Sequence record: SRR31156797_5111
Strand: one strand, 5' to 3'
DNA length: 39,182 nt
Shown here: in pieces, positions 1 through 39,182 of the stretch
How positions within the stretch are numbered: the stretch's first letter is position 1
Layout: every line of letters starts with the position of its first letter
Translations under genes and position numbers: made by a program
The notes under the pieces: model-generated
Told to the model about the DNA's origin: nothing
Seen by the model: the letters and a program-made list of their open reading frames with translations, nothing else
The model's database searches: none

Positions 1-33
1 GTTTGGACGCGGGTTCGACTCCCGCCATCTCCA
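1..33 (+). ncRNA. ssrA: tmRNA 3' end (T-arm and acceptor strand), truncated by the window start
   Basis: GTTTGGACGCGGGTTCGACTCCCGCCATCTCCA closely matches the Firmicute/Enterococcus tmRNA 3' end as I recall it (T-loop GTTCGAC, Ala-type acceptor strand ...TCTCCA). Confidence 0.88.
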
Positions 34-41
34 TTTTAAAC

Positions 42-120
42 TGTCAGTAAGTGACACTAAGAGCCAAAACCTTGATTTTACAGGGTTTTGGCTTTTTACT
101 TGTGCCAGTATGTGACACTA
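42..120. repeat. Two 18-bp imperfect direct repeats flanking a hairpin; candidate integrase arm/att-associated sites
   Basis: TGTCAGTAAGTGACACTA (42-59) and TGCCAGTATGTGACACTA (103-120), 16/18 identical, immediately after the ssrA 3' end. Confidence 0.7.
62..97 (+). terminator. Intrinsic terminator downstream of ssrA
   Basis: AGCCAAAACCTTG-atttta-CAGGGTTTTGGCT followed by a T-tract. Confidence 0.75.
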
Positions 121-270
121 TTTGACTACCAATCTAAATAGTTTTTTCAAAAGCACGCAAAAAAAATCCCGCCACTCCGAAAAGTGGTGGGCTAGAAGTG
201 ATGCCGTCCGCTGGCGTGCTTCCTAAATCCTTCTGTGTCGCCTTCTCTGATTTCTATAGGATATAAAAAC

Positions 271-336
271 AAAGAGAACCTTAGAATAGTCACGTCGCTA
301 CAGTGTGATTACGATATTCTAAGTGTTCTCTTTTTT
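271..336. terminator. Imperfect stem-loop, likely terminator of the xre gene
   Basis: AAAGAGAAC-CTTAGAAT...ATTCTAAG-T-GTTCTCTTT inverted repeat with flanking A/T tracts. Confidence 0.55.
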
Positions 337-359
337 GCCTTAGCCTACTTTTCAAAAAG

Positions 360-575
360 TTATTTTTTCGTGAGTCTGATAATTTCTGAAATATCGTCAA
401 TTTCTAATGCATTAGCGATTCTTTCAATATGTTGAAGGTAAACTTTCTCTCGTTTTCCATTTGCCAGCTTATTAATAATCGAAGGTTCAATATCCGATAA
501 GCGTGCTAACTCTCTTAGAGAAATTCCTCGGCTTTTTACAAGCTCTTTTAAGCCTATTTCTATTCTTCTGTTCAT
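360..575 (-). CDS. Xre/Cro-like helix-turn-helix regulator (71 aa)
   Basis: LKELVKSRGISLRELARLSDIEPSIINKLANG...IERIANALEI is a typical Xre HTH; SD AAAGGTGGGG precedes the ATG at 575. Confidence 0.85.
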   Translation of the reverse strand: MNRRIEIGLKELVKSRGISLRELARLSDIEPSIINKLANGKREKVYLQHIERIANALEIDDISEIIRLTKK

Positions 576-602
576 GTGTTCCCCACCTTTTCTGCAAACA
601 GA

Positions 603-664
603 TGTTGTTCCTAGAGACATCATATAGTAAAATAGGATTAAAAGTGGTGTCTATACAAACATCA
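603..664. promoter_or_regulatory. Two 20-bp imperfect palindromes, putative Xre operators
   Basis: TGTTGT-N8-ACATCA (603-622) and TGGTGT-N8-ACATCA (645-664) between divergent genes. Confidence 0.55.
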
Positions 665-689
665 ATAAAATCAGAATGGAGGCGTTACG

Positions 690-989
690 TTGAAAGAAAT
701 AGAAAAGATGGGTATTAAGACGAGTAATAAGCAGCCGGTAAAAGAAATTAGCTACCAGGACATATATGGTTTAGGAGATACTTTGGAGCAATTGAAATCT
801 TGGCAAGAACCACTCGGTGTATTAGAAAAATTTTTCAGTGACAAAAAAAGACCCGTGAATAAGCAGAAAATCATCCGAGATTATCATGCCTGCTCCTTAT
901 TATTCCATGTTTTTCTCACAGACTTAGGTAGCTCCCTCGAAAAACTGGAACTCCAGATTGGTGATTTAAAGACTCGAAGAAAAGTTTAA
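690..989 (+). CDS. Hypothetical protein (99 aa), mobile-element type
   Basis: ORF with SD GGAGG and TTG start, followed by a hairpin at about 995-1040. Confidence 0.65.
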   Translation: MKEIEKMGIKTSNKQPVKEISYQDIYGLGDTLEQLKSWQEPLGVLEKFFSDKKRPVNKQKIIRDYHACSLLFHVFLTDLGSSLEKLELQIGDLKTRRKV

Positions 990-1136
990 TACCAGAACGA
1001 TAGGTTGAGCTCCTATCAAGGTATAGACTATCGTTCTCTTTGCTAATTGGTTTGATAATTGAAAATGTTTAACAGCTTATTCCCTTAGTTCTTCCCATTT
1101 GATATGATGAAAGCATCAAACGAAGGACGTGATTAG

Positions 1137-1505
1137 ATGAAACTAACCTTACTGGCTCCCTCTTTTTCTGTCATCCAAGTAAAGAGTATTGATCCTTCGA
1201 TACTGAAGATTGTTCCTCTTTTTTTTGCCCATACGTCAGAAGAACTTTCTTTGGTGTTACCAACTGCAAACGTTCCAGCTGAAACGCTAAACAGAGAAGA
1301 TGGATGGAAAGCGATGAAAATAATTGGTGTGCTGGATTTTAGCTTGATTGGCATTATTGCAAAAATCTCTTCCCTTCTAGCCGAGGAGTCAATCAGTATT
1401 TTTGCTGTTTCTACCTTCAATACTGATTATATTTTAATCAAGGAGCATCAGGTAGAACAAGCTCGTACTGTTTTAACCGCCAATGATTATTCTTTTGTCA
1501 ATTGA
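1137..1505 (+). CDS. ACT-domain protein (ACT_7/CASTOR-like)
   Basis: GVLDFSLIGIIAKISSLLAEESISIFAVSTFNTDYILIK signature. Confidence 0.85.
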   Translation: MKLTLLAPSFSVIQVKSIDPSILKIVPLFFAHTSEELSLVLPTANVPAETLNREDGWKAMKIIGVLDFSLIGIIAKISSLLAEESISIFAVSTFNTDYILIKEHQVEQARTVLTANDYSFVN

Positions 1506-1551
1506 GAAAAAACTTTTTCTTCCTTACTACAAGTTACTCTCGATCGCTTTA

Positions 1552-1606
1552 TGAAATACAAAAGAACGACTGAACCAAAGAAGTTCAGTCGTTCTTTTGT
1601 ATTTCA
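1552..1606. terminator. Bidirectional terminator with a perfect 24-bp stem
   Basis: TGAAATACAAAAGAACGACTGAAC-caaagaa-GTTCAGTCGTTCTTTTGTATTTCA. Confidence 0.8.
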
Positions 1607-1701
1607 CTTGTCGTTGAAGAAAGATAAGAGTACTGGGTATCCCAAATAAAAGACTTCCCCAAGCTTTCATTTTCCCCAGTACTCTTCATTGCTCGTTGTT
1701 A
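1552..1701 (-). ncRNA. Candidate sRNA copy 1 (about 150 nt, GGGG-loop hairpin)
   Basis: Minus-strand TTGAAT-17-TATGAT promoter, 62-nt core shared with 11955-12016, terminator at 1552-1606. Confidence 0.6.
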
Positions 1702-1706
1702 AGATA

Positions 1707-1735
1707 ATCATAATACAAAAATGATTTTTATTCAA
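1707..1735 (-). promoter_or_regulatory. Sigma-A promoter for candidate sRNA copy 1
   Basis: -35 TTGAAT (1735-1730), 17-bp spacer, -10 TATGAT (1712-1707). Confidence 0.6.
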
Positions 1736-1925
1736 TAACTATGCTTTAAAAATAAACAAAATGCTATTTTGTGACAATTTATAGGGGTTTCACTTCATTT
1801 CTAGCTAATATTCCCTATATCTGTTTATATTCTAAATCGTTACGTGAAGCATCAGTTGATGAGATGCGATCCCTTCGATAGCGATCCTCCTTCTTTTAAA
1901 GTTTTGAATTTGAGGAAATTCAGCC

Positions 1926-1994
1926 TTGTCAATCTCGCATTCCCATGCTAACATGAATATGCAAACGTTAACATTAAAATGCACACGTGAACAT
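1926..1994 (+). promoter_or_regulatory. Sigma-A promoter plus cre site and a second LacI-like operator
   Basis: TTGTCA-17-TAACAT with TG extension; ATGCAAACGTTAACAT (1959-1974) fits the cre consensus; ATGCACACGTGAACAT lies 20 bp downstream. Confidence 0.7.
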
Positions 1995-2014
1995 TAGTTT
2001 GAGGAGGATTTTTA

Positions 2015-3115
2015 ATGGCAAAAATTACAGATGTACAAACAGCGTATTATCGGATACCTCTTCCGGAAATCATGGAAGATGCGAAGCACGGCTTACACAC
2101 CCACTTTGAAGTGCCTATCGTCAAGATCGTTACTGATGAGGGACGTGAAGGTGTGGGCTATACGTATTCTGGTGGCTTCGGTGGCGAATCGATTGCCAAA
2201 CTGATCGACAAAGAACTAAAAGCAATCCTCTTAGGGAAAGATCCAGCATGTGTGGAGGCCTTGTGGGATCAGATGAACTGGGGCATTCACTATGTTGCCA
2301 GAGGCGGTTTAGCGAGTTTCGCCATTGCGGCTTGTGATATTGCCTTATGGGACTTACGCGCGAAAAAAGCACAAGAACCCCTCTACAAACTTTTAGGCGG
2401 CGCAAGTAACAAAGTCAAATGCTATGGTGGTGCGATCGATCTAAACTTTTCTCTTGAAAAACTCTTAGCCAATAATCAAAAATATTTAGACATGGGATTA
2501 AAAGCGGTCAAAATCAAATTGGGCCAAAAAACACTTGCCGAAGATATTGCTCGAATAAAAGCGGTCAGAGAATTGATTGGTCCCGATGTTGTCTTTATGG
2601 TGGATGCCAACATGAGCTGGTCTGTTGAAAAAGCGATCAAAGCCGCCAAACTGATGGCGCCTTATGACATTTTGTTCCTTGAAGAACCAACAATCCCCGA
2701 AGATTACGAAGGCTACGCTCGTATCGCTAAAGAAGGGCAAATTGCAGTCGCAGGCGGGGAAAACTTGCGCACCCCTATTGAGTTTGCTCATATGATCAAA
2801 TATGGCAATGTCGATTTTCCACAACCCGACGCTTCCAATTGCGGTGGGATCACCGGCTGGTTGAAAATTGCTGCCTTAACACAAACAAGTAACTTATCTG
2901 TTTCTACACATGGCATGCAGGAATTACACGTCAGTCTACTGGCGGCGATGCCTAATGCTGGGTATCTTGAAATGCACAGTTTTCCAATCGATCAATACAC
3001 CACGAGACCATTAGTGATCGATCCATCCGATGGCCGTGCGATTGCACCAGAAGAACCAGGGATTGGTGTCATATTTGACTGGGAGAAACTTGCTCCTCAT
3101 AAACAACCCTTTTAA
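2015..3115 (+). CDS. Mandelate racemase/muconate lactonizing family enolase-superfamily enzyme (probable sugar-acid dehydratase)
   Basis: AACDIALWDL, KIK, DAN, EEP, GEN and catalytic His (STHG) motifs. Confidence 0.9.
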   Translation: MAKITDVQTAYYRIPLPEIMEDAKHGLHTHFEVPIVKIVTDEGREGVGYTYSGGFGGESIAKLIDKELKAILLGKDPACVEALWDQMNWGIHYVARGGLASFAIAACDIALWDLRAKKAQEPLYKLLGGASNKVKCYGGAIDLNFSLEKLLANNQKYLDMGLKAVKIKLGQKTLAEDIARIKAVRELIGPDVVFMVDANMSWSVEKAIKAAKLMAPYDILFLEEPTIPEDYEGYARIAKEGQIAVAGGENLRTPIEFAHMIKYGNVDFPQPDASNCGGITGWLKIAALTQTSNLSVSTHGMQELHVSLLAAMPNAGYLEMHSFPIDQYTTRPLVIDPSDGRAIAPEEPGIGVIFDWEKLAPHKQPF

Positions 3116-3118
3116 CTG

Positions 3119-3166
3119 AAAACCCACGATTATTTCCTTTAGGATTAGGAAATAATCGTGGGTTTT
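3119..3166. terminator. Bidirectional terminator
   Basis: Perfect 20-bp inverted repeat between convergent genes. Confidence 0.8.
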
Positions 3167-3168
3167 TA

Positions 3169-4584
3169 TTACAGAATCAATGGCTTTTCTTCAAATGGAA
3201 GCCACCGTTCATCAATAAGGGAACGATACCAAGCGGCTGATTTTTTTAATGACCGGGTCCGTTCTTCATTTAACTCAATTCGGACGAGACCATAGCGGTT
3301 CTTAAATGCATTCATAGGTGAAACACAATCGGTAAATGCCCAAAGCATATAGCCTTCGCAGTTGGCGCCTTCCTCGACGGCTTTTAGCAGCCAGTAAAGA
3401 TGTTCGGTAATAAACTGAATCCGATAATCATCTTGGACTTGACCTGTGGCATCCATATACTGTTCTTCATTTTCCCGCCCCATACCATTTTCAGTGATCA
3501 GCCATGGAATATTGCCATAATTTTCTTTAAGATAATTAGCCATATCGTACATGACCTTCGGATAGATTTCCCAGCCACGGGAGTTATTCATTTGTTTTCC
3601 TGGCAAATCAAATGTCTCATAAAACATTTCTGGATGAAATGGTGTATCCGAATGCCATTGATATCGTGGTGCCCGCACGCGTTTCGGGTAGTACTGATTG
3701 ACACCTAAGAAATCCACCGTATGGGTGCGGATCGTTTCCAAATCTTCTTCTGTCGGATCAAAGTAGATGTCATAGGTTTGGCAAAGTGTGATAAGTTCCT
3801 CTGGATAATGACCTTTGACCATTGGATCAAAAAAGATCCGGTTGAAAAAGAGATCATACATTTTTTGCGCTTTTTGATCCTCCGGTGAGGAAGAGCGTGC
3901 GTAAACCATTTCTGGATTTAGCACACAACCGATGCGCCCCTCGTAGCCCTTTTCATGATAGACAGCCACCGCTTGGGCGGACGCCAATACTTTGTGATAG
4001 TTCCAAAGCATCCATTTTTTTGTGTTTTGCTCATGGGGCCAGCGGATCGCATCGAGATAGCAACGAGTCTGAATAACGATCGGCTCATTGAAGGTAACCC
4101 ACTGTTTGACTCGATCACCGTAACGCTCGAAGGCGATTTCGGCATAACGGGTATATAGATCGACCACTTTCCGCGAGCTCCAGCCATCATAGGCATCCAT
4201 CAAACTAGCTGGCAGTTCATAATGTTCCAAACAAAGCATCGGTTCGACGCCAGCCGCAAGCAATTGGTCGATAAGCTGATCGATATGAGCAGCATAGTCT
4301 TCGTCAACGATCAGCTGTTCATGGTCGGTAAAGAAGCGCGCCCAGTTGATCGATGTTCGGTAATGGGTCAAATGAACCTCCTGCATCAGTTCAACATCCT
4401 CTGAAAACTTTTCCATAAAATTCGTCGCAACAGCCGGCCCGTAGCCATTATGCCAGACAAAGCGTTCTTCTTTGTACCAGCGGTCGAGATACGAATCTTG
4501 CCCTTCTTTCTTTCCTTGCCAGCCTTCTGTCTGCCAAGCAGACGAAGCAGCCCCTAAAATAAATGTTTCAGGTATTTTTACCAT
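3169..4584 (-). CDS. Glycoside hydrolase family 1 (6-phospho-beta-glucosidase-like)
   Basis: TFNEP and ITENG catalytic motifs; next to PTS IIC. Confidence 0.93.
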   Translation of the reverse strand: MVKIPETFILGAASSAWQTEGWQGKKEGQDSYLDRWYKEERFVWHNGYGPAVATNFMEKFSEDVELMQEVHLTHYRTSINWARFFTDHEQLIVDEDYAAHIDQLIDQLLAAGVEPMLCLEHYELPASLMDAYDGWSSRKVVDLYTRYAEIAFERYGDRVKQWVTFNEPIVIQTRCYLDAIRWPHEQNTKKWMLWNYHKVLASAQAVAVYHEKGYEGRIGCVLNPEMVYARSSSPEDQKAQKMYDLFFNRIFFDPMVKGHYPEELITLCQTYDIYFDPTEEDLETIRTHTVDFLGVNQYYPKRVRAPRYQWHSDTPFHPEMFYETFDLPGKQMNNSRGWEIYPKVMYDMANYLKENYGNIPWLITENGMGRENEEQYMDATGQVQDDYRIQFITEHLYWLLKAVEEGANCEGYMLWAFTDCVSPMNAFKNRYGLVRIELNEERTRSLKKSAAWYRSLIDERWLPFEEKPLIL

Positions 4585-4599
4585 TTTTTTAAAACTCCT

Positions 4600-5904
4600 T
4601 TATGCAACTTCATTGGTCGTACGATTCATTACCAAAACAAAAGGTAGATAGATCAAAATCGCCACGACAATACAGATCACTTGCGTGATCACAGCCCCGA
4701 TATCCCCAGCAGTAGCTAGATAAGCATTGACGATCGGTGGCATCGGCCATGGGACCATTACCACCGCTTTAGCGGCAAAGCCTAGACTTGTCGCCACGTA
4801 CCCAATCGTTCCTGTTACTAACGGTGTCAGGATAAAGGGAATCGCCAAAATGGGATTCAGCATAATTGGCATTCCGAAGATCACTGGCTCATTGATATTG
4901 AAAATCCCAGGTGCTAATGACAATTTAGTGATTTGGCGCATGTCCTCCCGTTTACCGACGATCAAAATTGCAATCAGCAAACCAATCGTCACGCCAGAGC
5001 CGCCCATACTCATATACATATCCCAAAACGGCATCGTAATGATATTGGGTACTTCTTTCCCAGCTTCAAAAGCTTCCGTGTTGACGGCGATCGCTGCCAG
5101 CAACAATGGTTCTCGAATGGGTTTGACCATCTGGTTCCCATGAATCCCGATGACCCAAAAGACTTGTGCGATAAACATCAACAACAAGATGCCTGGTAAG
5201 CCTTGGACGATTCCTTCCAGTGGTCGTTGGACGACATTGTAGATGATATCGTAGGCATACATCCCTGTGAGTGCTTTGATAGCAAAACCAGCGGTGGCGA
5301 TGATGGTCACGGTGAAAATCGTTGGAAACAATGCCGAAAAACTTGCCGAAACATTCCCTGGAACACTATCAGGCATCGTGATCTGCAGCCGTTTTTGTCT
5401 TCCTAGCCACGCATAAAGCTCGATGGAAACGATTGCAACGAACATGCCTAAAAATAGACCTTTCGTGTCCGTGTATTGCTTAGCCAGCACGTTTTCGGCA
5501 ACCACCGTCGCATCTTCGTGCAAAAATTCAAAGATCATTGGATTAACAGAAAGATAAGACATCACGGCGATGATTCCTGGAAAGACCCCAGAAATCTTAT
5601 TTAGTTTTGCTAGCTCAATCCCAATCAAAAACACTGCATAGATCGTTAAGAAACTCAATGTCACATAACTGACCGCAGATGAGATTGGTTTTAAACTTTC
5701 TAAAAAGCGCAGTACCTCGATTTGTGCCAATCCATTTTCAGCATCAAAAACCATTGCTGAAAACAATGTACCAAATGCCCCTGTAATGATTACTGGAATC
5801 AAAGCAGCAAAGGCATTTTTAATGACCATGATGTAGCGTAAATTGTTGATCCTGTTGGCAAATTTTCCCAAAACGTCAGCGAGTCGATCCATAAATCCTT
5901 GCAT
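4600..5904 (-). CDS. PTS lactose/cellobiose-family IIC component
   Basis: Multi-TM protein with FWVIGIHG, GGSG and FNINEPVIFGMPIMLNP motifs. Confidence 0.93.
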   Translation of the reverse strand: MQGFMDRLADVLGKFANRINNLRYIMVIKNAFAALIPVIITGAFGTLFSAMVFDAENGLAQIEVLRFLESLKPISSAVSYVTLSFLTIYAVFLIGIELAKLNKISGVFPGIIAVMSYLSVNPMIFEFLHEDATVVAENVLAKQYTDTKGLFLGMFVAIVSIELYAWLGRQKRLQITMPDSVPGNVSASFSALFPTIFTVTIIATAGFAIKALTGMYAYDIIYNVVQRPLEGIVQGLPGILLLMFIAQVFWVIGIHGNQMVKPIREPLLLAAIAVNTEAFEAGKEVPNIITMPFWDMYMSMGGSGVTIGLLIAILIVGKREDMRQITKLSLAPGIFNINEPVIFGMPIMLNPILAIPFILTPLVTGTIGYVATSLGFAAKAVVMVPWPMPPIVNAYLATAGDIGAVITQVICIVVAILIYLPFVLVMNRTTNEVA

Positions 5905-6074
5905 AAAACTCCCTCCTATACCTTATTCTTCAATTGATGGAAAACGATTACATTACAAATGTAATTCATTTATTGAAGAATGTAAACGCAGGAAAAGCCT
6001 TTAAAACAGGGTATGTAAAGCTCCACGTTTACATACTTCGTTTTATCACTTATTATTATTTTGAGGTGAAGCAA

Positions 6075-6776
6075 ATGGCGAACTACCATGACATCGCTGC
6101 CGATTTACGGAGCAAAATCAATCACGGGTTTTACGAAGAAGAGAAAAAATTGCCGAAGCAATCCGAACTGGCTGCGGATTATCAAACGAGCCGCGTGACG
6201 ATTCAAAAAGCATTGAATATTTTACAAATGGAAGGCATTATTTACGGTAAAAAAGGCACGGGTACGTTTATCAGGGATTCCTATTCAACCTTCGATTACA
6301 ACGCCAAGATCAATCGCGGGCTGACCAAGCGCCTTGGAGAAACAGGAAAGATCACCAGCAAGATCATTTCTTTTGCCATTCTTTTTCCCGATGAGAAAGA
6401 ACAAGAAAAACTAAACATTCGCAGTGACCAGCAAATTTATGATATCGTTCGTTTGCGTCTATTTGACGATATACCCGTTGTTTTAGAATATACCATCATG
6501 CCGCTTCATGTCATTCCTGGCATTACCGAAGAAGTCTTAGCCTCTTCCGTCTATAGCTACATCACGAACCAACTCCACTCCTCGATTGGAACATCTGTCC
6601 GTCGTATCAAAGCGGATCGTACAGACACCTACGACCAGCAATACTTAGCTTGTGCTGCCACCGATCCCATTTTAGAAGTGGAACAAACGGTTTACCTCGG
6701 CGATGGGACGCCTTTTGAATTTTCCCAATCACGGCACCGCTATGATATGGGGGATTTTATTGTTGTAAATAATTAA
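6075..6776 (+). CDS. GntR (HutC/UTRA) transcriptional regulator
   Basis: LPKQSELAADYQTSRVTIQKAL HTH and UTRA C-terminus; SD GAGGTG before the ATG at 6075. Confidence 0.9.
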   Translation: MANYHDIAADLRSKINHGFYEEEKKLPKQSELAADYQTSRVTIQKALNILQMEGIIYGKKGTGTFIRDSYSTFDYNAKINRGLTKRLGETGKITSKIISFAILFPDEKEQEKLNIRSDQQIYDIVRLRLFDDIPVVLEYTIMPLHVIPGITEEVLASSVYSYITNQLHSSIGTSVRRIKADRTDTYDQQYLACAATDPILEVEQTVYLGDGTPFEFSQSRHRYDMGDFIVVNN

Positions 6777-6825
6777 TACGCTGCGTATCGATCCTCACTC
6801 AGAGGCACTCGATACGCAGCGTATT
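6775..6825. terminator. Bidirectional terminator
   Basis: AATACGCTGCGTATCGA...TCGATACGCAGCGTATT. Confidence 0.75.
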
Positions 6826-7596
6826 TTACTTAAAATACTGCTGATAGACTGTTTGACCAATTTCTCTTAGCCAACTGATCCCTCGGCCACTACCGGCTTT
6901 ATCATAGGAAAATGCCGCAATGATGATCGTCGTTTCATTGGCTTGTAAATATGCTACATCGTGTTCGATGCGGTCAAGACGACCTGTCTTATTAAAAATG
7001 CGGCAAGAAGGCTGCGCAGTTTCAGCAAAATTCCCCGCTAATCCATCTTGAAATTGCTGCTGATTTAAAGGTGAAAATCCTAGTGCAGCTTCTTCTCGTT
7101 CCACACACCTTAGTAGCAGTTTGGCAGCCACCGAGGGTGTCAAGCGGTTCTCTTTGTCTTTGATCGGTCGCATCATATACCGTTCAAATTGGATCTCCGG
7201 CTCCTGAATCCATGCCTGAAGCGTGGGCAACCCTACTAAGTCCAATAGTACATTGGTCGCAGTATTATCAGATACGGCGATCATTGCCGTGAGAAGTTCA
7301 CTGATGGTCCAACCTTTCTTCTGAGGAAAAAGACGGATCACCCCAGCACCCCCTGTCAGATCAACAGGGCTCACACAAATTACCTGTTGGGGATCGATCT
7401 TTTTTTCGATGATTTGTTCAAGATAATACGCGTACAAAACAAGCTTACTAATACTCGCTGCCGAAAACGACTTTTGACCCTGATAGTCAACAAGACATTC
7501 CGTTGGCGTACCGATCCATACCCCCATTTCCAACGTTGCCTGGTAGTTTTTTAGAATAGGATCAATTGCTACACGCAAGTCATCTTTTCCCATCAA
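6826..7596 (-). CDS. Cytoplasmic serine hydrolase with class A beta-lactamase fold (putative peptidase)
   Basis: SxxK (SISK), SDN and KTG motifs; no signal peptide. Confidence 0.85.
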   Translation of the reverse strand: MMGKDDLRVAIDPILKNYQATLEMGVWIGTPTECLVDYQGQKSFSAASISKLVLYAYYLEQIIEKKIDPQQVICVSPVDLTGGAGVIRLFPQKKGWTISELLTAMIAVSDNTATNVLLDLVGLPTLQAWIQEPEIQFERYMMRPIKDKENRLTPSVAAKLLLRCVEREEAALGFSPLNQQQFQDGLAGNFAETAQPSCRIFNKTGRLDRIEHDVAYLQANETTIIIAAFSYDKAGSGRGISWLREIGQTVYQQYFK

Positions 7597-7629
7597 ATGC
7601 CCCTTTCCTTACGATCATGAAAAGAATGT

Positions 7630-8541
7630 TCATGAGTATTCCTGTGATTCATTCGGCTGGTTTTGCCAATAACGCGCCACAACTGCGAGTTCTGGTTCAT
7701 AATTAGAGCCAGTGATTTTGGTTTTCATGACCCGTGACCCAGGTGTTCTTGAATGAATCATTTCGTCATCCCCCAAATATAGACCGACATGATGGACTTC
7801 GCCTTTTCCTTCTTCATAAGCAAACAACAGCAGATCCCCTGGTTGTGCCTGACTGTAAGGTACGATGTTTGCTTGTTGTGCTTGCTCGATCGTATCTCGG
7901 GGGATTAAAATACCATGAAGTCGATGCAGCGAATACATGAATCCAGAACAGTCAAAGCCACTGCCGCTAATGCCTGCCCAGACATAGGGCTGGTTTATAA
8001 ATTGTTCTGCCAAGGCTATTATTTTTTCTGGGAGCTTTGCCCATGTGTCCGATAGGACGTGAGCAAAAGCTTTAGCGATCGTTGCTGGTCCATTAGGCGT
8101 AGCCACTTGATAGGAATCTGCGGTTTCCCCAACAAGTGGTAAAACTGTTCCAAAAGAAACAAGTCGTGTGGTCGAGTCAAAAACAAGCACGGCTTCTTTT
8201 GCAATCACACCAATCCTTCTTTTGGCTGTTGCATAGTCTGGTGACAATGGCTTCAATACCTCGTTCGGCAGATAACCCGGATACCCGAGTGGGTGTTTAT
8301 TGCTTATTTGATCCAAGACGATCACATGGGACCAACCATCCGTTTGGGCGATGACTTCTACAATCGTCCCATATAATACTTCGGAGTCCACTAAGCTTTC
8401 CTGATAAAGCCGCATCGTATCTTCATCAGTCAAAAAAGTGTGCAGTGCTTCTAAAGGAAATGCTTTGATTTTTGCTAGTACTTTGTTTTCTTTGGGTTCC
8501 TTCCATAAGAAGGAAGAGCCAGCCTGAACAATTTGTTTCAT
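7630..8541 (-). CDS. NlpC/P60 (C40) peptidase, YkfC-like gamma-D-glutamyl dipeptidyl-peptidase
   Basis: PYVWAG...GFDCSG, HHVGLY, MIHS; SH3-like N-terminus; no signal peptide; SD GAGGAG before the ATG at 8541. Confidence 0.88.
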   Translation of the reverse strand: MKQIVQAGSSFLWKEPKENKVLAKIKAFPLEALHTFLTDEDTMRLYQESLVDSEVLYGTIVEVIAQTDGWSHVIVLDQISNKHPLGYPGYLPNEVLKPLSPDYATAKRRIGVIAKEAVLVFDSTTRLVSFGTVLPLVGETADSYQVATPNGPATIAKAFAHVLSDTWAKLPEKIIALAEQFINQPYVWAGISGSGFDCSGFMYSLHRLHGILIPRDTIEQAQQANIVPYSQAQPGDLLLFAYEEGKGEVHHVGLYLGDDEMIHSRTPGSRVMKTKITGSNYEPELAVVARYWQNQPNESQEYS

Positions 8542-8562
8542 CTTTGCTCCTCTCATAACTGT

Positions 8563-9636
8563 TTATTCGTTGATTCCTAGTCCGATGCGTTCGGTGACGC
8601 TCAAGCTTCCTGGACGCTGAAGAATCCCTTGCATTTCAGGGGAAGTCGTTTGGGTCTCCCACATAAAAGGAACATCCAGATCATAAAATTGGACATCCGC
8701 CATCCCCAAGGCAAAATGGGCGGCTGCAGCCATTCCCCCATACCCTTCAATCATCGAACCGACCATCACCGGCATTTGATGCTCTTTTGCCAATTGATAA
8801 ATTTTTTGTCCCTCTTTGATCCCGCCGCTTTTCATCAATTTAATGTTCATATAATCGCAGCAGTTTTCAGCAATCAAACGTTTGGCATCCTCATAGGAAA
8901 AAAGACTTTCGTCTGCCATGATCGGAATCGTCGTCCGAGCAGTCACATAGCTGAGTCCAGCAAAATCATTGGCTTTGACGGGTTGCTCAACAAACTCGAT
9001 CGGAATGTCTTGCCATTGGTCTAAAATCTGCACCGCTTCTTCTTTGGTCCAGCCTTGATTGGCATCAATTCGAAAGGGGATCTTTCCTGCCAAGCGTTCA
9101 TTGATGCAGCGAATTTTCGCAACCTCCTCTTCGATCGCACCTACCCCTAGTTTGATTTTCAAGGAGCGAAATCCCGCCTGGACTTTCGCTTTGGCATCAT
9201 GCAGCATCTGCTCCTGTGAACCAACACTGATCGTATAGTCGGTTGTCAGTGTATTGGCAGAACCACCTAAATAGCGGTAAAGAGGCAAGTTTGCCGCTTT
9301 TGCCAGTGCATCATGCAACGCGATATCAATCGCCGCTTTAGGGCTCGTATGATGCTGGATCAACGCATGAAGCTCATCCATTACCAGCAATTGGGCATCT
9401 ACCTTTCTGCCTAACAGGAACGGGGCAAAGACAGTTTCGATATCTGTTAAAATACTTTCTTTTGTATCACCGGTGATCACTTCGGTAGGTGCTGCTTCTC
9501 CGATGCCAACGATCCCATTGTCAAAAGAAAGCAACACTCGAATCACTTCGACGGCGTGCACTTCTCTGAGCGCCGTTTTAAACGGTGCATTCAGCTGGAT
9601 CGGAATTCGTTTGGTTTCAACTGCTGTGATTATCAT
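8563..9636 (-). CDS. Dipeptide epimerase (L-Ala-D/L-Glu epimerase, YkfB-like)
   Basis: PFKTALR, KIK, DANQGW, EQP, ADES, NIKLMKSGG and DLD motifs. Confidence 0.9.
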   Translation of the reverse strand: MIITAVETKRIPIQLNAPFKTALREVHAVEVIRVLLSFDNGIVGIGEAAPTEVITGDTKESILTDIETVFAPFLLGRKVDAQLLVMDELHALIQHHTSPKAAIDIALHDALAKAANLPLYRYLGGSANTLTTDYTISVGSQEQMLHDAKAKVQAGFRSLKIKLGVGAIEEEVAKIRCINERLAGKIPFRIDANQGWTKEEAVQILDQWQDIPIEFVEQPVKANDFAGLSYVTARTTIPIMADESLFSYEDAKRLIAENCCDYMNIKLMKSGGIKEGQKIYQLAKEHQMPVMVGSMIEGYGGMAAAAHFALGMADVQFYDLDVPFMWETQTTSPEMQGILQRPGSLSVTERIGLGINE

Positions 9637-9650
9637 TCATGTTCCCCCTA

Positions 9651-9719
9651 AAAAGAAAAGCCGTTCTTATCTAGCTGGAATGAATGATTCCTCTTCACTG
9701 CTAGATAAAGAACGGCTTT
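9651..9719 (-). terminator. Terminator/attenuator hairpin directly before the epimerase RBS
   Basis: Minus strand AAAGCCGTTCTTTATCTAGC...GCTAGATAAGAACGGCTTT followed by a U-tract. Confidence 0.6.
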
Positions 9720-9823
9720 ATTCCTTGTTCTCAAGTTGCTGAACGCTCGAATCGCGTTCTTCTTTTCTGCAGTACTGTTTGACTACGTCAGTCGGTAGAT
9801 GTATGAAAAAATTGTTTTTTTAC

Positions 9824-11485
9824 TTATTCTTCGACAAATACATTTTTATAATCATAGGCAGCACCGACACTATGAACGATAAGTCCTTTGATCTTTGATG
9901 ACCGCAGATGTGCTTCTGCACTTTGGAAAAGCGGTATAACACCCAAATCTTCATTTAAGATTTTTTCTGCTTCCACCATATTTTCCCAACGGGCTTCTGG
10001 GTCGTTGGCATTTTCATTGGATGCTTGTTCGATCAATTGGTCGTAGTCATCATTTAGCCATTTCCCACGATTGTAGGAACTGTCTTTTTTGAACAATTCC
10101 AAAAAGTTGATTGGATCTGCATAGTCTCCGATCCAGTTGTTCATGACCATCTCAAAATCGCCGCTATTTGAACGATCCAAGCGCACAGAAAAAGGAACGT
10201 TTGTGACTTCGACAGTCAATCCATCCAATGTTTGCTGCAAGGTTCCTTGAATGTATTCCGCCATTTTTTTCGATTGGTCGGTATCTGAGGTCAGCAACTC
10301 GAAAGACAACGTATCGATCCCCAGCTCAGCTTTGGCCTTTTCCCAATACTCTTGGGCTTTTTCTTCGTCATAGTCTAACGTCGTTGCCGCATCCTTAACA
10401 AAGTCAGCTTTTGTCTCTGGATTGAAGGCTAGGTCAGAAGGAACAAAACCGACAGCCGGTAACGAGCCGTTGCCTAAAATATTGTCAACGATTTGTTGTC
10501 GATTCATACTATACGAAATGGCTTGCCGCAGATTCGTATTTCGAAAAGGCGAATCTTCTGGTGCTTGATTCATTTCTAAATACTGAGTGGTTGCACTAGG
10601 CTGAACAATGTAATCAGCATGGTTCACATTCTGCATCGCCAATTCACCGCTCAAGATAATGTCATCGGCTTGTCCGCTTTCGTACAAGTTATAAGCAGTC
10701 GATGAGTCTTTCACGACATCAAAATTAACTTTTTCAAGTTTAACTGAATCGGCATCCCAATAATCCGGATTTTTTTCCAATGACCACTGGATGTCGGTGC
10801 CTGGGCCTGCATAATTGGTCAATAGGAATGGTCCATTGTACGCCGCGTTTTCACTTGTTAAGGCGTATTGATCACCAAATTCCTCCACGACACGTTCATT
10901 TTGTGGGAAAAAGGTTGGAAAAGCCAGTAAAGATAAAAAGTAAGGCGTCGGTTTTTCTAACGTGATTGTCAATTCATGGTCATTGACTGCTTCGATTCCT
11001 AACTCGCTTTTATCCAGCGTGCCATCTGAAATAGCCGACGCATTTTTAATGGGTGCCAGCATATAGGCATAATTAGAAGCTGTAGCTGGATCAACCGTTC
11101 GCTGCCAACTGAAAACATAATCAGCCGCTGTAACTGGATCACCATTCGACCATTTTGCCTCTTCTCGCAGTGAAATGGTGTAGGTCAGCCCATCTTCACT
11201 AACTTCAGCGTCTTCACTTGCCCCAGCAATCATGGGAACATTTTTCTCATCCAAGCGATAAAGGCCTTCATAGGCATTGTTCAGAGTAATAAAGCTATAA
11301 GAGTCGGTTGCTAAAGAAATATCGGCACTGCCCATCTCCGCCGAAAATTGCACATTGATCACTTGCTCTGCGGAAGAAGCTGCTGATGAATCCGTCTCGT
11401 TTTCTTGATTGCCATTTTGACAAGCTGCTAAAAAAAAGCTGCTTAGTAACACAAGCGATACTGCATATTTGCTGCGTTTCCCCAT
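9824..11485 (-). CDS. oppA: Peptide ABC transporter substrate-binding lipoprotein (OppA/MppA family)
   Basis: Lipobox LAAC; KWSNGDPVTAADYVFSW SBP5 motif; WIGDYADP. Confidence 0.9.
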   Translation of the reverse strand: MGKRSKYAVSLVLLSSFFLAACQNGNQENETDSSAASSAEQVINVQFSAEMGSADISLATDSYSFITLNNAYEGLYRLDEKNVPMIAGASEDAEVSEDGLTYTISLREEAKWSNGDPVTAADYVFSWQRTVDPATASNYAYMLAPIKNASAISDGTLDKSELGIEAVNDHELTITLEKPTPYFLSLLAFPTFFPQNERVVEEFGDQYALTSENAAYNGPFLLTNYAGPGTDIQWSLEKNPDYWDADSVKLEKVNFDVVKDSSTAYNLYESGQADDIILSGELAMQNVNHADYIVQPSATTQYLEMNQAPEDSPFRNTNLRQAISYSMNRQQIVDNILGNGSLPAVGFVPSDLAFNPETKADFVKDAATTLDYDEEKAQEYWEKAKAELGIDTLSFELLTSDTDQSKKMAEYIQGTLQQTLDGLTVEVTNVPFSVRLDRSNSGDFEMVMNNWIGDYADPINFLELFKKDSSYNRGKWLNDDYDQLIEQASNENANDPEARWENMVEAEKILNEDLGVIPLFQSAEAHLRSSKIKGLIVHSVGAAYDYKNVFVEE

Positions 11486-11542
11486 TTCTACTCATCCCCT
11501 TCTAACATTCAGATAATTCAAAAAATTCTGTTTGTTGTACCG

Positions 11543-11604
11543 AGTTTACCGCATGTTTATGCAGCCTGTCAATTTAACACGACCAAAAAATGTAAGAGGT
11601 TACA
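11543..11604 (-). promoter_or_regulatory. oppA promoter with an upstream cre-like site
   Basis: TTGACA (11572-11567), 18 bp, TAAACT (11548-11543); TGTAAGAGGTTACA at 11591-11604. Confidence 0.55.
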
Positions 11605-11699
11605 TAGTTGTGTCAGAAGTTCTCTTCTGAATGTTAAAATTAGAAAAGAGCGACTTTATGCTAAATATCGTTGAAAGGAGTAGTTCCAAGAAACCACAC

Positions 11700-11733
11700 A
11701 AAAAAGTTCTGATCTCCTAGCGATCAGAACTTT
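11700..11733 (-). terminator. Intrinsic terminator
   Basis: AAAGTTCTGATC-N8-GATCAGAACTTT with a U-tract on the minus strand. Confidence 0.7.
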
Positions 11734-11804
11734 GGCTGCTCTCTTATACATCATTTCGAAGAAAAATGGATAAAAAAACTCCCACTATTTTCCTAACATT
11801 TCGC

Positions 11805-12033
11805 AAAAAAAAGAAGACACAAATTTTGTCTTCATAGTGCTTTCTCAGAACCTTCCCACTTTTTCGGCTTTCACCTCAAGGAACAAAAGAAATCTCCTCA
11901 GAAAGTAAAATAAACGTATCTATTTTAAAATGAGAGTGGTACACTAAACAAACGAAGAGTACTGCACGTGAGAAAAGAAAGACTTCCCCAAGTATCCATT
12001 TTCTCCAATACTCTTCGGACTCTTCAGTACGTA
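11805..12033 (-). ncRNA. Candidate sRNA copy 2 (about 230 nt)
   Basis: TTGAAC-16-TATAAT minus-strand promoter; 62-nt core homologous to 1626-1687; terminator GAAGACA-N-TGTCTTC plus U-tract at 11805-11833. Confidence 0.6.
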
Positions 12034-12066
12034 TATTAATTATACGTACTTTTTTCATTTGTTCAA
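12026..12066 (-). promoter_or_regulatory. Promoter of candidate sRNA copy 2 with an overlapping perfect palindrome
   Basis: -35 at 12066-12061, -10 at 12044-12039; AGTACGTATA-ttaat-TATACGTACT (12026-12050). Confidence 0.6.
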
Positions 12067-12125
12067 GGCTTTTGAGGAATTTGATCAAAAAATGACTATC
12101 GATAAAAAGCTTACAAGATTCCATA

Positions 12126-12160
12126 GCTAATTGACAATCATTCTCAATTAGCGCTATACT
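12126..12160 (+). promoter_or_regulatory. Fur box overlapping a sigma-A promoter
   Basis: TGACAATCATTCTCA (7-1-7 Fur-like) inside a longer palindrome; TTGACA-18-TATACT. Confidence 0.75.
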
Positions 12161-12194
12161 AAACCAAATCGTCCCGAGTCAAAGGAGGAATTTC

Positions 12195-12533
12195 ATGTAT
12201 ATCCGTACCGTTGCTTTTGAAGTCATTCCAGAAGGAAAAGAACTCTTTCTTGCTAAAATGAAAAAAGATACCGCCTCAATGAAAACATTTGCTGGCTGTC
12301 ACTCTGCTGAAGCTTGGTTTTCAGAATCAAAAGACAGCCTCGTTTTCCAGTTGGTGTCAAAATGGACCGAGAAAAAAGCCTTTCAAGCTTGGTTAAAACG
12401 TCCCGAACATTTGCAAAAGCACCGAGAGGCGTATCGAGCAGAAAAAGAAGGAACTGCAAAACCGAACCTTGTTTTGTCCAAGACCGGTCAAGAATTTGTC
12501 TTGATCAATGAAGAACCTACTACTCCTATTTAA
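12195..12533 (+). CDS. ABM-domain monooxygenase, HmoA-like heme-degrading enzyme
   Basis: W..K.AFQAW...EH...H...KP pattern resembling B. subtilis HmoA; upstream Fur box. Confidence 0.75.
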   Translation: MYIRTVAFEVIPEGKELFLAKMKKDTASMKTFAGCHSAEAWFSESKDSLVFQLVSKWTEKKAFQAWLKRPEHLQKHREAYRAEKEGTAKPNLVLSKTGQEFVLINEEPTTPI

Positions 12534-12614
12534 TGAAAAGAACACCTCTCAAACGCTCAAAGATTGATCGAGCATTTTGAGAGGCGCTTTTTTCTTCTGT
12601 GCTTCTTGGTAATT

Positions 12615-13388
12615 CTACTCCACCGTTCGCTCGTTCAAGGTTCTTCCTTGCTGATCTTTTAATTGCAGCCAACCATTGGTGCCCCCATAGTAAAGAAACA
12701 TTCCTACCTCGTTGACACTTTTTAATACAACGTCTTCAATCGTGTGTCCCTCTTTGATCGCCGCTTGGTTTTCTTGCCGAATTTTTTCCGCTAAACGAGC
12801 AGAAAAACCAACCGATCCGTCTTTATTCAAGGGAATCTCTTGACTCAAAATTGCGCCTTTTTCAATTCGAACCTCGTTGCGTTTTTGCCAATAGACCCTT
12901 GCTTTACTCCCTTGATAGTCAACCATGAAGGGTTCATCTTGTAATTCTTTTGACCATTTGTGTCTTGGTTTGCCCCCTTTTTTTGCCTCTTTTGTCGTCT
13001 TTTTGCTCGTAGATCCATAGCCAAGAAAATCGATAAAACGATCAAATGGTTTTGCGCTAGCAGCAATGGTTTGCTGCAACTCTTGTGGGATGCCGATGGA
13101 TGCTTTGGACCCACTAGTTAACTGATATTGTTCTTGATAATAGGCTGCTAAATAAGGAGCCATGATCTCCCAAGATGGTGTGAGGATCATCAAGCGGTCG
13201 TATTCTAGCTTGTCGTCAAAGGCTTTATCGTCTGCTACTGAGAAAATTTGGCCGTCTTTGATAAAAAATAGCACAGTATTTTCTTTGACTTGTGCTAGAC
13301 TTCCCTTAACAATTTGCAGTTGGCCTGCTTCATTCGGCCATTCAAAAAGCAACTGCTGCTCCTCAACGATCGTCTTTTTTAGTTCCAT
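12615..13388 (-). CDS. Hypothetical protein with a DUF4357-like C-terminus
   Basis: 257-aa ORF ending GGTNGWLQLKDQQGRTLNE, resembling DUF4357. Confidence 0.7.
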   Translation of the reverse strand: MELKKTIVEEQQLLFEWPNEAGQLQIVKGSLAQVKENTVLFFIKDGQIFSVADDKAFDDKLEYDRLMILTPSWEIMAPYLAAYYQEQYQLTSGSKASIGIPQELQQTIAASAKPFDRFIDFLGYGSTSKKTTKEAKKGGKPRHKWSKELQDEPFMVDYQGSKARVYWQKRNEVRIEKGAILSQEIPLNKDGSVGFSARLAEKIRQENQAAIKEGHTIEDVVLKSVNEVGMFLYYGGTNGWLQLKDQQGRTLNERTVE

Positions 13389-13556
13389 CCTAATCCCTGC
13401 TTTCTGTTGTTTTCTCGCCTATTATAGCACTTCTTTTGCTAGATACCTGAGTTTAAGAATCAAAAAAGAGACTGCTTCTGAGAAACAGTCTCTTTTTAAG
13501 GGAATTAGTTTACATGCATGGTTTCATTTTATTTTGATTGGTTGATTACCAATGGA

Positions 13557-13784
13557 TCAGCTAAAAAAGCACTCAACTAGCGCTGGTTGATAGATCTCAT
13601 TGTATTTTGCAACTACTCGTCCGCAACGTTCTTCGATGTCTTCATGATCGATCCCATCGTACCGGATCACATTTAATACGACACATCGTTCCATTTTTCT
13701 GACCACTTCACCAATCACGCGGCTTTGTAAGCCGACTGGTTTACATTCATATGCTTTACCTAATACAATTGTTTCTGCTTCCAT
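13557..13784 (-). CDS. Small hypothetical protein (75 aa)
   Basis: Strong SD AAGGAGAG; standalone ORF followed by a terminator hairpin at about 13462-13497. Confidence 0.75.
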   Translation of the reverse strand: MEAETIVLGKAYECKPVGLQSRVIGEVVRKMERCVVLNVIRYDGIDHEDIEERCGRVVAKYNEIYQPALVECFFS

Positions 13785-13957
13785 AATTCTCTCCTTAAAA
13801 ACTCATTTTTCTAATTGTATTATCATCTAATTTTAATTAAATAAAGTAATATGCCCGACATTTTTAAATAATAACTAAAAAAAGCGTTCATTATTCAATG
13901 AACGCCCCACTTAAAAACATTATGTTGTTTTATAGTTAAAATTAAAAAACAAGTACT

Positions 13958-14419
13958 TTATTGACGACTTGCTACCAATAAAGCAGCAAATTCTTCCAGA
14001 TATTTCTGATCGATCGCATCATAGCTGTTCGCTTTTCCACTATCGATATCCAGCACTCCAAGCAACTGATCATCAACCACCATGGGAACTACGATTTCAG
14101 ACATCGCTGCTGAGTCACAAGAAATATAATTTTCATGTTCTTTGACATTGGGTACGATCAATGTGGTTTTTTTCTCTGCTGATTCCCCACAAACCCCTTT
14201 GCCTAATGTGATTCTGGTGCAAGAGACTCTTCCTTGGAATGGACCTAAAATCAGCTCGCCTTCTTCAAACAAATAATAGCCGGCAAACACTGTATCTTCC
14301 AATGTTTCATTCAGTAAAGCAGAAGAGTTGGCTAGGTTGGCGATCCAATTACTCTCCGCTTCTAGCAACCCTTTTAATTGCAGAAGCATCAATTCATACG
14401 CTTCGATTTTTTTATTCAT
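13958..14419 (-). CDS. msrC: GAF-domain protein, free methionine-(R)-sulfoxide reductase (MsrC/YtsP-like)
   Basis: ANLANSSALL, LGPFQGRVSC, GKGVCG, ISCD, SEIVVP, VLDIDS; SD GAGGTG before the ATG at 14419. Confidence 0.85.
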   Translation of the reverse strand: MNKKIEAYELMLLQLKGLLEAESNWIANLANSSALLNETLEDTVFAGYYLFEEGELILGPFQGRVSCTRITLGKGVCGESAEKKTTLIVPNVKEHENYISCDSAAMSEIVVPMVVDDQLLGVLDIDSGKANSYDAIDQKYLEEFAALLVASRQ

Positions 14420-14585
14420 TTTATCACCTCTGTCCTTGATTATAAGCAAAGACAGAGGATTTGTCTTGTCTAAATTATTGGGTATTGGAAACAAAAATTG
14501 TGAAAAAAGAAGTTGCCTGAAACAGTCTACTTGCCAACCTATGCAGCTATCGATTCTGATCGATTGGGTCAATCATTTGTTGAAC

Positions 14586-15227
14586 CTACTCTGCATCAAT
14601 CACAGTAAAACGAGTATTTTCATGTTGCACTGTTTCAATTTCATCAAGAATTGCTTTGGCTAACGTACCGCTGGAAGTTACTGATTTCTTTTGGTCGTTG
14701 AAAAGCAAGTGATCTTTGCCTAAAATCGCTGGTTTAGCTGGTCCCTCTTGAAATAGATTTCCTGGAGAAATCCCGACCCAATGAACATTTTTGACGGTTT
14801 CTAAAAAGAGATATTCATCTAACTGATTTTCTGGGATCGCGATCCAGCTTTCACTTCCTGGGGCTTTTTTCAATTCGGTAAGATTGCGTTCACCCGCTTC
14901 ATTGAACAAGCTGCCAGCTCCTAAAATGAAGAACAAGCGCGTGTTCTTTTCTCGAAACAAATGAACCAATTTTGCTGCCAGATCCACATGCAAGTACGCT
15001 TGGTCAGGACTTGTCGCAAACGCATCGACCAACACATCAAATCCGTCGAGGTCTTCTTCTGTTAACGAAAAAGCATCTTTTGTAAGTGTTTTGACTGTAT
15101 CACCAAATTGTTCTTTGGCTTTAACTTCATTTCTAACAATAGCAGTCACTTCATGTCCTCGCTGTACTGCTTCTTGATAAATAGCTGAACCTGCATTTCC
15201 TGTTGCGCCAATAACACCGATTTTCAT
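14586..15227 (-). CDS. NAD(P)-dependent oxidoreductase / flavin reductase (YwnB-like)
   Basis: KIGVIGATGNAG Rossmann motif, GHEVTAIVRN, GAGSL; the start may be 15236. Confidence 0.88.
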   Translation of the reverse strand: MKIGVIGATGNAGSAIYQEAVQRGHEVTAIVRNEVKAKEQFGDTVKTLTKDAFSLTEEDLDGFDVLVDAFATSPDQAYLHVDLAAKLVHLFREKNTRLFFILGAGSLFNEAGERNLTELKKAPGSESWIAIPENQLDEYLFLETVKNVHWVGISPGNLFQEGPAKPAILGKDHLLFNDQKKSVTSSGTLAKAILDEIETVQHENTRFTVIDAE

Positions 15228-15264
15228 GATAATCATCCTTCCTCATCTTTTGTTTGACTAAAAC

Positions 15265-15320
15265 AGTTGTTACTAATCAAGTTACAACTAGAGTATAAAA
15301 GAAACTTTCTTTCCTGTCAA
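15265..15320 (-). promoter_or_regulatory. Promoter plus Rrf2 operator palindrome
   Basis: TTGACA-17-TATACT on the minus strand; AGTTGTTAC-N7-GTTACAACT over the start region. Confidence 0.7.
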
Positions 15321-15366
15321 GAAATTGCTTAGCAGGTGAAAGTTCTTTTTACTGTGTTGTGTCCGT

Positions 15367-15798
15367 TCAATCTACTTGATCGGCCTCCCCTTGAATGCCT
15401 TCAATGATTGATTGCAGCGAGATGGCGCTCATCTCTTGCTCGATTTTCTTTTGCAGCACATCATAGGTTTCTTCTAATACCCCTTGGATATTCCCCCCAA
15501 TCAAGCAGTTGGGATTGGTTTTTTTGTCTGCATGTAAAAGATGGTGGTCTTTTTCAACACTCGCATAAATGTCCAACAAAGAAATCTCGTTTGGTTCCTT
15601 CGTTAGTTTAGGGTTTGGTTTTCCTCTTTGGCTTTCGATCAACCCAGCAACCCGTAGATCACTCATAATCCGACGAACATAAGCCGGATTCGTTTCAACA
15701 CTCTGGGCGATCCGATCACTTGATAAATCAGTTCCTTTAAAGAGGTGGATATAAGCGAGGATGTGAATGGCGTCGCTGTATTTGGTTGAGTATTTCAC
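15367..15798 (-). CDS. Rrf2-family regulator (YwnA/SifR-like, single Cys)
   Basis: KYSDAIHIL, IAQSVETNPAYVRR, ISLLDIY, NPNCLIGGNI; GTG start with SD. Confidence 0.88.
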   Translation of the reverse strand: MKYSTKYSDAIHILAYIHLFKGTDLSSDRIAQSVETNPAYVRRIMSDLRVAGLIESQRGKPNPKLTKEPNEISLLDIYASVEKDHHLLHADKKTNPNCLIGGNIQGVLEETYDVLQKKIEQEMSAISLQSIIEGIQGEADQVD

Positions 15799-15990
15799 TT
15801 CGTCTCCACTCCTTTTTCTTGTATCATACCTCTTTTTTAGCATTTAGACAAAGGGGACTGACCAATCTTACAAAACTCGAGGATCCCGTCAAGAAAAAGC
15901 AGCCCTCAAAAAGTTAGTACAAAAGCCTAACTTCTTGAGGGAACTGCATCCTGAACCACTTTTTTACTTTTTATTTAAACAATCACTTTG

Positions 15991-16395
15991 CTAATAGCCA
16001 TTCATCCATGCTGATTCAAGCTGATTGCCGTCGGGATCAACGATTTCATAGCCGACCATCATATCCTCTGGAATCCCCATATCAACTTGGAACGATTGGC
16101 CACCATTTGCTTCTGCAATCTTTGCAAAATTCTTCGCTTCTTCTGGCGTATCAAAGCTAAACGCGATCAATGCACTACTCGTGTTCTTCGTATCCCCAAT
16201 ACGTCTGCCATTCAGAAACTGTTGATAAAACTCATGTTCTAACAACATCACCCAAATCGATTCACTCCAAACCATTCCGCTGCTAGTCTCGTTTGAGAAC
16301 TCTTCATTTTTGACAAATCCCAACGCTTCATAAAAGGAGGTTGCACGTTTGATATCAGTGACAGGCAAATTTATAAACACCATTTTATTCGCCAT
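15991..16395 (-). CDS. VOC/glyoxalase-family protein
   Basis: FINLPVTDIKRATSFYEALGF and DPDGN motifs. Confidence 0.88.
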   Translation of the reverse strand: MANKMVFINLPVTDIKRATSFYEALGFVKNEEFSNETSSGMVWSESIWVMLLEHEFYQQFLNGRRIGDTKNTSSALIAFSFDTPEEAKNFAKIAEANGGQSFQVDMGIPEDMMVGYEIVDPDGNQLESAWMNGY

Positions 16396-16662
16396 TTTCT
16401 TGCCTCTTTTCTTTGATAAGTTGTATTGATGAATCCGCTCTCATTATAGCATCTATCGTTGGATTCACAAAAACATCAGACCTTATCCTACGCCGTTGGT
16501 TTCTATCAGCTCATTCAAAACTCGTTTTTCCAAGCAAAAAAACCTTTTCATGAAAGGCCTTTTGCTTTTATCATCTATGGAAAAGTAACCAGATACGCAT
16601 CACATAGAAGTCATTTTTTCGCTAATCAATTCAACTGCAAGCTGATCTGTTTTTTTCAATAC

Positions 16663-17433
16663 TTAAAGCTCAAGTCTTGAATCGATCACGGTAGCTTTCC
16701 CACGATAAATTTTCCGATACTCTTTTGGCGTATAAGTAGTTGCTTTTTTAAATTTCTTACTAAAATAATTTGGATCATTGAATCCTGCTCTGACAGAGAT
16801 TTCACTGATTGATCGATCACTTGTTGATAGTTCTTTTTTGGCAACTTCAATACGATAAATCATCAAGTACAATGAAAAGGTCATTCCTAATGTATTCTTG
16901 ATCAAACGACTGGTGTGATACCGGCTTAAATGCAGGTGATCTGCTAAAGTATCTAACGTAATATGTTCTCTATAATTTTCATGAATATAGCGCAATATCT
17001 TATGTCTTAAAGAAAGCGAAGGAGAAGCCTCATTATTTTTCTCGATGTGTAGCAAGGAAATCTGATTGATGGATTGAATTCCCCGATCCAATGCATAAAC
17101 AAAATCATTTGTGATCGGTTCGACCAAGTAATCAATCAAGCCGTAACGCAACGCTTTTTGAGCGATAGCAAAACTTTCTACAGCAGAATACAAAATTGCT
17201 TTTGCATTAGGGCAAAATGAAAGCAATACTTTATATAATTCAAAAGAGTCCTCTTCGCCATCCGCATTAATCACTGCAATTTCAACCGGCTGCTCAAGAC
17301 AGGTACGCTGAAGCGCTTTTTTTGAACAAACCGTCGGAAGCAAGATGACATTCGGAAAATGACGATCGATCAAACGAATCATATCGTTAACTGCTCCATG
17401 CTCTTTGCTATCAATGATCAATAAGTTACACAC
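16663..17433 (-). CDS. AraC-family regulator with a degenerate receiver domain
   Basis: REC-like N-terminus; C-terminal AraC HTH (GFNDPNYFSKKFKK...TPKEYR); SD AAGGAG and GTG start. Confidence 0.85.
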   Translation of the reverse strand: MCNLLIIDSKEHGAVNDMIRLIDRHFPNVILLPTVCSKKALQRTCLEQPVEIAVINADGEEDSFELYKVLLSFCPNAKAILYSAVESFAIAQKALRYGLIDYLVEPITNDFVYALDRGIQSINQISLLHIEKNNEASPSLSLRHKILRYIHENYREHITLDTLADHLHLSRYHTSRLIKNTLGMTFSLYLMIYRIEVAKKELSTSDRSISEISVRAGFNDPNYFSKKFKKATTYTPKEYRKIYRGKATVIDSRLEL

Positions 17434-17477
17434 GAAATCTTCTCCTTCGTTTAAAATTCACCCGTTGGTTTTTCTAT

Positions 17478-18491
17478 TTATTTCTCTTGAAAATCAATGA
17501 CCATTCGCCCTTTGATTTTTCCTGAAAGCATTTCATCAAAAATATCATTGATCTCTTCTAACTGACGCATGACAACTTTAGGAACGACTTTTCCTTCAGC
17601 TGCGAATTGGAAAGCTTCTGCTAAATCAGTCCGTGTTCCAACAAGGGAACCGACGATTTTAATACCGTCCAATACAAGTCGAGGAATGTTCAAGTCCATG
17701 CTTTCTGGTGGAAGACCAACCGCTACAATCGTACCGCCCGCACGAACGGCATCGACAGCAGAATTGAAGGCTGCTTTTGAAACAGCTGTTACTACAGCTG
17801 CATGTGCGCCGCCGGTTGCTTCTTGAATAATTTTTGCCGCATCTTCTTTCGCAGGATTGATCACAAGGTCAGCGCCATGATCTCTTGCAAAGTCCAATTG
17901 TTTCTCGTTGATATCAATCCCAATCACTTTTGCATTAAAGACATTTTTTGCATATTGCAAGGCTAGGTTTCCTAATCCTCCTAAACCATAAATCGCGATC
18001 CATTGACCTGGTTTAATGTCAGAAACTTTTACCGCTTTATATGTGGTTACACCTGCACAAGTAATGCTGCTGGCTTCAGCAGAACCTAAGCCCTCTGGTA
18101 CCTTCACTGCATAGTCAGCTACAACGATACACTCTTCAGCCATACCGCCATCTACAGAATATCCGGCGTTTCTAACGGAACGGCATAATGATTCATTCCC
18201 GTTCACACAGTATTCGCATGATCCACAGCTTTCATATAACCAAGCGACACTTGCACGGTCACCGATTGCTAGAGAAGTAACATCATCACCGATCGCGACC
18301 ACTCTACCGATTCCCTCGTGTCCAAGTACGATTCCAGATGCATCTCCGAAGTCACCATCTTTTACATGCAAGTCCGTATGGCAGACACCACAACACTCCA
18401 TTTTCAATAATGCTTCATTCGGACGAAGCGCTCTCAATTCTTTTTCCTCAATTTTTACAACCTTATCGTTTGATACTACAGCTGCTTTCAT
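17478..18491 (-). CDS. adhP: Zn-dependent alcohol dehydrogenase AdhP
   Basis: [13 protein letters not shown], CxxCxxC...C zinc site, GLGGLG. Confidence 0.95.
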
Positions 18492-18536
18492 AAAGACACC
18501 TCTTTCAATTCATTTAAATAAAGAACTTTCTTTTAT

Positions 18537-18554
18537 TTGTGAAGTAATTAACTA
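18537..18554. promoter_or_regulatory. Putative Rex operator upstream of adhP
   Basis: TTGTGAA-gtaa-TTAACTA versus consensus TTGTGAA-N4-TTCACAA. Confidence 0.6.
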
Positions 18555-18934
18555 ACACGAAGAGGTCAGCAATAGCTAGATAAAAGAAAGTTCCCTATCG
18601 AGAAGGTTACCATAGAAACCATCAAAAAAAGGGGAATATATTGCTTTTTTTCTGTAATCATTTATGAGAAAAAAATAATGAAATAATTCAAGTTTTTTTC
18701 TTAGATTTCAAATTCCATAAACTACAAGGACTAAAAAAACGAAAAAAAATCATCATATAAATAACAAAAGTTTTAATAAAACCTATCAAGAGGAAATTAC
18801 ATAAACATGTAATCTTGGTCTTCCCCATTATTCTCTAATCCTTTTTTTATCAATTCGGTGATTTACGATTTATTTTCTTTCAGGCACTGAGTTTCATATT
18901 GGTATTTAACGTGATGTCCCTCATCAGTGTTTTC

Positions 18935-19141
18935 CTAACAATTTTCACTCCCTTTTTCTCCTTCTCTGCACATAAAAGCAAATAATGCTGAAAGGTGATC
19001 GATCAAACAATCTTCAACCTGCAATCTGTCACTATCGGATAGCCGATAAATGACCACAAAAAGTTTCAGTCGATGGCATTGTGTTTCACTCAGACGACTG
19101 TTCCCATCAAAATACAAGTTTACCCAGTGGTATGCAGTAAT
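18935..19141 (-). CDS. Possible small protein (about 68 aa, ATT start; alternative TTG at 19117)
   Basis: Strong SD AGGAGGGG and TGaTAAAAT extended -10 upstream of an open frame. Confidence 0.35.
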   Translation of the reverse strand: MTAYHWVNLYFDGNSRLSETQCHRLKLFVVIYRLSDSDRLQVEDCLIDHLSALFAFMCREGEKGSENC

Positions 19142-19219
19142 GATCCCCTCCTATTCTTATAGTCGTTTCATGATTTTATCACAACGAATAGAAAGTTTTT
19201 GTCACCTCAGACAAAAGAA

Positions 19220-19245
19220 AAAAGCCCTTGAAATCAAGGGCTTTT
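19220..19245 (-). terminator. rplS terminator
   Basis: AAAAGCCCTTG-aaat-CAAGGGCTTTT. Confidence 0.8.
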
Positions 19246-19266
19246 GCTTCATCTGATAATAAATGA

Positions 19267-19614
19267 TTAACGACGAATTTCTTTGATACGAGCTGCTTTT
19301 CCGTGTAATGCACGTAAGTAGTACAATTTTGCACGACGTACTTTACCGTAACGAACAACTTCGATTTGTGCAACACGTGGTGTGTGCAATGGGAAGGTAC
19401 GTTCAACACCTACACCGTTTGATACTTTACGAACTGTATAAGTTTCGCTGATACCAGCACCGCGGCGTTTGATGACAACACCTTCAAATAACTGGATACG
19501 TTCGCGAGTTCCTTCGACAACTTTCGCGTGAACGCGAACAGTGTCCCCAGGACGGAAAGCTGGGATGTCAGTACGTAATTGTTCTTGAGTTAGTTCTTGA
19601 ATCAATGGATTCAT
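19267..19614 (-). CDS. rplS: 50S ribosomal protein L19
   Basis: MNPLIQ...[10 protein letters not shown]...[10 protein letters not shown]. Confidence 0.98.
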
Positions 19615-19634
19615 GTTTATCATTCTCCTTATTC

Positions 19635-19677
19635 CCAAACATTCTTAAAGCATGAAAGCTCCAGCGGAACATCGTAA
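19635..19677 (-). promoter_or_regulatory. L19 leader RNA
   Basis: TTACGATGTTCCGCTG...AAGAATGTTTGG in the rplS 5' UTR matches the Firmicute L19 leader pattern. Confidence 0.75.
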
Positions 19678-19780
19678 TAGTTGAGTTTACACTCACTGAA
19701 ACATCTTACCACAGTCGACCACAGGCTGTAAAGAGAATTTTCTTGTCATCGCGCAGAATATCAAAAAAACTGGCACTATT

Positions 19781-20527
19781 TTAGTTGCCAGCTTTCGCTT
19801 CTTCTTCAATTTCTTTTAAAAGCTTCTGCATTTCTTCCGTCAACGGATAATTTTCTAGCATATCAGGTCGGCGCTGAAAGGTGCGGCGCAATGATTCTTT
19901 TAATTGCCACTGCTCGATCAATTTATGATTGCCATTCATCAAAACTTCTGGTACTTTCATGCCTTTAAACTCTGCTGGGCGTGTATATTGCGGATGTTCT
20001 AATAAACCAGTGGAATGAGAATCGGTTTGTGCGGAGGTTTGATTGCCTAAAACTTCTGGTAATAGTCTGACCGTCGCATCGATCATGACCATTGCACCCA
20101 ATTCGCCGCCAGTCAAGACGTAATCTCCCAGTGACACTTCATCAGTGACCAATGAACGGATTCGTTCATCGTATCCTTCATAATGACCACAAATGAAGAC
20201 GAGGTGCTCTTCGGTAGAAAATTCTTCTGCCATCTTTTGATCAAAAGGTTTCCCCGCTGGGTCTAAAAGGATCACGCGTTTCTTCGTTTCTGGTGCTGCT
20301 TCTTCGATCGCTTTGATATTGTCATAGACAGGTTGGACTTTTAATAACATTCCTGCTCCGCCACCATAAGGATAGTCATCCACTGTTTGATGTTTGTTGT
20401 CGGAATAGTCACGGAAATTTGAGACGTTGATTTCTAACAGTCCCTTTTCCCTTGCTTTGCCAATGATCGATTCTCCTAGAGGACCTTCGAACATTCGCGG
20501 AAATAGTGTCAATACATCAATTCTCAT
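19781..20527 (-). CDS. trmD: tRNA (guanine37-N1)-methyltransferase
   Basis: [32 protein letters not shown]. Confidence 0.98.
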
Positions 20528-21041
20528 CGTCTAACAACCCCTCTGGGATTTCCACAGTGACCTGACCATTTTCAAGATCGATCGTGTGGACAACCGACTC
20601 GATATAAGGAATCAAGGCATCCTTCTTCCCTTTTCGTTGAACGACCCAAACGTCATTGGCACCTGGTGAAAGGATCTCTTTGACTTTACCAATGATTGTG
20701 CCATCTTCTTCGACGACTTCCAGACCAATAATTTCATGGTAGTAAAACTCATTTTCTGCTAAATCCACCAAATCATCCTTGGTAACTTTTAAAATGCCGT
20801 TACGAAACGGTTCAACATCGTTAATATTGGGATAGCCCTCAAACGTCACTAAATCAAAGTTTTTGTGTTTGCGATGACCTGAAACAATCAATGTTATTGG
20901 CTCTTTATTTTCACGAAAAAGTGTCAATTCGGCCCCTTTACGGTAGCGTTCTTCTGGAAAATCCGTTTGTGATATCACACGTACTTCTCCACGGATTCCA
21001 TGTGTATTGACGATTTTTCCTACGTTTAAATATTCTGTCAC
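20517..21041 (-). CDS. rimM: 16S rRNA processing protein RimM
   Basis: [21 protein letters not shown]; overlaps trmD. Confidence 0.97.
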
Positions 21042-21196
21042 GTTCGTTCCCCATTTCTTCTAACTTCTGTTCTATTTTAGCATAGCAAAGTAGCGAATTC
21101 TAGCCGTTTCCTAGCGCCCCATGTTTTCCTCAAAATCATCGCGCGAAAAATGCCCCTTCGACGCTTGATCAAAGGGGCATTGTCCTAATATGAACC

Positions 21197-22021
21197 TTAT
21201 TGATTCATAGAAACGGCCATTTTCAATGCTGAACGTGCATCTTGATGTTGCACCGTTCGAAGGGTCTTTTCTTGTTGCCAAACCACTGTAGTTGCTGTAT
21301 GGTCATTTTTTCCCATATCGATAGTGATTTGACCGACCTCAGGCGCTGGGAGCATAGCTTCTTCCAGATACGCTACCACTTCTTTGGCAACCGGAACTGG
21401 ATCTTGTTCCTCTTGATTGACTGCTCGAACAGTCAATGACCAATTTCCTTCTTGCCAGCTCAAATAACTGGAGCCAGCAGCTCCTTGCATATGCCCAGTA
21501 ATGCCATATCCGAGATCAACGGCTTGTCCGCCATCATCAGCTGTTACATTGACCGCTGCAGCAGCTTCATCCGCTGATTGATAGTCTTTTGATTGAAAAG
21601 CAGCAATCGGTGTTTCCACGTTCAAAGCCTTGTCATTGAGAGGCAGCTGCTTATCAAGTCCATAATAAAGAATCGAAGCATCGGACTGACTGCCAGCTGT
21701 GGCCGCATTCAACACTTTACCTGAAGCAAGTGGAATGTCCTTGGGCAAGACAAGATCAGGGAATGCCGCTTGTATTTGAGCGTAGATATCTGCAGTACTA
21801 TTCGTGTTTGAAGAATCCCTAGAAGCCGCCTGACTAGAAGACGTACTTGATTGACTTGTTTCTGATTGACTACTTGCTTGCGTTTGGGTACTTTCCACCA
21901 TACTCGTCGCTGTTGTTTCGGCACTACTGGCTTGACTGGTTTCTGGTTCCTGTTGATTATTGCAGCCAGCTAAGGCGCCCATCGTCAGCAGCGTAACGAA
22001 TAATCCTAGTTCTTTTTTCAT
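21197..22021 (-). CDS. Lipoprotein with Ser/Thr/Gln-rich linker, unknown function
   Basis: MKKELGLF...LAGC lipobox; SD AAGGAGGGG before the ATG at 22021. Confidence 0.85.
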   Translation of the reverse strand: MKKELGLFVTLLTMGALAGCNNQQEPETSQASSAETTATSMVESTQTQASSQSETSQSSTSSSQAASRDSSNTNSTADIYAQIQAAFPDLVLPKDIPLASGKVLNAATAGSQSDASILYYGLDKQLPLNDKALNVETPIAAFQSKDYQSADEAAAAVNVTADDGGQAVDLGYGITGHMQGAAGSSYLSWQEGNWSLTVRAVNQEEQDPVPVAKEVVAYLEEAMLPAPEVGQITIDMGKNDHTATTVVWQQEKTLRTVQHQDARSALKMAVSMNQ

Positions 22022-22107
22022 GATGTTCCCCTCCTTATACAAAGAATACCCCTCAATAAAAAAAATGACAAACAAGTCAGATTGTCTGTCATTTTTTTGT
22101 TGATTTT

Positions 22108-22365
22108 TTAAAGATTTGTCACCCAATTTTGCAGTGATTGAAAGCCATCCTTGATCCATTGCCAAACTTGATTGGCGATCGTCGATAGGTCGCCCCAACG
22201 AAAGTTTTGTGTCCATTGGTTCAATTGCGTCATGATCTCCTCACGATAGACCCAAATTAAAAAGAGCAACAACAAGATCCCTAGCGTTCGCCAAAGAAAA
22301 GAACCAATTTTATAAATAAAGACGAGGATCAAAAGAACGACGATCCATGCGATTAGTTGAGACAT
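22108..22365 (-). CDS. Small membrane protein (two TM segments)
   Basis: Hydrophobic 85-aa ORF with strong SD AGGAGGAGG. Confidence 0.8.
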   Translation of the reverse strand: MSQLIAWIVVLLILVFIYKIGSFLWRTLGILLLLFLIWVYREEIMTQLNQWTQNFRWGDLSTIANQVWQWIKDGFQSLQNWVTNL

Positions 22366-22477
22366 ACAAGCACCTCCTCCTTTTGATTATCTCAAAACCA
22401 CCTTTTTTTGTCCTCCATCTTAAGCATGAATTTTACAAAAAAAGCATTCCTCAAAGAGAAATGCTTTTCATTCTTGC

Positions 22478-22723
22478 TTATTTACCATCAATGATATTCA
22501 AACGAACTTTTTTTGGTCCATTTGTCCGTACACTGTAAACGATTGTTCGAATTGCTTTGGCAACCCGACCTTGTTTACCGATGATACGACCAATATCCTC
22601 TGGTGCCACAGTAAGATTATATTCCAAGAAATCATCTGACTCTACCAGCTCAAGCTTGATATCCTCAGGTTTGGTAACAAGTGGTGAAACGATCGTTAAG
22701 ACTAATTCTTGCAAATCTTTCAT
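22478..22723 (-). CDS. khpA: KH-domain RNA-binding protein KhpA (YlqC)
   Basis: DIGRIIGKQGRVAKAIRT; follows rpsP. Confidence 0.93.
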   Translation of the reverse strand: MKDLQELVLTIVSPLVTKPEDIKLELVESDDFLEYNLTVAPEDIGRIIGKQGRVAKAIRTIVYSVRTNGPKKVRLNIIDGK

Positions 22724-22734
22724 CCAAAGTCACC

Positions 22735-23010
22735 TTATTTCTTAGTGAATTTTGCTTCGTGGTGTTTTTTCATAACGCCTTCTTTAGAAAGGATGTTACG
22801 AACTGTATCTGAAGGTTGCGCACCTTTAGATAACCAATCAAGAACTAAATCTTCTTTGATTGTCACTTCAGCTGGGTCTAGTAAAGGATTGTAAGTACCA
22901 ACTGTTTCGATGAAACGTCCGTCACGAGGAGAACGTGAATCTGCTACGACGATACGGTAAAAAGGTTTCTTTTTAGAACCCATGCGTTTTAAACGAATTT
23001 TTACTGCCAT
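22735..23010 (-). CDS. rpsP: 30S ribosomal protein S16
   Basis: [11 protein letters not shown]...[12 protein letters not shown]. Confidence 0.98.
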
Positions 23011-23202
23011 TATTTACACCTCCATTGATTTAATCACAAGAGCTAGTTTAACAGGTTTTTCCGATGGTGTAAAGAGTTTTTTCTTTACAGCTAAAAAAAG
23101 TTTCTTCTTTCTTATTTTCTAAGCATGGTTATCTTTTGCCAGAATGAATCAGGACGCGTATCATTAGTAATAGAGAAACTTTTTAAAGTCAAATCGTTTT
23201 AT

Positions 23203-23231
23203 TTGCACCATCCACTTACTTTTGGTAAGCT
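23203..23231 (+). promoter_or_regulatory. Promoter with an HxlR/DUF24-like operator
   Basis: TTGCAC-17-TAAGCT overlapped by the palindrome CTTAC-ttttg-GTAAG. Confidence 0.5.
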
Positions 23232-23264
23232 TAATGAGTAGAAAACAACAAGGAGGAAATTTAC

Positions 23265-23816
23265 ATGACAAAAAAAATTGGTTTTATCGTCGGCAGTTTA
23301 CGGGAAGGATCATTTAATAAACTCGTAGCGAAAAAATTCGCATCATTATTACCAGAAGGTTTTGAAGCATCTTTCATCGAAATCGGCAACTTGCCTTTTT
23401 ACAATGAAGATTTGGAAGTTGAAGGAAAAGTTCCTGCTGAATGGACAGCATTTCGGGAAGTATTAAGCGCCGTTGACGGGGTCTTCTTCTTTACACCAGA
23501 ATACAATCGTTCTGTTCCTGCAGCATTGAAAAATGCATTAGATGTTGGTTCTCGTCCTTACGGTGCTAGCAGTTGGGGTGGCAAACCAGCTTTGGTTGTC
23601 AGCGTTTCTCCAGGAGCGATCGCTGGGTTTGGTGCAAACCATCACCTACGTCAATCATTAGTCTTTTTGGATATGCCTACTCTACAACAACCAGAAGCCT
23701 ATATCGGTGGAATCACCAACTTGATTGATGAAAACAACGAAATCAACCCAGATACAGTAAGCTTCTTTGAAACGATCATTGCAAAATATATTGAACTCTT
23801 TCAACGATTCAACTAA
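23265..23816 (+). CDS. NADPH-dependent FMN reductase (ChrR/YieF-like)
   Basis: GSLREGSFN, TPEYNRSVPAALKNALD. Confidence 0.92.
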   Translation: MTKKIGFIVGSLREGSFNKLVAKKFASLLPEGFEASFIEIGNLPFYNEDLEVEGKVPAEWTAFREVLSAVDGVFFFTPEYNRSVPAALKNALDVGSRPYGASSWGGKPALVVSVSPGAIAGFGANHHLRQSLVFLDMPTLQQPEAYIGGITNLIDENNEINPDTVSFFETIIAKYIELFQRFN

Positions 23817-23830
23817 TTAAGAATCCAAAC

Positions 23831-23872
23831 AAAAAGACCAAGAAACTCGGCACTGAGTTTCTTGGTCTTTTT
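23831..23872. terminator. Bidirectional terminator
   Basis: AAAAAGACCAAGAAACTC...GAGTTTCTTGGTCTTTTT. Confidence 0.8.
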
Positions 23873-23899
23873 ACTGTGAAGAATAATCGTTTGCGCTTT

Positions 23900-24433
23900 T
23901 TACTCGCTGCCTGACACAGACTTTCGGACAAAATGAAGTTCTGTCAGTTCCCCCATCTGTTTTGTTTCAACAAACGTCAAGCGTCTCGCATAATCCCCCG
24001 GTTCAAACAGTCGCTTGCCCTCTCCTAAAAACACCGGCGCGATTTGAATAAACCATTCATCGATCAAATCAGCTTCCAGCAATGGTTTTAATAAGGAACC
24101 CCCACCTACTACCCATACGTTTTCCTCTTGTTTTAATGCTGAAACAAATGCAACTGGATCCGTTGACACTAGGGTTGCATCCGGCAGCGGCTCTTTTCGG
24201 GTACGAGAAAAAACATAGTTGGTCTTTTCAGGATATAGCAGTCCATCATCCATCAGTTTTTTTGCTTCTTGATAGGTCTTTCTTCCCATCACGGTCGCGT
24301 CGATGGTTGCAAAAAATGCTTCATAGGTCGTTGCAACACCGGTATCAGTTTGAAACAGCCAGTCCAGTTGATCCTCCATACCTGCTAAATAGCCATCGAG
24401 GCTGATTGCACCATAAAATACCACTTTTCCCAA
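23900..24433 (-). CDS. Dihydrofolate reductase/RibD C-terminal family protein
   Basis: AISLDGYLA, MGRKTY, VVGGG, IAPVFLGEGKRLF. Confidence 0.9.
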   Translation of the reverse strand: MGKVVFYGAISLDGYLAGMEDQLDWLFQTDTGVATTYEAFFATIDATVMGRKTYQEAKKLMDDGLLYPEKTNYVFSRTRKEPLPDATLVSTDPVAFVSALKQEENVWVVGGGSLLKPLLEADLIDEWFIQIAPVFLGEGKRLFEPGDYARRLTFVETKQMGELTELHFVRKSVSGSE

Positions 24434-24439
24434 TTAGGC

Positions 24440-25027
24440 TCACTCCTTTATTTTTACGATTGCTTCTGACCTTCGACAAACACAAGTGACTAAGTGATCA
24501 TTAACCATGCCGACCGCTTCCATAAACGCGTAAATAGTTGTCGTTCCGACAAATTTAAAGCCTCGCTTTTTCAAGTCTTTTGCTAGCTGATCGGAGATTT
24601 CCGAATGGGTCGGTACATCGGATTGCTGCTGAAATTCATTGATGACTGGCTCATGATTGACATATCGCCACAAGAATGCGGAGAAACTGCCGTATTCTTG
24701 CTGGATTTTTAAAACTTCTTGGGCATTGATGATCGCTGCTTCAATCTTTCGTCGATTGCGAATGATTCCTGGATTCATCATCAGTTCTTCCACTTTTTCT
24801 TCCGTATAGTTCGCTACTTTTATGATATTAAACTGATCGTATGCTGCATCGAAATTCGCCATCTTGTTTAAAATCGTTTGCCAGCTCAATCCTGCTTGAT
24901 TCATATCTAACACCAGTTTTCGAAACAACTGCTGATCCTCATACTCAGGTTTTCCCCATACCGTATCATGATACTCCTGCATTGCTGGTGTACTGTTGGC
25001 CCATTCACATCGCTCCATTGTCCTCAT
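24440..25027 (-). CDS. tag: DNA-3-methyladenine glycosylase I
   Basis: RCEWA...YHD..WG, QAGLSW, IIRNRRKI, GFKFVG, NDH..C; the start may be 25018. Confidence 0.93.
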   Translation of the reverse strand: MRTMERCEWANSTPAMQEYHDTVWGKPEYEDQQLFRKLVLDMNQAGLSWQTILNKMANFDAAYDQFNIIKVANYTEEKVEELMMNPGIIRNRRKIEAAIINAQEVLKIQQEYGSFSAFLWRYVNHEPVINEFQQQSDVPTHSEISDQLAKDLKKRGFKFVGTTTIYAFMEAVGMVNDHLVTCVCRRSEAIVKIKE

Positions 25028-25060
25028 CAGCTCCTTTTTGTTTATTTTATCATAAATGAC

Positions 25061-25097
25061 TTTACTTCCACCAGTGTACTACGTATACTAGTACACA
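25061..25097 (+). promoter_or_regulatory. Promoter and YtrA-type operator
   Basis: AGTGTA-N13-TACACA (25073-25097) overlapping -10 TATACT. Confidence 0.75.
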
Positions 25098-25118
25098 TAA
25101 ATGAAAGGAGCTGATTTT

Positions 25119-25505
25119 GTGGTTCGCATTAACAAAGCCAGCAGCAAACCTTACTATGAGCAATTGGTTTTAAGTATCAAAGAAGATATTCTGAACGGTG
25201 TTCTAACCGCCGGAGACCAAGTACCTTCGGTTCGTGAAATGGCCAAGCGCCTGTTGATGAATCCAAATACCGTCAGCAAAGCCTACAAAGTATTGGAAAA
25301 TGAGCAAGTACTTGTCACCATCAAAGGAAAAGGCACCTTTGTGAAAGTTACTGAGGATCTGCCACGCGATGAGATTCGGATCTTACAAGTGAAAGAACGT
25401 TTGAAAGAATTGGTGATCGAAGCACGCCATTTACAGATCAGCATGCGTGAGCTGAGCGATTGGATGAATGGCTTTGAACAAGAGTTAGGAGGCGATCCAC
25501 AGTGA
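25119..25505 (+). CDS. GntR-family (YtrA subfamily) repressor
   Basis: PYYEQL, VPSVREMA, NPNTVSKAY; GTG start after SD AAAGGAG. Confidence 0.92.
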   Translation: MVRINKASSKPYYEQLVLSIKEDILNGVLTAGDQVPSVREMAKRLLMNPNTVSKAYKVLENEQVLVTIKGKGTFVKVTEDLPRDEIRILQVKERLKELVIEARHLQISMRELSDWMNGFEQELGGDPQ

Positions 25506-26383
25506 AGATCGAGCATGTGACCAAGAAAATGGAACAAACAATTGTCTTAGAAAACGTGAACTTCTCTTTGGAAAAAGGAGAACTCGTAGGATTAATCGGC
25601 CGCAATGGTTCTGGGAAAACCACGTTGTTTCGGACGATTGCTGGGCATTATTTACTAGATGATGGGGAGATTTCCATCGATAACCAACGCCTGGATCAGC
25701 ACCCGCAATTAAAAGAACAACTTTTTTATATTGATGAAAAAGAAAACTTTCTTTCGGCCTACTCTTTGAAAAAGCTCAATCAATTTTATCGGCTTGCTTA
25801 TCCAAATTTCGATCAAAATCTTTACTTAGAATTGATGCAAAGTCACGGTCTTCCTCTGACGCTTTCCTACCGACGGATGTCAAAAGGTATGCAAGGTCTT
25901 TATAAAATGATTCTTGCGATTGCCTCAAATGCGACGTTCTTACTGTTAGACGAACCTTTTGATGGGCTTGATGTGATCGTCCGTAAAAAAGTGATTGGAT
26001 TATTGCTGGAAAGCCTCAGCGAGTCGAATCGTACCGCCTTAATCGCTTCTCATAATCTAAATGAATTAGAACATATTATTGATCGTGCCTTGTTGATCAA
26101 AGGGAAAACGATTGAAGGAGACTACCGTTTGGAAACGATTCGCGAACAATCTCGCAAACTCCAACTCGTCTTTCGCAGCAAACAGATTCCTCCCCTTATC
26201 AAGCAGCACTCCAAGCTGATTCAAAAACAAGGTCGAGTCTTGACTGCTTTGTTTGACAATTACACAGAGGAGCTGGCGGCTGAGATCCAGCAACTTGATC
26301 CTTTGGTTTTCGAAGAATTACCTTTGACTTTGGAAGATCTGTTTGAAGCAAATTTACGACAAGAAGCATTGGTGGAAGGATAG
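25502..26383 (+). CDS. ABC transporter ATP-binding protein (YtrB-like)
   Basis: Walker A GRNGSGKTT, signature MSKGM, LLLDEP, H-loop SH. Confidence 0.92.
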   Translation: MKIEHVTKKMEQTIVLENVNFSLEKGELVGLIGRNGSGKTTLFRTIAGHYLLDDGEISIDNQRLDQHPQLKEQLFYIDEKENFLSAYSLKKLNQFYRLAYPNFDQNLYLELMQSHGLPLTLSYRRMSKGMQGLYKMILAIASNATFLLLDEPFDGLDVIVRKKVIGLLLESLSESNRTALIASHNLNELEHIIDRALLIKGKTIEGDYRLETIREQSRKLQLVFRSKQIPPLIKQHSKLIQKQGRVLTALFDNYTEELAAEIQQLDPLVFEELPLTLEDLFEANLRQEALVEG

Positions 26384-26395
26384 AGGTGGAAAACG

Positions 26396-27556
26396 ATGTT
26401 AAGCAATATATTTAAAGAACGCTACGGTAAGCTGTTGATCGGTTTTTGTTTTGTCGTGCTCTTCATGTATCTTAGTGCTGGCTGGCAATCACAAAATTCT
26501 TGGCACCAGCAAGAACGTTATTTGGCATCTGAGGAATTTATCAAAGATTTTAACGAAAATCGAGAATACTATGTCAAAAGCTACAACGGTGAAACCCCGG
26601 TTTACTTTGATTCGGCAGCAGAGTACCGCGATGCGGTATTGACAATCAACAAAGAGTACTCAGATGATTTTTATTACAATCGCCCGTATATGACCACCAT
26701 GAATCAATTTGTGATTGTCTTCCTGTTTATTTGGGGCTTTTTGTCCTTTTTTGTCGATGGCCGCACCAATTTCAATCGCTTTTTATTTGCTTTACCCTTT
26801 AGCAGAAAGCACGTCTTTCGCAAGAAACTGCTTTTTATCGGCTTACCCTTGACCGCTTGTTTAGTGTTGGGCCTGTTAGGTCATATCCTGATCGAATACA
26901 CAATGATCCCGGCTCGCTATCTCGCTGTGCCGCTTCAAGACGTGCTGCTTTCCGCCCTTAGTACTTTGGCAACGAATCTACTAGTATTTGCTGTCGGCAT
27001 CTTGTTGGGCGTTTTACTGGGGAATCTGTTTACTGGCGTGCTGTCGGTGTTCTTCACTCTTTCTCTAGGAACAATGGGGTATAGCTTTTTCCAATGTACC
27101 CGCGAGTTTTTTAGTTTTGTATTTCTTGGTCATGGGGATTTTCTGCTTCCTTTTCAAACGTGGATCGATTGGCCGCAAGGATATGTCTATCCTTGGTGGC
27201 TACTGCTCCTTTACCTCGGTTTGAGCGGCTTGCTGATTCTTGCTGCCGAAAAAGTGTTCTCGAAAATTTCTTTAGAAAATGACGGTGATTATTTAACGAT
27301 CCCTAAATTGCGCGCCCCGGTTTATTGGCTGCTTTCTTTAGGAACCTGGTTCTATCTATCCATGATTTCTTATTACCCGCTAGAAATTTTTTACCGTGAT
27401 CTCTATGAGGGGTATGATGTCAGTCTTTGGAACATCATCCTTCGGCTTGGCTTGTTGCTGGTTGCTTGCTTATTCATCAGTTTATTGCTTGTCTATCCTA
27501 AAGCACTGATGAATTGGTGGTACAAACGAAAAAACAAACAGGTCAGCAATATTTAA
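26396..27556 (+). CDS. ABC transporter permease (YtrC-like)
   Basis: Multi-TM protein with FLFALPFSR motif, in the same operon. Confidence 0.88.
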   Translation: MLSNIFKERYGKLLIGFCFVVLFMYLSAGWQSQNSWHQQERYLASEEFIKDFNENREYYVKSYNGETPVYFDSAAEYRDAVLTINKEYSDDFYYNRPYMTTMNQFVIVFLFIWGFLSFFVDGRTNFNRFLFALPFSRKHVFRKKLLFIGLPLTACLVLGLLGHILIEYTMIPARYLAVPLQDVLLSALSTLATNLLVFAVGILLGVLLGNLFTGVLSVFFTLSLGTMGYSFFQCTREFFSFVFLGHGDFLLPFQTWIDWPQGYVYPWWLLLLYLGLSGLLILAAEKVFSKISLENDGDYLTIPKLRAPVYWLLSLGTWFYLSMISYYPLEIFYRDLYEGYDVSLWNIILRLGLLLVACLFISLLLVYPKALMNWWYKRKNKQVSNI

Positions 27557-27598
27557 AAAAGCGTCCCTACAACAAGAAATTGTTGCCGGGACGCTTTT
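27557..27598. terminator. Bidirectional terminator
   Basis: AAAAGCGTCCC...GGGACGCTTTT. Confidence 0.75.
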
Positions 27599-27602
27599 AT
27601 GT

Positions 27603-27803
27603 TTAATGTTTAGGTTTGTCGTCGTCTTTTTTGTCAAAGAAGTCATTTACTTTGCGAGAAACATCATCCGCAAAATCTTCAACCTTATCTTTGGCTTTCC
27701 CATATTTATTTTGGGTTTTCCCTTTTAACTCCTCGGAGTCATCTCCTGTAAGTTTCCCTTTTGTTTCGGTTACTTTTCCTTCAATGCGATCCTTGTTTGT
27801 CAT
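27603..27803 (-). CDS. CsbD-family stress protein
   Basis: DRIEGKVTETKGKLTGDDSEELKGK...GKAKD; SD AAAGGAG. Confidence 0.85.
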   Translation of the reverse strand: MTNKDRIEGKVTETKGKLTGDDSEELKGKTQNKYGKAKDKVEDFADDVSRKVNDFFDKKDDDKPKH

Positions 27804-27979
27804 CGTAAAAACTCCTTTCATACTTGCTATAAATTAATAGTAGCATCATTTGCCAGAAAGCACGAATGTTCTGCTTCTATCTTATCCTTTGAGTTGTCCG
27901 CAACGATAGTTCTTCGCTATTTTTGACTCTTGGACGATTTAGGATATTCAGTAGAAAGCTGGCTTTCTCTATAAAAAGG

Positions 27980-28023
27980 GATGTTCTTTAGATGTTCTTT
28001 AGATGTTCTATTTGATGTTCTTT
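27980..28023. repeat. Four tandem GATGTTCT units with 11/11/12-bp spacing
   Basis: Units start at 27980, 27991, 28002 and 28014. Confidence 0.85.
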
Positions 28024-28058
28024 GAAGGAGTTCATTTAAAGAGGACACTGTGAACATA

Positions 28059-28160
28059 AAAAAACCATGACCTGAAAGAAGGCAATCTGAGGAGCTGCAG
28101 CTGCTAGAATCAGGAGGTACAGCTTCTCGATTTGGTGTCTTTTCAGGTCATGTTTTTTTT
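28059..28160. terminator. Long (about 100 nt) imperfect hairpin downstream of ffh; terminator or MITE-like
   Basis: CATGACCTGAAA...TTTCAGGTCATG outer stem, GAGGAGCTG/CAGCTTCTC inner stem, A/T tails. Confidence 0.6.
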
Positions 28161-28212
28161 AATTGTACCCTAAGAGAAGGTTCGGTTCTTAGTTCCTATC
28201 AGTGCTAAACGA

Positions 28213-29631
28213 TTATTTGCGTTTTTTCTTTTTCTTCTTTTGTTTTTTGACCATACGATTCATGGCCATTTTTCCAAGTTTCCCTTTGACACCGCCGCCA
28301 AACATTTGATCCATGCCAGGAATGTTCATATTCCCTTTGCTCATTTGCTGCATCATTTTGCGGGATTCTTTAAATTGTTTGATCATGCGGTTGACTTCGA
28401 CGACACTGTTGCCAGAACCGGCGGCAATCCGGCGACGACGGCTTGGATTTAACAAATCAGGATTTTCACGTTCTGCTGGTGTCATGGAATAAACCATGGC
28501 TTTTTGACGGGCAATTTGTTTTGGATCAACTTTGACGTTCTCGATGCCAGGCATTTGGCTCATTCCCGGAATCATTTTCAAAAGATCTTCAATTGGGCCC
28601 ATGCCCATGACTTGATCGATCTGTTCAACAAAGTCATTGAAGTCGAAGGAGTTTTCCTTCATTTTTTGAGCAAGTTCTTCTGCTTTTTTCTCGTCGTAAT
28701 CTTGCTGTGCTTTTTCGATCAAAGTCAGCATATCACCCATACCGAGAATCCGACTAGACATCCGATCTGGATGGAATACTTCAAGGTCGGTCAATTTTTC
28801 ACCGGTACCAGTGAACTTGATTGGAGCGCCAGTAACTTGACGAATTGACAATGCCGCACCGCCACGAGTATCGCCATCTAGTTTGGTGATGACTACCCCT
28901 GTGATCCCCAGTTGTTGATTGAAGCTTTCCGCCACGTTGACAGCATCTTGTCCTGTCATCGCATCCACTACCAGTAAAATTTCATTTGGCTGTGCCAAGT
29001 CCTTGATTTGTTTTAGCTCTTCCATCAAGTTTTCATCGATATGCAAACGACCTGCTGTATCGATCAAGACATAGTCATTTTTCTTTTCCCGAGCCAAAGC
29101 CAATCCTTGGCGTACGATTTCAACTGGACTGACATCAGTTCCCATATCGAAAACAGGTACATCCAATTGCTGACCTAATACTTTCAATTGGTCGATCGCG
29201 GCTGGACGGTACACGTCACCGGCAATCATTAATGGACGTGCGTTTTCGGTTTTGATCAAGTGATTGGCTAATTTCCCAGCAAAGGTGGTTTTCCCTGCCC
29301 CTTGCAGACCAGCCATCATGATAATCGTTGGGATCTTTGGTGATTTTTCAATCCCAACTGTTTCTGATCCTAACGTTTTGGTTAATTCTTCGTCAACGAT
29401 TTTAACGATCTGTTGCGCTGGAGATAAGCTTTCTAATACTTCTACCCCAACTGCCCGTTCACGTACATTTTTGGTAAACTCTTTCACAACTTGCAGATTG
29501 ACGTCGGCTTCTAATAAAGCTAGACGAATCTCACGCATCATTTCTTTTACATCTGCTTCAGATACTTTTCCTTTTCTGCGCAGTTTGCTCATTGCCTGCT
29601 GGAGGCGTTCAGTTAAACTTTCAAATGCCAT
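28213..29631 (-). CDS. ffh: Signal recognition particle protein
   Basis: GLQGAGKTT, DTAGR, TKLDGD, Met-rich M domain. Confidence 0.98.
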   Translation of the reverse strand: MAFESLTERLQQAMSKLRRKGKVSEADVKEMMREIRLALLEADVNLQVVKEFTKNVRERAVGVEVLESLSPAQQIVKIVDEELTKTLGSETVGIEKSPKIPTIIMMAGLQGAGKTTFAGKLANHLIKTENARPLMIAGDVYRPAAIDQLKVLGQQLDVPVFDMGTDVSPVEIVRQGLALAREKKNDYVLIDTAGRLHIDENLMEELKQIKDLAQPNEILLVVDAMTGQDAVNVAESFNQQLGITGVVITKLDGDTRGGAALSIRQVTGAPIKFTGTGEKLTDLEVFHPDRMSSRILGMGDMLTLIEKAQQDYDEKKAEELAQKMKENSFDFNDFVEQIDQVMGMGPIEDLLKMIPGMSQMPGIENVKVDPKQIARQKAMVYSMTPAERENPDLLNPSRRRRIAAGSGNSVVEVNRMIKQFKESRKMMQQMSKGNMNIPGMDQMFGGGVKGKLGKMAMNRMVKKQKKKKKKRK

Positions 29632-29645
29632 TTTTTTTCATTCCT

Positions 29646-29984
29646 TTATTCTTCAATTTCTTGGAGCTGTTGAATAAACCCCTGTAAGGTTTCGTCTTTT
29701 GGATAGTGGGTTTTCGTATACTCGCTTAGCTGATCCAGCAAGTCTTCCCGCATGATATAATCCGAAAACATATGTAGTTTTTTTTCATAGTCTTCTAAAA
29801 TACGTTCGGTGCGTTTGATGTTGTCATAGACTGCTTGACGGCTAACTTGATACTCTTCAGCGATTTCTCCTAGAGAAAAATCATCTGCGTAATACAATTC
29901 CATGTAATTCATCTGTTTTTCCGTCAATAACGTGGAATAAAACTCAAACAACGCATTCATGCGATTGGTCTTTTCAATTTCCAT
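29646..29984 (-). CDS. ylxM: YlxM/p13-like protein
   Basis: [13 protein letters not shown]...SLGEIAE...[11 protein letters not shown]; directly upstream of ffh. Confidence 0.93.
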
Positions 29985-30447
29985 TTGCTTCCTCCTGTTT
30001 TGCAAGCCATTCGACATCGGACAAAACAGTCATGCCTTGTTGTCGAAAATACGCACAAGCGACACCGATCCCTCTTCTTTTGATTCCAGAAAAATTGCCA
30101 TCATAAATCATCTGACTGCCACAAGAGGGACTTTTCTCTTTTAGGATCAGTTGGGTGATGCCTTGCTCTTGTAATTTTTGATAAGCAATTTTCGCGCCGG
30201 TAGTAAACTGTTCGGTCACGTCTTCCCCTGAGATGGTGACGACCTTCGCTCGTTGCGCCCAAACGTCCACCCCATCGCCACCAACGATTTCTGCCGGTTC
30301 CCGTGGGATCGGCAAGCCGCCAAGAACTTCTGGACAAACCATCATTGCTTGACCTGCTCTTACCAGTTCGATCAATGGTGGCACTGCTTGGTGTTTTCCA
30401 TCATAACGGCAAAGTACACCGCCTAGACACGCACTGATTCCGATCAT
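29974..30447 (-). CDS. DUF523 / 2-thiouracil desulfurase (TudS/YbbK) family Fe-S protein
   Basis: [31 protein letters not shown]. Confidence 0.88.
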
Positions 30448-30597
30448 ATAGCACCCTCAGCTTTCCTATGAAATCGTCCTTTATTATAGCATTTATTTAG
30501 TGGTTGCAATAGTACCAATTGTCTATTCATGCTAAAATAGGACTTGTTCGTTGAAATTTAATCGTTTCTTGAAAAAAAGAAGCTAAAGGAGTTTGCC

Positions 30598-31302
30598 ATG
30601 AAAAAAATACTCGTTGTCGATGATGAACCTTCCATCGTCACACTTTTAACCTTTAATCTAGAAAAAGAGGGCTATCAAGTCGTTTCCGCCTCAGATGGTC
30701 AAAAAGCCTACGAATTAGCCTTGTCTAAGCCTTTTGACTTTATCATCTTAGATGTCATGCTGCCGAATATGGACGGCATCGAGATCACGAAGAAATTGCG
30801 TCAAGAAAAAATCGAGACCCCGATCCTCGTCTTGACCGCAAAAGATGATCCAATCGATCGGATCTTAGGCTTAGAGATCGGCGCCGATGACTATTTGACG
30901 AAGCCTTTCAGTCCTAGAGAGGTATTAGCTAGAATGAAAGCCATCTTCCGTCGTTTAGAACCCCGTCAACAAACACGAGAAGAAGATCAACCTGCAGAGA
31001 TTCTGCAAGTCGGTGGGATCCAAGCAGACCTGACGAATTTCCAAGTCAGTGTGGATGGTGAGAAAATCTTCCTAACGCCAAAAGAATTCGAGCTGCTAGT
31101 TTACTTTATGAAACGAAAAGGCCGCGTAATCGATCGCGATACCTTGCTCAATCGCATTTGGAACTTCGACTTTGATGGACAAAGTCGAATCGTGGATGTT
31201 CACATCAGTCATTTAAGAGAAAAATTGGAAGCTGATCCAAAACGGCCGGAATACTTAGTAACGGTTCGGGGATTCGGGTATAAATTTCAGGAGCCAGTCT
31301 AA
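30598..31302 (+). CDS. phoP: OmpR-family response regulator PhoP
   Basis: VDDEPSIVTLL.FNLEKEG resembles PhoP; winged-helix output domain; near pstS. Confidence 0.85.
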   Translation: MKKILVVDDEPSIVTLLTFNLEKEGYQVVSASDGQKAYELALSKPFDFIILDVMLPNMDGIEITKKLRQEKIETPILVLTAKDDPIDRILGLEIGADDYLTKPFSPREVLARMKAIFRRLEPRQQTREEDQPAEILQVGGIQADLTNFQVSVDGEKIFLTPKEFELLVYFMKRKGRVIDRDTLLNRIWNFDFDGQSRIVDVHISHLREKLEADPKRPEYLVTVRGFGYKFQEPV

Positions 31303-33032
31303 TGAAAAAACGCTATGGCTATGGTTTATGGTCGATCGGTCTATTGCTGATTTTTTTCCTGTGCTGGCAAGTTCTAAGCAGTTTTTACCGTCAGCAAGTC
31401 ATTGCCCAGCAAGTGGCTTTTCTCCAAGAGAAAGCCACCGTATTTTTGAATCTATCAGATAATCAAACCGCCGCCTTAGAACAGTTTGCGGATACCTATG
31501 TTGAAGATAGCAATAGTCGCATCACTTTGTTAGATGACCAAGGTCAGATCATTTTCGATACCTATGATCATACACTGCATGAAAACCGCTCCAATCGTCC
31601 AGAAGTCCAAGCCGTTTTGCGCGGAAGCTCCGTCGGTCAATCGCTGCGGGAAAGCGACACCTTGCATGAAGAATTGCTTTACGTGGCGATTCCTGTCAAA
31701 GAGGATGGAAACTTGACTCAAATCTTGCGAATCGCCGAACCGACCGCGGCTTTTTTTGCAAAAAATGAAGGAATCAAGCAGTCGATCTTGATTGTCTATC
31801 TTGTTTTTTGCTTTTTGATCAGCCTATTGATTTTCCATACCTTGCGCCAGCGAAATCGGCCGATCCAAACGATTCTGCCCGTCGTAAAAAAAATGATCAC
31901 CTCGCCCGATCAACAAGCAATCATTATGCAAGAAACCCCTGAACATGATGAGTTGTATCAACTGATCAATCAGCTGAGCGAGCAAATGAGCCAGACCTAT
32001 CGTGCCTATGCGGCTTCTGAACAGCAACTGTACGGCTTGCTCAGTGAACTGATGATCGGTGTCTTTATCATCAATGAAGAAAATCAACTGCTGCTGTTGA
32101 ATCCGACGATGCAAGAACAGCTAGGGATGGAAACCGCACCGATCTTACCGCAACCTTTTACTGAAGTGATCCATGACACACAATTGATCCAGTTGATCTA
32201 TCAATTTAATGACGAGACCCCTATTTTCCATGCGGAAACCACCCTTAGCGGGGAACGTTCAAAAGTCTTAGATGTTACCTTGCGAAGCTTCCAAGAAAAC
32301 CAGTTGATTGGTATTTCTTATGACTTGACACGCATCCGACAATTAGAAAAGATGCAAAAAGATTTTGTCGGCAATGTTTCCCATGAATTAAAAACGCCGG
32401 TAACTTCCTTGATTGGGTTTACTGAAACACTGCTGGATGGCGCCAAAGAAGACCCTGAAACGTTGCAGACCTTCTTAGAGATCATTCAAAAAGATGCTTA
32501 TCGCTTGAAAAATCTAATACAAGATATCATCCAATTGTCTCAAGACAGTGATTCTTTCCAGTATGTCGACCAACCGATCAACTTTTCTGAGCTGCTGCAA
32601 CAAGTCGTTCAAACCTATGGTCCCGCAGCTGTTAAGAAGCAATTGACCTTTCAATTTGAAGGACCCGAACAATTCATTTTATCTACCAAAAAAGAGCTGC
32701 TGCAGCCCATCGTAAAAAATCTAGTTGAAAATGCGGTCACCTATTCAAAACCTGGAGGTGTCATCACATTATCCTATTCCGAGCAAGATGACCAGCTGCT
32801 TTTTCAAGTGCAGGATCAAGGCATCGGCATCGATGAAGAAGATCAAGAACGGATTTTTGAGCGGTTTTATCGGGTGGACAAAGCCCGTGCTCGCAATTCT
32901 GGCGGCACTGGACTTGGGCTGGCTATCGTCAAAGACTATACCAAATTATTAGGCGGCAGCATCAAGGTTGACAGTTTCCCTAAAATTGGTTCTACCTTTA
33001 CGGTGACTTTGCCGCTTCATGAAAAAAGATGA
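31302..33032 (+). CDS. phoR: Sensor histidine kinase PhoR
   Basis: Two TM segments, HELKTP H-box, FERFYRVDKAR, GGTGLGLAIVK. Confidence 0.85.
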   Translation: MKKRYGYGLWSIGLLLIFFLCWQVLSSFYRQQVIAQQVAFLQEKATVFLNLSDNQTAALEQFADTYVEDSNSRITLLDDQGQIIFDTYDHTLHENRSNRPEVQAVLRGSSVGQSLRESDTLHEELLYVAIPVKEDGNLTQILRIAEPTAAFFAKNEGIKQSILIVYLVFCFLISLLIFHTLRQRNRPIQTILPVVKKMITSPDQQAIIMQETPEHDELYQLINQLSEQMSQTYRAYAASEQQLYGLLSELMIGVFIINEENQLLLLNPTMQEQLGMETAPILPQPFTEVIHDTQLIQLIYQFNDETPIFHAETTLSGERSKVLDVTLRSFQENQLIGISYDLTRIRQLEKMQKDFVGNVSHELKTPVTSLIGFTETLLDGAKEDPETLQTFLEIIQKDAYRLKNLIQDIIQLSQDSDSFQYVDQPINFSELLQQVVQTYGPAAVKKQLTFQFEGPEQFILSTKKELLQPIVKNLVENAVTYSKPGGVITLSYSEQDDQLLFQVQDQGIGIDEEDQERIFERFYRVDKARARNSGGTGLGLAIVKDYTKLLGGSIKVDSFPKIGSTFTVTLPLHEKR

Positions 33033-33040
33033 TTATTGAT

Positions 33041-33085
33041 AAAAAACAGCCGATAACAGGTGAATAAAGGTTATCGGCTGTTTTT
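33041..33085 (+). terminator. phoPR terminator
   Basis: AAAAACAGCCGATAAC...GTTATCGGCTGTTTTT. Confidence 0.8.
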
Positions 33086-33198
33086 GTAATCATTTTTAGT
33101 TGGTATTCCCCACTAGATGAAGTGCCATCCGATAGTATCTTCTTGATTGTTTAAACAAAAAAAGAAGGAGATTCCTCCTTCTTCGTCCATTCATTTCA

Positions 33199-34107
33199 CT
33201 ATTCAACATTCGTTACTTCGCCGTCTACACTGCGTTCTACTTTCATATCAGTGATTGGCAAGTATCCTAATTCGATAACGATTCCTTGTTGGACATCGTC
33301 TGTCATGATGTAATCAAGAAAGGCTTTGACGTTAGCATCTGGTTCACCATTCGTGTACATATGCTCGTAAGACCAGATTGGCCATTTGTTATCTGCAATA
33401 TTTTCAGGGGTCGCTTCTACCCCATCAAGAGATAGCGCTTGGATTGAATCATCTAAATAAGATAAAGCAAGGTAGCTGATTGCTCCTGGTGTTTCAGCAA
33501 CGATTTTACGGACTGTTCCAGAAGAATCTTGCTCTTGTGTTTGGATCGTCTCTGCACCATCTAAGCCCCATTTTTCAAAGGTCGCTCTCGTACCGCTGCC
33601 TGACGCACGGTTGATTACAGAGATTTCTTGATCTGCTCCACCGAGTTCAGACCAATTCTTCACTTTGCCTGTAAAGATATCGATTAAATCTTGTTGGCTA
33701 AGATCCGTAACGCCTGCGTCTTTATTCACTACTGGTGCCATACCAACTACGGCTACTTTATGGTCAACTAATTTGCTGGCGTCCACACCATCTTTTTCAT
33801 CCGCAAAAACATCGGAATTGCCGATCGTCACAGCGCCTGTTTCTACTTGACTTAAGCCAGTTCCGCTACCGCCACCTTGAACAGTAATTGTATAATTGGG
33901 ATTGTCCGCTGAGAAGCTTTCACCTGCTGCTTCAACCAAGGGTTGCAAAGCAGTTGAGCCTACCGCTAAAATTTCTACATTTTCATTTGATGCGGCACCT
34001 GATGAAGATCCGCCTGATGCTTGACTGCTATCAGTGCTTGTACCACCGCTCCCACAGCCAGCTAATAATAATCCAGTTGCAAAAAATAAAAGTCCCAATT
34101 TTTTCAT
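33199..34107 (-). CDS. pstS: Phosphate-binding lipoprotein PstS
   Basis: Lipobox LAGC, GSTALQP, GGGSGTG, SGSGTRATF. Confidence 0.92.
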   Translation of the reverse strand: MKKLGLLFFATGLLLAGCGSGGTSTDSSQASGGSSSGAASNENVEILAVGSTALQPLVEAAGESFSADNPNYTITVQGGGSGTGLSQVETGAVTIGNSDVFADEKDGVDASKLVDHKVAVVGMAPVVNKDAGVTDLSQQDLIDIFTGKVKNWSELGGADQEISVINRASGSGTRATFEKWGLDGAETIQTQEQDSSGTVRKIVAETPGAISYLALSYLDDSIQALSLDGVEATPENIADNKWPIWSYEHMYTNGEPDANVKAFLDYIMTDDVQQGIVIELGYLPITDMKVERSVDGEVTNVE

Positions 34108-34135
34108 TTAGTAAATCTCCTTTCGTTATATGCTT

Positions 34136-34210
34136 AGTTTAGCAAGGCGGTGTAAACCCTTGATGGATTTCATGTAAAGAATCGATAAAGCGATGTAAAT
34201 CTTTTGTAAA
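34136..34210 (-). promoter_or_regulatory. Pho-box array and -10 element of pstS
   Basis: Minus-strand TTTACA repeats at 34151, 34173, 34194 and 34205, a degenerate one at 34184, about 11-bp phasing; -10 TAAACT. Confidence 0.75.
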
Positions 34211-34293
34211 GTTTGTCGATTGCCCAAAAAGCCCCCGCTGAATCCATCAGAGGGGGCTTGCTTTATCTAAAAACGAAAGAAATGTCTGTAGAA

Positions 34294-35463
34294 TCAATTG
34301 CTTTGCATATAGCGTGTCAAGCGATCCATCGCTTCCACCAAGTTTTCCATACTTGCCGCATAGCTTAAACGAACATAGCCTTCTGCTTCGGGACCAAAGG
34401 CGATACCCGGGATGATTGCTAATTGATTCTTTTCCGCTAAGTCGACACAAAAAGCCATGGAATCTTGGTTGAAACCTGCTGGTATTTTGGCAAAAATGTA
34501 GAATGCACCAGAGGGCTTCGCCATGTCAAAACCAAGGGCAGTCATCTTTTCAAACAAGTAATCTCGACGTTCACGGTAATCGGCTTTCATGACTTCTGCA
34601 TCATTGATGCCTTCGATCAATGCCCGCACAGCTGCTTTTTGAGAAATCGTTGATGCCGCAGTCACTAAGTATTGGTGGACCTTAATGATCTGAGCAGTCA
34701 ACGCTTTTGGTGCAAAAATGAAGCCGACGCGCCACCCAGTCATCGCGTGAGATTTCGACAAGCCATTGATCACGATCGTTTGATCCCGCAAGTATTCGGC
34801 AATGGACACATGGGTTTCATCATAAGTCAACTCACTATAAATTTCATCGCTAATAACAAAAACGGGGTATTTTTCTAAAACCTCCGCCAATGCTTTGACT
34901 TGTTCTCGGGTATAAACGACCCCTGTTGGATTGCTAGGATAATTCAAAATGACTGCCTTGACTTGCTCCCCATGCTCTTTTAAGGCTGCTTCCAAAACTT
35001 CTGGCGCTAAAACAAAGTCATTGTCCGTCGTATCAAGATAGATCGGTTGGGCATGGGCTAAATGGATGACTGGTTCATAGCCTGGATAAATTGGTGCCGG
35101 TAGGAGAACTTTATCGCCAGGTTCCAACGTGGCTAATAAAGAAGCTGAGATTGCTTCCGTTGCACCGATCGTCACTAATACTTCTGATTGAAAGTCGTAA
35201 TCAAGCTGATATTTATTTTTCAAAAAGAGGCTGGCTGCTTGCCGAACATCTGCTAAGCCGGCCATTCCAGAATAGTGGCTAAAATTTTGTTCGATTGCTT
35301 GGACACCCGATTTTTTCACGTGCTCTGGTGTGTTAAAATCCGGCTCGCCTAACGTTAACTTTAAAATATCAGGAATTGAAGAAACCCGTTCATCAAATTT
35401 ACGAATCAATGAAACAGCTATATTGTACACTTCGTGATTGAAGCGTTGGCTTACGTCTGCCAT
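34294..35463 (-). CDS. PLP-dependent class I/II aminotransferase (PatA/AraT-like)
   Basis: LGEPDF, NYPSNPTG, SDEIY, SKSHAMTGWRVG. Confidence 0.93.
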   Translation of the reverse strand: MADVSQRFNHEVYNIAVSLIRKFDERVSSIPDILKLTLGEPDFNTPEHVKKSGVQAIEQNFSHYSGMAGLADVRQAASLFLKNKYQLDYDFQSEVLVTIGATEAISASLLATLEPGDKVLLPAPIYPGYEPVIHLAHAQPIYLDTTDNDFVLAPEVLEAALKEHGEQVKAVILNYPSNPTGVVYTREQVKALAEVLEKYPVFVISDEIYSELTYDETHVSIAEYLRDQTIVINGLSKSHAMTGWRVGFIFAPKALTAQIIKVHQYLVTAASTISQKAAVRALIEGINDAEVMKADYRERRDYLFEKMTALGFDMAKPSGAFYIFAKIPAGFNQDSMAFCVDLAEKNQLAIIPGIAFGPEAEGYVRLSYAASMENLVEAMDRLTRYMQSN

Positions 35464-35641
35464 AGTATCACTCCTTTGAATTAAGCAAATTCATTCGCTA
35501 TTGTTGTTAATCCTAACACAAAAAGGCGACAATTTTAAGCAACGGATGAAATTAATCTAATAACCACAATTCCGTTTGCTTATTTACAAACAAAAACATT
35601 TTATGTTAGTATATAATCAAACAAAAAAAGGAGAACCCAAA

Positions 35642-36361
35642 ATGAAACCTTATCAAGAGTTTACCATTTCTGATTATCAGCAAGGATATGTCGAAACAAC
35701 AACGGATTATTGTTGCGTATTTTGTCAGGAGACCTTCGACAAAGAAGAAATCTATCCCGTTGATGGCGCCTTTTTTACGGCAAAAAAACGAATGATACAA
35801 CATATCACTGAGCATCACGGAACCGTTTTATCCGCATTATTGGCTTTACCCAAAGAACAAACAGGCTTATCAGAAAGCCAGCAGGAGATTTTACAACTGT
35901 TTGCCCAAGATGTTAGCGATACTGTGATTGCCCAGCGCTTAGGTATCTCTTCTTCGACTGTCAGGAATCATCGCTTTAAGCTAAAAGAAAAGCAGCGACA
36001 AGCGACTGTTTTTATAAGTATCATGTCCTTGTTGCAAGAAACCCCGTTGCTGCCGCCTCACAAAGGGGCGACGATGCTTGATGATCGCTATGCCATTACG
36101 GCTAGTGAAAGAGAAAAGATCATTGCTACTTATTTTGATGAAGCGGGGTTTATCAAACAGTTTCCGAGCAAAGAAAAGCGCAAGATCGTTGTCTTAAGTG
36201 TGCTGGCACAAAAATTTGATCCGAAGAAAAATTATTCAGAAGCTGCCGTAAACGATGTATTAAAACAAGCGATCACCGATTATGTCACTGTCCGACGATA
36301 TTTGATCGAGTATGGATTTATGCAACGGACGAAAGACGGAAAAACTTACTGGCTGACTTAA
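35642..36361 (+). CDS. DUF2087-domain protein with Cys/His-rich N-terminus and LuxR-like HTH
   Basis: CxxC...H...HH; IAQRLGISSSTVRNH; FPSKEKRK...DYVTVRRYLIEYGF; SD AAGGAG before the ATG at 35642. Confidence 0.85.
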   Translation: MKPYQEFTISDYQQGYVETTTDYCCVFCQETFDKEEIYPVDGAFFTAKKRMIQHITEHHGTVLSALLALPKEQTGLSESQQEILQLFAQDVSDTVIAQRLGISSSTVRNHRFKLKEKQRQATVFISIMSLLQETPLLPPHKGATMLDDRYAITASEREKIIATYFDEAGFIKQFPSKEKRKIVVLSVLAQKFDPKKNYSEAAVNDVLKQAITDYVTVRRYLIEYGFMQRTKDGKTYWLT

Positions 36362-36521
36362 AACCCAGTCTGTAGTTGGATGGAATTTTTGTTGGTTGGA
36401 TGGACAGTATCTTTCACAGTTTTGAAAAGTTAACAAGCTCCAGTTTTTTACAAAAAAAGACAAAGTACGAAAACACCCGTACTTTGTCTACTGTCTGAAA
36501 CGCTGGGACAAGTTCCAGCGT

Positions 36522-37049
36522 TTATTTTTCTTTTAGAAAGATTTTTTTGATGATCAATTTATCAAATAATTGCGTTTGATTGTCTTGTTCCCCAATGACT
36601 TCAGCAGTCACTGATTTGCCGTCTTGTTTTTTGCGCAACTGATAAACAATCTTACCTGTTTCTTTCAATTCGTTCACCATGTCGACGACACCGCCAAAAC
36701 CTGTTTTACGAGTGATGAAGCCTAACGCCACCATCCGCTCATCTAAATTTTTTGCCGAGATGCTGGCACCGGTGATCAGTGCTTGCCGCATGATTTGTAA
36801 GAATTCTTCTAGCCCTGCCACTGGCGGCTGTTCAGGCTCTTCTTCCATCAGCGGTCGCTGACGCAAATAATCTAATTCCTGCAATAACGTTTCGTACTGC
36901 TCTTGTGTCAACATGACCCCCGCCACTTTTTCACGATTGAATACATATACTGCTGTTCCTGCTTCTCGCGCTTGATTAAATACATCCATCGGAGATTTTT
37001 TTACTTCAGTAATTGAAGTAGTGGGAACATCCAACTTCTTCAGTTCCAT
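36522..37049 (-). CDS. Phd/YefM-like antitoxin domain fused to an unknown C-terminal domain
   Basis: TTSITEVKKSPMDVF...VYVFNREKVAGVMLTQEQYETL; SD AGGAGG; TGcTATAAT promoter. Confidence 0.75.
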   Translation of the reverse strand: MELKKLDVPTTSITEVKKSPMDVFNQAREAGTAVYVFNREKVAGVMLTQEQYETLLQELDYLRQRPLMEEEPEQPPVAGLEEFLQIMRQALITGASISAKNLDERMVALGFITRKTGFGGVVDMVNELKETGKIVYQLRKKQDGKSVTAEVIGEQDNQTQLFDKLIIKKIFLKEK

Positions 37050-37150
37050 AATCAACGTCCTCCTTGTCTCAACGAACACATTATAGCATAAATCCAGAAG
37101 CAGATTATAGAGGTATTTCACTGCTCCTAGGAAAAGAAACAAAAAAGCGG

Positions 37151-39182
37151 CTAATCGCCGCTTTTTTCGATTGATAAGGTCATTGCATTGATGGCAACGA
37201 TGATCGTACTCATAGACATCAAGACAGCTCCGACTGCTGGGTTCAAAATGATCCCGATTGGTGCGAGCACGCCAGCTGCCAAAGGAATAGCAAAAATATT
37301 GTATCCTGCGCCCCACCAGAGATTTTGAATCATCTTGCGCCTTGTTTTTTTCGCCAAAGTCAAGAAGTGCAAGATGTCTTGAGGTTCGCTATTCGTCAAA
37401 ACGACATCGGCTGAATCGATCGCTACATCGGTTCCAGCTCCGATCGCAATCCCGATCGTCGCTCTTGCAAGACTTGGGGCGTCATTGATCCCATCGCCTA
37501 CCATTACGACGCGCTTGCCCTCTTTGACATAGTCACTGACTAGACGTTCTTTATCGTCTGGTAACATTGCCGCATGGAAGTCTTCGATTCCTAGGTAATC
37601 GGCTACGGCTTGCGCCGCTTCTTGGTTGTCCCCAGTAGCCATAACTGGCGTGATGCCTAAGTCTTTCACTTTTTGAATAAATTGACTCGCTTCTGGTTTC
37701 ACCTTATCCCCTAATGCGACGATTCCTTCCACTTTGCCGTCATGAACCAAATAGCTAATGGTATTGCCCTGCTCTTGATAATTTTCCAAGGATTTCCCTT
37801 GATACTGGATGGTTAATTGCTCCAATCCTTTTTGATTGACGATCAACCACTTTTGTCCATCGATTACGCCTTCCAGACCAATACCCGTCCTTGTTTGAAC
37901 ATCATTCGCCTTTTTGGCTATGATGTTTTCCTTTTCTGCTTGGGCTAAAATACCTTCTGCGATCGGATGATTGGCGGTTTTCTCAAGACCTGCTAGGTAA
38001 GCTAGTACTTCTGATGCAGAAAGGCTGCCTGTCGCCTCGATGCCAGTTACGGTAAACGTTCCTTCTGTTAACGTACCGGTCTTATCAAGGATCAGATAAT
38101 CAACATGATGCGCATTCTCCAATGCGTTGCGATTTTTTAAGAGCAAGCCGTTTTTGGCAGCGATCGATGTTGAACGAGCCACAACGAGGGGAATCGCTAG
38201 GCCTAACGCATGGGGACAGGCAATGACGAATACCGTGACCATTCGATCAAGAGCAGTCGGTAGGTCAGCAACAAACAGCCATACAGCAAAGGCCAAAACA
38301 CCAGCAACTAAGGCGATATAGAACAACCATTTCGCCACTTTGTCCGAAAGTGCTTCTAAGCGGGATTTATCAGCTTGGGCTTTTCGTACCATTTCCATGA
38401 CTTTTGCCAAATAGCTGTCTTCGCCAGTCCCTGTGACTTCCATCGTAATGGAACCATTGCCGTTGACAGATCCTCCAATGACAGTACTGCCGATGGTTTT
38501 AGGTACCCGTCTGGATTCACCGGTAACTGCCGACTCATCGATCGTTGTTTCCCCTTCAAGAATCGTTCCGTCTGTAGGAATCTTATCTCCTGAGCGAACG
38601 ATCAGCTGTGTTTTGTTGGTCACTTCTTCTAATGGAATCTGTTCTTCTGATCCATCTGCATTTTTCCGAATCACTTCTTTTGGCAACAGTTCTGCTAATT
38701 TCTGTAATGCATTGCCGGCATTAGAAACGGCATTCATCTCGATCCAATGCCCCAACAACATGATCACGATCAGAGTCGCTAGTTCCCAGAAGAAATCCAT
38801 TACATGAGGAACAGCAAGAAAATGATTAGCGATAAACGCGTAAAGACTATAAAAATAAGAAACCGTAATCCCCATAGCAATCAAAGTCATCATGGCTGGG
38901 CTTTTTTGTTTCAATTCCATTTTTGCACCACTTAAAAACGGTTGCCCCCCATAGAAAAACAGGATCGTTCCTAAAATCAATACAACCCAATCTGAGCCGG
39001 GAAACGTGAACTGAAAGGGCAATTCGATACCCATCATTGGTGATAAAATGACGATTGGAATCGCCAAAACCAAGGATAGCCAAAACTTTTGCTTAAAATT
39101 TCCCATATGCATACTATGATCCATACCAGACATCTCATGATCCATATGACTGTGATCCATGCCAGACATCTCATGATCCATG
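37151..39182 (-). CDS. copB: Copper-transporting P1B-3 ATPase CopB; 5' end lies beyond the window
   Basis: CPH motif, DKTGTLT, TGES, GDGINDAP, His/Met-rich N-terminus. Confidence 0.93.
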   Translation of the reverse strand, partial: MDHEMSGMDHSHMDHEMSGMDHSMHMGNFKQKFWLSLVLAIPIVILSPMMGIELPFQFTFPGSDWVVLILGTILFFYGGQPFLSGAKMELKQKSPAMMTLIAMGITVSYFYSLYAFIANHFLAVPHVMDFFWELATLIVIMLLGHWIEMNAVSNAGNALQKLAELLPKEVIRKNADGSEEQIPLEEVTNKTQLIVRSGDKIPTDGTILEGETTIDESAVTGESRRVPKTIGSTVIGGSVNGNGSITMEVTGTGEDSYLAKVMEMVRKAQADKSRLEALSDKVAKWLFYIALVAGVLAFAVWLFVADLPTALDRMVTVFVIACPHALGLAIPLVVARSTSIAAKNGLLLKNRNALENAHHVDYLILDKTGTLTEGTFTVTGIEATGSLSASEVLAYLAGLEKTANHPIAEGILAQAEKENIIAKKANDVQTRTGIGLEGVIDGQKWLIVNQKGLEQLTIQYQGKSLENYQEQGNTISYLVHDGKVEGIVALGDKVKPEASQFIQKVKDLGITPVMATGDNQEAAQAVADYLGIEDFHAAMLPDDKERLVSDYVKEGKRVVMVGDGINDAPSLARATIGIAIGAGTDVAIDSADVVLTNSEPQDILHFLTLAKKTRRKMIQNLWWGAGYNIFAIPLAAGVLAPIGIILNPAVGAVLMSMSTIIVAINAMTLSIEKSGD
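39112..39182 (-). repeat. 36-bp coding tandem repeat (MDHEMSGMDHSH)
   Basis: About two units visible at the window edge. Confidence 0.8.

Follow-up and report, generated by a model that had tools for sequence, protein, structure and literature searches.

Two related hairpins in the window

Do two short intergenic segments, some 10.3 kb apart, encode paralogous regulatory RNAs, and what would these RNAs bind? The analysed stretch of 39,182 nucleotides, the window, contains the two cores at 1626-1687 (copy A) and 11955-12016 (copy B). They are identical in 48 of 62 positions of a gapless alignment, as the original prediction had stated. The best other gapless 62-nt match to core A on both strands of the whole window reached 32 of 62, and within the window CTTGGGGAAG was found only at the two cores, on the minus strand. 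Folding reproduced the closing stems and the CUU-GGGG-AAG mini-hairpin of the original prediction. Folding z-scores were -6.0 (A) and -4.2 (B) for the G-rich strand and equally strong, -6.0 and -4.5, for the C-rich strand. Both minus-strand promoters claimed for the cores are present (Table 1); the promoter scan by itself is at about chance level, with 3 found versus 2.8 expected and 4 versus 1.8. The start of copy A was placed by analogy, as starts in Enterococcus faecium lie 7 nt after the -10 box.

Table 1 Features of the two copies in the window
Feature	Position	Strand	Remarks
Copy A, inverted repeat, 25 bp, perfect	1552..1606	.	between ACT-domain gene and copy A
Copy A, predicted G-rich RNA, ~86 nt	1615..1700	-	12-bp closing stem at 1626-1686 with apical loop, preceded by a 5' tail
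Copy A, invariant loop CUUGGGGAAGU	1653..1663	-	fully complementary to nt 16-26 of spx mRNA; GGGG predicted unpaired
Copy A, G-strand sigma-A-type promoter, TTGAAT-17-TATGAT	1707..1735	-	start predicted near 1700
Copy B, antisense promoter	11917..11945	+	conserved TATCTATTT box (11917), extended -10 TGGTACACT (11937-11945)
Copy B, predicted G-rich RNA, ~90 nt	11941..12032	-	closing stem at 11954-12018 with apical loop, followed by a U-rich tail
Copy B, predicted C-rich antisense RNA, ~105 nt	11952..12057	+	same hairpin; ACUUCCCCAAGU loop would be the spx site itself
Copy B, invariant loop CUUGGGGAAGU	11982..11992	-	pairs over 12 contiguous positions with the spx mRNA from the nearest genome
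Copy B, plus-strand terminator	12026-12057	+	overlaps G-strand -10
Copy B, G-strand promoter, TTGAAC-16-TATAAT	12039..12066	-	start predicted near 12032

The proposed comparison with Rfam 15 yielded no match of the window at or above a gathering score. Six loci of relatives gave only tRNAs at threshold, and in an E-value-mode search the best matches were sub-threshold and unrelated, the weak ones being generic hairpins. The candidate Rli31 was rejected with 25.8 bits for the C strand of copy A against a gathering score of 80; copy B and 19 other loci had no match to it. Some E. faecium members are already catalogued as uncharacterised sRNAs (PMC7724050).

Copy A scores 70.6 bits with the family model R2. 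The inverted repeat beside it is likely a bidirectional terminator, and we consider it as not dispersed because it occurred at a single locus in two of the five genomes searched. It occupies the place that the antisense promoter has in other units. A C-strand -10 box was found neither in copy A nor in its orthologues. The predicted size of about 150 nt is possible for a read-through to the hairpin at 1552-1606; otherwise about 86 nt are expected. Copy A is situated 1.6 kb from an apparent tmRNA gene 3' end, a place commonly used for phage attachment. Copy A is best explained as a more recent unit with the G promoter only.

Copy B scores 68.8 bits and is present in six of the eight genomes of the genus, with an oppA-like gene on one side and an ABM gene, or a gene beside ABM, on the other. 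Its G-strand promoter is kept in the orthologues of the genus, one of which has TTTAAA/TATAGT. An extended -10 and a terminator on the plus strand, overlooked at first, flank the core. The terminator initially placed at 11833-11813 is missing in the three most distant orthologues aligned, and in relatives a U-tract follows directly after the core hairpin; therefore the RNA of copy B more likely measures about 85-100 nt than the proposed 230 nt. Two ant metatranscriptome contigs end at 11934-11935, which is no evidence of an RNA end, as a third run spans the site. Copy B is best explained as a domesticated chromosomal unit carrying both promoters.

Range and architecture of the family

What had appeared as a two-copy chromosomal pair is part of a large, mostly mobile family of the Enterococcaceae. 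Its members occur mostly at the cargo ends of prophages, on plasmids and on islands, often in arrays of up to five units with a spacing of about 160 nt. The unit is a single hairpin with the invariant loop UUGGGGAAGU, flanked by two convergent promoters, and some units have two G-tracts. An antisense extended -10 was present in 48 of 68 distinct units versus 3 of 145 control terminators. The antisense RNA had been missed by the original prediction, although most units of the family appear to make one. A REP- or MITE-like repeat, the case named there as a refutation, disagrees with at most nine model matches per genome (both strands), with the divergent stems and with a -35/-10 layout on the G strand in 59 of 68 distinct units. 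The rows L087, L172 and L246 (viral or off-family) and the second G-tract rows were left out of the promoter, duplex-energy and context-ranking counts; related genomes and units in the family counts are not independent.

The stems are free to vary, while TT-GGGGAAGT is constant across units. In a structure hand-drawn by the analyst on related sequences, 12 of 18 pairs had changes on both sides, which none of 500 shuffles reached. Wobbles of the outer stem give no preference to the G strand, with 14 G-U versus 22 A-C; the loop stem had 20 versus 1. The GGGG is predicted to be unpaired with a probability of 0.99-1.0.

Matches to R2 were obtained in 58 of 126 family genomes. This number is an overcount, since inspection of lower-ranked matches identified 6 of 21 and 11 of 16 as plain terminators lacking GGGGAA, and copies were missed as well, because only 28-40 candidates per genome were scored. 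Outside the family, R2 matched in 9 of 131 genomes, with the loop only in G163, there near-identical to a plasmid copy. A genome-wide pattern scan revealed the layout in 12 of 38 loci, all Enterococcus records, and 26 loci without it; two queries against the INPHARED phages found no match. The exact B-type pattern, applied over the family, was discarded: it matched mostly coding sequences, in nine genomes outside the genus and one inside. The genes, which we take to be glcU-like and oppC-like, were rejected on account of their W-G-S codons.

Transcription of family members

In the available data of the E. faecium AUS0004 dRNA-seq study by Michaux et al. (2020), starts are mapped on both strands at four family copies (PMC7724050). 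The start-site steps on the G and C strands were 22170/711, 22079/711, 46640/583 and 14953/465 (PMC7724050 Table S1), the G-rich strand being 31-80 times stronger. These members are sRNA_036, sRNA_059, sRNA_078 and sRNA_080; their upstream 51-mers match R2 hits and the start-site spacing of 73-75 nt fits the family unit. With 86 nt, sRNA_078 holds rank 10 and was Northern-probed, but not characterised (PMC7724050); the probe covers, in antisense, the G-tracts. The parts of the study at hand list the four sRNAs singly as new candidates without grouping them into a family and term the opposite starts 'orphan'; the three best IntaRNA targets published for sRNA078 and for sRNA059 carry no spx annotation (PMC7724050). 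In E. faecalis V583, two G-strand starts were located at family units. The portion of the AUS0004 table considered had no row for four of six E. faecium-group promoter words, and no start-site row was found for the C-strand words of the E. faecalis units or the words of a third small hairpin. Likewise, none of the 61 candidates in the available Table 1 of PMC5593968 covers the four G-strand starts.

The mapped starts of the relatives agree with the claimed minus-strand transcription, which for the copies in the window is a prediction. Both-strand starts and the 86-nt size originate from E. faecium relatives; we infer the size range for the copies in the window, and starts on both strands for copy B. 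Together, the mapped G-strand starts and the Northern probe of relatives sustain the view of the cores as paralogous, promoter-bearing, non-coding, structured RNAs on the G-rich strand. It is highly improbable that the cores are no regulators at all. They would then be either bidirectional terminators or DNA repeats whose promoters are incidental, or else code for a micro-ORF (M-x-x-W-G-S). The near-perfect outer inverted repeat, the U-tracts and the location after endolysin genes would suit the former, and an in-frame ATG ahead of the loop in A and B the latter. However, every unit has its own promoter, arrays with a spacing of about 160 nt leave nothing to terminate, and the abundant primary transcripts with mapped starts already largely refute this reading. 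The frame of the micro-ORF is broken by single-base indels among the B orthologues, and the ATG is missing in most units. A type I toxin-antitoxin system was dismissed: no neighbouring ORF is common across loci, and the unit spacing leaves no room for one.

spx mRNA as candidate target

Codons 6-9 (nt 16-26) of the mRNA of Spx (NF002459, 234 bits) are exactly complementary to the loop. This protein, a global regulator of redox stress in Firmicutes, binds RNA polymerase. By hand count, ACTTCCCC is kept in spx of 116 of the 124 family genomes with a match and the full 11-mer in 83 of the 124; ACTTCCCC occurs in 2 of 19 second spx paralogues and, outside the family, in 2 of the 121 matches listed, beside which there were seven more. 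Among 57 conserved degenerate codons in 46 spx orthologues, a single codon reached a share of at least 0.9 only at codons 6, 7 and 9. Sixty of 70 units attained -8 kcal/mol or lower with spx of the nearest genome, two of 70 with a paralogue and none of 70 with a site-less spx. For the loop of copy B the computed duplex energy is -20.8, or about -12 to -14 kcal/mol net of opening costs. When 188 CTTCCCCAA contexts of the genomes were ranked, 11 of the 12 from spx were placed above all 149 'other' sites. A coding site, L496, a 'member' only by a loose rule, ranked above spx; the palindrome of the loop itself favours any site containing AAGT.

Co-occurrence of site and RNA is loose: an exact TTGGGGAAGT hairpin was found in only two to three of ten genomes with the site, and a weaker one in one of five genomes without it. 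Therefore the synonymous constraint in spx may have a different and older cause, to which the family simply happens to match. A CCT in spx of many g3 genomes causes a mismatch in the duplex, without compensation in the four g3 units read. A search of the literature did not find an sRNA regulating enterococcal spx, nor the phrase 'spx mRNA' among the matches listed.

Three other roles have to be weighed. The original prediction had suggested, beside protein decoys, a sponge like RosA or RsaI, in which the G-rich RNA titrates at least one C-rich host sRNA. The exposed GGGG, the very high abundance of the G-rich RNA and the two G-tracts of some units, comparable to the two G-rich regions of RosA in the part of PMC8216469 available, agree with it. 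Against it, inspection of 72 of the 76 genomic sites of the 9-mer CTTCCCCAA in three genomes from three genera revealed no conserved intergenic C-rich RNA carrying it, whereas 10-11 nt match spx exactly and are conserved. With a conserved exact complement in spx mRNA and no C-rich sRNA partner found with this 9-mer, an mRNA target is better supported, and the sponge is quite unlikely.

Little credence is also given to an RNA-only toxin-antitoxin system similar to SdsR/RyeA. Here the C-rich RNA would be harmful and neutralised by a 30-80-fold excess of G-RNA, and G-only units such as copy A would be orphan antitoxins. Overlapping opposite transcripts with one strand in excess, the mobile location and the arrays are as expected for it. 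The C-RNA would pair with G-rich ribosome-binding sites or with the single pre-tRNA-Ser(GCU) at its leader/5' junction. In every one of the 17 family genomes that gave a match (17 of 21), the loop has the same sequence as pre-tRNA-Ser(GCU) -2..+8, but the net pairing with the folded pre-tRNA is only -5.4 kcal/mol, the tRNA contexts rank 28-93 of 188, and this tRNA start is also frequent in families in which no cassette was detected. Moreover, no sister cassette with a GGAGAAG loop was seen among 32 viral loci, and with one loop common to all units cross-neutralisation would be expected.

A CsrB-like decoy for an RNA-binding protein, e.g., KhpA/B or a defence nuclease reading UUGGGGAAG, is very unlikely. 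The invariant loop with variable stems, tandem motifs and additive copy number would fit, and E. faecalis KhpB pulled down precursors of tRNA-Ser and tRNA-Ile according to the available part of PMC10117718. Yet the three validated KhpB sRNAs given there are other RNAs, judged by their names (PMC10117718), and the frozen spx codons stay unexplained unless the protein binds the complementary strand.

Proposed mechanism

On balance, the conserved complementarity leads us to lean towards a regulation of spx by the G-rich RNA through a loop-loop kiss, with the weak C-rich antisense RNA as a built-in target mimic. From a strong promoter, a G-rich RNA of 85-100 nt would be made, with a short 5' tail and a long hairpin doubling as terminator, at its apex a GGGG tetraloop on an RCUU/AAGU mini-stem. 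This loop may kiss the CCCC tetraloop of a mirror mini-hairpin, ACUU-CCCC-AAGU, at nt 16-27 of the spx mRNA, and the kiss may zip into a duplex of 10-16 bp. Against this reading, the site (+16 to +26) is situated at the edge of the initiation footprint. The outcome of the pairing would most likely be less Spx synthesis, by hindered initiation or RNase cleavage. An activation is conceivable, but the site pairs little in cis with the ribosome-binding site; the probability has a median of 0.04 and exceeds 0.5 in 5 of 41. The weak opposite promoter would yield a C-rich RNA that carries the spx site and, as a cis-encoded target mimic, may set a threshold.

Prophages, plasmids and islands bring one to five units. 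The match of their fixed loop to the conserved spx site suggests that mobile DNA tunes the stress response of the host by RNA alone. If this holds, the number of copies of an 86-nt RNA on prophages and plasmids would adjust a core regulator of stress and virulence in E. faecium, E. faecalis and species of the E. casseliflavus group. Some of the most abundant uncharacterised sRNAs of E. faecium would gain a function, and the frozen synonymous codon run of spx would be explained. An RNA-only conflict module is an unlikely extension: the G-loop RNA would lower Spx, the C-loop RNA would mimic the spx site and pair with the 5' junction of pre-tRNA-Ser(GCU), and loss or shut-off of the G promoter would harm the cell. 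Unlikely, too, is its corollary that phage arrays and G-only chromosomal copies are moves of addiction and anti-addiction or of counter-defence.

Comparison with known systems

RosA of Bacillus subtilis and RsaI of Staphylococcus aureus are stand-alone RNAs with an accessible GGGG, a feature shared by the family, as far as described in the available part of PMC8216469. RosA differs in being about 229 nt long, single copy, CcpA-controlled and a binder of C-rich sRNAs (PMC8216469), a partner that the 9-mer search did not find for the enterococcal family. Rli31 of Listeria (RF01465), a long hairpin with a C-rich apical loop and a terminator in the accessible description (PMC4959528), resembles the predicted C-strand RNA of copy B. 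In SdsR/RyeA (type VIII), a single locus encodes one small RNA on either strand (PMC8610362, in part), and the partners of the enterococcal units are likewise RNAs on opposite strands; the latter family differs in being multicopy, mobile and built as one symmetrical hairpin. CJnc190/CJnc180 of Campylobacter jejuni combines a trans-acting sRNA, G/C-rich pairing with an mRNA and a cis-encoded antisense antagonist (PMC8687705, in part). Overlapping transcripts from both strands exist in the E. faecium relatives, are predicted for copy B and are absent in copy A. A conserved complementary site in a trans-encoded mRNA is given by codons 6-9 of spx, albeit with weak co-occurrence, and an interplay of regulator and antisense antagonist similar to that in C. 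jejuni is what we propose here.

The two copies in the window

The likeness originally predicted for the two cores was recovered: copy A (core 1626-1687) and copy B (core 11955-12016) are identical at 48 of 62 ungapped positions, the runner-up match in the window reaching 32/62, and CTTGGGGAAG occurs in the window in the two cores only. Both are intergenic, as proposed, with a gene on either side. An Rfam search of the window returned no family at threshold. The closest genome (G001) has 80 % of 31-mers in common with the window, and the named records in which the same loci are present belong to Enterococcus casseliflavus, E. innesii and closely related species. No opposite-strand extended -10 was detected in copy A or its orthologues.

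Features of the two copies and of the candidate target
Feature	Position	Strand or molecule	Remark
Copy A			flanked by ACT-domain gene and mandelate-racemase-family gene
Copy B			flanked by oligopeptide-binding protein gene and ABM-family monooxygenase gene
Copy B antisense extended -10	11937-11945	plus strand	
Copy B terminator	12026-12057	plus strand	
25-bp inverted repeat			occupies place of antisense -10 in copy A
spx complementary site	nt 16-26, codons 6-9	spx mRNA	

Window 1-35 (+) is, to judge by its motif, presumably the 3' end of a tmRNA gene; a whole tmRNA gene was not found by ARAGORN. A Cro/C1-type HTH gene (360-989) follows, and the window likely begins in a prophage or island remnant, 1.6 kb away from copy A, at a place where such elements usually attach. 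The start of E. faecium sRNA_078 likewise lies about 740 nt past tmRNA. A sequence which we take to be Fur-box-like covers the promoter of the ABM-family gene (12131-12160, +), itself a weak match to a haem-degrading family, and a presumably Fur-like, weaker word at 1700-1716 overlaps the copy A -10. An oppA-like gene, followed by genes for an enolase-superfamily epimerase, an NlpC/P60 peptidase and a beta-lactamase-fold protein (6826-11485, -), likely forms an operon with a putative function in murein-peptide recycling.

Architecture of the unit

Changes on both sides of the stem occurred at 12 of 18 pairs in 38 aligned units (0/500 shuffles), a figure that is overstated because the structure was drawn by hand on these same, related sequences. 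Stem length and sequence vary between units; the TT-GGGGAAGT loop is constant in a unit set chosen by a 7-nt part of that loop. Wobbles in the loop stem favour the G strand (20 G-U versus 1 A-C), those in the outer stem show no such preference (14 G-U versus 22 A-C), a pattern expected if both strands are transcribed. G-strand -35 and -10 elements were present in 59 of 68 distinct units. In 48 of 68 the opposite strand bears an extended -10 at a distance of 2-12 nt from the stem, versus 3 of 145 ordinary terminators taken from the same loci. That the units are terminators without function is very improbable. Many units have a short palindrome where the G strand starts (CAACATGCA, TGCGTGCA, GTACGTATA...TATACGTAC; for example window 12026-12050, L092 and L098), a candidate operator or small hairpin.

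Extent and mobility

The typical unit is a two-promoter hairpin cassette, and units occur in mobile arrays. Copy B was detected in 6/8 genomes of the window's genus, copy A in three genomes. R1, a covariance model from both copies and a third one, found matches in 13 of 126 genomes of the taxonomic family, 26 in total, one of these (in G121) without the loop; the new copies lay behind phage endolysins, in islands and, adjoining a cold-shock gene, on an E. gallinarum plasmid. A pattern scan of viral contigs yielded 75 loci, 47 with the full layout as judged by reading; arrays comprised five (L135), four (L141) or three units (L143, L110), with hairpins spaced down to about 160 nt. For the broader model R2, the 58/126 genomes with matches are an overcount, because weak matches are often plain terminators (6/21 and 11/16 of the lower-ranked matches inspected). 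Reading confirmed true members in genera g1, g2, g3, g4, g5, g9 and g13; outside the taxonomic family, a single plasmid-like copy was seen among 131 genomes searched.

Units repeatedly have cold-shock genes nearby (L052, L053, L059, L206). L232 has two units of the family and, as a third element, a small hairpin with TTGGGGAAA loop (1410-1470, 1570-1661, 2963-3054); they flank a tRNA-Met gene, a cold-shock gene and a gene we presume to be ferrochelatase-like. A second hairpin type (TTTTGGGGAAAGACTCTAGG loop region) accompanies E. faecium-group units in L203 and L205, where it is located next to tRNA genes.

Transcription in relatives

Promoter words from R2 matches led to entries in the dRNA-seq start-site table of E. 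faecium AUS0004 (PMC7724050). At four loci, convergent starts lie 73-75 nt apart, with G/C strand steps of 22170/711, 22079/711, 46640/583 and 14953/465. The available sheets of that source catalogue the loci as sRNA_036, sRNA_059, sRNA_078 (86 nt, rank ten) and sRNA_080, and place sRNA059 and sRNA078 among Northern-validated RNAs, the sRNA_078 probe being antisense to the G-tracts. In E. faecalis V583, G-strand starts were found at two units; the promoter words tried retrieved no C-strand starts of V583 units. The four E. faecium loci are not among the entries of PMC5593968 in its Table 1 and available text. Transcription in relatives comprises both strands with a strong G-strand excess. The RNA family is real and expressed, with starts mapped in relatives, and has a specific, testable candidate target.

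spx as candidate target

Of 76 CTTCCCCAA sites in genomes from three genera, 72 were inspected, and two features proved conserved, the spx start and the 5' junction of pre-tRNA-Ser(GCU). A common C-rich sRNA was absent among these sites, which speaks against the originally predicted RosA-like sponge for C-rich sRNAs, now improbable; the protein decoy proposed alongside it (compare PMC10117718) is slightly less probable. A toxin-antitoxin pair made of RNA alone, with pre-tRNA-Ser or ribosome-binding sites as its targets, is as doubtful as the sponge: net tRNA pairing is a mere -5.4 kcal/mol, and a search for a GGAGAAG sister cassette found none among 32 viral loci. The single tRNA-Ser(GCU) starts with GGGGAAG, a start widespread in Lactobacillales, and ends with CTTCTCC (L281 1419-1508 (-), L284 1502-1591 (+)); together these ends form a G3-U70 wobble, ordinarily the identity element of alanine tRNAs.

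By sequence comparison, spx (identified by NF002459 match) carries a conserved complementary site. Hand counts gave ACTTCCCC in spx of 116/124 genomes of the taxonomic family having a match, the exact 11-nt loop complement in 83/124, including 8/8 of the window's genus, and ACTTCCCC in 2/19 second spx paralogues with identical amino acids and in 2/121 of the matches listed for other Lactobacillales. Of 57 conserved degenerate codons in 46 spx orthologues, codons 6, 7 and 9 alone are fixed at at least 0.9. The site is predicted to be mainly unpaired, with slight pairing to the ribosome-binding site. Computed pairing with spx of the nearest genome reached -8 kcal/mol or lower for 60/70 units (copy A -9.4, copy B -12.3 kcal/mol), with the spx paralogue for 2/70 and with site-less spx for 0/70. 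When 188 genomic contexts sharing the same 9-mer were ranked by contiguous pairing to the RNA family, 11/12 spx contexts stood above all 149 'other' sites; tRNA contexts ranked 28-93, and one coding site outranks spx. In several phage units from the window's genus, pairing is extended by a GUG facing CAC of spx, and in one E. faecalis unit it covers 15 nt of that unit's own type of spx. The G-rich RNA would meet spx mRNA by loop-loop kissing and may regulate Spx, repression being likelier than activation; the C-rich RNA would antagonise it.

None of the top-3 predicted targets of sRNA078 and sRNA059 is annotated spx in the available sheets of PMC7724050. Most spx genes of genus g3 mismatch the loop. 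An exact-loop hairpin occurs in just 2-3 of 10 genomes retaining the spx site, so the codon constraint is broader than the detectable family: either divergent members were overlooked, or something else preserves the site, which the family then exploits or only resembles. In L505 (G085 C20, about 806-815), a CRISPR-like array with repeats seen by eye has one spacer starting CTTGGGGAAGT. TGGGGAAGT lies early in the coding region of presumably glcU-like genes (L013-L016, L021, L024, L028; 7/126 genomes by exact pattern), where the C-rich strand might pair.

Comparison with known systems

Among the papers listed in the literature searches, whose scope mostly leaves out subscription journals, none describes the family or an sRNA that targets enterococcal spx. 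Of the predicted novelty, the family without Rfam match stands, while individual E. faecium members are already in print as uncharacterised RNAs (PMC7724050, available part); since members were published singly, the new elements are the family, the sense-antisense cassette, the mobile arrays and the spx site. Identity with Rli31 was rejected (PMC4959528). Judged by the accessible parts of the sources, RosA binds C-rich sRNAs (PMC8216469), a kind of partner not seen here among the 9-mer sites inspected in three genomes, SdsR/RyeA has a similar layout (PMC8610362), and CJnc190/CJnc180 follows the working principle proposed here with polarity reversed (PMC8687705).
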